NCBI GenBank assembly: GCA_913775595.1
Contig: CAJYLB010000001.1
Location: 682,001-746,000, forward strand
DNA from: an uncultured Aquiluna sp.
GTDB lineage: Bacteria; Actinomycetota; Actinomycetes; Actinomycetales; Microbacteriaceae
Length of the DNA stretch: 64,000 nucleotides
Reading direction: 5' to 3'
This document shows, in pieces, positions 1 through 64,000 of the stretch. Every line of letters starts with the position of its first letter. Position 1 is the stretch's first letter. The position numbers were made by a program, and so were the translations under genes. The notes beneath the pieces are model-generated. The model did not search any database. It was given only the letters and a program-made list of their open reading frames with translations, and was not told where the DNA came from.

Positions 1-65
1 TCAACCAGGCGCGCAGCAGCAACGGCGGAGTCAACCCCGCCGCTCATGGCTGCTAAAACCTTCAC
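1..65 (-). CDS. mnmA: tRNA 2-thiouridylase MnmA, 5' end (runs off window start)
   Basis: Manual translation from GTG at 65: MKVLAAMSGGVDSAVAAARLV, containing the SGGVDS PP-loop; directly downstream of a cysteine desulfurase. Confidence 0.9.
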   Translation of the reverse strand, partial: MKVLAAMSGGVDSAVAAARLV

Positions 66-74
66 CTGATAAGT

Positions 75-1253
75 CTAATTTGCGCTCTGGGCGCTCTGTG
101 AGGCCACTAAGGCTCCTGGGTGAATCTTGACCATCGCCCTAACAAAGCTTTCTGCATCCTCCTTGGAGGTAGTGTGGCCGAGGGTGACCCTCAGGCAGGC
201 CCCGGCCAGTTCCTCGGAGTAGCCCATGCCTAGAAGCACATGGGAGGGACCCAAAACCCCCGCTTGGCAGGCGCTACCTGCCGAGACACTAACTCCCTCC
301 TGATCAAGGAGGAACAGAAGGTTGTCGCTCTGGGCGCCAGGGAAGATGATGTGCGAATTCTGCTGAACGCGGTCGGAATCCCCTGCTGTGATGATTGCGC
401 TTGGTATCTGGTGAGATATCTCAGCCTCAATCTGATCCCTGAGTTCCTCGAGCCTTGACTGCCTGCTCTGCATCTCGACTACTGCCTCTTCAATGGCAGC
501 ACCCAGTGCTGCTGCTAATGGGTAGTTCATGGTGCCAGACCTTAGGCCACGCTCCTGGCCGCCGCCGTGAAGCAGGTTCACCGGCGAAAAGTCTCTCGAG
601 ACCACAAGTGCGCCAACCCCAATCGGTGCTCCGAACTTATGGCCTGAAATGCTCATGGCGGTAAGGCCAGACGCCGAAAAGTCGATCGGGACATGCCCAA
701 CTGCGGCTATCGCATCGCTGTGAACAGGAATGGCATAGGCCTTTGCGAGGCTGCATACCCTTGGAATGTCGGTGATCACCCCTGTTTCGTTGTTGACCCA
801 CATCAAACTAATAAAGGCGATCTCTTCATGCCGTTGGCTAAGGATTAGCTCAAGTGCGTCGAGATCAACCATTCCTGTTGGCAAAACCGGAACATGGACA
901 ACCTCAGCACCCTCGTGAGCCACGAGCCAGTCAATTGGGTCGAGCAGGGCATGGTGCTCGGTTGCGGCTGTCACGATCACCTTTCGCTTTGGGTTCTCAG
1001 CTCTTGCCCAATAGATTCCCTTGACTGCCTGGTTGTTGGCTTCCGTGCCGCCGGACGTGAAGATGATTTCGCTTCGATTCGCACCAAGTGCCTTTGCGAC
1101 CTGGTCTCTGGCATCTTCCAAGATGGCCCTGGTGTCCTGCCCGTGGGCGTGGACTGAGGATGGGTTTCCGAGGTGCTGAATAGCCCTGTTTAGCGCCTCC
1201 AGTGCAACCTCTCTGCAAGGGGTTGTGGCGGCGTGGTCTAGGAACACGGGCAT
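75..1253 (-). CDS. Cysteine desulfurase (IscS/NifS class V PLP enzyme)
   Basis: FLDHAATTP, FTSGGTEANN, SGHK PLP lysine, SAGSAC catalytic Cys; start trimmed to ATG 1253 (TACACT -10 lies 6 nt upstream). Confidence 0.92.
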   Translation of the reverse strand: MPVFLDHAATTPCREVALEALNRAIQHLGNPSSVHAHGQDTRAILEDARDQVAKALGANRSEIIFTSGGTEANNQAVKGIYWARAENPKRKVIVTAATEHHALLDPIDWLVAHEGAEVVHVPVLPTGMVDLDALELILSQRHEEIAFISLMWVNNETGVITDIPRVCSLAKAYAIPVHSDAIAAVGHVPIDFSASGLTAMSISGHKFGAPIGVGALVVSRDFSPVNLLHGGGQERGLRSGTMNYPLAAALGAAIEEAVVEMQSRQSRLEELRDQIEAEISHQIPSAIITAGDSDRVQQNSHIIFPGAQSDNLLFLLDQEGVSVSAGSACQAGVLGPSHVLLGMGYSEELAGACLRVTLGHTTSKEDAESFVRAMVKIHPGALVASQSAQSAN

Positions 1254-1315
1254 AACCCAAGTGTATTTGAGGGCTTTGGAAAGCAAAGACCTATAGCCTT
1301 TGTTGAAAAGGCAGT

Positions 1316-3364
1316 ATGTTGGCGCAAAAATCTCAAGACCTCGCACCCCTAGGTATGACCCTGCTCGACGGTGGTGGGGTCTTTGGTGTTTGGTCAGAAA
1401 CTGCGAGCGCCGTAAAGCTTCACATTCTCGACCCGGAAGACACGGGCACAAGCATTCATGAGATACCTCTTGAGCAATCCGATGGTGGGATCTGGACTGC
1501 AGGAGATGACCGACTCAAGCGTGGCATCAAATATGTCCTACGAGCTGAGGGACCAGAGGGTCCAAGGCACGCATTCAACCCAGAGCGCAATCTTCTGGAC
1601 CCCTACGCTCGAGGACTGGTTCGAGAGAGTCACAAGAGCTATCACTGTGTTGCCGTTGACACTTCCTTCGACTGGGAGGGCGTAGAGCAGCCCAATACTG
1701 AGCTTGGCAAAACAGTCATCTATGAGGCACACGTCAGAGGACTCTCGAGGGTCAACCCCGCTATCCCAGAGGACATCCGCGGCTCCTACGCAGCGCTTGG
1801 ACACCCAGCAACCATTGACCACCTAACCTCGTTGGGCATCACAGCGGTAGAGCTACTGCCGATTCAGGCCTTTATTTCAGAGCCAAGGCTTGTGAACCTA
1901 GGGCTCATCAATTACTGGGGCTACAACACCATCAATTTCTTTACTCCCCACATGCGGTACGCGTCGGAAGCGAAGCGAGCCCAGGGACCAGAGGCGATGC
2001 TCCTAGAGCTAAAGACTGCCATCAGGGAGTTGCACCGCGCAGGCATTGAAGTGATTCTGGATGTGGTCTACAACCACACCGCAGAGGGCGGCCACAAGGG
2101 CCTGACCTACTCCTACCGCGGTCTTGATAACTCCAGCTACTACCGCCAGGATGATCAGGGTAACTATCACGACACCACTGGGTGTGGTAACTCGCTAAAT
2201 TTCGGTCAGCCAATGGTGCAGCGGCTTATGCTCGACAGTCTTCGCTATTGGGTTGAAGAGCTGAAGATTGATGGCTTCCGCTTTGACTTGGCAGCAACTC
2301 TGGCCAGGGACGAGAACAATCACTTCAGCCCTGAGCACCCGGTTCTTAGGGCAATGCAGGACGACCCGGTCATAAGCTCCGCAAAGCTAATTGTTGAACC
2401 CTGGGACGTTGGGATGGGCGGCTGGCAGACAGGTAACTTCCCTCCCGGATTCCCAGAGTGGAACGACCGCTTTCGCGACTCAGTAAGAAAGTTTTGGCTT
2501 CAAGATGTTGCCTCCTACCGCTCCTCTGGCAACCACCACAACGGTGTCCAGGAAATGGCAAGTCGCATTTCGGGCTCCCAAGATGTGGTGAGTGAGGGTT
2601 CTCCGCTTGGAACCGTGAACTTCATAACCGCGCACGACGGCTTCACGCTGTGGGACCTGGTCTCCTACAACGTCAAGCAGAACTCAGCTAACGGCGAGGG
2701 AAACCGTGACGGCGGCAACAACAACCTCAGCTTCAACCACGGTCACGAAGGAGAGACCACGCAGAGTTCCGTAAATTTCGCAAGGCGAAAGGCAGCCAGA
2801 AACCTCATCGGTACGCTGCTGCTGTCATCGGGTGTCCCGATGATCACCGCTGGTGACGAAAGATTGAAGACCCAGGGCGGGAACAATAACGCCTACTGCC
2901 AAGACAACGTGATCACCTGGCAGAACTGGGATCAGGATCCTCACAGGCTCGATTTCCAAAAGACTGTCTCGCACCTAATCAAACTTCGCCACGAGATCCC
3001 CGCACTGCGATCAAGAGTCTTCACAAAGCTAGATGAGCCAACGAAGGATTACGACCAGATGCTCTGGTTCTCCGTCCGCGGCGATGAGATGACTATTGAG
3101 GACTGGCATAACCCGGAGCGCAGGACCATTCAGCGCCTGACCTATCACCTCATGAACGATGGAACCAAGCAGGGGGTGCTGTTGGTGGTAAACGGCACCG
3201 AGGCAATCAAGAACGTTGCACTACCAAAGCCCAAGGACGCTGCCGGCTTTGAACTGCTTTGGGATTCGGCACTGGAACTTCCGCCCAAAAGAGACCTCGT
3301 TTTGGCCCCTGGGGCTAAGCTCCGCATGGTCGAAACCAGCATGCAGCTATTTCGGGTTATCTAG
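1316..3364 (+). CDS. glgX: Glycogen debranching enzyme GlgX (GH13)
   Basis: NYWGYNT, DVVYNHT, DGFRFDLA, EPWD, NFITAHDGFTL, GNNNAYCQDN motifs. Confidence 0.95.
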   Translation: MLAQKSQDLAPLGMTLLDGGGVFGVWSETASAVKLHILDPEDTGTSIHEIPLEQSDGGIWTAGDDRLKRGIKYVLRAEGPEGPRHAFNPERNLLDPYARGLVRESHKSYHCVAVDTSFDWEGVEQPNTELGKTVIYEAHVRGLSRVNPAIPEDIRGSYAALGHPATIDHLTSLGITAVELLPIQAFISEPRLVNLGLINYWGYNTINFFTPHMRYASEAKRAQGPEAMLLELKTAIRELHRAGIEVILDVVYNHTAEGGHKGLTYSYRGLDNSSYYRQDDQGNYHDTTGCGNSLNFGQPMVQRLMLDSLRYWVEELKIDGFRFDLAATLARDENNHFSPEHPVLRAMQDDPVISSAKLIVEPWDVGMGGWQTGNFPPGFPEWNDRFRDSVRKFWLQDVASYRSSGNHHNGVQEMASRISGSQDVVSEGSPLGTVNFITAHDGFTLWDLVSYNVKQNSANGEGNRDGGNNNLSFNHGHEGETTQSSVNFARRKAARNLIGTLLLSSGVPMITAGDERLKTQGGNNNAYCQDNVITWQNWDQDPHRLDFQKTVSHLIKLRHEIPALRSRVFTKLDEPTKDYDQMLWFSVRGDEMTIEDWHNPERRTIQRLTYHLMNDGTKQGVLLVVNGTEAIKNVALPKPKDAAGFELLWDSALELPPKRDLVLAPGAKLRMVETSMQLFRVI

Positions 3365-3414
3365 CTTGGCGGGCCTTTTTCTTTGGTTATCACCGTGGCC
3401 CTTAGTAAATTGGG

Positions 3415-5400
3415 GTGGTGGATAAAGCTGAATACGCGGTTGGGCGCTTCCCAATAGTCGCTACCTGGCCGGTCGTTGACGGTGGCCGATACCCCGTCAA
3501 GGCATTTGATGGTGAGGTCCTTGAATTTGGAGCAACCGCATTCAGAGAGGGCCATGACAGGCTTGCAGTGGAGCTTGTGCTCACCTCACCTGCAGGCAAA
3601 ACCACTCGCCACAGGATGCAACCGGGAAAGCCTGGGCTTGATCAGTGGATCACGAAAATCCAGCTAACCGAGGTTGGAACCTATCGCTACCAGATATCTG
3701 CCTGGGACGATGAGTTTGCCTCGTGGGAGCATGCCACCGGGGTAAAACTCGAGGCTGGCGCGGATGAAGAGTTGATGATCCTTGAGGGGAAAAACTTAAT
3801 CAGCCGAATTGCAGCTGGCAAGGCGAAAACCACCGCTCAAAAGTTTGATGCGGTCATCAAGATTCTTGAAGACAAAAAACTCAAGCCGCAGGAGAAGTTT
3901 GAGAAGGCACTCGCCTCAGGGTTATCCGACCTTGCGAACAAGCACCCGCTACGCGAGCGTGAGACTCTCTCCGACGCTGTGTCGATCCTCTGCGAGAGAA
4001 AGCTTGCGGGGAGCGGGAGTTGGTATGAGTTCTTCCCGCGCTCAGAGGGTGCAAAGCAGAACCGTGATGGCAGCTGGGTCTCGGGAACATTCAAGAGCGC
4101 AACAAAGAGCCTTCAACGGGTTGCGGATATGGGATTTGAGGTTCTCTACCTCCCGCCCATCCACCCAATCGGAACCACCCACCGCAAGGGAAAGAACAAC
4201 ACCCTCGTGGCAGAGAAGGGAGATCCTGGTTCCCCCTGGGCAATCGGGAGCAAAGAGGGTGGCCATGACACCGTTCATCCCGACCTTGGAACCGAAAAGG
4301 ACTTCGCGGCGTTTGTGAAGGCCGCAGGCAAACTTGGTATCGAAGTTGCGATGGACCTGGCTCTTCAGGCCTCTCCCGACCACCCATGGGTGAAGACAAA
4401 CCCGGAGTGGTTCACCACCAGGGCCGACGGTACCATCGCATACGCAGAGAATCCTCCAAAGAAATATCAGGACATCTACCCGATCAACTTTGACCAGGAC
4501 CCACAGGGGATCCACGTCGAGGTCATGAGGGTCTTGGAGAAGTGGATTTCCCTCGGCGTAAAGATCTTCAGGGTCGATAACCCCCACACCAAAACCGTCG
4601 AGTTTTGGCAAAAGCTCATCGCCGAGGTCAACGCCAAGCACCCCGATGTAATTTTCCTCGCAGAGGCGTTTACGCGCCCGGCAATGATGCACACGCTCGG
4701 AAAAATCGGATTCCAGCAGTCCTACTGCTACTTCGCATGGCGCAATACAAAGAATGAACTAACCGGCTATCTCAACGAACTGGCGCACGAGTCTGCAGAT
4801 TTCTTTAGGCCAAGTTTCTGGGTGAATACCCCCGATATCCTCACCGAATATTTGCAGTTTGGCGGCAGACCCGCATTCAAGATTCGCGCCACCATCGCAG
4901 CCACCGCAGGCCCAAGCTGGGGCATGTATTCAGGCTTTGAGCTTTACGAGGCAGTTGCTCGTCCCGGCAGCGAAGAGAACATTGACAACGAAAAGTATGA
5001 ATACAAGTCACGAGACTTTGTAGGCAGTGAGGATAGGGGCGTAAGCCTCGCGCCTCGCATCAGGCTGCTAAACAAGATCCGCAAGGAAAACCCAGCACTG
5101 GGTCAGCTGAGAAACATCACCACCCACTACAGCGACGATGAGCATATCTTGGTTTACGCAAAGCGGCTGGAACCCGAGTTCAACTCGGGCAAAGACAACA
5201 CAGTGATTGTGGTTGTGAACACCGACCCGCACTCTGTTCGAGAGACCATGGTGCACCTCGACCTGTTGGCACTTGACCTACCGAACAGCTTCGAAGTTGA
5301 GGACCTAATCTCGGGTAAGAAGTTCAGCTGGGGCGAGCACAACTTTGTTCGCCTCGATTCCTTCAGTGAACCTGCCCACGTCCTCAGGGTGGTGCGATGA
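3415..5400 (+). CDS. glgE: Maltose-1-phosphate maltosyltransferase GlgE
   Basis: WYEFFPRS, YLPPIHPIG, AENPPKKYQDIYP, FRVDNPHTK, FLAEAFTRP; start may be GTG 3418. Confidence 0.95.
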   Translation: MVDKAEYAVGRFPIVATWPVVDGGRYPVKAFDGEVLEFGATAFREGHDRLAVELVLTSPAGKTTRHRMQPGKPGLDQWITKIQLTEVGTYRYQISAWDDEFASWEHATGVKLEAGADEELMILEGKNLISRIAAGKAKTTAQKFDAVIKILEDKKLKPQEKFEKALASGLSDLANKHPLRERETLSDAVSILCERKLAGSGSWYEFFPRSEGAKQNRDGSWVSGTFKSATKSLQRVADMGFEVLYLPPIHPIGTTHRKGKNNTLVAEKGDPGSPWAIGSKEGGHDTVHPDLGTEKDFAAFVKAAGKLGIEVAMDLALQASPDHPWVKTNPEWFTTRADGTIAYAENPPKKYQDIYPINFDQDPQGIHVEVMRVLEKWISLGVKIFRVDNPHTKTVEFWQKLIAEVNAKHPDVIFLAEAFTRPAMMHTLGKIGFQQSYCYFAWRNTKNELTGYLNELAHESADFFRPSFWVNTPDILTEYLQFGGRPAFKIRATIAATAGPSWGMYSGFELYEAVARPGSEENIDNEKYEYKSRDFVGSEDRGVSLAPRIRLLNKIRKENPALGQLRNITTHYSDDEHILVYAKRLEPEFNSGKDNTVIVVVNTDPHSVRETMVHLDLLALDLPNSFEVEDLISGKKFSWGEHNFVRLDSFSEPAHVLRVVR

Positions 5401-7550
5401 GGCTCGATGACTCGGTTTATGAGCAGCTTGCGCACGGTTCTCATCACTCGCCGCACGATTTCTTAGGCGTTCACCCAGAGGGTAAAGGCTGGGTGATCCG
5501 AGCTCTCAGGCCACTTGCAAAGTCAGTGACTGCAAAGACAAAGACCAAGTCCATCGCTCTCGAGCATGTCCATGCAGGAGTATGGGAAGCGAGGGGAAAG
5601 ACGAAGGCTCTCGACTACAGGCTGGTTACTGACTACGAGGGCTCTACGTGGGCTACAGCAGACTCATACAGTTTCCTACCCATGATTGGCGAGCTGGACC
5701 TACACCTGATTGCGGAGGGGCGTCACGAGGAACTCTGGAGGGTCCTCGGCTCACATGTAATTGAGACGAAGGACGCGATCGGTAAGATTTCTGGCGTCAG
5801 CTTCAAGGTCTGGGCACCCAATGCATCTGCAGTCCGGGTGGTTGGTGATTTCAACTCCTGGGACGGGACAGCGCATGCAATGCGTTCGCTTGGCTCGAGC
5901 GGTGTTTGGGAGCTGTTTATTCCAGACCTGGGACCAGGAACGCTCTACAAGTATCAGATTCGGACTCGTCATGGTCAGTGGATTACGAAGATTGACCCAA
6001 TGGCGCGGAGCTTTGAGATTCCTCCAGCAACTTCATCCATAGTTGAGAAATCGAGCTACAGCTGGGGTGACGGGGCTTGGATGAAGCAGCGGGCTAAGCG
6101 CGATGCAATGCGCTCCCCCATGTCTACCTACGAGCTGCACCTCGGCTCGTGGCGAGGGGCAAAGAACTATCGTGAGCTGGCGCCAGAGCTAATTGGACAC
6201 ATCAAATACCTTGGTTTCACTCACGTAGAGTTCATGCCTCTTGCGGAGCACCCTTTTGGTGGTAGCTGGGGCTATCAGGTCACCGGCTACTTCGCACCGA
6301 CCTCTCGATTTGGAACCCCAGATGACTTTAGATATCTGGTTGACCAGCTCCACCAGGCGGGTATCGGGGTCATCATGGACTGGGTCCCTGCGCACTTTCC
6401 AAAGGACGATTGGGCCCTAGCTCGGTTTGATGGTGAGCCGCTCTATGAGGATGCGGATCCACGAAGGGGCGATCATCCTGACTGGGGCACTCACGTATTC
6501 AATTTCGGCAGAACCGAGGTAAAGAACTTTCTGGTAGCGAATGCCCTTTACTGGCTGGAGGAGTTCCACATCGACGGGCTTCGTGTTGATGCGGTGGCAT
6601 CGATGCTCTACCTGGATTACTCACGCGAAGATGGCGAGTGGCTACCAAATGTCTTCGGCGGCAGGGAAAACCTCGACGCAATCAGCTTCCTGCAGGAGAC
6701 AAATGCGACTGCGTATCGCAGAAACCCCGGCATCATGATGATTGCTGAGGAGTCAACCGCTTTCGCGGGCGTGAGCTCCCCCACCGACACAGGTGGTCTG
6801 GGCTTTGGGTTCAAATGGAACATGGGCTGGATGCACGATTCCCTGCAGTACATCGAGAGAGACCCGATGTATCGCTCTCACCACCACGGAGAAATAACCT
6901 TCTCGATGCTCTACGCCTATGACGAGAAGTTCGTGCTACCGATCAGTCATGACGAGGTAGTCCACGGCAAGGGATCGCTACTGGCCAAGATGCCCGGTGA
7001 TCACTGGCAGAAACTTGCAAACATGCGCGTCTACCTGGCATTTATGTGGACTCACCCGGGAAAGAAGCTGCTTTTTATGGGCCAGGAATTTGCCCAACCC
7101 TCCGAGTGGAGCGAATCTAGGGAGCTTGACTGGTGGCTCACCGACCACGCTCCTCACCGCGGCATCCAGCAACTGGTGGCGGATTTGAATTCCCTTTATG
7201 CCAAGCATCCCGAGCTGTGGGAGCTCGACCATGACCCTGCAGGTTTCCGCTGGATCGATGGCGGTGATGCGAACAGAAATCTACTGAGCTTCATCCGAGA
7301 GGATTCTTCTGGTAACCAACTAGTGGTTATTGTCAATTTCGCAGGCAACCCTCACCACGACGTCGTCTTGGGTGTGGACAACGCAGGTGACTACCGGGAG
7401 CTTCTCAATACCGACGCTGAGACCTACGGGGGCTCCGGGCACGGAAACCTTGGCAAGATTTCAACGAGCCCGATTCAATCGCATGGAAGCCCAAACTCGC
7501 TCGTACTTAGCGTGCCGCCGCTTGGCGCCTTGGTTCTCCAGAAGATCTAG
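5397..7550 (+). CDS. glgB: 1,4-alpha-glucan branching enzyme GlgB
   Basis: WAPNA, SWGYQ, DWVPAHFP, DGLRVDAVASMLY, AEESTA, SHDEVVHGKGSL. Confidence 0.96.
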   Translation: MRLDDSVYEQLAHGSHHSPHDFLGVHPEGKGWVIRALRPLAKSVTAKTKTKSIALEHVHAGVWEARGKTKALDYRLVTDYEGSTWATADSYSFLPMIGELDLHLIAEGRHEELWRVLGSHVIETKDAIGKISGVSFKVWAPNASAVRVVGDFNSWDGTAHAMRSLGSSGVWELFIPDLGPGTLYKYQIRTRHGQWITKIDPMARSFEIPPATSSIVEKSSYSWGDGAWMKQRAKRDAMRSPMSTYELHLGSWRGAKNYRELAPELIGHIKYLGFTHVEFMPLAEHPFGGSWGYQVTGYFAPTSRFGTPDDFRYLVDQLHQAGIGVIMDWVPAHFPKDDWALARFDGEPLYEDADPRRGDHPDWGTHVFNFGRTEVKNFLVANALYWLEEFHIDGLRVDAVASMLYLDYSREDGEWLPNVFGGRENLDAISFLQETNATAYRRNPGIMMIAEESTAFAGVSSPTDTGGLGFGFKWNMGWMHDSLQYIERDPMYRSHHHGEITFSMLYAYDEKFVLPISHDEVVHGKGSLLAKMPGDHWQKLANMRVYLAFMWTHPGKKLLFMGQEFAQPSEWSESRELDWWLTDHAPHRGIQQLVADLNSLYAKHPELWELDHDPAGFRWIDGGDANRNLLSFIREDSSGNQLVVIVNFAGNPHHDVVLGVDNAGDYRELLNTDAETYGGSGHGNLGKISTSPIQSHGSPNSLVLSVPPLGALVLQKI

Positions 7551-8395
7551 AACATTAGCGATGCTAGGCGCCTGCGGGCTGCTAGCACTGCAGGGTGGTC
7601 GTTTCCCAAGATCATAAAAAGCTTCAACAGTCTGTCTCTGATTTGATCTCGGTCTTCGATGCGCTCTGCGAAGAGCCCAAGCAGGTGCTCAAAGGCTCCT
7701 TCGGCATTGTTTGACGCCAAGAGCTGATCAGCACCAAGCATCGCTGCCTCGAGCTCCGAAAGTTTTTCCTGGCCTTGGAGGCGCATCATCAGCTCGACCT
7801 GCGCAAGGCCGGCATGAGCTTCCTGGTCATTTGGATACTCGACCAAAATTTTTTCGTAGGTTGACTTTGCACCCTGGAGGTTCCCCTCCTCGATTAGGGC
7901 AAAAGCCGCCTGGTGCTCGGGACTGAGTTCTTTCTCAGGCTCGGGATTAGCTGCGGGCTGGTTGGATACTTTGACAGTGCCAGTTATGTTGTTTTGCTTT
8001 GCCAACTGCAACACCTGAGAGAGCACCTGTAAAAACTGCTCCTGAGCGATGTTTCCCTGGAAGAGGGGCGCAGGCTGCCCAGCCAAGATAGCGAGCATCG
8101 CTGGCGCCATGCTGACACCGACCGCCTGAGCGAGCTGCGGGGTCTTTGACATGCTGATCTCAATGCCTGCGAAGCGGCCCTCACTCGCCTCAAGGGTCTT
8201 TATCAAAAGAGCTCTAACTGATGCCGAGTCGGGGCTTTCATCACTGATGAGGACCAGCACCGGCACCTTTTCACTGAGCTTGAGATAGTCCCTAAGCTTC
8301 TGCTCATCTCCGGATACCAACCACGCAGAGACGGTGTTACCGCCGTCTTCATCGGATAATTTGGAAAGATCGAAGGCGTTGCCAAATTCAGTCAT
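7547..8395 (-). CDS. YbbN/CnoX-like thioredoxin-fold plus TPR co-chaperone (no CxxC)
   Basis: Degenerate thioredoxin N-domain (PQLAQAVGV..P, GQPAPLFQG), TPR-like helices, C-terminal ARRRLASLMF. Confidence 0.75.
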   Translation of the reverse strand: MTEFGNAFDLSKLSDEDGGNTVSAWLVSGDEQKLRDYLKLSEKVPVLVLISDESPDSASVRALLIKTLEASEGRFAGIEISMSKTPQLAQAVGVSMAPAMLAILAGQPAPLFQGNIAQEQFLQVLSQVLQLAKQNNITGTVKVSNQPAANPEPEKELSPEHQAAFALIEEGNLQGAKSTYEKILVEYPNDQEAHAGLAQVELMMRLQGQEKLSELEAAMLGADQLLASNNAEGAFEHLLGLFAERIEDRDQIRDRLLKLFMILGNDHPAVLAARRRLASLMF

Positions 8396-10098
8396 TATGA
8401 CCCTAAGGCTACCGCGGTCAGCAGCTGCTGAGTCGCGCCAAGCAGCCTAACCTGTGCCTCTGAGCCGGTCGCTGGAACATGGAATAGCAGCATTGCTCCG
8501 TACCGAGTCTCAATTCCAGTTGCGGAGCCGCTTGTGCCAAGAAGTATCGCCTCATCTCCGGCAATGGCAACTGCATCCCCCGGTTCCTTCGGGATGATTG
8601 TGTAGGTATCAATCATGTACAGCCCAACCAGCGCCCCACCATCGAGGGTGGAAAGCAAAACAATGGGATCTTCCGTAAGTTCATGTGCAAAATCCAAGTT
8701 TGCATTGCTGAGGGTCTCAGCGAGACCCTGCTGCACTGACGCAACATCCTTGATGTAGTCGTTGTTGGGGTCGACTATGTCCACCCATAGAGAATCAACA
8801 CCGTTATTCAGCAAGTCCCCAACCGCATCCCCCAACAAACTTGGAGAGACCATCAAGAAACGGTTATCGAGCTTGAGAGCATTCGCGCCAGTTAGCTCAG
8901 ACGCAACGTCTGGGAACTTTGTTCCTGGCAATAGAGCCATGTACTGAAAGAGCTTGTATTGCTCCCTAGGCCCCTCTTGTCTCAGCACCAACATTTGAAG
9001 CTGTTCATCGCCAGTCACAACCATTACGTTTCTTGGCCAGGTGTCAGTAGCAGGTGGCAGAAAGAGTTGAATCGGGCCTTCAAGGACTGGATCGAGAGAG
9101 CCCTCTCCATCCTCGAGTCTGGAAACTAGGTTGTAAGCGAAGCGCCTCATCTCTAAGGCGGGGCCGGTAACCCTCGTCTCCAAAGACTCACGGTCGTTGT
9201 TCTCATCCGCAACCCTTACGACCTCGGCGATGTCAGCCAGAATGTCGCTCACCTGGGTCTTCGTTAGGGCAGGGGTGAGGACCCCGGGGCTAGCCAGCGG
9301 GCTGGGCGACAGCACTGGGCTTTCGTATTCCGCGACGCAACCCGTTAGCAGTGCGCTGCTTAGCCCTAAGGCAATAAAAGCGTCAGGGCGCAATGCCCTA
9401 CGGCCGCGACGAGGGCTGGTGCCTGCTTGAGAAACAGCTCGCCGTGGCGCTCTCCTTCGCGGTGGCTTTGGACCTCTGCGCCTGGATGAGCGATGTTTAT
9501 TGGCAAAACCAATTGCAGCCCAGAGGCCAGCAATCGAACCGAGAGCCATAAGCCCGACTCCCACGTATGTGATTGGGGGTATCTCAACCTGCTCATCTGG
9601 AATGTCCCACTCGATCGAAATGCTTCGCGGAGCTAGCTCCAGTCCGTTAGAGGCCACAAGTATGGCGGTCTGGTTGTCTGGCTCGATATCCAGAGAAACA
9701 CGAGAGCGGCCCGCAACCTCCGTGATCCACAGGTCAGACCCTTCCGGGGTAACCAGGTTTCCATTGCCGCTAACCAGCACCTCGGCTAACTCGGCGGTCT
9801 CACGCGCGATGTCGATGCTAAGCCGCAGTTCCACATAAGGGCTCCCCTCCAGCCACGACACCAAATCACTCTCGCGAGCGGTAGCGATGAAGATTTCACC
9901 ACCGCGAACAGTGATTTGAGGACTTGCGCTATAGGCAGTGAGGAGCTTGTTAGGGATTATGACGTAGGTGGTTGGCTGATCCAGCTGCTGGGAGGCGATA
10001 ATCGTCTCAATTGGGGTGTTTTCAACCTGATTGACAACCCCGATGCTGCCCGCTGTCAGTCCCCCTACGAATAGGACGAGGGCAAGCCAAAAGCGCAT
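8395..10098 (-). CDS. Membrane/extracytoplasmic protein of unknown function with internal lipobox
   Basis: 567-aa ORF; N-terminal hydrophobic segment, second TM near aa 176-198, Arg-rich linker, LLTGC at aa 250-254; TAATG coupling to next gene. Confidence 0.7.
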   Translation of the reverse strand: MRFWLALVLFVGGLTAGSIGVVNQVENTPIETIIASQQLDQPTTYVIIPNKLLTAYSASPQITVRGGEIFIATARESDLVSWLEGSPYVELRLSIDIARETAELAEVLVSGNGNLVTPEGSDLWITEVAGRSRVSLDIEPDNQTAILVASNGLELAPRSISIEWDIPDEQVEIPPITYVGVGLMALGSIAGLWAAIGFANKHRSSRRRGPKPPRRRAPRRAVSQAGTSPRRGRRALRPDAFIALGLSSALLTGCVAEYESPVLSPSPLASPGVLTPALTKTQVSDILADIAEVVRVADENNDRESLETRVTGPALEMRRFAYNLVSRLEDGEGSLDPVLEGPIQLFLPPATDTWPRNVMVVTGDEQLQMLVLRQEGPREQYKLFQYMALLPGTKFPDVASELTGANALKLDNRFLMVSPSLLGDAVGDLLNNGVDSLWVDIVDPNNDYIKDVASVQQGLAETLSNANLDFAHELTEDPIVLLSTLDGGALVGLYMIDTYTIIPKEPGDAVAIAGDEAILLGTSGSATGIETRYGAMLLFHVPATGSEAQVRLLGATQQLLTAVALGS

Positions 10099-10162
10099 GT
10101 GATTAGCTCCGAGTAGACTTTGCTAGCTCGCAAAAGTTTAGTCGCACATCGGGGGTTATCTC

Positions 10163-11221
10163 TTGGCAGCAAATTCTCGCTTTGAGATCGTTCGTCGCGG
10201 CTACGACCCTCAGCCTGTCGAGCGTGAGCTCAAATCGCTAAACGCTGAGCTTGTCAGACTCAAAGAGCAGAATTCCGAGCTGCAACAGCAGGTCGCAGAC
10301 TTGGCGCAAAAGCTAGCTGACGCCGATGTTGAAATAGGCCTCAGAACCCAACCCAGCTATTCAGCTTTGGGCACCAAGGCTTCATCCCTACTCTCCACGG
10401 CAGAGCAGGTCGCGCTTGAGCTTGGAGAAAAGGCTCGAGAGGAAGCTCGCGTGCTAGTTGAAACCGCTGAGGCGGAGCTTTTCGCCAAAACTGAAGAAGT
10501 CGAGAGGCGATATCAGGAGCAGCTGGATGCTGCTGAGAGGCGCTCGGCAAGGAGAATTTCAGAGGCCACCATCGAGGCCGAGCAGATTGTCGCTAAGGCT
10601 GAGCGCACAGCAAACGGTTTGATTGCTACCGCTGAGGCCGAGGCCGGCAGATTACGAGGCCAGGTTGCGACCGAAATTGCGGCGATGCGCACCACAGCAA
10701 AGCGCGAGCTCGAGGCACGTGAGCAGGAACTCGAGGCAAAATATGCATCTAAAGAGTTTTTGCTCACCTCGGACATCGACATTGACGACAAGCGCAAGGA
10801 AAAACTGCTTGCAGAGCTCGAAGCGCAGATTGCCCAGCGTCGAAAAGATGCAGAGACTGAATACCTGGCAAAGCACAACGAGGCCGTCCGTCAGACCCAG
10901 CAGTACTTGGAGTCGGCCCAAAAGGACATCACAGACTTGAAGCAAGCGGCAAAAACCTTGCGACTCGAGGTTGAAACCCTAGAGCTGGAGACTTCTAAGA
11001 CCCAGGCTCGAATGCTTGCGGAAGCTCGGGAGAAGGCTGAATCTCTGGTCAGATCAGCTGAGCTCGAGGCAGTTGCAATGGGCTCAAAGGCACAGGATGA
11101 GGCAGCAAACCTTGTTCGCAATGCACGTGCAGAGCTCGCTGAGCTTGAGAACAAAGTGCTGTCAAGCAAGACTTATCTAGAAAACCTGCGTAGCGTGGTT
11201 GCAGAGCTAGAAAAGGACTAG
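10163..11221 (+). CDS. DivIVA-domain long coiled-coil protein
   Basis: N-terminal FEIVRRGYDPQPVE DivIVA-like motif followed by an A/E/K/R-rich heptad coiled coil. Confidence 0.75.
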   Translation: MAANSRFEIVRRGYDPQPVERELKSLNAELVRLKEQNSELQQQVADLAQKLADADVEIGLRTQPSYSALGTKASSLLSTAEQVALELGEKAREEARVLVETAEAELFAKTEEVERRYQEQLDAAERRSARRISEATIEAEQIVAKAERTANGLIATAEAEAGRLRGQVATEIAAMRTTAKRELEAREQELEAKYASKEFLLTSDIDIDDKRKEKLLAELEAQIAQRRKDAETEYLAKHNEAVRQTQQYLESAQKDITDLKQAAKTLRLEVETLELETSKTQARMLAEAREKAESLVRSAELEAVAMGSKAQDEAANLVRNARAELAELENKVLSSKTYLENLRSVVAELEKD

Positions 11222-11225
11222 GTAG

Positions 11226-12278
11226 ATGGAGCAGCGGGCAAGGGTAACAAACGCCTTCCAGATGGGCCTGGTGGGTGGTCTTGGCGTTCTCACGGCCATT
11301 CTCTTGGGCGCCGCAATCACTCAAACCGCAACAATCCTCACCTACATCGGCATCGCCCTTTTCATCGCCTTGGGAATGGACCCAATCGTGAGGGCTCTAA
11401 CCAAATGGAAGCTCCCCAGGCCACTGGCGGTAATCATCGTGATCGCAGGCTTTTTGGGGGCTGTAGCGCTTCTTCTCTGGGCAATTATCCCGACTGCGGT
11501 CACTGAGGCCGGAAAACTTATCAACCGGATTCCGACGATTGTCACGAACGTAATTTCCAATGATCTAATCGCAACTTGGGATGCGCAACTTGGTGGCAGC
11601 ATCACAGCAGCAGCAGATGGTGCCCTTGAGTTTGTGACCGATAGTTCTAACTGGCCCACGCTTCTTGGAGGCGTCCTTCAGGTCGGATTTGGTTTGCTAA
11701 GCGGAGTTGTTGGTTTCATCATTGTTGTTATCCTCAGTATCTATTTCATGGCTTCCTTGGAGCCAATGAAGGAGTATCTGTCTAGGCTGACAGCCGCATC
11801 AAAGCGTGAGCGTTTCAAGAAGCTCACCGACCAGGTCGCTCTCTCTGTGGGTCGTTGGGTGATGGGTCAGACTTCGGTTGCGCTATTACACGCAACCGTG
11901 CTGTTCATATTTTTGACCGTTGTTGGATCGCAGTTCTCGCTTCTACTGAGCCTCTCGGCATTCTTGCTGTCGCTAATTCCGCTAGTCGGTCCTGCCTCTG
12001 CAGGTCTGCTGGTGGTTGGAGTCAGCTACCTCTCGGGTTCCAGCTATGCGCTCTGGGCACTTATCTACTACCTGATTTACCTGCAGGTTGAGGCCTACCT
12101 CATCAGCCCAAGAGTGATGAAGCGTGCGGTGTCGGTACCGGCATCAATCGTTGTGATTGCAGCCCTCATGGGAGGAACACTCATGGGCATTCTTGGTGCG
12201 CTAATTGCAATCCCAGTTGCTGCATCAATCCTGCTGATAATCAGAGAAGTCTGGATGCCAACTCAGCAGCTTCGCTAG
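11226..12278 (+). CDS. AI-2E family transporter (PerM-like)
   Basis: Multi-TM protein with LIPLVGP, QVEAYLISPRVM, GILGALIAIPVAA. Confidence 0.85.
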   Translation: MEQRARVTNAFQMGLVGGLGVLTAILLGAAITQTATILTYIGIALFIALGMDPIVRALTKWKLPRPLAVIIVIAGFLGAVALLLWAIIPTAVTEAGKLINRIPTIVTNVISNDLIATWDAQLGGSITAAADGALEFVTDSSNWPTLLGGVLQVGFGLLSGVVGFIIVVILSIYFMASLEPMKEYLSRLTAASKRERFKKLTDQVALSVGRWVMGQTSVALLHATVLFIFLTVVGSQFSLLLSLSAFLLSLIPLVGPASAGLLVVGVSYLSGSSYALWALIYYLIYLQVEAYLISPRVMKRAVSVPASIVVIAALMGGTLMGILGALIAIPVAASILLIIREVWMPTQQLR

Positions 12279-12982
12279 TAGCTGGTGGGTAGCGTACCCA
12301 CCTCAGGACTAATTTCCGCAACGATCTGATTTAGCACGCGCCTAGTCGCGCTCTCTCCAACCCACAAATGCTTCTCGCCATCAAATGCAAGAACTTTTGA
12401 ATGCGGGACAATGGCAAAACGGCTTGCAGCCTCTTCGGGTTTGAGGAACTCATCCAGCTCCGGGACAAACGCAATCAAAGGCCTGGCAAACTCATTCCAG
12501 CGGCCTAAATCTTCGGCAGTCGCCCTGTGAAGTGGTGGTGAGAGGAGGATTGCTCCCTCTATGTCGTGGTCTGGGCCGTATTTGATTGCTAGCTCAGTAC
12601 CAAAAGACCAGCCAATCAGCCAAATGTTTCTAAGGCCCTGGCTCTTTACAAAGTCCACCGCCGCGGCCACATCGTGAGATTCAAGTCCACCGCCATCGAA
12701 AGCTCCGGAAGAGGTGCCTCTTGGTGATGATGTGCCTCGGGTGTTGAAGCGCAGGACCGCCATGTTGGCAAGATGTGGAAGTCGATTTGCGGCTTTGCGA
12801 AGAATGTGGGAGTCCATGAATCCGCCGTGCGTTGGCAGCGGATGCAGCGTTACCAGGGTTGCTGATGGAGCCGTCGACTCAGGCATCGCAAGCTCTCCAA
12901 CTAAGGTCTGACCGTCTGCTGTCTGGAGCTCAACGTCCTGGCGGATTGCGGGCAAGACGGTGTTTGAGGTTATTTGGTTCAA
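12275..12982 (-). CDS. Alpha/beta-fold hydrolase
   Basis: HPLPTHGGFM, LRFNTRG, GWSFG nucleophile elbow; start set at TTG 12982 overlapping the upstream TGA. Confidence 0.85.
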   Translation of the reverse strand: MNQITSNTVLPAIRQDVELQTADGQTLVGELAMPESTAPSATLVTLHPLPTHGGFMDSHILRKAANRLPHLANMAVLRFNTRGTSSPRGTSSGAFDGGGLESHDVAAAVDFVKSQGLRNIWLIGWSFGTELAIKYGPDHDIEGAILLSPPLHRATAEDLGRWNEFARPLIAFVPELDEFLKPEEAASRFAIVPHSKVLAFDGEKHLWVGESATRRVLNQIVAEISPEVGTLPTSY

Positions 12983-13275
12983 GGAAGTATCCCGTCGAAT
13001 AGCTTCCAGCAATGGTTATGAAAGTGACGTCGCGACTGAACGCCTCTGTGGATGTCCCAGGCGACTGTGTGGACAATTCCTGGTTCGATTATCACGACAC
13101 ATACGGGGCACACCCAGGTCTTACCCTCCTCGGCGTTGCTGCCCATTGTCTGCTGGACCTGAAACTCTCCGCCCCGCTTTTGCTCGGTGTGAGGAATTGA
13201 CATTCGCAACCTTGTAACGTCGAGCTCCTCGTACTCTCGCTTTGGCGCTCCCCTACGTCGCTTGCCTCTTGCCAT
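12979..13275 (-). CDS. Small actinobacterial protein with probable Zn-binding motif
   Basis: WVCPVC...HTVAW...RRHFHNHCW; overlaps both neighbours at its ends. Confidence 0.7.
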   Translation of the reverse strand: MARGKRRRGAPKREYEELDVTRLRMSIPHTEQKRGGEFQVQQTMGSNAEEGKTWVCPVCVVIIEPGIVHTVAWDIHRGVQSRRHFHNHCWKLFDGILP

Positions 13276-13856
13276 CAGTACCAGTTCTGCTCATCAGAGT
13301 GCACTAGAGCTGCACACGGAGAGCCGTATCTGCCGTCGATGTAGCCAATTCCCCAGCGCACCTGAGTCTCGGGGTTAGTGCGCCAGTCTGCTCCCGCCTT
13401 GGCCATCTTGGTGGCAGGCAAAGACTGTGGGATTCCATAGGCACCAGAGGACTTATTGGTGGCGTTCCAACGCCAGTTGCTCTCTCTTTCCCAGAGCTTG
13501 ACAAGACAGGAGAACTGGTCGTAGTCCCAGCCTTTTGACTCAACTTGGGCGAGGGCAAATGCCTTGACGCTGCCAGGTTCTGGGGTTGGCGCCCTCTTGA
13601 CCGTGATGGGCCTTGCCTCTTCGCCTGTGAGAACCTCAAAGCTTCCGCGGGAGTACTCAAGTCCAGAAAGTGGCACGAGCTGCAGCGATTGGTAGGCAAC
13701 CATCGGCTGGTCGTAGGTGTCCACGGAGTTTGCAGAGGCAATGGTTCCCGAGTAGGGATCTACGGCCGAGACCATGACCAGGGAGGCCACGAAAAAGTAG
13801 CCAAGGACGAACAATCCCCGTCCTCGGCCTCTAGATACCTTTGCGTGCTTAGCCAT
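13275..13856 (-). CDS. Membrane-anchored lytic transglycosylase-domain protein
   Basis: N-terminal TM; CLVKLWERESNW, SGAYGIPQSLP, YIDGRYGSPCAA. Confidence 0.85.
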   Translation of the reverse strand: MAKHAKVSRGRGRGLFVLGYFFVASLVMVSAVDPYSGTIASANSVDTYDQPMVAYQSLQLVPLSGLEYSRGSFEVLTGEEARPITVKRAPTPEPGSVKAFALAQVESKGWDYDQFSCLVKLWERESNWRWNATNKSSGAYGIPQSLPATKMAKAGADWRTNPETQVRWGIGYIDGRYGSPCAALVHSDEQNWY

Positions 13857-13894
13857 TTGCCTCCAAGGGCATTAAGCCTATTGGCTGTTGGCTA

Positions 13895-14434
13895 TTAGCG
13901 CACTAGCTCCTGGCGCTGAATAACGCTCACGACAATCCCGAGAAACTCATTCACTTCAAACCTGGTCGGACCACCGTTTTTTCGGCCGAGCGGGGTCGTC
14001 TTTAGCTCAAATGGCTCAGGAGACTGCAAAACGCCCTCCTGCACACTGAGCTTTTGCAACACCTCTCTCACTCTTCTCGGGTGGTAGCCGCTTCTTGCTG
14101 GACTGAAGCGCTTGTTTGGCTCCAAGCTCAGCACCTTGACAATGGTTCCAACCATAGTTCGAGTCTCTGTCTTAAACCGCTTCTGGCCGATTCGCTCTAA
14201 CCTTGCGCTTAGCTCTCGCTTTTCAAAGTCGATTGCCACGTGTGCGAGAGAGTTATCGGTCTGATCTATCCGATAGCCCCCGGGGACGAGCTCAAACTCG
14301 ACTGCTGCCAGCATAGAAGGTGTCACTATCCGACTCTTTGGGTTCTCGTATTGCCTTCGGATGCGATCCAGTAGCGCATCGACCTGCTCCGAGCTGTAAC
14401 CGAGGACAGAGTTAGCGACGCGCTCGATTGCCAT
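13895..14434 (-). CDS. DivIVA-repeat domain protein
   Basis: Degenerate repeats LGYSSEQVD, GGYRIDQTD, SGYHPRRVR, GGPTRFEVNEFL. Confidence 0.7.
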   Translation of the reverse strand: MAIERVANSVLGYSSEQVDALLDRIRRQYENPKSRIVTPSMLAAVEFELVPGGYRIDQTDNSLAHVAIDFEKRELSARLERIGQKRFKTETRTMVGTIVKVLSLEPNKRFSPARSGYHPRRVREVLQKLSVQEGVLQSPEPFELKTTPLGRKNGGPTRFEVNEFLGIVVSVIQRQELVR

Positions 14435-15255
14435 CAGAACGCGACTTGGGCTAGTAGGTACGCAACGAAAACCGAAGGCAGGAGGGAGTCGATGCGATCC
14501 ATGAACCCTCCGTGTCCCGGAAGAACGTCCCCCATGTCCTTCACGTTCAAATCTCTCTTGATTAGTGACTCCGAGAGGTCTCCCAAAACGGAGGTCACCA
14601 ACATGGCTGCCCCAAATAGTAAAGCAAAACTAAGTGAACTGGATGTTAATTGTCCCAGGATGATGCCGCCCAAAGCCGCTCCCACTGCAGAGGCTAGAAA
14701 TCCTTCCCAGGTTTTCTTCGGGCTGATGCTCGGGATGAGCTTAGTTTTGCCAAAGAATCGACCAACGAGATAACCGAAGCTGTCGATCATCACTACCGCT
14801 AGGACTATTCCTAGGACCCAGGCCGTGCCGCTTTCCATGTTGATAAGAAGTGACGCATAGCTAAGTAGTAGCGGAACATAGACAAGCGAAAAAGCTGTCG
14901 CACCAAAGTCTCGCAGCGTTTGTTTGGCGCTCTGCTGCTTGCCGATGATCAAGAGTGACACCAACCTCCAAACCACCAGGAGTCCAAGTGACCCCAGCAG
15001 GGAGAACCATTGACCTATGGCTCCATAAAAGTATGTGACGAACACGATTGCCGGCGCAGCGAAAGCCGCTCCCGAGGGAACGTGCCAACCAGATACGCGC
15101 AGGACGCGCGAAAGCTCATAGGTTGCAATCGCGGAAGCTACAGCGGCAAAAGAAGTGAAGGCAAGGGGGTGAAGCAGTGAGAGAAGAAAGACCCCGCCGA
15201 GGCTAAGCCCAACGGCTATTCTCGGCCCAAGAGTTCTTGTTTTAGAGCTATCCAA
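14434..15255 (-). CDS. cdsA: Phosphatidate cytidylyltransferase
   Basis: ISPKKTWEG, GDLSESLIKR, KDMGDVLPGHGGFMDRIDS; follows frr. Confidence 0.93.
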   Translation of the reverse strand: MDSSKTRTLGPRIAVGLSLGGVFLLSLLHPLAFTSFAAVASAIATYELSRVLRVSGWHVPSGAAFAAPAIVFVTYFYGAIGQWFSLLGSLGLLVVWRLVSLLIIGKQQSAKQTLRDFGATAFSLVYVPLLLSYASLLINMESGTAWVLGIVLAVVMIDSFGYLVGRFFGKTKLIPSISPKKTWEGFLASAVGAALGGIILGQLTSSSLSFALLFGAAMLVTSVLGDLSESLIKRDLNVKDMGDVLPGHGGFMDRIDSLLPSVFVAYLLAQVAF

Positions 15256-15816
15256 CTAGACCTCTAGAAGCTCCGCTTCTTTGTTCTTCAGTGCTTCGTC
15301 GATCTTGTCGACATGGGCCTTGGTAAGGGCTTCGAGCTCTTTTTCTGCTCTATCGACCTCATCCTCGCCGACTGCCCCATCCTTCTTCAGAGCCTCGAGG
15401 TCTTCTTTGGCCTTGCGCCTAATGTTCCGAACCGAGACTCTACCGTGTTCGGCTTTATCCCGAGTCAGCTTTACATATTCCTTGCGCCTGTCCTCGGTCA
15501 GCTCAGGAAGGTTCACCCGAATTACGTTGCCATCGGAGTTCGGCTGAGCGCCAAGGTTTGGCATGGCCAGCAGCGCCTTCTCGATGTCAGCCAAAGCTGC
15601 TTTGTCATAAGGGGTTATGAGAATTGAGCGCGCCTCGGGGTTTTGAATACCGGCCAACTGAGAGAGCGGAGTCGGTGTTCCGTAGTAATCGACCATGATC
15701 TTCTGAAACATGGCCGGGTTTGCTCGGCCGGTTCTGACCGACGCGAAGTCGTCCTTGGTGGCCTCTAGGGCCTTGTCCATCTTGTCCTTGGCCTCAGCCA
15801 TTACGTCCTGAATCAT
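15256..15816 (-). CDS. frr: Ribosome recycling factor
   Basis: [34 protein letters not shown]. Confidence 0.97.
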
Positions 15817-15830
15817 CTTTTGAAGCTCCT

Positions 15831-16532
15831 CTAAGCCCGAACTCTAGTGCCGATTGACTTGCCAAGGAGTGCCTTGGTGATGTCGTCCATGCCAAACACC
15901 CGCATCGGCATCTTGTTGTCCATGCAGAGTGAAAACGCGGTGGCGTCGACTACCTTCAGCCCCTGGACGAGTGCCTCCTGATAGCTGATCTCGCCAAGCT
16001 TCTTGGCTCCTGGATCCTTCTTTGGGTCTGCCGAATAGACTCCGTCGACACCATTCTTCGCGACCAGAACCTCATCAGCGTGGATCTCAAGTGCTCTCTG
16101 CGCCGCAACGGTGTCGGTTGAAAAGTAAGGCAGGCCCGCACCTGCGCCAAAGATGACTACCCGACCCTTTTCTAGGTGCCTGATGGCCCTCAGGGGCAGG
16201 TATGGCTCAGCAACCTGGGCCATGGAGATTGCGGTTTGAACCCTGACATCGGCTCCAGCCTGCTCAATAAAGTCTTGAAGGGCGAGTGCATTCATGACCG
16301 TGCCGAGCATTCCCATGTAGTCGGCTCGGCCGCGATCCATGCCTCGGTTTGAGAGCTCCGCGCCTCGGAAGAAGTTGCCACCACCGACAACGATGGCTAT
16401 TTCAACCTCTTTAGATGCCTTTGCGATTTCCTTGGCGATCTCGGATACCACGTCCGGATTTACTCCCAGCGAACCGCCACCAAAGGCTTCACCGGAGATT
16501 TTCAAAAGAACCCTGCGCTTTTTAGCAGCCAT
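15831..16532 (-). CDS. pyrH: UMP kinase
   Basis: [40 protein letters not shown] before ATG 16532. Confidence 0.96.
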
Positions 16533-16570
16533 GACACCTCCAGTTGTAGCCAAGGACAATACTAGAGCGG

Positions 16571-16606
16571 AAAAAGCGAAGTGGGCCCGGCATACGCCGA
16601 GCCCAC
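16571..16606 (-). terminator. Intrinsic terminator after rpsB-tsf
   Basis: Minus strand GTGGGCTCGGC-gtat-GCCGGGCCCAC followed by TTCGCTTTTT. Confidence 0.8.
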
Positions 16607-16623
16607 CTAGTAAATCGCTTTAG

Positions 16624-17451
16624 TTATGCACCAACGCGGAAGCGAACGAAACCGGTCAGCTTCAGGCCAGCTGCCTCAGCAACCTTTCCAACGCTCTGCT
16701 TGTTGTCCTTGGCAAAGTCCTGGTCAAATAGGCAGGTCTCCTTGAAGAACCCGTTCACGCGCCCCTCAACAATCTTTGGAAGCGCAGCCTCTGGCTTACC
16801 TTCGTCGCGTGCTGTGGCCTCTGCAATTTCGCGCTCCTTGGCAACTACGTCTGCTGGGACATCGTCGCGAGTCAGGTACTGAGGGCTGAATGCCGCGATG
16901 TGAACCGCAATGTCGTGAGCGGTGTCACTGTCTGAACCCTCGTAGCCAAGAAGAACACCGACCTGAGGAGGTAGGTCTCGACTTGTGCGGTGAAGGTATG
17001 CGTCAATGCCGCTCGCCTCTACGACTGCAACCCTGCGAAGTTCTACCTTCTCGCCCATGATGGCGGCCTTGTCCGTGATTGCATCTGCAACTGTGGCACC
17101 GCCATGTGGTGCCGCAAGAGCTGAGTCGACATCGGAGGCTCCGGCTGCAACAACTGCGTCTGCGACCTCTTCTGCGAGGGCCACAAAGTTCTCTGCCTTG
17201 GCAACGAAGTCGGTCTCGCAAGCAAGCTCGATGAGAGTTCCCTTACCGCCCGCAACCCTGGATACGACCAGGCCGTTAGTGGTGGTTCTTCCCTCACGCT
17301 TCGAAACACCTTTTAGGCCCTTGAGGCGGAGTACCTCAAATGCCTTTTCGATGTCGCCATCGGCCTCGTCAAGGGCTCCCTTGCAGTCCATCATTCCGGC
17401 GCCGGACTTGTCGCGTAGCGCCTTTACGTCTGCTGCTGTGTAGTTAGCCAT
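16624..17451 (-). CDS. tsf: Elongation factor Ts
   Basis: VKALRDKSGAGMMDCK, ELACETDFVAK, FVRFRVG. Confidence 0.97.
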   Translation of the reverse strand: MANYTAADVKALRDKSGAGMMDCKGALDEADGDIEKAFEVLRLKGLKGVSKREGRTTTNGLVVSRVAGGKGTLIELACETDFVAKAENFVALAEEVADAVVAAGASDVDSALAAPHGGATVADAITDKAAIMGEKVELRRVAVVEASGIDAYLHRTSRDLPPQVGVLLGYEGSDSDTAHDIAVHIAAFSPQYLTRDDVPADVVAKEREIAEATARDEGKPEAALPKIVEGRVNGFFKETCLFDQDFAKDNKQSVGKVAEAAGLKLTGFVRFRVGA

Positions 17452-18455
17452 TACTTCTCGTCCTTCTTTTCTGCAGTCTTAGCTGGTGCCTTTTTGGCAG
17501 GAGCTTTTTTCTCGGCTGCTGGCTTAGCTGCAGCCTTTGCAGGCGCCTTGGCAGCTGGCTTCTCCTCGGTCTTTGCTGCTGGCTTCTTGGCAGGTGCCTT
17601 CTTCTCGGCTGCTGGCTTGGCAGCAGGCTTCTTAGCGGCCTTTGCGGCAGGTTGAGTTGCCTTTGCAGCTGCTGGAGCTTCGCCGGCCTTTGGCTCATCC
17701 TTCTGGCCCTCGAGCAGCTCGCGCTCCCACTCGGCTAGAGGCTCTGCCTCGGCGTCGGTCTTGGTGTGACGGGCAATCATGCCGTCGGCAGCTGCATCTG
17801 CAATCACCTTGGTTAGAAGTTCGATTGAACGAATTGCGTCGTCATTACCTGGGATGCCGATCTCAACATCATCTGGGTCGCAGTTGGTGTCGAGGATTGC
17901 GATAACAGGGATTCCAAGCTTCTTGGCCTCGGTTACAGCGAGGTGCTCTTTATTGGTGTCAACGATCCAAAGTGCGCTTGGGGTCTTGGTTACGTTGCGA
18001 ATGCCGCCGAGCGACTTCTCCAACTTGTCCTTCTCGCGCTTGAGCATGAGAAGTTCCTTCTTAGTAAGCCCAGACTTAGCAGGATCCTCGAAGTCAATTG
18101 CCTCGAGCTCCTTCATGCGGGAGATTCGCTTGGCTACGGTTGAAAAGTTTGTTAGCAGTCCGCCCAACCAACGCTGGTTGATGAACGGCTGGCCCACTCG
18201 CAGAGCTTCCGAGGCAATGGCCTCCTGGGCCTGCTTCTTCGTGCCGACGAACATGATGGATCCGCCATTAGCAACGAGATCACGAACGAAGTTATAAGCC
18301 TGGTCGATGTACTCGACTGACTGCTGAAGGTCGATGATGTAGATGCCCGAACGATCGGTCAGAATGTGACGCTTCATCTTTGGGTTCCACCTACGGGTCT
18401 GGTGACCGAAGTGGACGCCAGCGTCGAGCAGCTGGCGCATGGTTACGCTTGCCAT
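17451..18455 (-). CDS. rpsB: 30S ribosomal protein S2 with Lys/Ala/Pro-rich C-terminal tail
   Basis: [53 protein letters not shown] before ATG 18455. Confidence 0.97.
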
Positions 18456-18605
18456 AAGGCACTCCTTTGGGCACAAATGTGCCCCTCAGTTTTTCGAAAT
18501 GAGCGGTTGCCCATCTCCCTGGCATTCCAATCCCCTAGAACCCCGAAGGGACCGAGCTAGCGAATTTTTGTTGGAACGCGCGAATTCACATCAAAAGATG
18601 TGTGC
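18456..18605 (-). promoter_or_regulatory. Structured rpsB 5' leader (probable S2 autoregulatory RNA)
   Basis: About 150-nt leader with hairpins (CACATC/GATGTG, and GGGCAC-ATTT-GTGCCC next to the SD); position matches known S2 leaders. Confidence 0.5.
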
Positions 18606-18683
18606 TGTAAGCATACCGCCAGAATGGCGGCTTTTCCACTGCTTTTCCTCGGGCTGCAAAGGAGGTTCTCACAGAGAGATTTC

Positions 18684-19169
18684 ATGGGCCTCATGATTAA
18701 ACTCTTCTTCACGATAAAGGCCTTCCTTGGGCTCATTTTGAGCCCAATTCCTGCGCCTGAAATTTGGGCCGAGCCCGTTCCTTACTTCTTAGACAAACAG
18801 CTCGGTAATTTCGTTGCTCCGCTCTCGGATCGTGGTCCCGGCCACAGAGGGATCGATGTCGTAGTCGACGATGAGCCTCTCCACTCACCTGTCACCGGCG
18901 TCATCTCGTTCAATGGCTTGGTAGTAGACCGGCAGGTGTTGACCATAACAACCGGCGGCCGCCAAATTAGCGTCGAGCCGATTTGCAGTGAGCTTGAAGT
19001 TGGCAAGGTGATTGTCACTGGCGAGTTGCTTGGAAGAGCCTGCACAGGGCAAGAGGGTTATACCCAGCACTGCGACGGTTGCATTCACCTTTCAGTGCGA
19101 ACAAGTCGCGGCTATGTGAATCCACTTTTGTTCTATGGAAAGTTGCGGCCAAGTGAGGTAATTGGCTAA
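18684..19169 (+). CDS. Secreted M23-family peptidase-like protein
   Basis: N-terminal hydrophobic segment, GHRGID (HxxxD), CIHLSVR, YVNPL; start could be 18693. Confidence 0.75.
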   Translation: MGLMIKLFFTIKAFLGLILSPIPAPEIWAEPVPYFLDKQLGNFVAPLSDRGPGHRGIDVVVDDEPLHSPVTGVISFNGLVVDRQVLTITTGGRQISVEPICSELEVGKVIVTGELLGRACTGQEGYTQHCDGCIHLSVRTSRGYVNPLLFYGKLRPSEVIG

Positions 19170-20053
19170 GCCCTCGGGTGAGCCTGGTCAAAAGACTTTC
19201 TGAGGCGGTCGACCGAAACGTGGGTATAGATCTGTGTGGTCGCTAGTGATGCGTGGCCCAGAATCTCTTGAACCGCTCTAAGGTCTGCACCATGGTCCAA
19301 CAGGTGAGTTGCCGCTGAGTGGCGGAGCGTATGGGGTCCGGCCTTGCCTGTCGGGGTTTGGGCAAGTTGCTGTGCAACCAGGGAGTAAAGCTGCCTGACT
19401 CCCACGCGTTTACCGCGTGATGTTAAGAGGAGTGCGCTCGGGGACGAGTCAGTCCGGTATTGCTCCCTGCCGTCTCTCACCCACGCCTCGATCGCCCTAT
19501 GCGCGCTATGTCCAAACGGCAGCATTCGCTGCTTATTTCCCTTTCCCGTTACTCGAACAAGGGCCCTTGAGTAATCCACGTCCTCAAGATCAACTCCTGC
19601 GAGCTCGCTAACTCTCATGCCCGTTGCATAAAGCAGCTCGAAAGCGCAGAGATCTCTCATACCCGCCGGGTTATCCGTGGTCGCAAGAAACTGAAGGCGA
19701 TTGAAGATTTCGTCAAGGCTCTTTTCAGTGGCAACCTTGGGAAGGCCCCTATCCAGTTTCGGTGCCTTGAGCCTCAATCCTGGGTCTGACTCGATTTTCT
19801 CGCGCTCAAATAGGAAGTTGGTAAATGCCTTAGCGCTCGAGGTCTTCCTTGCCAGAGTGGTCTTTGTCGCTCCCGCCTCACTAAGCGCCCACATCCAGTC
19901 GCGAAGCGATTCCAGGTCTAGCTGTCGTTTTTTGTCATCTAGGAATGCAGTTAGGTCTCTAAGGTCCGCGAGATAGGCCTTTTGGGTGTTGCTGCTGGTT
20001 CCGCGCGAGGCAAGGTGCGCGACGAATCCCGTCAACTCCGCCTCAAGGTCCAT
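19166..20053 (-). CDS. xerC: Chromosomal tyrosine recombinase XerC
   Basis: LYATGMRVSEL, GKGNKQR, PHTLRHSAATHLL, LGHASLATTQIYTHV; dprA-xerC-rpsB context. Confidence 0.9.
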   Translation of the reverse strand: MDLEAELTGFVAHLASRGTSSNTQKAYLADLRDLTAFLDDKKRQLDLESLRDWMWALSEAGATKTTLARKTSSAKAFTNFLFEREKIESDPGLRLKAPKLDRGLPKVATEKSLDEIFNRLQFLATTDNPAGMRDLCAFELLYATGMRVSELAGVDLEDVDYSRALVRVTGKGNKQRMLPFGHSAHRAIEAWVRDGREQYRTDSSPSALLLTSRGKRVGVRQLYSLVAQQLAQTPTGKAGPHTLRHSAATHLLDHGADLRAVQEILGHASLATTQIYTHVSVDRLRKSFDQAHPRA

Positions 20054-20092
20054 AAATCAACCCTAGGTGAGAGTTGCGGCAATCTGAGGTAG

Positions 20093-21106
20093 CTATGAAG
20101 TCCTGAGCTCATCTATCACTGCAGCAAGACTCAGCCCCGATTCGGCGGCTATCTCATCCGGATATTGCGCCCCCGCCCGCATCGCGTCTTGAATTCTCTT
20201 CTGGTTCATGCTCAGCTCGGCAACCGCCGAGCCGAACGGGTAAGGCTTAGCAATGCCCTCTGCAATCATTGCGTTCGCTCCTCTCGCTGGAGCAAACGCC
20301 CATGGCCCGGGAATGGCGAAGACTTCTCTGCCGATGACCCGAGCGTGGTTTGCAGTGTTTCGAGTGCCCGAGCGATAGCCGGCCTCAACGATATAGGTCG
20401 CGTTGCCTGCTGCAGCAATTAGGCGATTGCGCTGAAGAAATCGAAACCTTGACGGGGTAGTGCCTGGAGCAACCTCACTCGCGAGTGCGCCACCAGCGCG
20501 AACCAAATCATGGAAGAGCTCCCAGTTTGCCTGCGGGTATGCCTTATCGATGCCCCCGGCCATGAATGCGATGGTTGGGAGGCCCGACTCGACTGCGGCT
20601 GAATGGGCTTGCGCATCAATCCCGACCGCCCCACCAGAGACAACAGGCCTTCCAAGCTCCCGAACCAGTCTCTTTGCGTTTGCAAGTCCAGTAGAAGAAG
20701 GCGAACGGGTCCCAACTATCGAGACCGACTCCCCCGCCAATATCTCTGGATCGCCCGCAACCCAGAGCAAATAAGGGCGGTGTGGTCCGAGGGCTGACAG
20801 ACCTCGGAACAGCCGAGGATGTTGATCTTCAAAATAGACTCGCGCATTCCAGCGAATACCCCGCTCGATGCGGTCTATGAGGTTTATCCTTGGAAGCCGA
20901 AGTGAAACTCTCTCAATGAGCTCGCCGACCTGGCCCCGATACTCCTCAGAGACTATTTCCGACCAGACATCGCGGGCACATCCGGATCTAAAGTCCTCCA
21001 AGGCCTTCGGACCACGAGCCTCAAATATCTCTCGTGCCAGCGAGTCACCGGGCTCATGAAGCATTGACCAAAGAATGGTCTTTTCTTGGTCGTTTGTTAG
21101 TTGCAT
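20093..21106 (-). CDS. dprA: DNA-processing protein DprA
   Basis: SIVGTR, VVSGGAVGIDAQAH, FLQRNRLIAA, VEAGYRSG, REVFAIPG. Confidence 0.92.
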   Translation of the reverse strand: MQLTNDQEKTILWSMLHEPGDSLAREIFEARGPKALEDFRSGCARDVWSEIVSEEYRGQVGELIERVSLRLPRINLIDRIERGIRWNARVYFEDQHPRLFRGLSALGPHRPYLLWVAGDPEILAGESVSIVGTRSPSSTGLANAKRLVRELGRPVVSGGAVGIDAQAHSAAVESGLPTIAFMAGGIDKAYPQANWELFHDLVRAGGALASEVAPGTTPSRFRFLQRNRLIAAAGNATYIVEAGYRSGTRNTANHARVIGREVFAIPGPWAFAPARGANAMIAEGIAKPYPFGSAVAELSMNQKRIQDAMRAGAQYPDEIAAESGLSLAAVIDELRTS

Positions 21107-21178
21107 GGCTGCCTCCTTGGAGGCAGTCTGCTTTAGCTAGGAGTAGGGGATGCTGACGCAGCCATAAGCTGTGAAAAA

Positions 21179-21508
21179 CTAGGGCTGATCGCCGACTGCT
21201 AATTCCTCGGGGATTTCTAGTTCTTGACTTCCGATTTCCTCGACATTCACGTCTTTGAATGTCATGACTTTCACTTGTTTGACGAACCTGTCAGTTCGAT
21301 AGATGTCCCAAACCCAGACATCTTGCATGTTCAGCTCGAAGTAGAAATCGGTCTCTGTATCTATGCGCTTTAGCTCAACGTCGTTGCACAGGTAGAAGCG
21401 TCGCTCTGTCTCAACGACGTAGCGAAACATCTTCACTACGTCGCGGTATTCGCGGTAGAGGCTGAGCTCGGCGTCGCGGTCGTAGTCTTCGAAGTCGTTT
21501 TCGTCCAT
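21179..21508 (-). CDS. DUF2469-family actinobacterial protein
   Basis: ELSLYREYRDVV, YVVETERRFYL, DVWVWDIYR, TFKDVNVEE. Confidence 0.85.
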   Translation of the reverse strand: MDENDFEDYDRDAELSLYREYRDVVKMFRYVVETERRFYLCNDVELKRIDTETDFYFELNMQDVWVWDIYRTDRFVKQVKVMTFKDVNVEEIGSQELEIPEELAVGDQP

Positions 21509-21632
21509 TTCTCTTTCAGTCTAAGCCCAGATAACCGCACAAAATTTCCCAGCGGCTAACAAGTGACGGCTGGCGGTTTTCGAGGTGCTCAAGGTGCTTT
21601 AGGCTATTGAAATCAAAGAGAGGGATTGCGTT

Positions 21633-22913
21633 TTGACTTCTGCTGAAACCCAAAAGGTTGTAATCAGAGTTGGTGAAAAAGAAGCAGAGCTTCCGGTTGT
21701 TAGGGCAACCGATGGTGCCAGCGGTATTGACATCAAGGGCCTCATGGCCACAACTGGCATGAGCACCTACGACCAAGGATTCGTAAACACCTCGTCAACT
21801 ACCTCTGCAATCACCTACATAGACGGTGAAGCTGGGATTCTCCGCTATCGCGGCTACCCCATTGAAGAGCTCGCAGCAAATAAGTCTTTCTTGGATGTTG
21901 CTCACCTGCTTATCTACGGTGAGCTACCAAACAAGGATGAGTTTGCAAAATTCGATGACACAATCCGCAAGCACACCCTGCTTCACGAGAACCTGAAGGA
22001 CTTCTTCCGGGCCTTTCCTCCAAGCGCCCACCCGATGGCGATAATCTCGGCTGCTGTCTCGGCCCTCAGCACTTTTTATCCAGATTCTCTGGACCCCAAG
22101 GACCCTCAGCAGGTCGAGATCTCAACCATCAGGCTTCTTGCAAAGATGCCAGTGATTGCTGCCTATGCACACAAGACCTCGGTAGGCCAGGCGCTGATGT
22201 ACCCAGATAACTCGCTTTCCATGGTTGAAAACTTCCTCATGATGACCTTTGGCACCAGGGCTGAGAAGTACACCCAGAACCCCGTTGTAACAAAAGCTCT
22301 GGATACCCTCCTCCTCCTGCATGCAGATCACGAACAGAACTGCAGCACCTCCACGGTCAGGCTCGTGGGATCTTCAAACGCAAATCTTTTTGCTTCGGTC
22401 TCTGCAGGTGTAAACGCACTGTTTGGACCCCTTCATGGTGGTGCGAATGAGGCTGTGCTCGACATGCTCGAATTCATCCAGGACTCTGGGGAGTCGGTCG
22501 AGAAGTATGTTGAGCGCGTGAAGAACAAAGAGGACGGCATCAGGCTCATGGGCTTTGGCCATCGCGTCTACAAGTCATTTGACCCAAGAGCAAAGATCGT
22601 CAAAGCAACCGCAGATCAGGTGCTTGACGAGCTCGGAATCGACGACCCAATGCTCGAGATTGCAAAGGAACTAGAGGCCGCTGCTTTGAGGGATGACTAC
22701 TTTGTGGAGAGAAAGCTCTATCCAAACGTGGACTTCTATACGGGAGTTATTTACAAAGCCATGGGCTTCACTCCAAAGATGTTCACCCCGCTATTTGCAA
22801 TCGGTAGGTTGCCAGGCTGGATCGCCCACTGGCGCGAGATGATGGCTGACGACAGCACTCGTATTGGCCGCCCGCAGCAGGTTTACATCGGGGCTACTGC
22901 TCGCTCCGTCTAA
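21633..22913 (+). CDS. gltA: Citrate synthase (type II)
   Basis: ITYIDGEAGILRYRGY, HADHEQNCST, GPLHGGANE, MGFGHRVYK, YPNVDFY. Confidence 0.96.
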   Translation: MTSAETQKVVIRVGEKEAELPVVRATDGASGIDIKGLMATTGMSTYDQGFVNTSSTTSAITYIDGEAGILRYRGYPIEELAANKSFLDVAHLLIYGELPNKDEFAKFDDTIRKHTLLHENLKDFFRAFPPSAHPMAIISAAVSALSTFYPDSLDPKDPQQVEISTIRLLAKMPVIAAYAHKTSVGQALMYPDNSLSMVENFLMMTFGTRAEKYTQNPVVTKALDTLLLLHADHEQNCSTSTVRLVGSSNANLFASVSAGVNALFGPLHGGANEAVLDMLEFIQDSGESVEKYVERVKNKEDGIRLMGFGHRVYKSFDPRAKIVKATADQVLDELGIDDPMLEIAKELEAAALRDDYFVERKLYPNVDFYTGVIYKAMGFTPKMFTPLFAIGRLPGWIAHWREMMADDSTRIGRPQQVYIGATARSV

Positions 22914-23463
22914 AGATCATCAACTTCGTATCTCCGTAGGTCTTTTCGCTCTCAAGCTCCAGGGATCCCTCGCGCTGAGGAGTATCCGACTTGCTTGATA
23001 GCTCAAGAACAAAACGCCCCTGGGGCCTTAGAACCGGCCCCACCAAGGACAGCAGCTTGGCGCTCAGGTCTTTGTCGTAGGGAGGGTCTGCAAAAACCAG
23101 GTCAAACTCCTTGGTTGTCCCCGCAAGGTAAGCGAGCGCATCAGAGAGCTTTATCTCCATGGGTGGTCTCACTCCCGCGGCCGACAACGCGCTGCCAACA
23201 CTCGCTGCGTTTTTTAGGCAAACATTCAGGGCGGGCCTGGCAGCCTCAACGGCGGTAAGGCTCCGGGCTCCCCTGGACAGTGCTTCGAGCCCAAGAGCCC
23301 CGGATCCAGCGAAGAGGTCCAAGACATCCGCTGAATCAATTGCATCCTTTGTTTCCAGGGTGGCAAAGAGGCTCTCTTTGACCCGGTCAGAGGTTGGTCT
23401 CGTGCCAGAAGGAGCGGGTGAGAGCCTGATTGAGCCGGCTAAACCGCTGATAATCCTGCTCAT
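22894..23463 (-). CDS. rsmD: 16S rRNA m2G966 methyltransferase RsmD
   Basis: TRPTSDRVKESLF, VLDLFAGSGALGLEALSRGA, DPPY, YGDT. Confidence 0.93.
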   Translation of the reverse strand: MSRIISGLAGSIRLSPAPSGTRPTSDRVKESLFATLETKDAIDSADVLDLFAGSGALGLEALSRGARSLTAVEAARPALNVCLKNAASVGSALSAAGVRPPMEIKLSDALAYLAGTTKEFDLVFADPPYDKDLSAKLLSLVGPVLRPQGRFVLELSSKSDTPQREGSLELESEKTYGDTKLMIFRRSEQ

Positions 23464-23511
23464 AAGGTGAGCCTAGCCAAATTGTTTGAGTGAAGGCTCC
23501 AAGATTGTTCT

Positions 23512-25608
23512 GTGCTGGATAAAGGCAGGAAACTGAGCGATCTTCTCGGCGAGAAGACCGCAAAGGCTTTTGCCCGCCATCTTGGACTCACTTTTGAGGG
23601 TGAGCTGTTGGAGCACTACCCCCGAAGATACGCAAAGCGGGGGCAACTAACCGACATTTCCTCGCTGCCGGTGGGAGAAATTGCCACAGTTGTTGGAGAG
23701 GTAGTCAAGACCTCCTCCCGCTACACCAAGGGAAGAGCGGGAAGCATTCTTGAGGTCGTGATTACTGACGGCAGTTCCCTGATGACACTTGCTTTTTTCA
23801 ACCAGGCCTGGCGCAAGGATCAACTCAAGGAGGGAAAGCGAGGCTTCTTTTCAGGCAAGGTTGGACTCTTCTCTGGCAAGCTCCAGCTCACCCACCCAGA
23901 CTATGAAATCTTTGAAGAGATCGATGATCAGCAAGCCAAGGCTTGGGCTGAACTTCCGATCCCCATTTACCCCGCGAGCGGCAGCATCCCAAGCTGGAAG
24001 ATCCAAAAGGTAGTTGCTCAGATCATTAACTCTTCTGAGATTACTGAGCTCTTGGAAGATAGCCTGCTCTCAAGCCGGGGTCTTAGCTCGCTATCGGATT
24101 CAATAAGGAACATCCACCTCCCACAGCGGGACAGCGACTACCTTGCGGCAAGAGAAAGCCTGAAGTTTCACGAGGCACTGCTTTTGCAACTGGGGCTTTT
24201 GCAATCGAGGGCGACAAAGGAGTCGGACTCTGCTCTAGTTTTTGATCAATCGAAGTTGGCGATGCAATTTGATAAGCAGCTCGATTTTGAATACACCTCG
24301 GGACAGAAAGAGGTGATTGCGGAGATAGCCGCCGACCTAGTTTCCGGACACCCGATGCACAGATTGTTGCAGGGAGAAGTCGGATCCGGAAAGACCGTAA
24401 TTGCCCTTAGGACAGTGCTGGAAGCCGCAGCTCAAGGCCACCAGGCGGCCCTGTTGGCCCCCACAGAAGTGCTTGCCGAGCAGCACTACACATCGACCCT
24501 GAAGACTTTGGGTCCCGAGTTGGCGGATCAGCTTGGGGTGAGACTGTTGAAGGGTTCTCTCCCAGCCTCGGAGCGAAAGAAGGCGCTTTTAGACATCGCC
24601 AGCGGTAAGTGCCTCCTGGCTATTGGCACACATGCTCTCATTGCCGAGAAGGTTACCTTCGCGGATCTTGGACTTGTGATCATCGATGAGCAACACAGGT
24701 TTGGCGTTGGGCAGCGAGAGCTATTGAGATCCAAGGCCAAGCAGCCTCCTCACGTGCTGACCATGACGGCCACCCCTATTCCTAGGACCGTGGCCATTAC
24801 AACCTTTGGAGATTTGGACATCTCGACGCTTACAGAGCTTCCTGCAGGTAGGCAAGAGATTGAAACATTTGTGGTTCCCGTTGGCAATCCTGCACTCGTA
24901 TCTCGAGTCTGGGCGAGAGTGGCGGAGGAACTGGATGCTGGGCGCCAAGCGTTTGTCGTCTGCCCAAGAATTGCAGGTAGCGAATATGACGGCAACATCG
25001 AGGGGGAATCGGATGTCCCACCAGCCGCAGCTGAGGAGGTGTTCGAAAGCCTCGGCAGAAACCCCTCACTGGCCGGCCACACCCTTGGCCTTCTGCATGG
25101 GCAACTTTCGAGCGAGGAAAAGTCTGATGTAATGCAGGCATTTTCGGCGGGCGAAGTCGATGTCTTAGTTTCCACAACCGTGATCGAGGTCGGCGTTAAC
25201 GTCCCAAACGCTACTGCAATGGTTATTCTCGATGCAGACAGGTTCGGCATCTCCCAGCTTCACCAGCTCCGAGGCAGGGTCGGCAGAGGCCAACATAAAG
25301 GAATATGTCTGCTTGTTTCAGCGGCGGAAGAAGGCACATTAGCCGCCAAGCGCCTTGCGGCCTTGGCTGAGACGCTAGATGGCTTCAAGTTGAGCGAGTT
25401 GGACCTTGAACTAAGAGGCGAGGGAGATGTCCTTGGCAATAACCAGTCCGGAAGACGAAGTCAGTTGAAACTGCTCAGAGTCACCAAAGATGCTGATCTC
25501 ATCCGCGAGACCAGAGCACTCGCCCAGGACCTGCTCAGCGCAGGACTTGGGGAGCGACTGAGCTCCAAGCTCACAGAGCTAGAGGCACAGGCGCTGGAAC
25601 GCAGCTAA
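23512..25608 (+). CDS. recG: ATP-dependent DNA helicase RecG
   Basis: LLQGEVGSGKT, DEQHRFGV, MTATPIPRT, QLHQLRGRVGRG, DLELRGEG. Confidence 0.96.
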   Translation: MLDKGRKLSDLLGEKTAKAFARHLGLTFEGELLEHYPRRYAKRGQLTDISSLPVGEIATVVGEVVKTSSRYTKGRAGSILEVVITDGSSLMTLAFFNQAWRKDQLKEGKRGFFSGKVGLFSGKLQLTHPDYEIFEEIDDQQAKAWAELPIPIYPASGSIPSWKIQKVVAQIINSSEITELLEDSLLSSRGLSSLSDSIRNIHLPQRDSDYLAARESLKFHEALLLQLGLLQSRATKESDSALVFDQSKLAMQFDKQLDFEYTSGQKEVIAEIAADLVSGHPMHRLLQGEVGSGKTVIALRTVLEAAAQGHQAALLAPTEVLAEQHYTSTLKTLGPELADQLGVRLLKGSLPASERKKALLDIASGKCLLAIGTHALIAEKVTFADLGLVIIDEQHRFGVGQRELLRSKAKQPPHVLTMTATPIPRTVAITTFGDLDISTLTELPAGRQEIETFVVPVGNPALVSRVWARVAEELDAGRQAFVVCPRIAGSEYDGNIEGESDVPPAAAEEVFESLGRNPSLAGHTLGLLHGQLSSEEKSDVMQAFSAGEVDVLVSTTVIEVGVNVPNATAMVILDADRFGISQLHQLRGRVGRGQHKGICLLVSAAEEGTLAAKRLAALAETLDGFKLSELDLELRGEGDVLGNNQSGRRSQLKLLRVTKDADLIRETRALAQDLLSAGLGERLSSKLTELEAQALERS

Positions 25609-26237
25609 AAAAGACCCAGGTCTTTACTAAGAATCTTTTCGAGCCAGCTGGTCCTGTGGTGCGGCGATGGCCCTAGCGATTGAATCGCAGCTATGTGCGA
25701 GGGTGAGCTGTAGCCCTTGTTCGAATCCCAACCGTATTCAGGAAAGTCCTTTGCGAGCTCCGTCATGATGGCGTCTCGTTCCACCTTGGCGACAATCGAT
25801 GCTGCAGCAACACTGCCGCAGTCTCTGTCCGCTTTGGTTTTCACAACCACCCGCATCCCAACATTTCCGAGCCAGTTGTGTGACCCGTCTAGGAGGACAA
25901 TTGCATCTTCAAATTTGAGCTTGTCTAGAGCCTGTAAAGCTGCATGTCTGAGTGCAAAGTTGATACCTTTTTCCTCGATCACTGATACATCTGACAGTCC
26001 GATGGCGCTGACACCCCAAGCCCTAACCTCGTCTGCCGCTTCCATGCGCTTTGCTTCGGCAATAAGTTTTGAGTCTCTAACCGTTTCAGGTTGAGAATCC
26101 AAGAGGTCTGGGGTTAGAAGGAAGGCTCCAACCCCAACTGGACCTGCTAGTGCTCCCCTGCCAACCTCATCGATGCCAATAATGGCCAAGCTGTCATCGA
26201 GCAGCGACCGCTCAAAGTCAAGGGTTGGGTACGTCAA
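25605..26237 (-). CDS. rnhB: Ribonuclease HII
   Basis: GIDEVGRGALAGPV, RDSK, LLDG, VAAASIVAKVERD, NKGY. Confidence 0.95.
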   Translation of the reverse strand: MTYPTLDFERSLLDDSLAIIGIDEVGRGALAGPVGVGAFLLTPDLLDSQPETVRDSKLIAEAKRMEAADEVRAWGVSAIGLSDVSVIEEKGINFALRHAALQALDKLKFEDAIVLLDGSHNWLGNVGMRVVVKTKADRDCGSVAAASIVAKVERDAIMTELAKDFPEYGWDSNKGYSSPSHIAAIQSLGPSPHHRTSWLEKILSKDLGLF

Positions 26238-26967
26238 TGAAAGTCTCTGGGTGGTTTGTCAAGAGCTCCCAGTTTTCAACTGGCCAGCTCACTACAAAAG
26301 CTCTTCCTACAACAACCTCGATAGGAACAAAGCCTTTTGTGGGGAGGTCTTGGTGATACCTCGAATCCGTGGAATTTGGTCTGTTGTCGCCCATGACCCA
26401 GAAGTGGCCTTCCGGAACAACCACATCAAACTCGAGCTCCGATGCAGCTGCATCACCTCGAATGTAGGGCTCGTCAATCGATACGCCATTGATGCTGAGC
26501 CTTCCATCCGCGTCGCAACAAACCACTCGATCACCCGGCAGACCTATCACTCTTTTCACGAGGTGCTCTGCGGAGTCTGGAGCCGTTATGCCAAAGGTCC
26601 CGAGAACGAAGTCGGTGATTTCGGTCAGTGTGTCCTTCTCTTGGGTAGGAATAGCTCCGAGCCAGCCACCAGGGTCTCTAAAAACCGCTACGTCACCTCT
26701 TTCGAGGGGCATAACCTCAGGCGCGAGGACATTCACAATGATTCGGTCGTTTATCTCAAGCGTGTCGAGCATTGACCCAGAGGGTATGAAAAAGCTTCGA
26801 ATTAGAAACGCCTTGATGACTACAGAGAGGACGAGTGCAGTTCCAACAATGACCGTGAAGTCAATCAGGAAGCTCAGAAAAGCGTTCTTGCGGGCTCGCC
26901 GAAATGATCTGCGCCAACGCGCGGATAGTGAATTACTGCGGGGTCTGCGACTCCCGGATAACGACAT
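26218..26967 (-). CDS. lepB: Signal peptidase I
   Basis: IPSGSM catalytic Ser, LVKRVIGLPGD, MGDNRPNSTDSRY. Confidence 0.95.
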   Translation of the reverse strand: MSLSGSRRPRSNSLSARWRRSFRRARKNAFLSFLIDFTVIVGTALVLSVVIKAFLIRSFFIPSGSMLDTLEINDRIIVNVLAPEVMPLERGDVAVFRDPGGWLGAIPTQEKDTLTEITDFVLGTFGITAPDSAEHLVKRVIGLPGDRVVCCDADGRLSINGVSIDEPYIRGDAAASELEFDVVVPEGHFWVMGDNRPNSTDSRYHQDLPTKGFVPIEVVVGRAFVVSWPVENWELLTNHPETFIDVPNP

Positions 26968-26981
26968 AGCGCCTAGTTTAC

Positions 26982-27332
26982 TTAGGCGTTCTCTCGCTTC
27001 TCACGAATCTTTGCAGCCTTACCGCGGAGGTCGCGAAGGTAGTAGAGCTTTGCCCTGCGGACATCTCCCTTAGTTACAACCTCGATCTTTTCGATGACTG
27101 GGCTGTGAACTGGGAAGGTACGCTCCACGCCCACCTGGAATGAAATCTTGCGAACGGTGAAGGTCTCACGAACTCCATGGCCGCTTCTGGAGATTACGAC
27201 TCCCTGGAAGACCTGGACACGGCTGCGGTTACCCTCAACGATGTTGACGTGAACCTTTACGTTATCTCCGGCACGGAATTCTGGAATGTCGCTCCTGAGG
27301 CTCTTGGCATCAACTGAGTCGAGAATGTGCAT
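26982..27332 (-). CDS. rplS: 50S ribosomal protein L19
   Basis: [38 protein letters not shown]. Confidence 0.97.
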
Positions 27333-27461
27333 TTTCTGCTCTTTCCTTTAGCGCGCAGGTCTAAATGGCTAATTAGTTCCTAGGTTTGTGCTCTTTGCTC
27401 CCCTGCGGCAGAACCTCCGGGCACAGCGTCAAATTCTGCCACAGTCAGGCTCTAACGGCAA

Positions 27462-28145
27462 CTAGTTATCGAGTAAGTCCGGCCGATTCTCTTTGGTTCT
27501 CTCGAGCGATTGCGCCTTGCGCCACTTGTCGATCTCTGCATGGTGACCAGAAAGGAGCACTTCCGGAACCTCTAGGCCCCTCCAGGATTGCGGTTTGGTA
27601 TAGCTGGGTGCCTCAAGCAGCCCAGCGTTGTGCGACTCCTCCGAAAGTGATTCGTTGTTGCCGATCACTCCAGGAATCAGCCTCGTAATCGCCTCGATCA
27701 TTGCCACGGCGGCAACTTCACCACCATTGAGAACATAATCGCCGATAGAGATCTCATGAGCCTCCCCTATCGTGCCCGCATACTCAACTACTCTCTGATC
27801 AATGCCCTCGTAACGACCGCAGGCAAAGACCAAGTGTTCTCGCGATGCGAAGTCCTCGGCCAGCGCTTGCGTAAATGGCCGGCCTGCCGGAGAGGTAAAA
27901 ATCACGACTGGGTTCTTATCGCCGACGACATCGTCCAAGGCCTCACCCCAAGGCTCGGGTTTCATAAGCATCCCCGCTCCCCCGCCATAGGGGGTATCGT
28001 CCACAGTCTTGTGCCTGTCGTGGGTCCAAGACCTCAGGTTATGAGCCTGGAACGAAATCAGGCCTGCTTCTCTAGCCTTCCCAAGCAGAGAGATCTCCAG
28101 AACGTCAAAGAATTCGGGAAATATGCTGATCGCATCAATCTTCAT
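27462..28145 (-). CDS. trmD: tRNA (m1G37) methyltransferase TrmD
   Basis: [43 protein letters not shown]. Confidence 0.96.
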
Positions 28146-28704
28146 GGCCGTCAGCTAACTCTTCGAACAAGCCTCCAGGGGGCGTGATGACAATCTTTGA
28201 CTCTTCGACATTCACCTCGGGCACGAATGCCTTCACAAAAGGCAGGAGTACTTCTTTGTCACCAGAGGTTATTGCCAACAAATCCTGGGCTGGCATGTGA
28301 TCCACCCTCGAAATCTCGCCGACAATCTGGCCATCTCGTTCAACTCTTAGGCCGACCAGCTGCTGGTCATACCATGCTTCAGGTTCTGCAGGAGTTGCCG
28401 ACAGATCCGCTTCCACCAGCAAGATTGCCCGAATCAAACTCTCTGCTTGTGTCCTATCGCTCACTCCCTCAAGAAATAGCACGGGCATGGTGTTGTACCA
28501 ACGAAGTTCACTGACGGTAACGTGCTTGCCGTGCCAAGGAGACTCTTTTGGAACTTGCAGTTCAAGAACGGTGCCTGGCTTAAATCGCTCGTTTGGAGAG
28601 TCGGTATAGAGCTCTAGCTTGATAGCTCCTTTGAGGCCGTGCGCTTTTAGCAGGCGGCCAACCCGAAGCTTGGTGGTGCTAGTAATCGGTGTCCACCACG
28701 TCAA
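28135..28704 (-). CDS. rimM: Ribosome maturation factor RimM (start uncertain)
   Basis: [31 protein letters not shown]; lies between khpA and trmD. Confidence 0.9.
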
Positions 28705-28915
28705 CTCGAATGCGCTTACCTCCCGCAAGAGCATTCACAATTGTTCTTAGCGCATTAGCTGTTCTGCCGCCCTTGCCGATGACCCTACCTAGGTCGTCAG
28801 GGTGCACGCGGACCTCCAGTAACTCGCTCTTAGCGATAGTGCGCAGCTCAACAGTCGCATCCTCAGGATTGTCGACAATTGCTCGCACAAGATGCTGGAG
28901 GGTCGCCTGCAACAT
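28679..28915 (-). CDS. khpA: KH-domain RNA-binding protein KhpA
   Basis: LEVRVHPDDLGRVIGKGGRTANALR; rpsP-khpA-rimM context. Confidence 0.92.
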   Translation of the reverse strand: MLQATLQHLVRAIVDNPEDATVELRTIAKSELLEVRVHPDDLGRVIGKGGRTANALRTIVNALAGGKRIRVDVVDTDY

Positions 28916-28917
28916 AA

Positions 28918-29592
28918 TTACTCGCTCTTTGGCTCTTTTGCTGCCTCAGCAGCAGGTGCCTCTTCGGCTGGTGCTTCCTCTGCCGGTGCTTCTGCAGCAG
29001 GAGCTTCCTCAGCTGGTGCTTCCTCTGCCGGTACTTCTGCAACAGGAGTTTCATCAGCAGGGGCCTCATCGGCAGGGGCCTCTGCGGCAGGTACTTCTTC
29101 AGCTGGGGTTTCTGCGGCCGCTTCAGCTGGTGTCTCAGTGGCAGCCTCTTCGGCAGGAGCTTCAGCTACTGGAGTCTCTACTGCTGGTGCATCAGCCGCA
29201 GGTGCTTCAGCTGCTGAGGCCTCTTCCTTGACAGGCTCTGGCTTCTTCTCTTCCTTTGGAAGGATTACGGACTTCTTCTTAGTGTCCGCGGTGAAAGCTT
29301 CTTTTGTCGCCTGAGGCTTTACGGTGTTCTTCTTCTCACCCTTTTCGTTGGCGAGGTCGCCAGTCAGCTTCAGGATTGCAACAGCTGGCTCGGTTGGCTG
29401 CGCACCAACTGAGAGCCAGTACTGAGCTCGTTCAGAATTAACCTCGATGATTGAGGGGTCGGTGGTTGGCACGTAGCGGCCAATCTCCTCTATGACTCTT
29501 CCGTCACGGTGTGTTTTTGAATCGGCTACCACGATGCGGTAGTGGGGGTTGCGCTTCTTACCAATGCGCTTTAGGCGGATCTTTACAGCCAC
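28918..29592 (-). CDS. rpsP: 30S ribosomal protein S16 with acidic repetitive C-terminal tail
   Basis: [37 protein letters not shown]. Confidence 0.96.
28940..29225 (-). repeat. Degenerate ~15-nt tandem repeat encoding EAPAE/ETPAE pentapeptides in the S16 tail
   Basis: Translation ...[22 protein letters not shown]...[13 protein letters not shown]. Confidence 0.8.
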
Positions 29593-29740
29593 AATTCTCC
29601 TGTGAGTTTAGGGGCGAGGCTCCACCGTGAGCGTGGGGGCACACTCGGAGGCTTCTCAGGGTTTTTCGTACGTCTTGATAGAGGGTCGAGACGATCGAAC
29701 AGAGAAGAAGTCTGCCAGAAAAAACCTTATTTGGCTAGTT

Positions 29741-31231
29741 TTACAAGCCGAAAGAGCTGCCCTTTGAGCCATCTGATCCATAGGTTAGCCCAGCATTTTC
29801 GGCAGCCCGCTTGGCTGGATTCCCACTCTTAGAGCCCTTTTTCTTCTTGTCTTTCTTTTTGCCGCCAATGTAGCCGCCGCCTTTTGCGCCGCCCATCATG
29901 ACCGGGTTAGTTCCGGGAAGGTTTGGGGCACCTCCCTTAGACATTGTTTTCATCATCTTGGCGGCCTGTTCAAAACGCTGCATCAGCTGATTTACATCAG
30001 TGACTGTAGTGCCCGAGCCTTTCGCGATCCTCATTCTCCTGGAGCCATTCAGCAACCTTGGCTGCTGTCTCTCCTTGGGGGTCATGGAGCGGATTATTGC
30101 CTCAGTTCGATCAATCATCTTCTCGTCGAACTCCTCGAGATTCTGCTTCATTTGTCCAGCTCCGGGAAGCATGGACATGATCCCCTTCATGCTTCCGAGC
30201 TTTCGCAGCTGCTGCATCTGATCCAGAAAGTCCTGGAGCGTAAACTGGTCCTGCGCAATCTTCTGAGCAAGCTTCTCGCTTTCCTCTTCATCAAAAGCCT
30301 TCTGGGCCTGCTCGATAAGCGTGAGAATGTCGCCCATGTCGAGAATCCTGCTCGCCATGCGATCCGGGTAGAAGGGTTCGAAAGCCTCAAGGCCCTCTCC
30401 GGTCGAGCTAAACAAAATGGGTGCGCCAGTGATGGTTGCAACGGATAACGCTGCGCCACCTCTTGCGTCTCCATCCAGCTTGGTAAGCACAACTCCAGTG
30501 ACTCCAACGCCCTCCTTGAAGGCCGTAGCCACATTCACCGCGTCCTGTCCGAGCATGGAGTCAATGACAAAAAGTAGCTCGTCTGGCTCGGTCGCCTCGC
30601 GAATTTCTCTTGCCTGCTGCATCATCTCTTCATCGATGCCAGTTCGACCTGCGGTGTCGATAATGACAACCGAGTGCTGGTCTTTCTTGGCCTTTTCTAC
30701 TCCCTTTTTCGCCACCACGACAGGATCACCCTGGCCGTTTCCCGTCTCAGGCGCGAATACAGGGACGCCAACTTTCTCGCCTAGGACCTCCAGCTGTGTT
30801 ACAGCGTTGGGGCGCTGAAGATCACAGGCCACAAGCAGAGGTGTCTGATTCTGGTCTTTAAGCCATTTGGCTAACTTCCCAGCCAAGGTTGTTTTTCCCG
30901 ACCCCTGGAGGCCGGCAAGCATCAGGACCGTAGGTGGCGTCTTGGAGAATGAAAGCTTTTTGGCCTCTCCACCCAAAATGGAAATCAACTCATCTTGAAC
31001 AATTTGAACCACTTGCTGGGCCGGGTTGAGAGCCTTTGATACCTCGTCACCCAAAGCGCGATCGCGAATTTTGGCAATGAAGTCCTTGACTACATCTAGG
31101 GCGACATCTGCCTCAAGCAACGCCCTGCGAATGTCCCTCAGGGTCTCATCAATGTCCGCGGCTGAGAGTTTGCCCTTGCCTTTTAGGCTCTTGAAGGTTC
31201 CGCTTAGGCGATCCGAAAGATTGTCAAACAA
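29741..31231 (-). CDS. ffh: Signal recognition particle protein Ffh
   Basis: ALLEADV, GLQGSGKTT, DTAGR, TKLDGDARGGAALS, RRMRIAKGSG; AAGGAG SD before TTG 31231. Confidence 0.96.
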   Translation of the reverse strand: MFDNLSDRLSGTFKSLKGKGKLSAADIDETLRDIRRALLEADVALDVVKDFIAKIRDRALGDEVSKALNPAQQVVQIVQDELISILGGEAKKLSFSKTPPTVLMLAGLQGSGKTTLAGKLAKWLKDQNQTPLLVACDLQRPNAVTQLEVLGEKVGVPVFAPETGNGQGDPVVVAKKGVEKAKKDQHSVVIIDTAGRTGIDEEMMQQAREIREATEPDELLFVIDSMLGQDAVNVATAFKEGVGVTGVVLTKLDGDARGGAALSVATITGAPILFSSTGEGLEAFEPFYPDRMASRILDMGDILTLIEQAQKAFDEEESEKLAQKIAQDQFTLQDFLDQMQQLRKLGSMKGIMSMLPGAGQMKQNLEEFDEKMIDRTEAIIRSMTPKERQQPRLLNGSRRMRIAKGSGTTVTDVNQLMQRFEQAAKMMKTMSKGGAPNLPGTNPVMMGGAKGGGYIGGKKKDKKKKGSKSGNPAKRAAENAGLTYGSDGSKGSSFGL

Positions 31232-31292
31232 CCTGTGACTCCTTTTGTTACCGCCAAAGCCTAATCTAGAGCGCTGGCAATAGTCTTGACAG

Positions 31293-31637
31293 GTGGGCAA
31301 AGATGGAAAGCTGGGGCAGCTCCTGAGGGGGGTTGTTGCGGCACTAGTTTTTTCAATTCTGGGAACCGTTTTTCATCAAACCGTTGTCTCGGGTCTACCG
31401 CTGGGGCTCGTGATTGCACTGTCCTCTCTGTTTATTTACTCCCTCTCAATTCGGTCGCTTCCAATGCAATCCTGGGCCTTTGCCATTGCGGTATCGGCCT
31501 TGGTTTTTGTTTTCTCGCAAGATGTTGGCCAAGACGTTCTCATCCCCGCGACGACAACCGGATTTGTTTGGTCATATGGAGCAATTGCCACTGCTTTGTT
31601 TGTTGCGATGTTTCCCAGACTCCGAAAGGGTGACTAG
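31293..31637 (+). CDS. Small multi-TM membrane protein of unknown function
   Basis: Hydrophobic 114-aa ORF (GTVFH, QDVLIP, FVWSYG); TAGTCT -10 lies 6 nt before GTG. Confidence 0.6.
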   Translation: MGKDGKLGQLLRGVVAALVFSILGTVFHQTVVSGLPLGLVIALSSLFIYSLSIRSLPMQSWAFAIAVSALVFVFSQDVGQDVLIPATTTGFVWSYGAIATALFVAMFPRLRKGD

Positions 31638-32530
31638 CGCCGTTGGCACCGAGGGCAGAAATAGGAAGAGCGATTAGCCCAGGCCTCTCGCTTGATTAGG
31701 CTGCCGCAACGCTCGCAAGGTAGACCCGCTCTGCTGTAAGCGTTGAGGTCCTGAGAGAAGTAGCCGGACTCGCCATTTACGTTTTTGTACTGCTCATCAA
31801 AGCTTGTGCCGCCGCGCCTCACAGCTTCCTTGAGGACATCGGACGCGTTTTCCAATAACTCATCTAGTTTTTTTGTGGATATCGAGCTTGCTGGCTTATC
31901 GAAGTGGAGTCTGGTTCTCCATAGGCTTTCGTCAGCATAAATGTTTCCGATCCCACTTAGAAGGTTTTGATCTAGTAGCACGCGCTTGATCCCTGAATTG
32001 CGCCTTCGCATCTTTGAAATCACTAGGCCCTTATCAAATTTGGAATCCAAGAGATCGCGCGCGATGTGTGCAACGGAGGCAGGAATCAAAGGCATAGGCT
32101 CCACTTCCGGGGAATACCCGCCGGGCAACCCGCCTTCAACTTGAACCAGGTCATCAACTTGCATGCCACCGAAAAGTCGTTGATCAACAAAACGCATCTC
32201 AATTTGATCTCCCGAGGGCTTTTCTAGAGAAATCACAATTCTGGTCAGGTTGTCCGCGGTATAGCCCTTGGATCTGACAAGAACCTGACCACTCATACCT
32301 AGATGGCAAACAAGTGCTCTCTCCTGAGAAACCGGCAGCCACAAAAACTTGCCCCTGCGCACTACTCCCCCAAGTTCAGCGTCCATTAGTTCAGATGTGA
32401 ACCCAGCTGGCCCAGAAAAATTACGCTTTAGGCTTCGAGTGTCGTGAACCTCAATTGCAGTGACTCTTGCGCTTATGACATGAGCTGCAAGTCCAGCGCG
32501 CACTGTCTCGACTTCTGGAAGCTCAGGCAC
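31634..32530 (-). CDS. mutM: Formamidopyrimidine-DNA glycosylase Fpg
   Basis: MPELPEVE, RRGKFL, HLGMSG, GIGNIYADE, C-terminal CxxC...CxxC zinc finger. Confidence 0.96.
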   Translation of the reverse strand: MPELPEVETVRAGLAAHVISARVTAIEVHDTRSLKRNFSGPAGFTSELMDAELGGVVRRGKFLWLPVSQERALVCHLGMSGQVLVRSKGYTADNLTRIVISLEKPSGDQIEMRFVDQRLFGGMQVDDLVQVEGGLPGGYSPEVEPMPLIPASVAHIARDLLDSKFDKGLVISKMRRRNSGIKRVLLDQNLLSGIGNIYADESLWRTRLHFDKPASSISTKKLDELLENASDVLKEAVRRGGTSFDEQYKNVNGESGYFSQDLNAYSRAGLPCERCGSLIKREAWANRSSYFCPRCQRR

Positions 32531-33201
32531 TAGCGCTCCGCTAGATTGCGCAAGGCTGCTAGGGCTGCATCGGTTTCGGCCTTGCGCTTTGTTCGTCCGC
32601 TTCCAGCACCTAACTTCTCCTCACCGGAAAAACAAATTGCGGAGTAAATCCGGTCGTGCTCTGGTCCCGTCTCTGTGAGTTCATAGCTGGGTTCGACTCT
32701 TCCTAACTTCTTCAGCTTTACGCCTAGGGAAGTCTTTGGATCGGCAAACTCCCGAAGAGCGTCAGAGTCTTCGAGCAGCGGAAGAATGTGCCGCGTGATT
32801 ATTTTGAGTGCATTATCCAAGCCGCCGTGCACGTAGGCAGCACCAATCAGGGCCTCAAAGGCATCGGCCAAGATATTTTCTTTCTTTCGGCCCTCGGTCT
32901 GCTCCTCTCCCTTACCCAGAAATAGGAACTGGCCGACATCCATCCTGTTTGCAGCCACTGCCAAAGCCTGAGCCGAAACAACAGCGTTTTTTAGCTTTGT
33001 CAGTTCACCCTCTGAGAGCTCGGGGTGAGCCGAAAAAATGTGCGAAGCAACGAGGTAGCCCAATATCGAGTCACCCAAAAACTCAAGTCTTTCGTTATTA
33101 GCTCCGCCATTCTCATAGGCGAAGGAGGAGTGAGTCAGGGCGAGCTTGAGAAGCTCGGGAGAAATATCAGCCCCAAGCCGCGCGAGCAGCTCGTCAGACA
33201 T
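32530..33201 (-). CDS. rnc: Ribonuclease III
   Basis: NERLEFLGDSILG, ADAFEALIGA, C-terminal dsRBD. Confidence 0.96.
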   Translation of the reverse strand: MSDELLARLGADISPELLKLALTHSSFAYENGGANNERLEFLGDSILGYLVASHIFSAHPELSEGELTKLKNAVVSAQALAVAANRMDVGQFLFLGKGEEQTEGRKKENILADAFEALIGAAYVHGGLDNALKIITRHILPLLEDSDALREFADPKTSLGVKLKKLGRVEPSYELTETGPEHDRIYSAICFSGEEKLGAGSGRTKRKAETDAALAALRNLAER

Positions 33202-33206
33202 TTTGG

Positions 33207-33410
33207 TTAGCTGTCAGCTACTTTGCGGCCCTTGTACTCCATGTAGAGCTCAGTTCCGACGGAGTCGGTGACGACCTTGGCCCTGTGAGGCAGGCTGTAA
33301 ACTGTCTCGCCATTCTCGACGGTCTTTACCAGGGTGACTGGCTGCGCCTTCCACTGCGAACGACGTGCGTGAGTGTTGGCACGAGACTTACGCCTTTTTG
33401 GTACTGGCAT
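33207..33410 (-). CDS. rpmF: 50S ribosomal protein L32 (cysteine-free)
   Basis: [22 protein letters not shown]; directly upstream of rnc. Confidence 0.93.
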
Positions 33411-33552
33411 TGTTGTAGCTCCTCATTTGGCCCGCTCAAACCGATGAGTGGGAAAAAACTTGTTGGGTTCGAATGACTGGCATCTTAGAAACCTCAGAAA
33501 GCTTACTTGAAAACTCCCGGCATTCCAAGAAAAACCTCTAAGCCCCACTCCC

Positions 33553-33870
33553 CTAGTTGTTGGGAGGCAAGGCTGCAACGAGGGGATGGTCACCTGGGAT
33601 GGGGCCAGTTTTAGCTGCGCCGCCAGGGGAGCCAACCTCGTTGAAAAAATCTACGTTTACGGAGTAGTAATCGCTCCACTCTCCAGGCAAATCGTCTTCG
33701 TAGTAGATGGCCTCCACGGGGCAGACTGGCTCGCATGCACCGCAATCTACACACTCGTCCGGGTGAATGTAGAGCATTCGATCGCCCTCGTAGATGCAGT
33801 CAACAGGACACTCGTCGATGCAAGCCTTATCCTTCAAATCCACGCAGGGAAGGGCTATAACGTAGGTCAA
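33553..33870 (-). CDS. fdxA: 7Fe dicluster ferredoxin (FdxA type)
   Basis: PCVDLKDKACIDECPVDCIY...ECVDCGACEPVCPVEAI. Confidence 0.92.
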   Translation of the reverse strand: MTYVIALPCVDLKDKACIDECPVDCIYEGDRMLYIHPDECVDCGACEPVCPVEAIYYEDDLPGEWSDYYSVNVDFFNEVGSPGGAAKTGPIPGDHPLVAALPPNN

Positions 33871-33929
33871 CTGTCTACTCCTCGAAAACTCTCATAGTCT
33901 AAATCAGAGCGCTTTGAAATTTAGTCCCG

Positions 33930-35096
33930 TCAGGCATTCTTGGACGATTTTCTCGCAACCAATCCCTTCGCAAACTCCTCGGCGGAGAAAAAAGCGAAAT
34001 CATTGATTCCCTCACCCACGCCAACGAGCTTTACGGGCAGGTTTAGCTGCTGCTGAATGGTGTACAAAATTCCGCCTTTTGCAGTGCCATCGAGCTTTGT
34101 CATTGTTATACCCGTCACATCGGCTACTTCTGTGAAAGCCTTCGCCTGGGAGAGTGCGTTTTGGCCAGTAGTGGCATCGATTACGAGCATTACCTCGTTA
34201 ATTTGGGCAAGCTTCTCGACCGCGCGACGAATCTTTCCCAGCTCATCCATAAGGTCTTTCTTGTTCTGAAGGCGTCCGGCAGTATCAATAATTGCGATGT
34301 CGGCGTCTTTTTTGATTGCCAGTTCAACGGTCTGATATGCGACAGACGCCGGATCTTGGCCCTCTCGCTCAGGCTTAACTATTTCAACTCCCGAACGATT
34401 TGCCCAAGTTGCTAACTGGTCAACCGCCGCAGCTCGGAACGTATCAGCCGCCCCCAAAACAACTTCCCACTCACCATCGCTAAGCCATTTGGCCAGCTTC
34501 CCAATCGTGGTTGTTTTGCCAGCCCCATTGACTCCAACGACCAAAAAAACGTAGGGAAGCTTGCCATCGGCAAGATTCAGCTGGGCATCGTCCCTCTCCA
34601 GCCTTGCGACTAAGAGATCCTTCAGCAAGAGCCTTAGCTCAGCATCAGAGGTTGCTCCGCTCTTATTTGCCTTCTTTCTCAAATCCTCAGTTATCTCGAC
34701 AGAAGCCTCTACCCCAAAATCCGCCAGCAAAAGGATGTCCTCGAGCTCGTCAATATCAAGATTCGATGAGAAAAGCGACCTAATTCCATCGCCTAGAGAG
34801 CGTTTGGGGAGTTCAACCTCTTCAATTGGCTCTTCTTTTGCAACGGGAACAGTTGGAGCTTCAGGCTGCTCTTCTTTGACAGGCTTCGGCTTGTCCTTCG
34901 GAGTTGTAAGCGGCTGTGCGGGGATTTCTGGCTCAGCATCGATTCCCACATGCTGGGGTTCAGGATCTTTTGTAAGGTCCGGGGCAGCGACGACTGCTTC
35001 GGGGGTTGCGGGTGCAGCAACCTCCGTGGTGACTTCGTCCTGGACCTTGGTTGAGTCCTCTTTTTTGGAACGAAGACGCTTGAGAAACTTGAACAT
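33930..35096 (-). CDS. ftsY: SRP receptor FtsY
   Basis: Acidic Pro-rich N-region, GVNGAGKTTTIGK, DTFRAAA, DTAGRL, TKLDGTAKGG. Confidence 0.96.
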   Translation of the reverse strand: MFKFLKRLRSKKEDSTKVQDEVTTEVAAPATPEAVVAAPDLTKDPEPQHVGIDAEPEIPAQPLTTPKDKPKPVKEEQPEAPTVPVAKEEPIEEVELPKRSLGDGIRSLFSSNLDIDELEDILLLADFGVEASVEITEDLRKKANKSGATSDAELRLLLKDLLVARLERDDAQLNLADGKLPYVFLVVGVNGAGKTTTIGKLAKWLSDGEWEVVLGAADTFRAAAVDQLATWANRSGVEIVKPEREGQDPASVAYQTVELAIKKDADIAIIDTAGRLQNKKDLMDELGKIRRAVEKLAQINEVMLVIDATTGQNALSQAKAFTEVADVTGITMTKLDGTAKGGILYTIQQQLNLPVKLVGVGEGINDFAFFSAEEFAKGLVARKSSKNA

Positions 35097-38000
35097 TAGC
35101 CGACCCGCTCGAGCCTCTCACCAACAACTTGGGTGACGCCGTCTTTGCCCATGCTTACTCCATAAAGCGCATCGGCTATCTCCATGGTTCGCTTCTGGTG
35201 AGTCACGATTATCAACTGCGAAGAGTCTCTGAGCTCTTCCAGAACCGCTAGGAGCCTCCCTAAGTTCGTATCATCTAACGCGGCCTCAACCTCATCCAAA
35301 ACATAAAAGGGGCTTGGTCGCGCCTTGAAAATGGCAACCAGCAATGCGAGGGCCGCAAGCGATCGCTCTCCACCGGATAGCAGACTCATTCTCTCGATTC
35401 GCTTTCCCGCAGGCTTCACTGAAACTTCAACGCCGAGTTCCTGACCTTCATCCCCAACAAGAGTGAGCGACCCTTGACCCCCCGGGAAGAGAATTGGGAA
35501 CACTCGCTCAAAGCTCTTCTTGGTGTCCTCAAATGCGGCTGCAAAAGTGCTTTGCATCTTCTCGTTGAGGTCAGAGATGATCGAAAGTAGGTCTTTCTTC
35601 GCGTCGCTCAGGTCTGCAAACTGTTCCGAAAGATACTTATGTCTCTCTTCCAAAGCTGCAAACTCCTCGAGAGCAAGAGGATTAATCGAGCCGAGCTGAG
35701 AAAGTCGCGACTCGGCTTTGCGCAAAGCCCTTTCAAGATCTTCAATCGAGTTCTCCTGATCAGGATGCCCCACGTCTTGAATTAGCTCATCAGAACTCAA
35801 GCCCAAGTCGGCGGAAATACGCTCGCCGAGGGTACTCAGTTGAAGCCTTAGCTCATACGAGCGCATCTCAGAGTCCTGGACCCCCTGACCCAGTGTCAAA
35901 TGACGCTCATCCAGCTCAGTGACCGAAGCACGTAGCTCGGCTAGACGGTTTGTCTTCTGTGTGCGGGCATCCTGAAGCTCACGCAAATCAATTCGCGTAG
36001 CAGACAAAAGAGAGTCGATTGTCGGAAGTAGTCTCTCAATGGCTGCCATGACAACCTGCGCCCTAGCCACCCTGTCTCTGCCAGCGGCCTCAGCTGCAAA
36101 ACGTTCGTTGCGCAATTTCTCCGCCCTCTCGAGGCGAGCTCGAATCGCTTCTGCCTCGCGCTTCAGGCCCGCCTTGCGCTCAACAAGGGCTCCAAGCTCA
36201 ACTCGAAAATCTGTCTCCGCCTGGCGACTGCGCTCCAAGCCTGCAACGAGCCCGGATCGCTTCTCGCTGTCGATTGTGAACTCGCCAACTGGCACCTCTG
36301 CCAAGGACTGCTCGAGCGCTTCAATTGCACTTTCTCGATTTGCAAGTTCCGCGTCTTTTTCTTCGAGCTCGGCTCCGAGCCTGATCCTCTCTTGTTTTGC
36401 ACCCTCGAGTTGACCCATGAGTCGACCTAGCGACTCTGCTTTAGCAGCCAGCTCTGCGTCGTGCGACTGCAACGCAGCCAGCTTCTTCTGGACGTCCTCG
36501 GTGGCGTCATTTAGGTTCTGCCGCTGGTTGGCATAGGAGCTTGCGGCTGCCTGAATCTCACCCTCAAGTCCACTAATTTTGGCCAGCGTTTCTGCTCGTT
36601 GAGCCGCGAGTTCAAGCTTGGACGGAGCCCTTTTACCACCACCCGCAATCAAGGTTTGAGAAAAATAATCTCCTTCTTTGGTGATCATGATTTTCGATCC
36701 AGCCTCGGCCGCCTCCAGGAGCTTACGAGCCTCATTTATGTCTTCGACAATCCAAATATCTGAAAGCAGCGTAATTACAGGTGCAGGCCCTTCAACCACC
36801 GAGGATGCCGAAACGGCTCCCTCAGGAGCTGATTGCCCCCCTCGAGTTGCCGGACCAGATGCCACCAAGAAATCAGCACGACCCAACTCTTGAGACTTCA
36901 GGTAGTCAAGGTTTGCCAACGCGGATTCTCGGTCTTCAGCGAGAAGCGAGTTTGCAAGAGGTCCAAGCGCAACTGCTACTGCTGTCTCATATCCCTTGTC
37001 TATGGACATGCTGTCCGCAAGCAGCCCCAACACTCCCGGAATCTTTGCCTTTAGGGCGTCAGAAACTCCATCACCCTGGTCTAGCGTCAAACCCAGTGCC
37101 GCGTGTTTTGCCTCAAGGGAGTCTTTCTGGCGCTCCAACTCGTGGAGTTTTGCCTGGCTGTCTTCCAGTTCCTTTCGAAGCTGAATCTCTGTTTCGGCGG
37201 CACGCTGATAAGCTGCCCGAAGACCCTCATCTGAAACTGAACCTTCTGGGGACTTCTCCGCCACCTCACTCTCCATGCGAGAGATTCTCGAATCGAGATC
37301 TGACGCTGCATCCCGAAGTGACGCCCGCTTTTCTTGCTCAAGGGAGATTTGATTCTTCAATTGCTCCAAAGACGCAACCCGCCCGAGGTGTTCATTGACT
37401 ACTCGATCGTGCTCAGTCTTTTGCCGCGAGGTTTCTGACTCGAACTCCTCCAGAGCGTTTGCTGCCTGAACCCTGCTTTCGACCAGCAGCTGGAGATTTG
37501 ACTCTCGTTCACTAACCTCACCTGCAATCTCATCAAGCAGCTGTTGGGTAGAGGCAAGCTCACTCTCAAGCGCCTGGCTTGAGCTGATGTCAGCCTCTGT
37601 GCTCTCCTGTTGCATCTGGGTCTGCTGTCTTGCCAAGTTGCTAACCGAACGAACGCGCGTTTCTAGGTTTTCAAGAGCAAATTGCCTATCCCGGGCCGTG
37701 TCAAATTGGGAAGAAGTCAGGGAGCTTTCAATCTCTGCGATTGCCCTCTTCGCAGCAGTAAGTTGCTCCGAGACTAATGAGGCTTCCGCTTTGCGCTTCG
37801 ATTCGTCTTGAGACACGAGCTCCAAGTCTTCTCGAAGCTTGCGAACTTGAATCGCAAAAATTTGACTCTTGAGCTCCCTCGCCTCAGCTGCAATCTCTTT
37901 CGCTTGTTGAGCTACCTCAGCCTGACGACCCAGCGGTCTAAGGCTGCGCTTTACCTCCGAGATAAGGTCGCTAAGCCGAGTCAGATTTGTCTGCATGGAC

Positions 38001-38545
38001 TCAAGCTTCCGCTCGGTCTTTTCCTTGCGGCGGCGGTATTTCAATACACCCGAGGCTTCCTCAATTAGAGCCCTGCGCTCCAATGGATTGGCCCTGAGCA
38101 CGCCGTCTAATTGGCCCTGGCCAACGATTGAGTGCATCTCGCGGCCCAGGCCCGAATCACTGAGTAACTCCTGGACATCAAGCAACCTACAAGCCTCACC
38201 GTTGATTGCATATTCGCTGGTCCCATTCCTGTAGAGGGTCCTTGAAATGGTGACCTCTGAATACTCAATTGGCAGGATGCCGGATGAGTTGTCAATTGAA
38301 AGTTTTACCTCGGCTCTGCCAAGCGGCGATCGATTGGCTGTACCGGCAAAAATTACGTCTTCCATCTTGCCGCCACGGAGACTCTTGGTTCCCTGCTCGC
38401 CCATGACCCAAGCCAGCGCATCTACAACGTTTGACTTGCCTGAGCCATTTGGCCCAACAACGCAGGTTATGCCTTTCTCGAAGGAAAGGTTGGTCGCTCC
38501 AGCAAAGGACTTAAACCCTTGAAGAGTGATTTGTTTGAGATGCAC
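35096..38545 (-). CDS. smc: Chromosome segregation protein SMC
   Basis: GFKSF, GPNGSGKSN, coiled coils with hinge, LSGGE, LDEVEAALD. Confidence 0.96.
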   Translation of the reverse strand: MHLKQITLQGFKSFAGATNLSFEKGITCVVGPNGSGKSNVVDALAWVMGEQGTKSLRGGKMEDVIFAGTANRSPLGRAEVKLSIDNSSGILPIEYSEVTISRTLYRNGTSEYAINGEACRLLDVQELLSDSGLGREMHSIVGQGQLDGVLRANPLERRALIEEASGVLKYRRRKEKTERKLESMQTNLTRLSDLISEVKRSLRPLGRQAEVAQQAKEIAAEARELKSQIFAIQVRKLREDLELVSQDESKRKAEASLVSEQLTAAKRAIAEIESSLTSSQFDTARDRQFALENLETRVRSVSNLARQQTQMQQESTEADISSSQALESELASTQQLLDEIAGEVSERESNLQLLVESRVQAANALEEFESETSRQKTEHDRVVNEHLGRVASLEQLKNQISLEQEKRASLRDAASDLDSRISRMESEVAEKSPEGSVSDEGLRAAYQRAAETEIQLRKELEDSQAKLHELERQKDSLEAKHAALGLTLDQGDGVSDALKAKIPGVLGLLADSMSIDKGYETAVAVALGPLANSLLAEDRESALANLDYLKSQELGRADFLVASGPATRGGQSAPEGAVSASSVVEGPAPVITLLSDIWIVEDINEARKLLEAAEAGSKIMITKEGDYFSQTLIAGGGKRAPSKLELAAQRAETLAKISGLEGEIQAAASSYANQRQNLNDATEDVQKKLAALQSHDAELAAKAESLGRLMGQLEGAKQERIRLGAELEEKDAELANRESAIEALEQSLAEVPVGEFTIDSEKRSGLVAGLERSRQAETDFRVELGALVERKAGLKREAEAIRARLERAEKLRNERFAAEAAGRDRVARAQVVMAAIERLLPTIDSLLSATRIDLRELQDARTQKTNRLAELRASVTELDERHLTLGQGVQDSEMRSYELRLQLSTLGERISADLGLSSDELIQDVGHPDQENSIEDLERALRKAESRLSQLGSINPLALEEFAALEERHKYLSEQFADLSDAKKDLLSIISDLNEKMQSTFAAAFEDTKKSFERVFPILFPGGQGSLTLVGDEGQELGVEVSVKPAGKRIERMSLLSGGERSLAALALLVAIFKARPSPFYVLDEVEAALDDTNLGRLLAVLEELRDSSQLIIVTHQKRTMEIADALYGVSMGKDGVTQVVGERLERVG

Positions 38546-38637
38546 GCTACCTACCTAGTCCCCCTCGAGCCTACTGAATGTTGGTTGCCACTCCGGGCGG
38601 GCCTGCCGTCGAACTCTGCGATTTTCGGTGCGAGAGA

Positions 38638-40260
38638 TTACTGTTTCCGCCTTAGTGGGTCAGGAATTGGCACAGCTTGGATTAGGCGCCGAGTGTAGTC
38701 AACAGCTGGATTCCTAAGAATTTGGTCTTTATCCCCTTGCTCAACGATCTCTCCGAGACGCATCACAGCGATACGGTCACTGAGGAGGTCCACTACCGCT
38801 AGGTCATGAGAAATGAACAGCGTTGCGAACTGTTGTTCTCGTTGAATCTCCTGAAGCAGCTCAAGCACTCGAGCTTGAACTGAAACATCAAGTGCACTGG
38901 TGGGCTCATCTGCAACTAAGAGCTTCGGGCTTAGCGCAAGTGCTCTGGCGATTCCAACGCGTTGGCGCTGGCCTCCCGAAAGTTCATGAGGATAACGGTT
39001 TCGGTAGCTCCTGGGGAGCTCCACCAGGTCAAGCAGCTCACTCACCCGATTAGTTCTGGCAGGTGAGTCCCAACCGGCAAGCAGCAGCGGTTCAGCAATC
39101 GACTGGCCGATGGGCCAACGGGGGTTCAAAGAGCTTCCCGGGTCCTGGAAAACAATGCCGATGTTGCGACGGACATCAATCAGCTGCTGCTTCGAAACCC
39201 CCACCATCGCCTGACCGTCAACCGAGAGCTCGCCACTCTTAATTGGAAGAAGGCCAACAACCGCCCTACCTATGGTGGTCTTTCCAGAACCAGACTCCCC
39301 CACCAGGCCAAGGACTTCACCTGGGTAGATATCCAAGTCGGCATCCTTGACGGCCAAAAACGCAGGAACTTTGCCCCGTTTGGGGTATTCGATGTTGAGT
39401 CCCCGCATGCGAAGCACAGGCTGTTCAGACTCTTTGCGCTCAACAACAGGCTTGGTCTCCGCGGCACCCAATTTGGGAACGGCAGCCAGTAGGTCCTTGG
39501 TGTATTGATGCTTGGGGGTCTTGAAAACGTCGAAGGTGGTGCCAGTCTCAACAACTACACCGTCCTTCATGACAATCATGAAGTCACTCAGTTCAGCAAC
39601 AACACCCATGTCATGGGTAATGAGAATCACCGCAGAATTTAGGCGCTTGTTGAGGTCTCGCATGAGGTTCAAAATTTCGGCTTGCACTGTGACATCTAGA
39701 GCCGTAGTCGGTTCATCTGCGATGAGCAGCTGCGGGTCACAGGAGATGCTCTGAGCAATCATGGCTCGTTGGCGCTGACCACCAGAAAGCTCGTGAGGGT
39801 AGGAGTTGAAGGCCTTTTCTGGATCTGGAAGTTCAACCATCTTCAATAGCTCCAGAGCCCTTACTTTGCCCTGGGCTTTGGTCATCGACTTGAAGTGGAC
39901 CTGCAAAGCCTCAACAATCTGGAAACCAACGGTGTAAACGGGGTTTAACGCCGTCATCGGCTCTTGGAAGATGACGGCTATCTCCTTACCCCGAATCTCG
40001 CGAAGCCGCTTCTTGTCTGCTCCAATTAGCTCCTCACCCTGCAGCTTCACAGAACCCGAAGCCCTTCCGTTGACCGGCAGAAGGCCCAAAAGACTCATCG
40101 CGGATGTCGACTTACCGGAGCCAGATTCACCCACTATTGCAAGCACATCCCCCGGCTTCACACTGAAGTTGACGCCGCTGGCGGCAACCACCCATTCGCC
40201 ATCAACCCAGAAATCAACTGATAGTTCGCTGGCCTGAATTATTGGCCTTGAGTTTTCCAT
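38638..40260 (-). CDS. Peptide ABC transporter ATPase, fused OppD/OppF type
   Basis: Two NBDs (GESGSGKS and GESGSGKT, YPHELSGGQRQR twice, ADEPT). Confidence 0.93.
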   Translation of the reverse strand: MENSRPIIQASELSVDFWVDGEWVVAASGVNFSVKPGDVLAIVGESGSGKSTSAMSLLGLLPVNGRASGSVKLQGEELIGADKKRLREIRGKEIAVIFQEPMTALNPVYTVGFQIVEALQVHFKSMTKAQGKVRALELLKMVELPDPEKAFNSYPHELSGGQRQRAMIAQSISCDPQLLIADEPTTALDVTVQAEILNLMRDLNKRLNSAVILITHDMGVVAELSDFMIVMKDGVVVETGTTFDVFKTPKHQYTKDLLAAVPKLGAAETKPVVERKESEQPVLRMRGLNIEYPKRGKVPAFLAVKDADLDIYPGEVLGLVGESGSGKTTIGRAVVGLLPIKSGELSVDGQAMVGVSKQQLIDVRRNIGIVFQDPGSSLNPRWPIGQSIAEPLLLAGWDSPARTNRVSELLDLVELPRSYRNRYPHELSGGQRQRVGIARALALSPKLLVADEPTSALDVSVQARVLELLQEIQREQQFATLFISHDLAVVDLLSDRIAVMRLGEIVEQGDKDQILRNPAVDYTRRLIQAVPIPDPLRRKQ

Positions 40261-40298
40261 TAGCTCAAAACCTCCCTTGGCCGTGAAAGACTTCTAGG

Positions 40299-40865
40299 GT
40301 GCAGGTGTTCAGATCCCGTTCCGGCAGGGCCATAGCGATGGCGACTGCGGTAATCATGATCACCGCTTTGGGCGTGATATTCGTAAGCGAAGGAATCGCT
40401 GCAGCGCTTCTCTCGCTTCCGGCAGCCGCCTTGATAATCGCCATAGCTCTGCTTTTGTTCTGGTTTCCAAGGGTCGAAGTGAGTGACGGCGGAGTCAAGA
40501 TCGTCAACGTTTTCCGAGAGCACATGATTGGCTGGGGAGCGATTCGACTCATTGACACCCGTTGGGCTCTTGCAATCACCACTGACAAGGGCAAAATTAC
40601 TGCCTGGGGAGCGCCTGCCCCGGGGCGACACAGCAGCATCTTCGCCTCCCGCGACCAGGGCCAACATCTCCCCGAGAGCACCTACATTGCCGGAACCGTT
40701 AGACCGGGTGATTTGGTTACCAGTGATTCGGGAGCCGCTGCCGCACATATCAGAAGAATCTGGGAGCAAAACAGAGATGGCGAGGCTCAGGTGGCGAGTA
40801 AGTGGAACGTCGGCAAGGTTGTGGTGCTTGCCGTTGTCCTCATAGTTTCGGGGCTTAGTTTCTAG
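40299..40865 (+). CDS. Membrane protein with bacterial PH domain, antisense within the opp operon
   Basis: Two N-terminal TMs, PRVEVSDGGVKIVNVFREHMIGW, C-terminal TM; start may be GTG 40305. Confidence 0.75.
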   Translation: MQVFRSRSGRAIAMATAVIMITALGVIFVSEGIAAALLSLPAAALIIAIALLLFWFPRVEVSDGGVKIVNVFREHMIGWGAIRLIDTRWALAITTDKGKITAWGAPAPGRHSSIFASRDQGQHLPESTYIAGTVRPGDLVTSDSGAAAAHIRRIWEQNRDGEAQVASKWNVGKVVVLAVVLIVSGLSF

Positions 40866-40867
40866 CA

Positions 40868-41953
40868 TTAGCCCTCCCGACGCCTAGCAAGCAACTGCCT
40901 TAGCTCAGCGATGGCTCCACCGGACTTTGGAAGCCTTCTTTGACGCGGATCAAAAGCATCTCGTAATCCGTCACCGATGAAGTTGATGCAAAGTGCAATC
41001 ACAACAATGAACAAGCCCGGATACCAGAACAGCCACGGCCTGGTCCTAAATGCCTCGTTGTATTCACTAATTATCTGGCCAAGAGAAATATCAGGAGCCA
41101 CAATTCCGAAACCGAGGAAGCTCAGTGACGTCTCAATTAAGATCGCGGCAGCCATCAACAGCGTGGCATTCACCACAATTACGCCGATGGTGTTCGGCAG
41201 GATGTGCTTAAAGATGATTCTTGAGTTCTTTGCCCCAGCAACTCGAGCCGCGTCTACAAACTCTCGCTCCCTGAGGGCCAAGAACTCGGCCCTCACAAGC
41301 CTCGCAAGACCGGTCCAAGCCAGTGCACCAAGTAACAGCGCAAGACTCACAGCGTCCCCTCCGAAGTTGCGGCTCAGCACAGCACCTACAACCAAAATTG
41401 GGAGAATGATTACAACATCGGTGGCACGCATCAAAAGCGTGTCAAGCCAGCCGCGGAAGTAGCCAGCGAGAGCGCCAACAATAGTTCCGATGACAGTTGA
41501 AAGCAGCCCAACGATAAACACCACGATCAGGGACTGCTGAATACCGCGCATGACCCGGGCGAAGATGTCCTTACCGAGGGTGTCCTGACCGAACGGGTGC
41601 TGGCCGGGATCAAAGGGCCACATGGTCAGCGTGGGAGTGCCGCCAGGGTTATAGATGTCATAGTTCTCATACCAGTTCAGTGGCCACCAACCTGGAATCC
41701 TGAACCCGTCGATTGCCAGCTTGCCAGTGTTGGGGTCAGTGACCAGGTTCCCCGAGCCACCTACAACCGTTCCCACTGATGTGAAGGCAAGCAGCGTAAT
41801 CGCTCCCAAAATCACCATCGAGATAACAGCAGCCTTGTGCCTAAAGAACCGGCGTCGAACGATAGTCCCGAGTGATAGACCCTCTGTCTCGCGCTGCTCA
41901 ATGGTGATCTCGCGATTCAGCTGAGTCTCGTCAACCGGTCTCTTCTTGGCCAT
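40868..41953 (-). CDS. Peptide ABC transporter permease (OppC/DppC)
   Basis: HPFGQDTLGKD, EFVDAARVAGA EAA loop, HILPN, NFIGDGLRDAFDPR. Confidence 0.93.
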   Translation of the reverse strand: MAKKRPVDETQLNREITIEQRETEGLSLGTIVRRRFFRHKAAVISMVILGAITLLAFTSVGTVVGGSGNLVTDPNTGKLAIDGFRIPGWWPLNWYENYDIYNPGGTPTLTMWPFDPGQHPFGQDTLGKDIFARVMRGIQQSLIVVFIVGLLSTVIGTIVGALAGYFRGWLDTLLMRATDVVIILPILVVGAVLSRNFGGDAVSLALLLGALAWTGLARLVRAEFLALREREFVDAARVAGAKNSRIIFKHILPNTIGVIVVNATLLMAAAILIETSLSFLGFGIVAPDISLGQIISEYNEAFRTRPWLFWYPGLFIVVIALCINFIGDGLRDAFDPRQRRLPKSGGAIAELRQLLARRREG

Positions 41954-43497
41954 TAGCTAATCCTGATTCTCGGGTCGAGGGCTGAATATAGAAGGTCAGC
42001 AATCACGTTACCGATTACCGCCATAAGCCCAACGATCATGACGTAGCCCATGACAAGGTTCACATCAACTGCATTCAAGCCTCGTATAAACAGCGCACCC
42101 ATACCCGCCCAAGCAAAGACCTGTTCGGTAATGACGGCGCCACCGATCAATGCTGTGATGTCCACGGGCACGATGGTCGCAATTGGAAGTAGGGCATTGC
42201 GCATGGCGTGACGAACCACAACCGTGCGCTCGTTGAGGCCCTTAGCCCTAGCGGTTCGCACGTAATCCTGGTTCATCACATCAAGAAGCGAGGCCCTCGA
42301 GTAACGGGTGTAGCCGGCAACGGAAATAATCAACAGCGCGGCCGTAGGAAGAATCAGATGAGCGTAAGAGTCGATGAGGCTTAGCCACATGTTCTCCTGA
42401 CGCTTGATGGCAGGAGTAACCGCACCAATGGTCGAGATGTAGCCATTGTTTAGAGGGATAAGGCTTAGGTATTCAGACCAGTACTGCAGGGCCTCGTCGA
42501 TTGCCATAATCACACCTGCAAGGGCCCCGGTGACACCTGCCGCGCGAGCAATCTCCTTGCGGCCATCTCCTCCGAATAGCAGTGCCAACAAAACTCCAAG
42601 CGCCGCCATTATTAGGACAATAAGCAAGATTCCCAGCGGGCCCTGGACATAGAAGAAGAGGTACTGGCCAGGGAGCCACATCGCACCAGCAACCAAAGCC
42701 ATTCCCAGGACAATGATCAGCCCACGACGTTGATTGAAGCCAATTGACAACACCAGTACAACGCTCGCAACAAGCAGGGTCATCATGATGATGCCTGGAA
42801 CGCCTAGCGCTGGGTACTTGAGCCACTGGGTGACGTTGAGGAAAATCATCACAACGACAGACAGAACCACTCCCCCGATAAAGCTTTGTACGCGCGATCT
42901 GAGTCCACCGCCCACGATCCCACTCACGGCAATACCGAGAAGCAGCGCAATTACCGTCATGGCCCCAGGGGGAATGTATGGCTCCTCCAAGAACCTATTG
43001 AACTGAATGGCTCCAAACTCCTTGAGCAGAACGGCAACCCAGAAGATTGGAAGCGAGTAAAAAATGAATGCAAAGAATGTGACGGTGTAGTCGTAGCCGG
43101 AGTACTGCCTTAGAGCAGTGGTCATACCAATTGCAACACCGATGATGATCGAAAGAATCGTGGCCAGCGTGATTAGCTGAACCGTCGAGGCAATTGCTCC
43201 CGAGAGGGCCTCAGTGACTGGGATCTCGCCACGAGATATGGAAATACCTAAGTCGCACTGGCCTATTAGGCAACCCGCCGCGCCACCAAGCCAGTAGAAG
43301 TAGCGAATAAATGGTGGAATATCGAGCTGAAGAATCTCGGTGAGGTATTGAATCTTGAATTGAATGTCGGGATCCCGCGAGCCTCTGAGCTCAAGCAATG
43401 GATCTCCAGATATGGCAGTCAGCTGGTAAACAATGAACGAAGCGACAAGCAACACCATCAAGGTTGCCGCAGCCCTGCGCACAATGAAACTCAGCAT
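41953..43497 (-). CDS. Peptide ABC transporter permease (OppB/DppB) with extra TM insert
   Basis: DYVRTARAKGL, HAMRNALLP, ITEQVFAWAGMG, DLLYSALDPRI; 514 aa. Confidence 0.92.
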   Translation of the reverse strand: MLSFIVRRAAATLMVLLVASFIVYQLTAISGDPLLELRGSRDPDIQFKIQYLTEILQLDIPPFIRYFYWLGGAAGCLIGQCDLGISISRGEIPVTEALSGAIASTVQLITLATILSIIIGVAIGMTTALRQYSGYDYTVTFFAFIFYSLPIFWVAVLLKEFGAIQFNRFLEEPYIPPGAMTVIALLLGIAVSGIVGGGLRSRVQSFIGGVVLSVVVMIFLNVTQWLKYPALGVPGIIMMTLLVASVVLVLSIGFNQRRGLIIVLGMALVAGAMWLPGQYLFFYVQGPLGILLIVLIMAALGVLLALLFGGDGRKEIARAAGVTGALAGVIMAIDEALQYWSEYLSLIPLNNGYISTIGAVTPAIKRQENMWLSLIDSYAHLILPTAALLIISVAGYTRYSRASLLDVMNQDYVRTARAKGLNERTVVVRHAMRNALLPIATIVPVDITALIGGAVITEQVFAWAGMGALFIRGLNAVDVNLVMGYVMIVGLMAVIGNVIADLLYSALDPRIRIS

Positions 43498-43519
43498 CTT
43501 TGCCCTTTATCCACAGCAG

Positions 43520-43560
43520 AGTACGGGGGCCACCACCGGAATGGTGATGACCCCCGGACT
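43520..43560 (-). other. Intercistronic stem-loop between oppA and oppB (mRNA stabiliser or attenuator)
   Basis: Minus strand CGGGGGTCATCACC-attcc-GGTGGTGGCCCCCG; no U-tract. Confidence 0.7.
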
Positions 43561-43574
43561 GCTAGCTAACTAGA

Positions 43575-45392
43575 TTAGCCCGCGGTTGGGGTCCAATCCC
43601 AGAAGTTCCAGAAGTAGTAAGGAACTAGCAGGGATGGGTCCACGCCCGTGACTGAGTTGTCCCACCAGGTCAGACCCGGGAACTGGAAGATAGTGATGTT
43701 GTACGCGTCCTTAGCGAGGTTTTCCTCAATTGCCAGACGGATACGCAACTGGTCTTCCTTGTTCACGGCTACGTTGAGCTCTTCTAGAAGAGCGTCAACC
43801 TCTGGGTTGTCGTAACCGGTCCAGTTGGATGGTCCACCCAAGGTCAGGTACTGGTCGTCACCGGACACTGCCAGTGAGGTTGCAGCCCAAGCAAAGATGG
43901 TTGCATCGTGTGGGTTTACCTCTGGGTATACCTTGCCGGTGAACTCCCAGTTTGGCTCGTCGTCCTGGATGACGTTGAAGCCTACCGAGTCAGCCGAGGT
44001 CTTGATGAGCTCGAACTCGTTGGTACGACGAACGTTTCCAGTTGGGAACCAGAACTTCACATCGATAGGAGTGGACACGCCAGCCTCTGCAAGCAGCTGC
44101 TTTGCCATCTCGCGGTTCTCGTCATCGGTGCCGAGGTACATCGAGTAGTAGCTCTCCGCGGTGTCATAGCCCTCAGAACCAGGAACGAACAGTACCGAGG
44201 TACGGAGCTTCGCGGTTGGGTTCAGTGGCTTGATGATCTTCTCGATGATCTCGTTACGTGGTACCGAGAGCAGGAATGCCTGACGAACCTTCAGAGCGGT
44301 CTCCTCGTCGCCACCGTAGCTGGCAGGGTCGAATGGACCACCGTTGTTCTGGGACAGGTCAACGTGCTCGTATGCAGCCTCTTCAGAAGATGCGTAGCTT
44401 GCGTTGGCTAGACCCTGAACGAGCTGCAGCACGTCAGCGGTTGGCTGGCCGGATGCAATCTGAACCTCACCGTTGTCAACAGCCTGGATAGCGGCGGTTG
44501 AGTCAGCGATCTGACGGATGGTGATGCGCTCGTACTTTGGCTTTGGACCCCAGTTGTAGAGCGGGTTCACAACGTGGGTTGAGTACTGCTCCTCCACGAG
44601 CTCCTCAAGGACGTATGGTCCAGATGAGAGGTAGACAAGTGGGTTGTCAGGGGTGTTAGGGAACTGGTAACCGTTGTTCCAGACATCAGCAACGGCTGCA
44701 ACGAACTCGTCGTCACCGTTGTAAACGGCGTCGATCAGAGCCTGCTTAGCAGCGGCTGGGTCGGTGATGTCGGAATGGGCCATCATTACAGTTCCGTGGG
44801 CTGCAACGCCAACGCCAAACTGTAGCTCCCAGTCAACGTACTGAACGTCGTACTCGAAGGTGATGGAGTTTCCGTCAATCTCCGGAAGCTTTGATGCGAG
44901 GGTGTCCTTTGGTGCAGCGTGCGAGAACATGTAGCTGCCATCTTCGTTCTTGTAGTAACCGAAGGTGGAGATCCATGCAAGCAGCATGTCGGCGCCGTCA
45001 ATCTGGGTGCCATCTGACCAAACAACACCGTCATTGATGGTGTACTTCACGGTCAGTGGGTCTTCAACCACAATCTCGTATGTACCAAAATCGGTGTTCT
45101 GAACCAGTGCGGGATCGTTGTTGTAGTAGCTGAAGCCCGAGCCGGTTAGGTAGGCGGTTAGCGAGTTGGCAACGTTGTTACCAGCTGCAGTTGAACCGTT
45201 GAAGTGATCAACGATGTCGTTCCAACCTACGGTGATTTGTGGAGCGAGGTCCTCGTACCACTCAAGAGTGGTCTCAGGGTCGCTCGTTGCGCTCTGGGTT
45301 GGGGTTAGCTCCTCAGGCGCAGCACATCCAGAGATGGTTAACGCGAAAGCAGCAGCACCCGCAACAAGAGCGGATCCGCGGAATTTCTTCAT
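43575..45392 (-). CDS. Peptide ABC transporter substrate-binding lipoprotein (family 5)
   Basis: Lipobox LTISGC, VWSDGTQIDGADM, SSGPY; AAGGAG SD; strongly acidic. Confidence 0.9.
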   Translation of the reverse strand: MKKFRGSALVAGAAAFALTISGCAAPEELTPTQSATSDPETTLEWYEDLAPQITVGWNDIVDHFNGSTAAGNNVANSLTAYLTGSGFSYYNNDPALVQNTDFGTYEIVVEDPLTVKYTINDGVVWSDGTQIDGADMLLAWISTFGYYKNEDGSYMFSHAAPKDTLASKLPEIDGNSITFEYDVQYVDWELQFGVGVAAHGTVMMAHSDITDPAAAKQALIDAVYNGDDEFVAAVADVWNNGYQFPNTPDNPLVYLSSGPYVLEELVEEQYSTHVVNPLYNWGPKPKYERITIRQIADSTAAIQAVDNGEVQIASGQPTADVLQLVQGLANASYASSEEAAYEHVDLSQNNGGPFDPASYGGDEETALKVRQAFLLSVPRNEIIEKIIKPLNPTAKLRTSVLFVPGSEGYDTAESYYSMYLGTDDENREMAKQLLAEAGVSTPIDVKFWFPTGNVRRTNEFELIKTSADSVGFNVIQDDEPNWEFTGKVYPEVNPHDATIFAWAATSLAVSGDDQYLTLGGPSNWTGYDNPEVDALLEELNVAVNKEDQLRIRLAIEENLAKDAYNITIFQFPGLTWWDNSVTGVDPSLLVPYYFWNFWDWTPTAG

Positions 45393-45485
45393 GTTTCTCC
45401 TTGACTATTGGAGTCGCACGCGGAGCTAGCCCCGCGCAGACGGGCTTAACTCTAGATTGAACTTTTGGTAAATAAAATTTGCTGA

Positions 45486-45511
45486 GTTTCGGTTTTGTAA
45501 CACTTTGTTTC
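45486..45511 (-). promoter_or_regulatory. GlnR/MtrA-type box upstream of oppA
   Basis: Minus strand GAAAC-N5-GTTAC-aaaacc-GAAAC; matches gTnAc-n6-GaAAc. Confidence 0.55.
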
Positions 45512-45576
45512 ATTATGTTCGTTTGAAGCTAAACAGCGGTCTGAAAGCTGGGCTGTTTCGGCTCTAGTATTTGCGA

Positions 45577-46413
45577 GTGCGAAGCGATTTTGCAGCCTTG
45601 GCTGCCGTTGTCATGTGGGCATCGCTCGCCACACTTGCTTCAATCCTGAGTCACATTCCCCCACTGCTGCTTACGGGGCTGGGGCTACTAGTCGGTTCAG
45701 CAATCTCGCTCCCGCTCTCGGGATTGAACCTCAAAAAAATCTGGCCAGAGCCCAAGGTCTTGCTACTTGGGGTCTATGGACTCTTTGGCTACCACGCAGC
45801 CCTGTTTGCAGGCCTACAAAATGCGCCAGAGGTCCAGGCAAACCTTGTCAACTACCTTTGGCCACTGCTGATAGTCATCTTGGCGCCGCTGATTGTGAAG
45901 GGCACAACACTGCGGCCTCGGCACATCATTGCAGCAGTCACGGGATTTGCCGGTGCTGCCATGGCAATTGTCTCCGGGAACCAGCTGACCGAAGGTTTCG
46001 AGATTGGCTACGTATTTGCCCTGCTCGCAGCCCTAATTTGGTCGACCTACTCTCTGGGCATAAGGGCAGTCGGAAGCTTTGATGTGTCGGCTGTCGGTGC
46101 CTTTGGCCTGGTCGCAGGTGCGCTGGCGATAGGCGCCCATTTGCTCTTTGAATCTCGAGTAGAACTCACCACATCAGACCTCGTGCCACTAGCACTCTTA
46201 GGGCTTGGAGCTCTTGGAGCATCGTTTTATTTCTGGGCATATGCTCTACAAAATGGCGAACCTCAGAGGATCGGGCTAATTGCATTTCTGACTCCAGTGC
46301 TCTCAACGGTGATGCTGATTCTCTGGACGGGAAGTGCGCTCTCTCCACTACTCCTGCTCTCAGCAACTCTGATCTTTGTTGCGGCTTGGTTTGGCGGTAG
46401 GGGCGATAATTAG
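45577..46413 (+). CDS. EamA/DMT family transporter
   Basis: About 10 TMs, ANLVNYLWPLLIV, LTPVLST; TAGTAT -10 lies 6 nt before GTG 45577. Confidence 0.88.
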   Translation: MRSDFAALAAVVMWASLATLASILSHIPPLLLTGLGLLVGSAISLPLSGLNLKKIWPEPKVLLLGVYGLFGYHAALFAGLQNAPEVQANLVNYLWPLLIVILAPLIVKGTTLRPRHIIAAVTGFAGAAMAIVSGNQLTEGFEIGYVFALLAALIWSTYSLGIRAVGSFDVSAVGAFGLVAGALAIGAHLLFESRVELTTSDLVPLALLGLGALGASFYFWAYALQNGEPQRIGLIAFLTPVLSTVMLILWTGSALSPLLLLSATLIFVAAWFGGRGDN

Positions 46414-46417
46414 CGGG

Positions 46418-47605
46418 GTGAGTGGCGAACGGTTTCGAAAGCGTGGCCTTGCCGCACCCGTTTACCTGCCATCACTACTGATAACGGCCGCCGAGGGCGC
46501 TCTGCTTCCCATCCTTCCCGTCACTGCGGTTGGCTACGGCTATTCACTGGCCGAAGCAGCGGTTGTCACTACGGTGCTGATGGTAGGAACCATGGTCTTT
46601 GAGATACCTGCGTCCTGGATAACCACCCGAATTGGCGAGCGCCGCTCGATGCTATTGGGGACTGCCCTGGGCGCGCTCAGCACGCTACTTGCTTTTTTGC
46701 ACCTTGGCTACTTCAGCCTGATTATCGCCGCTCTTGGGTTTGGTGCCGCTCACTCGCTCTTTGGCCTCGCACGGCACTCACTATTGGCGGAGCTTGTTCC
46801 GCCAGAGCATCGCCCGAAGTCAATGTCACTGCTCGGTGGCATGTTTCGTGGTGGCATGGCAATCGGTCCTGTTATTGGAAGCGCGTTCATCGCTCTCTAC
46901 GGCGTTGAGTTTGGATATCTGGCAGCGGGTGTCATGTGCCTAGCGGCTGGAGCCGCGGTGTTCTCAGTGCCGACAACCCGGCTTAGCACCACTCCATCAG
47001 GCCAAGCAGGAAATGTTTGGGTGGTCGCAAAGCGCGAAGCACCCAAGCTTCTAACCCTCGGAACCGCATCGGCCATAATTAGCGCCGGCAGAACCATAAG
47101 ACTCATTGGACTTCCGCTGCTGGCAATCCAACTTCAAATAGACCCCGCAGAGACCTCATTCATTTTTGGCATTACCGGGTTCATTGACTTTTCGCTCTTC
47201 TACCTATCCGGCATCATCATGTCCCGCTATGGGAAGTTTTGGTCTTCAGTGCCAACATTGTTAGCGCTGGGTGCGACCTACCTCTTCTCCTTCATGGTCA
47301 CCGACGTCGCCACATTCTGGATAATGGCGTCGGTAACTGCGCTGGCAAATGCGGTCTCAGCAGGGATCAACATGATTCTTGGAGCCGATCTCGCGCCCCC
47401 TGGCGCAAGGAGCGAGTTCCTAGCCTCATTCCGCATGCTCACATCTGGTGGGGTAGCAATCGCGCCAGCAATGATCTCTGTCCTAACAGCGGGTATCGGT
47501 CTTGCTGGGGCCCTGGCCGCCACAGGCCTTCTGAACTTTGTTGGTGCTTTCTTATTTTGGCGGTACCTGCCCATTTACGCCCCTGATCAGAAATCGAAAA
47601 CTTAG
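46418..47605 (+). CDS. MFS transporter
   Basis: About 12 TMs, RIGERR motif A-like, LGGMFRGGMAIGP. Confidence 0.85.
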   Translation: MSGERFRKRGLAAPVYLPSLLITAAEGALLPILPVTAVGYGYSLAEAAVVTTVLMVGTMVFEIPASWITTRIGERRSMLLGTALGALSTLLAFLHLGYFSLIIAALGFGAAHSLFGLARHSLLAELVPPEHRPKSMSLLGGMFRGGMAIGPVIGSAFIALYGVEFGYLAAGVMCLAAGAAVFSVPTTRLSTTPSGQAGNVWVVAKREAPKLLTLGTASAIISAGRTIRLIGLPLLAIQLQIDPAETSFIFGITGFIDFSLFYLSGIIMSRYGKFWSSVPTLLALGATYLFSFMVTDVATFWIMASVTALANAVSAGINMILGADLAPPGARSEFLASFRMLTSGGVAIAPAMISVLTAGIGLAGALAATGLLNFVGAFLFWRYLPIYAPDQKSKT

Positions 47606-47985
47606 GGAACGACAAAACTTTGGGCCCTGGAGCTCTTACAAATTAGATAACTGTCCAGTCCAAAGAGAACATCTCGATACCGGGCGCATAATCTCAGCTC
47701 ACTTATCTCGCCCACAGCGGTAACGTCTGCCACCTCAATTTTCAAACTCTTGGCCGAGGGGGCAACTCTCAAAAACTCCTGCAACTCTCTTCTCAGGTCA
47801 GTCAGGTTAGGAATACCTGCGGTCACGGACCTGTCGTGAGCATAAAGGACGGCAAAATCTGCTACCCCTTGGACTCGATGGCTAGCGATTATCCCGGCCC
47901 CCACCGCAATAGCTCCAAAGGACGCCAGCAGAATCAGCGCTAGATACCCTGCAATTAGGGGAGCTATCGAACCGCGTTCGTTCAA
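47602..47985 (-). CDS. TadG-like pseudopilin
   Basis: TTG start MNERG|SIAPLIAG hydrophobic helix, VQGVADFAVL; last gene of tad cluster. Confidence 0.7.
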   Translation of the reverse strand: MNERGSIAPLIAGYLALILLASFGAIAVGAGIIASHRVQGVADFAVLYAHDRSVTAGIPNLTDLRRELQEFLRVAPSAKSLKIEVADVTAVGEISELRLCARYRDVLFGLDSYLICKSSRAQSFVVP

Positions 47986-48323
47986 TTTGGCTCCAAGCCC
48001 GCAGCCTGCAGGGCGGCGGCACTCCCCACGACCACCTCCAATGCCGCAAGTCCCCCGGGTTCGCATGCACCGCAGCTGAACCGATGCTGGGCATCTTTAT
48101 CCCAGCCAGCCGACAGCTGATCTACGGAGGCCTCGATTGCGCCTGAAATATCTGACGCTCCCCCTGCCTCCAGGATGCCGCTTCGAAGGGCATGCCTTGC
48201 GATGGACTCTGCTGCCATGGCATCAGAAAGGTGTGCAAATAGCATCAGCACTGGCCCAATTGGCACCAGCAAGATGGCTAACAGCGCAACAGTTTCAATT
48301 GGTGATGAGCCACGGGTATTCAT
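47982..48323 (-). CDS. TadE-like pseudopilin
   Basis: MNTRG|SSPIE class III signal with Glu at +5. Confidence 0.7.
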   Translation of the reverse strand: MNTRGSSPIETVALLAILLVPIGPVLMLFAHLSDAMAAESIARHALRSGILEAGGASDISGAIEASVDQLSAGWDKDAQHRFSCGACEPGGLAALEVVVGSAAALQAAGLEPN

Positions 48324-48676
48324 TAGCCGAGTGCCTCCCTGGCACCAAGCACGACCGCCTGCTGACTCGTTCCTCCCAACATTCCAAGACCGGGGAGCTG
48401 AGCACTTGCTTTGAGAAAGAGGAATCTTCCGCTAGAACCTTGCTCAACATCAAAACTCGCAAGATGAGGAAGATTGGTTTCAAGAAGTCTCATGAGATAA
48501 GGCTGCTGGCTAGGTGCCTCGCTCAGCACGGCCTTGGATGCCGCCTCAACAACTGCATTCCTGATCAGGAGTGTGTTGTGAGCACTGAGGATCAGTGCCA
48601 AAACACTAAGGGTTATCAGGGTTGCCAGAGTGATGTTCGCAACTGCAGCAACGACTGCGCTGCCCCTGTCATTCAA
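48323..48676 (-). CDS. TadE-like pseudopilin
   Basis: MNDRG|SAVVA plus hydrophobic helix; TTGA overlap with the pilin stop. Confidence 0.65.
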   Translation of the reverse strand: MNDRGSAVVAAVANITLATLITLSVLALILSAHNTLLIRNAVVEAASKAVLSEAPSQQPYLMRLLETNLPHLASFDVEQGSSGRFLFLKASAQLPGLGMLGGTSQQAVVLGAREALG

Positions 48677-48828
48677 AATGACACCACTCGATCCATGGCC
48701 TCATCAAAAACCCCTTGCAGGGCCGGCGCGGCAAATGCCCAGATAACTACAACTAGTCCCGCAGTCATGAGGGTTATCAACACCCAGCCTGGAACATCAC
48801 CCTTATCACTTTGCAAAATAGTCCTCAC
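48673..48828 (-). CDS. Flp-like major pilin, 51 aa (absent from ORF track)
   Basis: AAAGGAG SD then GTG: MRTILQSDKG|DVPGWVLITLMTAGLVVVIWAFAAPALQGVFDEAMDRVVSF; sits between tadC and tadE. Confidence 0.8.
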   Translation of the reverse strand: MRTILQSDKGDVPGWVLITLMTAGLVVVIWAFAAPALQGVFDEAMDRVVSF

Positions 48829-48839
48829 AATTACTCCTT

Positions 48840-49379
48840 TCAGATTCCCGAGCCCAGCAGGCTCATTGATGGATAGATAGCGAAAAGCACCGTCACGGGC
48901 AGTATCAGAAAGATGGTTGGAATCAGCATCTTGGTCTCGCTTGACCCGGCTTTAGCGAGGAGGTTCGCTGCTAACTCCGCTCGAGCCGTCTCGACCAAGC
49001 TCTCCAGAGAATCTGCCAGGGGCGTACCCCGGTCCATGGACAGCTTGAGATTTTGAACCAATTCCAAAAGCAATCGGTCGGGGCACTCCGACGCCCAGCT
49101 CTCAATAAGCTCTCCCAAATCGGCGCCGAGGTCTAAATCAGCCGTAATCTGTGACAACTTTTGGCCCAGTGGCGGCGCACATCGAGATGACAGCCAAGCT
49201 ATTGCAACCGCTGGCGGCACGCTGTTTCTAGCCAGCAGGGCCATCATGCGGACCAGGTCAATCAGCTGAAAATCGACTCGGGAACGAGAGCGCCTCGGCC
49301 TAACAAAAAGTCTCAAAAACCTGAAACTCGGGTTATTGGGCCTTGAGACATGTTGAGCCAGCAGCCTCTCAGCCAACAT
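48840..49379 (-). CDS. tadC: TadC-like (T2SSF domain) pilus platform protein
   Basis: MDRGTPLADSL, KMLIPTIFLILPVTVLFAIYP; start uncertain. Confidence 0.8.
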   Translation of the reverse strand: MLAERLLAQHVSRPNNPSFRFLRLFVRPRRSRSRVDFQLIDLVRMMALLARNSVPPAVAIAWLSSRCAPPLGQKLSQITADLDLGADLGELIESWASECPDRLLLELVQNLKLSMDRGTPLADSLESLVETARAELAANLLAKAGSSETKMLIPTIFLILPVTVLFAIYPSMSLLGSGI

Positions 49380-50130
49380 TGAAGACCCTCTCCGGAAGCC
49401 TAATTCGGCCCAGCACGTTGGTGAGGAAGTAGGCAAAAAGACTCAACAGAAGCCCCATGACCAGGACCAGCGACCCTTGGTAGGTGGAGAAGGCCATGCG
49501 GTTCTGCTCCAGATTCAAAAGCAGTAGGCAGATTAGCCAGGGTGCTAGCAGGGCGATCTTTGCGCTTCCGAGAACCCAACCTTGCTTGGCTCTAACTTGC
49601 GCAATGACAGCCTGCTCCTGCCTCATATCCCTTGCTGCTTGCTCCCAATTGTCTGCCTCTCCCCTGCCGCCGACCTCTTCAACCAGCAACAGAACTATGG
49701 CTAGGAAGTCAGCACTACGGCTCCCTATCCGATTCTTGAAATGCCCAAGAGCCAACTCGGTATCATCGCCACGCTCAATCTCTTTCAAGAGCAAACCAAA
49801 CTGCTCGCGAAGCTCCTCTGGACCCTCCAGAGCTAAATACTCGAGTTGTTCTCCAATTGGCATGCCTGACTGAGCACCGGAGCGAAGAGAATCGAACACC
49901 ACCGGCCAGATACTGTCCAGACGGCGCTGTCTACGGGATGCAGCAGCCCTGAGAACCTCCAACCAAACCACCATGCTCATAACCGTGAGGCACAGAGCTA
50001 GCCCAGGTATTCGAGTCCCTATAAAAACCGCCGTGCCGACCAAAAGGGCCGAGCCGAGAGCAATAGTTACCAGCTCGGCAGACCTATGTGCGAGGCCTGA
50101 AGATTCAAGGAGATTTCTAATCAATTGCAC
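49369..50130 (-). CDS. tadB: TadB-like (T2SSF domain) pilus platform protein
   Basis: WPVVFDSLRSG..SG, LEGPEELR, AKQGWV..AKIALLAPW. Confidence 0.8.
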   Translation of the reverse strand: MQLIRNLLESSGLAHRSAELVTIALGSALLVGTAVFIGTRIPGLALCLTVMSMVVWLEVLRAAASRRQRRLDSIWPVVFDSLRSGAQSGMPIGEQLEYLALEGPEELREQFGLLLKEIERGDDTELALGHFKNRIGSRSADFLAIVLLLVEEVGGRGEADNWEQAARDMRQEQAVIAQVRAKQGWVLGSAKIALLAPWLICLLLLNLEQNRMAFSTYQGSLVLVMGLLLSLFAYFLTNVLGRIRLPERVFNVG

Positions 50131-51169
50131 TCTTGACCTCCAAGATCTCGCTTACCACTCGCTTGCCACTAGCGAGTTGCTTGCATTGAATGACCAGGTC
50201 CAGGCTCGTTAGGACTGTGGGCCGGAGGAAGCTCTCCGTGATGTTCTCTCCTGCGAGAAGTGGCAAAGTGAGAAGCTTTTCAATGGCTGCGCGGGCACTA
50301 TTGGCATGAATTGTGCAGGCGCCCGGTATCCCCGAATTCAGGGCCACAAGCAAGTCCAGGGCCTCAGCACCCCTGACCTCGCCTATCACAAGTCGATCTG
50401 GCCTCATCCGCAGAGCCTGCCGAACAAGTTCCCGCAGTCCTATCTCGCGATCACCTTCTGGGCTTGCAGGCCTTGTGCGCATTGCAACCCAGTCACGGTG
50501 ATGAAGCGAGAGCTCGAAGGTGTCCTCGCAGCTAACTATGCGCGTCTGGTTATCGAGCTCGGAGAGCAAAGCTCTCAGCATGGTTGTTTTGCCTGAGTGC
50601 GTTGCTCCCGAAACCAAGATGCTCTTGCGCTCAAAGATTGCACTGCGCAATCTCTCGGAGTCCTCAACAGATAGTGAGCTGCCAGCAACCAGATCACTGA
50701 GCGACAACTGGTTGCTGGCGAATTTTCGGATGTTCAGAGACCAGTGCTTGCGCGTGATGTCAGGTATGACGACGTGCAGCCTTGAGCCATCTGGAAGATC
50801 CGCGTCAACGTAGGGTGTGAGCCTGTCAAGTCGTCTGCCGGAGTGCCTCAGCATCCTCAGTACAAGTGCTCGCAATTGACCCGCAGTAAGGTCCACTTCC
50901 ACAACCTGATGTCCAGACGCGTTTGCAAAGTGGAGCTCGCCAGGCCTATTGATCCAAAGCTCCTCAATCGACGGGTCATCCAGAAAAGGCTGAAGAACCC
51001 CATACCCAGTCAGCTCAAGGGTTGCCCGTGCCAACAAAGCTTCCTCGTCCACCGAGTCGACGTGGTTCTCGGCCAACTCGTCAACGGCCTTCTCGGCCGC
51101 TGCCAGAGGTTCTATGCCTCGCTTTCGGACCAATTCGCGAGAGCGGTCCAGCACCTGGTTCACATCCAT
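50117..51169 (-). CDS. tadA: TadA/CpaF pilus assembly ATPase
   Basis: VDADLPDGSRL, GATHSGKTT Walker A, EDTFEL, ALRMRPDRLVIGEVRGAE, TIHANSA. Confidence 0.92.
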   Translation of the reverse strand: MDVNQVLDRSRELVRKRGIEPLAAAEKAVDELAENHVDSVDEEALLARATLELTGYGVLQPFLDDPSIEELWINRPGELHFANASGHQVVEVDLTAGQLRALVLRMLRHSGRRLDRLTPYVDADLPDGSRLHVVIPDITRKHWSLNIRKFASNQLSLSDLVAGSSLSVEDSERLRSAIFERKSILVSGATHSGKTTMLRALLSELDNQTRIVSCEDTFELSLHHRDWVAMRTRPASPEGDREIGLRELVRQALRMRPDRLVIGEVRGAEALDLLVALNSGIPGACTIHANSARAAIEKLLTLPLLAGENITESFLRPTVLTSLDLVIQCKQLASGKRVVSEILEVKSAID

Positions 51170-51250
51170 GGCAGAACAATGACACCGCGGATCCAAATCT
51201 GCTGCCGGTTTTCCACAGCCTGAGAAACCGACTAGGCTGTTGTGGTCCCA

Positions 51251-51332
51251 GCGGGTGTGGCGAAATTGGCAGACGCACCAGATTTAGGTTCTGGCGCCGC
51301 AAGGCGTGGGGGTTCAAGTCCCTTCACCCGCA
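51251..51332 (+). tRNA. tRNA-Leu (anticodon TAG), CCA not encoded
   Basis: Acceptor GCGGGTG/CACCCGC, anticodon arm CCAGA-TTTAGGT-TCTGG, long variable arm CGCC-GCAA-GGCG, GGTTCAAGTCC T-arm. Confidence 0.95.
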
Positions 51333-51346
51333 CGAGAAGTCTCTTC

Positions 51347-51622
51347 TTACTTCATGTCCCTGTAGAAATTCTCGTGTGGACCCAACGATTCCAAATAGAC
51401 CAACTTCACCTCTGTCTCGAGCGAATACCCAAGAAGCAGCTGCTGCCCTAGGCATGTGAACTTGTGAACCCTGAGGTGCTTTAAGTCTCCCTTTTTGGGC
51501 TGTCCCAAAAAGGGGTCTGCAGCGACCGCCTCAATGGCTCGATTCACCTCTGACAGCTGATTCGCATGGAGCTTTTTGTAGACGCGGAAAAACCTTCGGG
51601 TCTGCCGAATTCGCCAACTCAC
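51347..51622 (-). CDS. Type II toxin, RelE/ParE-like
   Basis: 91 aa; PFLGQPKKGDL..LRVHKF, LGPHENFYRDMK; GTGA overlap with antitoxin. Confidence 0.85.
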   Translation of the reverse strand: MSWRIRQTRRFFRVYKKLHANQLSEVNRAIEAVAADPFLGQPKKGDLKHLRVHKFTCLGQQLLLGYSLETEVKLVYLESLGPHENFYRDMK

Positions 51623-51843
51623 ACTGATCGGGGCTCAAAAGGCAAGGCTTCGGAATGAGGCTCGGCCAAGGACGCAAGGGACTCTGCAACAAAGTCGATT
51701 GGCAGGTCCGGATTCTCAAGGCCCGCCTTGCCTACACGTGCCCAGAACTCAAGCTGACCCTGTAGCGTGCGGTGCTCGATCTTTGCAGCAAGTCTGGCGG
51801 CATCCAAAAGATCCCGGCTAATTCGCACGGAGGAAGTATCCAT
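51619..51843 (-). CDS. ParD-like antitoxin
   Basis: RHH-like SVRISRDL, RTLQGQLEFWARVGK..ENPDLP; GGAGG SD before ATG 51843. Confidence 0.82.
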   Translation of the reverse strand: MDTSSVRISRDLLDAARLAAKIEHRTLQGQLEFWARVGKAGLENPDLPIDFVAESLASLAEPHSEALPFEPRSV

Positions 51844-51862
51844 AGTGGCCTCCAAAATGAAG

Positions 51863-51880
51863 TTACCACAATTGTAGTAA
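51863..51880. promoter_or_regulatory. Palindromic TA operator candidate
   Basis: TTACCACAATTGTAGTAA, 8 of 9 pairs complementary, about 20 nt upstream of the antitoxin start. Confidence 0.6.
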
Positions 51881-52007
51881 GTACTAACCATACTTTCAAT
51901 CTAGCCAAACCGCCCCGTAGGTGGGCACGTCCGATGCCCCAGTTGTGAATAAGTGAAATTGGGTTATCTAACGATTGGCGCCAAAGTAGGCTCCCAGCGT
52001 CGAACGC

Positions 52008-53906
52008 TTAGTTTGAAAGACTCACCCTGTTTGCCTTGTGATCGATCTCGAAAGTGAATGGGCCGCGGCGCACCACCTCGGTCGATCCCCCACCTTCACT
52101 TCGGATTCCAAGTGACGTAGTGATTTCTCCCAGGAACTTTTTCTGGCTTGCCAGAGAGAGCTCCGTGCCCTGGTACCAGACCTTGGCACCTGAGTGATCC
52201 CGAACCGTTAGCGCAGGAGATCCGTCTACGTCGGTGGACTGGAAGGTTGCTATGACCTCTGCACCCTCAGCCCGAGACAGTTCGCTCCAGAGCTCGATCT
52301 CGTACCCGTTGGACAGCTTCCCCTGGCCCTCGCGCAGCGGGTAGAACTCTTCAACCCGAACGCCTGCCAGGTCCCTAACCAGTTGGCCTCCATAGCCTCC
52401 AAGCTTCACCCTCAGGGTCCTGTCAGCGATGTTGCTGAAATAGGAGACCAGAATGTTTCCACCCTGAGCGACATAGTCGTGGAAGACCTGCTCCTCGGCC
52501 TCAGAAAGCATGTGAACCATTGGCAGGACAACTAGCTTGTAACTCTTTAGGGTCTCCAGGTCAACATCTCCTGGGACGAAGTCCACCCGCGTACCGTTCT
52601 CCCAGAATGACCGGTAGAAGTTGGCAACGGTCTCCGGATAGCTCAAGTCCTGAGTTGGCAAGTTGGCTTGCATCAGCGCCCAGAACTGCTCGTAGTCATA
52701 GACCATCGCAACCTCGGCCTGGTCAGTGGGGTGCTCTGCAACGCCAGGGTTCTCTGAGAGCCACTGACCCAGCTCACTCACTTCACGGAAAACTCTGGTG
52801 TCCTCTCCAGCGTGAGGAACCAGGGCACTGTGGAAGCGCTCCGAGCCTGCCTGAGACTGTCGCCACTGGAAATACATCACGCCCTGGCTGCCCCTGGCAA
52901 CAAAGCTCGCGCTGTTGCGCTTCTCCTGCCCTGGAGTCTTGGCATAGTTTCTGGGTTGCCAGTTAACCGCGCTGGTGCTGTGCTCCATGAGAAGCCACTG
53001 CTTACCATTTGCAAAGCCCCTAGTAAGGTCTGCCTGCTGTGCAAGGTCGATGTGATTGTCAGGATCGTGCTGAGCGAGGTAGTGGTCGGTTGAAACGAAG
53101 TCCATCTCCCGCGCCCACTTCCAGTAGTCCATTGCGTAGGTGAACTTCATTGACATGAAGTTGGTAGTGATCGGGTTCACCGTGTCGTACTTGCGGATGA
53201 TGTCCCGCTCCATTTTGTAGAGATCTAGCGTCACATCAGAGGTAAAGCGCTTGAAGTCAATCTGCTGACCGGGGTTCGGATGGGTACCATCTGGGGTTCG
53301 CTTAGGTACCACCAGCTCGTCCCAGTCGTAGTAGCGCTGTGACCAGAAGTCCGTGCCCCATGAAGCATTTAATTCATCAAGAGAGCTGTAGCGCTGTTGC
53401 AACCAACTAATGAATGCCTTTCGGCTGTTTTCGCAGTAGCAATAGGGGGTGTGGCACCCGTATTCGTTGTTGATGTGCCACATCACCACCGCTGGATGCT
53501 TCGCATAGCGCGACGCGATCTGGTCAACCAGCTGCGAGGCCTTCCCGCGATACACATCGCTAGCAGCACAGTAATTCTGCCTTCCTCCGTGTGCGAGCTG
53601 AACTCCGTCGAAGTTGACCGCTCGCATCTCAGGATTCGCCCGTGAAAGCCAGGCCGGTGGCGATGCAGTTGCGGTGGCCATGTCCACCGAAATACCACCC
53701 TCATGGAGCATCTCAATCGCCTCGTCCAGCCAGTCGAAGTGATAGTCGCCATCGCTTCGCTCGATCTTGGCCCAAGAGAAAATGCCCAGCGAGACCAGGT
53801 TTACCCCCGCCTTCTGCATCAGCTCAATGTCTTCTTTCCAGACATCCTTTGGCCATTGCTCTGGGTTGTAGTCCCCTCCGAAGTGAAGCTTGCCTAGGTT
53901 CAGCAT
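52008..53906 (-). CDS. Beta-galactosidase (GH42)
   Basis: FGGDYNPEQW, GIFSWA, WHINNEYG, LLMEHS, YFQWRQS. Confidence 0.93.
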   Translation of the reverse strand: MLNLGKLHFGGDYNPEQWPKDVWKEDIELMQKAGVNLVSLGIFSWAKIERSDGDYHFDWLDEAIEMLHEGGISVDMATATASPPAWLSRANPEMRAVNFDGVQLAHGGRQNYCAASDVYRGKASQLVDQIASRYAKHPAVVMWHINNEYGCHTPYCYCENSRKAFISWLQQRYSSLDELNASWGTDFWSQRYYDWDELVVPKRTPDGTHPNPGQQIDFKRFTSDVTLDLYKMERDIIRKYDTVNPITTNFMSMKFTYAMDYWKWAREMDFVSTDHYLAQHDPDNHIDLAQQADLTRGFANGKQWLLMEHSTSAVNWQPRNYAKTPGQEKRNSASFVARGSQGVMYFQWRQSQAGSERFHSALVPHAGEDTRVFREVSELGQWLSENPGVAEHPTDQAEVAMVYDYEQFWALMQANLPTQDLSYPETVANFYRSFWENGTRVDFVPGDVDLETLKSYKLVVLPMVHMLSEAEEQVFHDYVAQGGNILVSYFSNIADRTLRVKLGGYGGQLVRDLAGVRVEEFYPLREGQGKLSNGYEIELWSELSRAEGAEVIATFQSTDVDGSPALTVRDHSGAKVWYQGTELSLASQKKFLGEITTSLGIRSEGGGSTEVVRRGPFTFEIDHKANRVSLSN

Positions 53907-56020
53907 CAGATCTCCTCGATCTCAATCAGTAGTGCATTTTCTGGATTCATGATTGGGCTTCTAACGCCCACGGTTCTAAGGGCTTCACCGGTCATCTCCA
54001 CACCAGCAAACCACTCGACGTTGGTTCGTTGCGTAAAAGCCGGTTCGCCCGCTGGAAAGACTGCCTTAGCGCCATAGCTCTTGGAGGGATCTAGGCCCTC
54101 GAAGCAGATGGCACTTGGCCTCGAGCCAGCCTGACCGGCGAGTGTGACTAGCGCAAAGATGGCGCGCTTCCTGTCTTGAGAAACGACCCCGTGCACGAAG
54201 CTTGCGTCATCCTGCTGTTCGACCCGCACCATTTTTCCGCTGTGCAGCAGGTCCCTGTTCGCCTTGTAGTAGGCACTCCAAGACGAGAGCGTCTTGCGCT
54301 CCTCTGGAGTCGTCTTTGTCACATCCCACTCCAGTCCGGCATGTCCGAAGAGCGCGGTAATCGCGCGGAAGTTGAGGTTGTGAACCCGACCGGTAGTGTG
54401 CGACTGCGTTGGCCCTATGTGGCTTCCCAACATCTCTGGCGGGATAGCTATCTGTGTATAGCGCTGGATGTACTGCCGCTCGAGGGCATCGTTGCAATCC
54501 GATGTCCAGAACCTGTCAGCGACCTGGGCCATCCCCAGGTCGATTCGACCACCGCCAGAGGAACAAGACTCGATTTCTAGTCCCGGGTGGCGCTTTTTTA
54601 GCTCACCAAAGAGCTCGTAGATTGCCAAGGTCTGTTTGTGAACGACGGGGCGCCCAGCGCTTGCCGGTTCTAGCAAGAACTTGTTGTGATCCCATTTGAT
54701 GTAGGCGATGTCGTAATCGCTTAGCACTTTGTCTATCGACTCAAGGATGAAGCTGTAGGCCTCCGGGTTGGTCAGGTCAACCACGTGCTGCCTGCGACCC
54801 TCAAGGGGAACCCTGTCTCCAACCTGCAAAATCCAGTCGGGATGTGCTCGGTAGATATCGCTGTCAGGGTTGAGCATCTCTCCCTCAAACCAAAGACCAA
54901 ACTCCATGCCTGAAGACTTGACCTTCTCAATCAGGGCACCGAGCCCCTCCGGCCAAACTTCACCGGACACCTGCCAGTCGCCAAGACCCTTGGTGTCATC
55001 GCGCCGCGAGCCAAACCAACCATCGTCCAGCACAAACCGCTCGACCCCGATCTCCTGGGCTACATCGGCAAGCTCTGAGAGTTTTTCAAGGTTGTGATCG
55101 AAGTAGACGGCCTCCCAAACATTCAGTGTCAGCGGTCGAGGTCGAACCTTCGATGGATGATCAGCTCTTCCCCTCAGCCAGCTATAGCTGCGATGGGAGA
55201 TGCCATCAATGCCCTCGTCTGAGTAAATTGCATAGACCGCAGGTGCTGCGTGGGATTCACCTGAACCCAAAATGATCTCTCCTGGCAGCAAAAGCTCTCC
55301 GGCACTTATGAAAGTCCTGCCGGACTGGTGCCGCTCAATTGAGTGTCGAGAGTTGCCGGAGAAGCCAACCCCCATGGACCAGACCTCACCGATTTGGTAG
55401 CCAGCACCTTGCGTCATAGCAAGCTGCAAAATGGTGTAGTCATGACTGGAGCGACCCTCGCGCTCCTCACGCACCCAGGCTCCAGGCTGAATCGCTCTGC
55501 GGTGTGGCTGCCGCTCTTTCACCCAGCGACCCGCAAAGTCCATGGACTCGGCAACTGAGTCTGGGAGCGGCATGAAAACCTCAAGAGCGTCAATGACAAA
55601 GTCCTCTGAGCCGATGTTCTTTACCTCTTGCGAGATCTCCAAAACCCCAGAGCCGACGAACGCAAAACTGACCCTGACCTCAAGGCCCGCCTGCTTGTCG
55701 ATGCTGGTGGCAACCATGGAGGTCGCTGTCAGCGACACATCGCTTAGCGCAAATAGCTGCGAGAAGTCTTGCCCGGCGCGATGCCCCAGAAGTGCTGGAC
55801 GGGAGATAAAACCACGCGCATTCTCACGCCACACGCCCTCGAAGTAGTGCGCATCGAGCTCAGCATGGGCAGCAGGTTGAACGCTTGCAAGCCTGAGATC
55901 CTCGGCCGCCTGGGTTCCAAGGTCTTTACCCCAGTGAAGAATTTGAGGTGTTCCACTCGAGAAGTCAAAAATGACTTGGGTACCAGCTTGGGCAATGCTT
56001 GCGGATTTGGGGAGACTCAA
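53906..56020 (-). CDS. Alpha-galactosidase (GH36)
   Basis: NVWEAVYFD, FVLDDGWFG, FGLWFEGEM, YIKWDHN, IESCSSGGGR, WTSD. Confidence 0.93.
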   Translation of the reverse strand: MSLPKSASIAQAGTQVIFDFSSGTPQILHWGKDLGTQAAEDLRLASVQPAAHAELDAHYFEGVWRENARGFISRPALLGHRAGQDFSQLFALSDVSLTATSMVATSIDKQAGLEVRVSFAFVGSGVLEISQEVKNIGSEDFVIDALEVFMPLPDSVAESMDFAGRWVKERQPHRRAIQPGAWVREEREGRSSHDYTILQLAMTQGAGYQIGEVWSMGVGFSGNSRHSIERHQSGRTFISAGELLLPGEIILGSGESHAAPAVYAIYSDEGIDGISHRSYSWLRGRADHPSKVRPRPLTLNVWEAVYFDHNLEKLSELADVAQEIGVERFVLDDGWFGSRRDDTKGLGDWQVSGEVWPEGLGALIEKVKSSGMEFGLWFEGEMLNPDSDIYRAHPDWILQVGDRVPLEGRRQHVVDLTNPEAYSFILESIDKVLSDYDIAYIKWDHNKFLLEPASAGRPVVHKQTLAIYELFGELKKRHPGLEIESCSSGGGRIDLGMAQVADRFWTSDCNDALERQYIQRYTQIAIPPEMLGSHIGPTQSHTTGRVHNLNFRAITALFGHAGLEWDVTKTTPEERKTLSSWSAYYKANRDLLHSGKMVRVEQQDDASFVHGVVSQDRKRAIFALVTLAGQAGSRPSAICFEGLDPSKSYGAKAVFPAGEPAFTQRTNVEWFAGVEMTGEALRTVGVRSPIMNPENALLIEIEEI

Positions 56021-56060
56021 TTACCTACCTCGAAACATTTCTTGTCTCTAGTTTGAATGC

Positions 56061-56094
56061 GTTACTGGGCGGAGTAAAGACCCCGCCCAGTAAC
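56061..56094 (-). other. Strong stem-loop in the alpha-galactosidase leader
   Basis: Minus strand GTTACTGGGCGGGGT-cttt-ACTCCGCCCAGTAAC: 15 bp with one G-U pair, no U-tract. Confidence 0.75.
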
Positions 56095-56331
56095 TACTCA
56101 ATTGCTATTCAATTTTCAGCGCCCCACCTAGGCCAGGCGCCTGTCCGCTCGCCCAAACCTAGACACTGAACTTGAGCCCACTGCTGAACCCAAATGATTA
56201 GGTGTGAACGAACTTAGGCAATAATCCCAAACTTTTCGAAATAAAAACGACAAAAGTAATCATTCTGTTAGTAACAAACCGCTCAAATTCGCAAAAAGCT
56301 AGCTATCTTTTTTACTCAGGAGGCAACAAGA

Positions 56332-57102
56332 ATGCTCGCAGCGCAGCGAAAAGCCAGGATTCTGGAAGAGGTTGGCACGTCTGGTGCCAGGCGAATCTCG
56401 GACCTGGCGGCTGCCCTAGATGTATCCGAGGTGACAATCCGCCGGGACGTGGAGTCCCTTGCTGCCCAGGGTCTCGTTGACAAGGTGCACGGCGGGGTAA
56501 CTGCAAATGCCCTCTCCTCCACCGTCGAACCACCATTTGCAGCTAACTCCATGAAGGAACAGGCTGCAAAGGACGCGATGGCAGCCCTAGCCGCAGAGAT
56601 GGTCCGCCCAGCAATGGCGGTCGCGCTCATGGGAGGAAGCTCGGTCTACGCACTTGCAAAAAGACTTCGCGACATACCTTCGCTCACCATCGTTACAAAC
56701 TCCGTCCCAATCTCAGACATGTTTGCTCAAAAGCCGAGGGCAGATCAGACTGTCGTGCTCACAGGCGGAGTTAGGACACCAACGGATTCACTCGTGGGGA
56801 ACATTGCGGGCGAGGTCTTTTCAAGATTTAACCTTGACATTGTCTTCATGGGCACCCACGGCATGGACCCGGAGTTCGGCTTCAGCTCACCAAACCTTGT
56901 TGAGGCCGAGACAAACCGAGAGGTCATCAGGCGCAGTGCCAAGTTTGTGGTTCTAGCCGACCACTCGAAGTGGGGGGTCAAAGGCTTCAGCTCTTTTGCC
57001 GGCTTCGACACTGCCGACGTTGTCATCACCTCCCAAGGGCTTGGGGCCAAGCAGTTGCAACTGCTGCGCTCGAAGGTCAAAGAGGTCTTGGTAGCGGGCT
57101 AG
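56332..57102 (+). CDS. DeoR/GlpR-family transcriptional regulator
   Basis: LDVSEVTIRRD HTH, KVHGG, TIVTNS, VVLADHSKWG. Confidence 0.92.
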   Translation: MLAAQRKARILEEVGTSGARRISDLAAALDVSEVTIRRDVESLAAQGLVDKVHGGVTANALSSTVEPPFAANSMKEQAAKDAMAALAAEMVRPAMAVALMGGSSVYALAKRLRDIPSLTIVTNSVPISDMFAQKPRADQTVVLTGGVRTPTDSLVGNIAGEVFSRFNLDIVFMGTHGMDPEFGFSSPNLVEAETNREVIRRSAKFVVLADHSKWGVKGFSSFAGFDTADVVITSQGLGAKQLQLLRSKVKEVLVAG

Positions 57103-57674
57103 AGCTTCAGCGAATACAGGTAACTGCCAATTGGCTTTCCAAACCTGACGGCAACATCGGCAAGGTGCCCCTGCTCGACAAAGCCGTGCTTCTTATGAAG
57201 CGCAATCGAGGCGTGGGCTCCCCGGTCGGCAATGACAGCAATGATTTCGCGAATACCACCTTGCCGGCAGCGCTCAATGAGCTCAAGAAACAACCGACTA
57301 CCCAGCTTCTTGCCGGTTGCCGCAGCCGCTAGGTAGATCGAATTCTCGACGATTTTGAGATAGCTGGTCTTTTGCCTCCAAGGTGCGACATAGGCAAAAC
57401 CTAGGACCTGCTCGCCTCTCGACAAGACTATGAATGGCAGTGAGTTCTTTGTCAGCAGCTGAAATAGGTCCTGCCAGTAGCCAAGCTCGAGAGGCTTGTC
57501 GTCAAAGGTGATCACGGTGTTCTGGATGAAGAAGTTGTAGATGTCTCGAACCTGAGGCAGATCCCGCTCACTCGCGTCTCTTATCTTGATCTCTTGCTCT
57601 GGCTCCTCTGGCCTTTGCCGGAGCTTGCGGACAAGCCGCCACCTGGTTTCGGAATCAACCACTAGCTGCTCCAA
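57099..57674 (-). CDS. GNAT N-acetyltransferase (phosphinothricin/methionine sulfoximine acetyltransferase-like)
   Basis: IYNFFIQNTVITFD, ENSIYL, ASIALHKKHGF. Confidence 0.8.
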   Translation of the reverse strand: MEQLVVDSETRWRLVRKLRQRPEEPEQEIKIRDASERDLPQVRDIYNFFIQNTVITFDDKPLELGYWQDLFQLLTKNSLPFIVLSRGEQVLGFAYVAPWRQKTSYLKIVENSIYLAAAATGKKLGSRLFLELIERCRQGGIREIIAVIADRGAHASIALHKKHGFVEQGHLADVAVRFGKPIGSYLYSLKL

Positions 57675-58303
57675 TCAATCGGCTCTAGACCCAACTCTAG
57701 AAGTGCTTTGTTACAAACAGAGAAGGGTTTTGAGCCAAAGAAGCCGCGGTAGGACGAGAGCGGGGATGGATGCGGCGAGCTAATTATCGTCGCTCCACCT
57801 AGTTGCGGCTCGAGCTCTCGAGCTTTGGCTCCCCACAAAATAGCCACTAGGGCCCCCTGCCGAGATTCAGCCAGGTAGCGGCAGGCAGCATTGGTGAATT
57901 GGTCCCAACCAAGTGATAGATGAGCGGCTGTCTGATTCTCTAGCGTGCTTAGGTGCCGATTTAGGAGCATGACCCCCGAGTGCGCCCAGCTCTCAATCGA
58001 AGTACTTCGAGAGATGCCAAGGTCATCATTTAGCTCCCTAAGGATGTTCCTAAGTGTGGGTGGCAAAGGCGAGGTTCCCTCTGGAACTGCGAAAGCAAGT
58101 CCGGTGGCATGGAGCGGGTTTGGATACGGGTCCTGACCAACAATAAGAACGCGGTAGTTATCAACTGCAATTTCAAAGGCTCGAAATAGTTTCTCTCTGG
58201 AGGGTGTGATGCCCCCATCAGGGAGCGAGCTCAGGATGTTCGCTAGCTGCTCAGACTGCTGATCAAAAAGCGGCAGCCAAGACGGGTGAACAGAATCAAA
58301 CAT
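57662..58303 (-). CDS. ung: Uracil-DNA glycosylase family 1
   Basis: GQDPY, GVMLLN, HPSPLS, FFGSKPFS; TACTAT -10 lies 6 nt before ATG 58303. Confidence 0.93.
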   Translation of the reverse strand: MFDSVHPSWLPLFDQQSEQLANILSSLPDGGITPSREKLFRAFEIAVDNYRVLIVGQDPYPNPLHATGLAFAVPEGTSPLPPTLRNILRELNDDLGISRSTSIESWAHSGVMLLNRHLSTLENQTAAHLSLGWDQFTNAACRYLAESRQGALVAILWGAKARELEPQLGGATIISSPHPSPLSSYRGFFGSKPFSVCNKALLELGLEPIDWSS

Positions 58304-58352
58304 GAGCCAATAGTAAAAGTGCGAAGATAAGTGAAGAGCCAAAGGAGCGAAG

Positions 58353-59549
58353 ATGCTGGATTCGAAGGCGCTACTCAGCGAGGCCGCTACTCATGCAGAG
58401 ACCCTCGTTGGCATCAGGCGTGAACTTCACCAGATTCCTGAGTTTGCCCTGGACCTACCTCAAACCCAGGCAAGAATCCTCAAGTCGATAGAGGGGCTTG
58501 GTGAGATTACCCTCGGTAGGGATCTGACATCTATTGCACTGGTTATTCGAGGCGGCAAGCCAGGCCCAACCGTCTTGCTTCGCGCTGACATGGATGCGCT
58601 CAAGGTCGAAGAGGAGACTGGACTCGACTATGCCTCCACGAACGGCTACATGCATGCCTGCGGACACGATCTTCACATGGCGGGAGCTATTGGGGCTGCC
58701 CACCTACTTGCGACCCACAAAGCAGAGCTAAATGGCGATGTTCTGATTTGGTTCCAGCCTGGAGAAGAGGGTCATCACGGTGCTGACGTGATGATCGAGG
58801 AGGGAATGTTGGAGCTAACTGGGAACCATCCAGTTGCCGCATACGGCCTCCATGTCTTCACATCATTGCCACTAGGGGCGATTGCCTGCAAACCAGGTCC
58901 CCTCATGGCCTCAGCGGGAGATATGCATGTCACCTTCCGCGGCTCTGGAGGCCACGGTTCCATGCCTTGGCTTAGCAAAGACCCGGTTACGCCAATGATC
59001 GAATCAATCGCCGCGTTGCAAAACCTCATCAACAAGCAGTTTGACCAGTTTGACCCTGTAATTCTCAATGTTGGTTGGATTAGAGCCGGAGATGATGCGA
59101 CCACAAATGTCATAGCGGACAGCGCGAGCTTTGGCGCCACCGTTAGGACCTTCTCCGAGGTAAACACAAAGAAACTTCACGAGCTCGCACCAAAACTGAT
59201 TCACTCCATTGCAGAGGGTTTTGGGGTCACTGCGGAGGTCGAGTTTGGTCGAGCGACCAAGGTGCTCATGAACGACCCCTCGGCAGTTTCGCGAGTTGAG
59301 GAGGTTGCAAAGGAGCTAGTCGGCGACGCGGGATACGTTCCGATGGAGAATCCGATTGCAGGTGGTGAAGATTTTGCCTCGATAGTTGCAGCGGTTCCCG
59401 GGGCCTTTGTCTTCGTTGGGGCATGCCCACCAGACATCGACTACCAGAGTGCTCCTACTAACCATTCATCCAAGGCGACCTTCGACGACTCAGTTCTTCC
59501 GCTCTGCTCGGCACTCCTTGCCTCTTTAGCGCTAAAGCACCTCGGCTAA
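58353..59549 (+). CDS. M20D amidohydrolase (hippurate hydrolase-like)
   Basis: RELHQIPE, LLRADMDAL, MHACGHD, FQPGEEG, GEDF. Confidence 0.9.
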   Translation: MLDSKALLSEAATHAETLVGIRRELHQIPEFALDLPQTQARILKSIEGLGEITLGRDLTSIALVIRGGKPGPTVLLRADMDALKVEEETGLDYASTNGYMHACGHDLHMAGAIGAAHLLATHKAELNGDVLIWFQPGEEGHHGADVMIEEGMLELTGNHPVAAYGLHVFTSLPLGAIACKPGPLMASAGDMHVTFRGSGGHGSMPWLSKDPVTPMIESIAALQNLINKQFDQFDPVILNVGWIRAGDDATTNVIADSASFGATVRTFSEVNTKKLHELAPKLIHSIAEGFGVTAEVEFGRATKVLMNDPSAVSRVEEVAKELVGDAGYVPMENPIAGGEDFASIVAAVPGAFVFVGACPPDIDYQSAPTNHSSKATFDDSVLPLCSALLASLALKHLG

Positions 59550-59637
59550 AGTTACTTCTTGTTACCTACGGGATTGCCCAGTGCAGCGCAATCACACATA
59601 GTTTTACTGACCACTTCTTTTACCAAGGAAAGAGCCA

Positions 59638-60933
59638 ATGACTGACGCAGCTAACTGGGGATTCGAAACCCAGCAGATTCACGCCGGAGCAGAGAGCGAC
59701 CCAGCCACCAATGCCCGTGCAGTTCCTATCTATAAAACTACTGCCTACACATTCAACTCAGCCGAGCACGCTCGTAACCTGTTTGGCCTAGCCGAGTTTG
59801 GCAACATCTACACCCGCATCATGAACCCAACCCAGGACGTTGCTGAGAAGCGCATCGCAGCCTTGGAGGGTGGAACCGCAGCTTTGCTCCTATCCAGTGG
59901 CCAGGCAGCTGAAACCTTTGCAGTTCTGAACATCGCGCAGGCGGGCGACCACATCGTCTCTTCATCGACTTTGTATGGAGGCACCTACAACCTCTTTAAG
60001 TACACGCTTGCCAAGCTAGGCATTGAGGTCACATTCGTCGAGGACCAGGACGATGAGAATGAGTGGCAGCAGGCTGTGAAGCCAAACACCAAACTCTTCT
60101 TCGCAGAAACAATTGGTAACCCCAAGGTCTCTATTCTCGACATCCGCAAAGTTGCCGGCGTTGCCCACAAGAACGGTCTGCCTCTCATCGTCGACAACAC
60201 TGTTGCCACTCCCTACCTAATCAAGCCCTTGGAGCACGGCGCTGACATCGTTGTGCACTCCGCAACCAAGTTCCTAGGTGGGCATGGAACGGTAGTGGCC
60301 GGAGCAATTGTTGACGGCGGCAAGTTCGAGTGGTCAAAGTCGGACAAGTTCCCAGGCCTTACCCAGCCGGACCCCAGCTACCACGGCGTTGTCTACACCG
60401 AGGCCCTTGGAGATGGCATCGCCTACATCATCAAGGCGAGGGTTCAGCTGCTTCGCGACATCGGTGCAGCGGTTTCGCCTGACACTGCCTTCTCCCTGAT
60501 TCAGGGCATCGAGACGCTCAGCCTGAGAATGGAGCGCCACGTTGAGAACGCAACCAAGGTTGCCCAGTGGCTCGAGGCTCAACCTCAGGTAAAGAGCGTG
60601 AACTACGCGGGACTGAGTAGCTCTCCTTATCACCAGGCTCACAAAACATACGCACCAAAGGGGGCTGGTGCAATTGTTTCCTTCGAGATCGAAGGAGGCG
60701 TGGACTCCGGTGTGAGATTTGTTGACGGACTTGAGCTACACAGCCACGTCGCCAACATTGGAGATGTCCGCTCTCTAGTTATCCACCCGGCTTCAACAAC
60801 CCACTCGCAGCTAAGCGAGGAAGACCTCGCCACCACCGGTGTGACACCAGGTCTAGTGAGACTGTCGGTCGGACTTGAGAGCTACGAGGACATTGTGGCT
60901 GATTTGCAGAAAGGCTTTGCAGCCGCAAAATAA
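59638..60933 (+). CDS. metY: O-acetylhomoserine sulfhydrylase
   Basis: [25 protein letters not shown] site, [18 protein letters not shown]. Confidence 0.93.
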
Positions 60934-62139
60934 ATGGATTTCCAGATATCTGAAGACTCTGCGCCCTCGGAGTTCATCTCCGAGGAGCAGCGTCGCCAGT
61001 TAGTTGGAAGACCTCCTGCAACCGGCGCCTGGCTTATAGGAGACCCGGTTGGAGACCGTAAGTTCTCCGAAATCTTTGACCTAGGGCTCGAGTCGGGTCA
61101 ACGCCTTGAAGGAGCCCGCCTCGCCTACGAAACTTGGGGGGAGCTAAACGCAGATCGCTCGAATGCGATTCTGGTGCTGCATGCCCTCACCGGCGATAGC
61201 CACACCTCGGGCGATGCCGGAAACGGACACCCAACCGCGGGCTGGTGGAATGGGCTGATTGGCCCGGGGCTCGCACTCGATACTGACAAATACTTCGTAA
61301 TTACACCTAATGTTCTAGGTGGCTGCCAAGGTTCAACAGGTCCAAGCTCTCTCGACAAAAACGGCCGCGAGTATGGGCCCTCCTTTCCCCAGCTCACTAT
61401 CCGCGACCAAGCGCGGAGCTTTGAGATTCTCGCCGATGAGTTGGGTATCGCAACTTGGCACACCGTTATCGGTGGCTCCATGGCTGGCATGCACGCGCTA
61501 GAGATGGCAATTGAAAACCCAGGCAGCATTGCAAGGCTTGCAGTCCTTGCCGCACCACCCTTCTCAACCAGTGATCAGATTGCACTGAACACGGTCCAGC
61601 TAGAGGCAATCAGATCGGATAGCAACTTCGCCGCGGGTTGGTACTACGACGCAAAACCTGGCTTTGGTCCCCACAAGGGTCTTGCGTTGGCAAGGCGCAT
61701 GGCGCTTTTGAATTACCGTTCCCCTGCCGAGCTAAATGACCGGTTTGGCAGAACCTGGCAGTCTCAGGTGAGTCCACTTACAGAGCGCGGGAAGTTTGCA
61801 GTTGAGAGTTATCTAGATTTTCATGGCAACAAATTTGTTCGTCGCTTTGACGCCAACAGCTACATCACACTCGTAAACGCCATGAACTCGCACGATGTCG
61901 GAAGAGATCGAGACGGCGTAGAGGCGGCCCTTTCCAAAATAACTTGCAAGACGCTCGTGCTGGGTCTTGATAGCGACCGGCTCTTCCCAGTCTCTGGGCA
62001 GGAGATTATTGCTCGGCACATCTCTGGAGAGCTTTACGGCGGTGAGCTACAGGTCGTGAAGAGCGAATATGGCCACGATGGTTTCCTGATCGAAATAGAA
62101 CAGGTTGGAAGCAGGCTCAAGGGGCTGATTGAGTCATAG
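60934..62139 (+). CDS. metX: Homoserine O-acetyltransferase
   Basis: LHALTGD, NVLGGCQGSTGP, GGSMAG, RFDANSY, YGHDGFL. Confidence 0.93.
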   Translation: MDFQISEDSAPSEFISEEQRRQLVGRPPATGAWLIGDPVGDRKFSEIFDLGLESGQRLEGARLAYETWGELNADRSNAILVLHALTGDSHTSGDAGNGHPTAGWWNGLIGPGLALDTDKYFVITPNVLGGCQGSTGPSSLDKNGREYGPSFPQLTIRDQARSFEILADELGIATWHTVIGGSMAGMHALEMAIENPGSIARLAVLAAPPFSTSDQIALNTVQLEAIRSDSNFAAGWYYDAKPGFGPHKGLALARRMALLNYRSPAELNDRFGRTWQSQVSPLTERGKFAVESYLDFHGNKFVRRFDANSYITLVNAMNSHDVGRDRDGVEAALSKITCKTLVLGLDSDRLFPVSGQEIIARHISGELYGGELQVVKSEYGHDGFLIEIEQVGSRLKGLIES

Positions 62140-63316
62140 AGTGGAGCCTGTGAATCTGCTCCGTTCCAAAATTGCCGTCTCATTTTTCTTCCTCTCCGGG
62201 GGTTCGGCTTTAGCACTTTGGGCGGTGCACATTCCGCTTATTGAAAAGACCGTTGGAATTGACTACTCGGTTCTTGGAGCCCTGCTAATGTTCAGCGGCC
62301 TGGGCGGCTTCGTGGCAATGCAGGTCTTTGGCTGGATGATCGACCACATCGGAAGTAAATCTGCAACGCGAATCGGTGGAGTTGCAGTGGGGCTCTCACT
62401 ACTCGGACCGGCCTATGCGCAGGATGCGTTTTCCCTTGGGCTTGCAATCCTGCTTCTCGGCTTTGGAATCGCAGGGGTTGATGTGGGGATGAACGGTGCC
62501 GCTCTGCAGGTAGAAAAAGAAAACAAGCGGCCGATATTCACGTTTTTCCACCTGTTTTGGTCCGTAGGGGGTTTGGCTGGAGCGGCTTTAGGGTTTGCCA
62601 CTATCTCTGCAGGTTTTTCTCAAGCTCAGACGCTCCCGGTGGTGGGAATCACGCTAAGCATCGTTGGGCTACTGATGGCAGGCTGGCTTCTGCCTGATAA
62701 GGCAAATGTTGACCGCACCCAAGAAAAGAGTGTCTCTAAAGCCTCAACCAAGGCAAACCGAAGTGTTCTGGGCTTTGTAATACTGGCGGGTCTCATGAGT
62801 GCCTCTGGGGCAATCATTGAGGGAGTTGCCCACGATTGGTCTGCCCTATATCTCCGAGACATCCAGCTGGTTACTGCATCCAGTGCGGCCTGGGGACTGG
62901 CTGCCTTCAACGTTGGAATGATCCTGGGTCGGATTTTTATTGACCGCATCGTGGAGGCTCGAGGTCGAGGCTTCGTGATTGTCTGGGGATCGCTCGCAGC
63001 AGCCGTCGCAATTGGCCTGCAGTCCATTGCCCCCAACTACTCGCTCTCGCTCTTCTTCTGGTTCCTCCTCGGCCTAGGTATCTCGGGAGTTGTACCGCAG
63101 CTATTCGCAGCTGGTGGCGAGATTGGTGAGGCAACGCACTCAGGGCGCAACATGGCGAGGGTTGTTGGAATTACATACATTGGCGGTCTGGCCGGTCCTT
63201 CAATCATTGGACTTCTAACTCTCGCTGTTCCGTTGAACATCGCAATTGGCTGGGGCTCCCTGCTTGGACTGTTTATAGTTTTGGCCTGGCCTCAGCTTGG
63301 AAAGCTAAATAAATGA
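62129..63316 (+). CDS. MFS transporter
   Basis: Multi-TM; DVGMNG, HLFWSVG, DWSALYL, GPSIIG; start may be GTG 62150. Confidence 0.85.
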   Translation: MSHRVEPVNLLRSKIAVSFFFLSGGSALALWAVHIPLIEKTVGIDYSVLGALLMFSGLGGFVAMQVFGWMIDHIGSKSATRIGGVAVGLSLLGPAYAQDAFSLGLAILLLGFGIAGVDVGMNGAALQVEKENKRPIFTFFHLFWSVGGLAGAALGFATISAGFSQAQTLPVVGITLSIVGLLMAGWLLPDKANVDRTQEKSVSKASTKANRSVLGFVILAGLMSASGAIIEGVAHDWSALYLRDIQLVTASSAAWGLAAFNVGMILGRIFIDRIVEARGRGFVIVWGSLAAAVAIGLQSIAPNYSLSLFFWFLLGLGISGVVPQLFAAGGEIGEATHSGRNMARVVGITYIGGLAGPSIIGLLTLAVPLNIAIGWGSLLGLFIVLAWPQLGKLNK

Positions 63317-64000
63317 GTTTGCTGTTCACCCCGATAACGATCCGCTCCCTAGAGATCAAGAACCGGCTGTGGGTCTCGCCGATGTGCATGTATTCGTGCG
63401 AAAACCAAGACGGCGTTGTCGGTGACTGGCACCTCGTCCATCTCGGTTCGAGAGCTATCGGTGGTGCAGGTCTAGTCATGGCAGAGGCAACCGCGGTGAA
63501 CCCCGAGGGAAGAATCTCTCCATGGTGTCCCGGCATTTGGAGCGATGAGCAGATCCCTGGCTGGAAAAAAGTTACCGACTTCATCCGCAGCGCAGGTTCG
63601 GTAAGCGCGCTCCAGCTAGCGCATGCCGGCCGCAAGGCGAGCACCTACCGAGCCTGGTCCGGGTCGGGCACCGTGCCCATTTCTGATGGGGGCTGGCAGA
63701 GCTACTCCGCAACCCATGTTGCCTTTGAGGGCTACAGCGCGCCAAGGATGCTAGGGACCGAAGAGGTGAGGGAGCTCGTCGGAGATTTTCGAGCTGCCGC
63801 TCGTAGGTCCGTGGCGGCAGGATTTGATGCTCTGGAGATTCATGCCGCTCACGGCTACCTAATTCACCAGTTCCTCTCCCCCATCACCAACCAAAGAACA
63901 GACGAGTTTGGCGGGGACCTGGAAAACAGAGCCCGCCTGCTGCTCGAGATTGTCAGTGCGGTGCGTGAGGAGATAGGCGAGGACATGCCACTTATGGTCA
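63313..64000 (+). CDS. NADH:flavin oxidoreductase (Old Yellow Enzyme, YqjM/NamA-like); runs off window end, absent from ORF track
   Basis: Manual translation: MSLLFTPITIRSLEIKNRLWVSPMCMYS, EATAVNPEGRIS, QLAHAGRKAS, EIHAAHGYLIHQFLSP. Confidence 0.92.
   Translation, partial: MSLLFTPITIRSLEIKNRLWVSPMCMYSCENQDGVVGDWHLVHLGSRAIGGAGLVMAEATAVNPEGRISPWCPGIWSDEQIPGWKKVTDFIRSAGSVSALQLAHAGRKASTYRAWSGSGTVPISDGGWQSYSATHVAFEGYSAPRMLGTEEVRELVGDFRAAARRSVAAGFDALEIHAAHGYLIHQFLSPITNQRTDEFGGDLENRARLLLEIVSAVREEIGEDMPLMV

Follow-up and report, generated by a model that had tools for sequence, protein, structure and literature searches.

Noncontiguous operons, in which an opposite-strand gene, apparently with its own promoter, lies inside a set of linked co-directional genes, are known from an atlas of Staphylococcus aureus (Iturbe et al., 2024; PMC11034616) and a map of D. 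dadantii (PMC9239193), which lists 83 such units. In the portions of these sources available to us, co-transcription across the inserted gene is shown, and in the S. aureus atlas the crossed region is said to go untranslated, a point that its authors find intriguing and attribute to runaway transcription in Gram-positive bacteria. A peptide-transporter (opp) locus in an uncultured Aquiluna sp. has a similar architecture, wherein an opposite-strand PH-domain gene sits between co-directional, functionally related opp genes, an order that recurs in 187 loci. Here, in contrast to the atlas, the crossed region contains an ORF (the bridge) that is under selection to stay open, with overlaps that would couple it to the genes on either side; co-transcription, demonstrated in the described systems, is something we infer for this one.

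Other known arrangements resemble parts of this locus. Its junctions are like the ATGA and TGATG termination-reinitiation sites of Huber et al. (2019; PMC6728339, in the available text), with -4 and -1 overlaps and a Shine-Dalgarno (SD) sequence inside the upstream ORF, but the cistron between them is here the reverse complement of another gene, with an unconserved product. Upstream and overlapping ORFs of M. tuberculosis (10.1101/2022.06.01.494293) are likewise actinobacterial. According to the accessible part of that paper, 1- and 4-nt overlaps accompany less Rho-dependent termination, such that translation via these overlaps appears to counter termination, and actinobacterial transcription-translation coupling is called open. 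Those are short leader ORFs, whereas ours is an ORF of about 200 codons in mid-operon, lying over an antisense gene and found in eight families. Finally, pop/ompA (PMC7103648) and laoB (PMC5810103) of E. coli are long ORFs fully antisense to a real gene, but the available portions of those reports argue for functional proteins, whereas the bridge has no deep peptide constraint and its frame is switchable. We found no description of such a bridge in the literature that we searched.

The window, which is the whole 64,000-nucleotide stretch of DNA that we analysed, carries the following features:

38638..40260, minus strand: fused oppD/F ATPase with two ABC domains, 540 aa (ORF list and Pfam)
40258..40262, minus strand: exit junction TAATG, formed by the bridge stop (TAA) and the oppD/F ATG (sequence)
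40260..40868, minus strand: bridge ORF of 202 codons, from oppC to the fused oppD/F (ORF list)
40271..40276, minus strand: oppD/F SD sequence GGGAGG, within the final bridge codons (sequence)
40287..40292, plus strand: putative -10 element AAGACT, 6 nt upstream of the PH start (inferred from motif conservation)
40299..40865, plus strand: gene for a PH-domain membrane protein (bPH_6), 188 aa (Pfam and predicted structure)
40866..40870, minus strand: entry junction TAATG, formed by the oppC stop and the bridge start (sequence)
40868..41953, minus strand: oppC-type permease, 361 aa (ORF list; PF00528, PF12911)
40872..40878, minus strand: SD-like GGGAGGG within the final oppC codons, 3 nt upstream of the bridge ATG (sequence)
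41953..43497, minus strand: oppB-type permease, 514 aa, overlapping oppC via TAATG (ORF list and Pfam)
43575..45392, minus strand: oppA-type solute-binding protein of family 5, 605 aa (ORF list; PF00496)

The sequence and ORF list confirm the 202-codon minus-strand ORF with TAATG at both ends that a first-pass annotation had described, and the TAATG joins that it had reported at oppB/oppC and smc/ftsY are both present. Two hallmarks of termination-reinitiation are to be seen at the bridge: a 1- or 4-nt overlap of stop and start, occurring as TAATG twice in the window, and an SD sequence inside the upstream ORF, at both junctions. The PH gene encodes a real membrane protein with a bacterial PH domain. 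It matches Pfam bPH_6 (PF10756) with an E value of 1.6e-6, a hit that passes the cut-off, it has three long helices, its AlphaFold model has a pLDDT of 86.7, and its GTG start aligns with ATG starts in relatives; a Foldseek search with this model returned no match at E<=0.001, just weak PH-like or FERM rows.

Within this genome, the openness of the bridge frame is only suggestive. Bridge and PH share a codon-aligned register, and the PH gene indeed uses none of the anti-stop codons TTA, CTA and TCA among its 29 Leu and Ser codons, as had been claimed. The chance of such an absence, an estimate that the first-pass annotation had called for, is about 0.005 in this genome by codon usage, with 7/1032 as the count from equal-length windows. 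The codon-aligned antisense frame is open in 2 of 971 called genes of at least 150 aa, and a frame with coupling at both its ends occurs at one of 127 single genes nested on the opposite strand, both counts resting on our own gene caller, which missed some small genes. A search for other bridges in this genome gave 22 candidate rows. Of the four that come close to being coupled at both ends, inspection showed three to be ordinary genes that had been missed and one to be a frame open by chance.

The relatives, as read by sequence comparison, make the case decisively. We compared 187 related loci spanning eight families of the order, requiring the order oppC, antisense PH gene, oppD; four rows belonging to two frameshifted PH loci (L019, L131) were dropped before counting. 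In 183 of these loci, an open frame connects the stop of oppC with the start of oppD. Where the codon-aligned frame is the one used (180 loci), the PH genes contain no TTA, CTA or TCA where about 360 would be expected, and 104 representatives below 60% identity likewise have none against 159-173 expected. The two spacers vary in length across loci (-17 to 104 nt and 26 to 143 nt), yet the -1/-4 phase is kept in 153/180 and 139/180 loci, respectively, and the downstream spacers contain 5 stops in the bridge frame versus 91 and 77 in the other frames. Three loci (L044, L274 and L267) use a different frame with both junctions present; their codon-aligned frame has two stops in L274, three in L267 and no start at the junction in L044. 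The bridge stops before reaching the oppD start in about ten loci, by up to 31 nt. The prediction that frame and junctions would persist among relatives while the peptide drifts is thus borne out, even to the point of frame switching, and the bridge is strongly conserved.

The junctions point the same way. The bridge starts at -4 or -1 relative to the oppC stop in 144/183 loci, compared with 19/332 convergent gene ends in this genome. An SD sequence of -4 kcal/mol or better precedes 77% of the 183 bridge starts versus 37% of the 332 convergent gene ends, and this frequency is like that of real overlapped pairs (79% of 194). At the exit, a +4 or +1 overlap with the oppD start is found in 138/183 loci. 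The earlier caveat that oppD/F has an SD of its own is correct as far as it goes, since 91% of oppD starts have one by the same threshold, but the bridge start has a matching SD.

In a tree from the quick version of the search, loss of the frame is seen in three distinct clades. In one, oppD is lost and the frame has acquired stops (6 in L011, 10 in L016). In another, comprising six loci of one family, the PH gene no longer adjoins oppD, which has moved in five and was not seen in the sixth (L227), and the frame contains 0-7 stops. In the third, a strong hairpin has been gained 3' of oppC (seen in L249, L251 and L252). The bridge frame decays where the operon is broken up.

We consider it quite probable that the bridge acts as a translational relay, by which a noncontiguous operon stays covered by ribosomes and oppD remains coupled; the first-pass annotation had proposed such a relay of ribosomes across the insert, and our comparison of the 187 loci favours it. 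Termination-reinitiation is an established mechanism in other systems. Here, the oppABC transcript would run on, via the back of the PH gene, into oppD/F. Ribosomes stopping at oppC would restart at the overlapping start, aided by the SD within the oppC end, read about 200 codons for a dispensable hydrophilic peptide, halt on the oppD/F start and then restart there, the restart steps being read from the conserved overlaps. As a result, 600-800 nt of mRNA would never be ribosome-free, so that premature, probably Rho-dependent, termination or decay would be avoided, and the operon's single ATPase gene would stay coupled to the permeases. The genome has rho, and in the window the bridge strand is C-rich (97th percentile of genes). 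Across loci, its mean C-G is -0.013, below that of oppC and oppD; because the strand is not C-rich there, Rho-site composition as the reason for the bridge is unsupported.

On balance, we favour regarding the bridge as a 'filler cistron': a long ORF, coupled to its neighbour at each end and selected solely to be translated, whichever the frame, by which bacteria with coupled transcription and translation can hold an operon together across an inserted antisense gene. We also lean towards seeing this locus as an ancient chromosomal example, with the codon choice of a housekeeping gene, PH (no TTA, CTA or TCA), set by the opposite strand, of a general, so far unannotated class of gene-like elements that would explain how polarity is avoided in noncontiguous operons. 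The available part of the S. aureus atlas (PMC11034616) leaves as an open point how transcription gets through the untranslated part of such an operon; this becomes directly testable, and a single base change, silent for PH, closes the bridge. A depletion of anti-stops together with two overlaps is also a simple genome signature that can be used to find read-through operons where RNA data are lacking. Moreover, a long ORF that is conserved over eight families while its product is not should caution overlapping-gene studies against taking conservation of an ORF as proof of a functional protein.

Could the bridge be a shadow ORF, open by chance or codon bias? Of the antisense frames, the codon-aligned one is open most often, and high-GC loci often lack anti-stop codons by chance, so that zeros are expected in 70.7/180 loci. 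All 180 are zero, however, including loci at 49-55% GC that should each have 5-11; 43 PH genes outside the nested order match expectation (81 anti-stops versus 73), and the true chance case mentioned above is closed in 29/30 genus loci. The chance explanation raised in the first-pass annotation is exceedingly improbable and indeed refuted by these results. It is very unlikely that the bridge is instead a true overlapping gene with a functional protein, despite its good start, SD and operon position. At shallow distance, antisense-frame conservation of PH exceeds that of oppC and oppD, and PH four-fold sites are about 14% slower than neighbours in ten close pairs (0.236 versus 0.273, p=0.049). 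At depth, however, identity in the antisense frame stands at 1.075 times the synonymous-shuffle null, no different from the values for the frames shadowing oppC (1.086) and oppD (1.074), which carry no meaning. PH four-fold divergence stands at the 41st percentile against genome G017 and the 90th against G012, and in the lowest 1% against G014; oppC and oppD were rejected as a silent-site baseline, and genome-wide and local baselines used, because these two genes are atypical against G014 (0.40-0.46 versus a genome median of 0.157). The peptide is hydrophilic (GRAVY -0.86), varies from 183 to 274 codons, switches frame in three loci, and has no Pfam match and no predicted fold (pLDDT 47, pTM 0.13, from a 34-row alignment). 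The only invariant positions in the 34 sequences are M1 and a His that the PH start codon dictates. These comparisons gave at most a weak shallow signal of purifying selection on the protein; they show selection that acts on openness and both junctions, not on the peptide, with PH silent sites drifting nearly freely.

The remaining alternatives concern transcription. Thirteen RNA runs were considered, none with as many as half of the sequence words, and four were compared with the locus. An 1812-nt RNA contig from a relative spans oppC, PH and oppD, although such contigs carry no strand or level and so do not imply a single transcript; it was set aside as evidence. Were oppD/F driven mainly by a promoter of its own, within or close to the 5' end of the PH gene, the frame would be a leftover or minor back-up. 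In keeping with this, the oppD SD is strong, one genus (L249-L252) keeps the gene order without a bridge, and TANNNT is modestly enriched upstream of oppD (37% versus 19% at low GC, 14% versus 3% at high GC), for which reason a weak internal promoter is possible. However, a leftover frame would decay, as it has wherever the operon is split, and no fixed promoter motif precedes oppD, whereas a control locus has one in 30/30 loci, making this reading highly improbable. Consensus promoter and terminator scans of the window, L249 and L251 gave nothing above shuffles, with long hairpins lacking a T-tail left unscored. The PH mRNA is putatively leaderless, from a conserved -10-like hexamer: nAnnnT lies 5-7 nt upstream of the PH start in 94% of 68 low-GC loci (12% in the control) and 61% of 115 high-GC loci (7%). 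Because the PH stop is 2 nt from the oppC stop and the terminator scan found no terminator-like site between oppC and oppD, the PH and operon transcripts must overlap. Bridge translation might then mainly handle sense-antisense conflict, by keeping the leaderless PH mRNA from pairing and the duplex from being cleaved, or by tuning mutual repression, with oppD coupling secondary; mutual regulation, through interference or RNase III, has been proposed for noncontiguous operons (PMC9239193, in the part available). We think this unlikely, since it leaves unexplained both the frequent exit overlap and the fact that the spacer past the PH start is stop-free only in the bridge frame. Such handling of conflict would be compatible with the relay as an extra effect.

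The first-pass annotation had described an open reading frame that spans an interrupted peptide-transporter operon and is coupled to its neighbors at both ends, and both the sequence and our ORF list reproduce this arrangement:

40868-40260, minus strand: bridge ORF, 202 aa
40870-40866, minus strand: TAATG, in which the oppC stop and the bridge ATG have one base in common
40262-40258, minus strand: TAATG, in which the bridge TAA and the ATG of fused oppD/F have one base in common
40299-40865, plus strand: the antisense PH gene, Pfam match bPH_6

The surrounding Pfam families are a family-5 solute-binding protein, two permeases and a two-domain ABC ATPase, to which we assigned the labels oppA-D. 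A Pfam search with the bridge ORF returned no match, and its peptide is hydrophilic (GRAVY -0.86) because a hydrophobic gene is being read backwards.

Codons TTA, CTA and TCA in the PH gene (anti-stops) would close the bridge frame. Given the codon usage of this genome (54.7% GC; CTA 13.8, TCA 12.2 and TTA 2.2 per thousand codons), the chance that 188 codons lack all three is about 0.005, and 7 of 1032 real genomic windows are free of them. Among 1189 genes predicted by our own gene caller, the codon-aligned antisense frame is open in 2 of the 971 of at least 150 aa, and among 127 nested single opposite-strand genes one carries a bridge joined to its neighbors on either side. The sole other called gene of this size with such a frame (185 codons) lies on the minus strand at 26218-26772 of the window (G000:C1:708218-708772).

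PH homologues occur in 42 of the 61 relatives, in 146 of 301 genomes from the family and in 192 of 401 from the order, and additionally in 59 named loci. We compared a subset of these loci, picked by score and family spread and blind to the bridge feature, which gave 234 rows once identical genes were removed; excluding two frameshifted loci (L019, L131) took away four of these. The order oppC/antisense PH/oppD is found in 187 of 230 loci, these 187 spanning eight coded families, and the anticipated persistence of the frame was borne out in 183 of them, where an ORF of 183-274 codons begins between -8 and +12 relative to the oppC stop and has no stop until after the PH start, although these counts include kin and hence are not independent. 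In the 180 loci using the codon-aligned frame, PH genes carry 0 anti-stops against 360 expected from a model based on the codons of flanking opp genes (159-173 expected for 104 representatives below 60% identity), whereas 43 PH genes in other settings carry 81 against 73 expected under the same model. Chance alone would leave 70.7 of the 180 loci, many of them high-GC, without anti-stops; loci at 49-55% GC are each expected to have 5-11. Sequence comparison indicates that the bridge is real, ancient and selected.

The junctions are similarly constrained. The bridge starts at -4 relative to the oppC stop in 89 loci, at -1 in 55 and at 0 to +2 in 26, whereas a start at -4 or -1 is present at just 19 of 332 convergent gene ends of this genome. 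At the exit, the bridge overlaps the oppD start by 4 nt in 108 loci and by 1 nt in 30, abuts it in 9, runs 8-23 nt into oppD in 26, and ends up to 31 nt short in 10. Because the oppD start was assigned to whichever in-frame start lay closest to the end of the bridge, a choice that favors small offsets, phase was counted as well. Upstream spacers measure -17 to 104 nt and downstream spacers 26 to 143 nt, and the -1/-4 phase is kept in 153 and 139 of 180 loci, respectively (counted by distinct length, in 25 of 43 and in 34 of 55). Downstream spacers contain 5 stops in the bridge frame compared to 91 and 77 in the other two. The junction letters are interchangeable among loci (TAATG, TGATG, ATGA, GTGA, TAA-TTG). 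A Shine-Dalgarno pairing energy of -4 kcal/mol or lower is seen upstream of 77% of bridge starts and 91% of oppD starts, compared to 79% of 194 real overlapped pairs and 37% of control ends. Conservation of the exit junction points to selection on the ATPase-permease coupling itself.

As had been predicted, the bridge peptide drifts: the sole invariant residues in 34 aligned bridges are M1 and a His lying opposite the PH start codon. In 24 lower-GC representatives the ratio of antisense identity to a synonymous-shuffle null is 1.075, like that for the antisense shadows of oppC (1.086) and oppD (1.074). AlphaFold models the bridge with pLDDT 47 and pTM 0.13 and the PH protein with pLDDT 86.7 and pTM 0.77. 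As a candidate overlapping gene with a functional protein product, the bridge failed our tests. Four-fold sites of the PH gene are first codon positions of the bridge, and their divergence falls at the 41st percentile against relative G017 (103 genes), at the 90th against G012 (83 genes) and within the lowest 1% against G014 (118 genes); across 10 close pairs it is 0.236 versus a local median of 0.273 (p=0.049). The low values for G014 and the close pairs make weak constraint on the peptide possible, at a level that would be far below that imposed by a normal protein. Against G014, four-fold differences within 38638-43497 of the window are 0.40-0.46 in oppB, oppC and oppD and 0.04 in the intervening PH gene (median 0.157 over the 118 genes), a pattern resembling a recent import of opp alleles that left the PH gene untouched. 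In most close pairs the opp genes likewise differ more than PH.

Variant loci serve as natural experiments. Three loci (L044, L274, L267) carry a bridge in a different frame, with a -4 start at its entry and a +4 or +8 overlap at its exit. Their aligned frame is interrupted by 2 stops in L274 and by 3 in L267, and in L044 no start codon for it lies at the junction. Since L044 and L274 are sisters in a quick tree, there was at least one such switch, and probably two. In L011 and L016, nested among bridged members of their genus, PH is followed by oppA of a second operon rather than oppD, with 6 anti-stops in the PH gene of the former locus and 10 in that of the latter; in that genome the second operon (L031) includes a separate PH gene, across which the bridge is open. 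A second, divergent copy of the oppABC-PH-oppD operon, complete with a PH paralogue, occurs in some genus members (L031, L032-L033, L034), and in L031 and L034 the two copies lie in direct tandem. In L031 and L032 the first copy has lost both oppD and the bridge, and both copies are bridged in L034. In a clade of six loci of family f7, PH is not followed by oppD, which lies on its other side in five and was not seen in L227, and anti-stops number 0-7; two f7 loci nested in this clade are bridged. Four loci of genus g132 retain the order oppC/PH/oppD with no bridge in any frame, and the three examined have longer spacers and a strong long hairpin without a T-tail directly after the oppC stop, a configuration that we interpret as a split operon. 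This bridgeless genus (L249-L252) offers a natural comparison for RNA ends.

A further nested gene in this genome, conserved and 129 codons long with no Pfam match, served as a negative control:

L309 2195-2630 (G000:C1:145195-145630): antisense between a DUF5719 gene and a phosphomannomutase gene

Its aligned frame is open here and closed in 29 of 30 genus loci, and a fixed promoter-like motif precedes the downstream gene in 30 of 30; on either strand this short motif can be read as a -10 element in all 30. At the opp locus, oppD may have a weak promoter of its own: TANNNT precedes oppD at 37% versus 19% in the control among low-GC loci and at 14% versus 3% among high-GC loci. Across the compared loci, openness, both overlaps and the Shine-Dalgarno signals are conserved without deep peptide constraint, and the frame decays on operon rearrangement. 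The bridge is, with good probability, best read as a translational relay, wherein one transcript would span oppC, the bridge and oppD, ribosomes would reinitiate at both junctions, and continuous translation would be beneficial. The RNA data consulted consisted of strandless contigs. The genome has a rho gene; C-richness of the bridge strand, seen in the window, does not extend across loci, which counts against a Rho-specific account.

Judged by sequence, the bridge would work like termination-reinitiation at ATGA/TGATG with intragenic Shine-Dalgarno signals, as described in PMC6728339, and the layout is that of a noncontiguous operon with putative co-transcription. Overlaps of 1 or 4 nt between M. 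tuberculosis ORFs are associated with reduced Rho-dependent termination, with the authors leaving transcription-translation coupling open (10.1101/2022.06.01.494293); noncontiguous operons in an S. aureus atlas need transcription through untranslated regions, explained there by runaway transcription (PMC11034616); and actinobacteria are absent from the phyla listed as runaway (PMC13323073). A D. dadantii map reports 83 noncontiguous units, with no mention of a bridging ORF in the part of its main text available (PMC9239193), and a word search of the accessible part of PMC7457138 returned nothing on Rho, on coupling or on stop codons. Our literature search, outside of which most subscription papers lay, found no account of such a bridge or of the opp/PH locus.

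Judging by the motif before its start, the PH gene appears to be leaderless. Its stop and the convergent oppC stop are 2 nt apart and no terminator-like site was found between oppC and oppD, and thus the PH and opp transcripts should overlap and might regulate each other. When not nested, the PH gene often still adjoins opp genes, after oppD or before oppA (L039, L045, L226, L238, L279), hinting that this membrane protein is functionally linked to the transporter.
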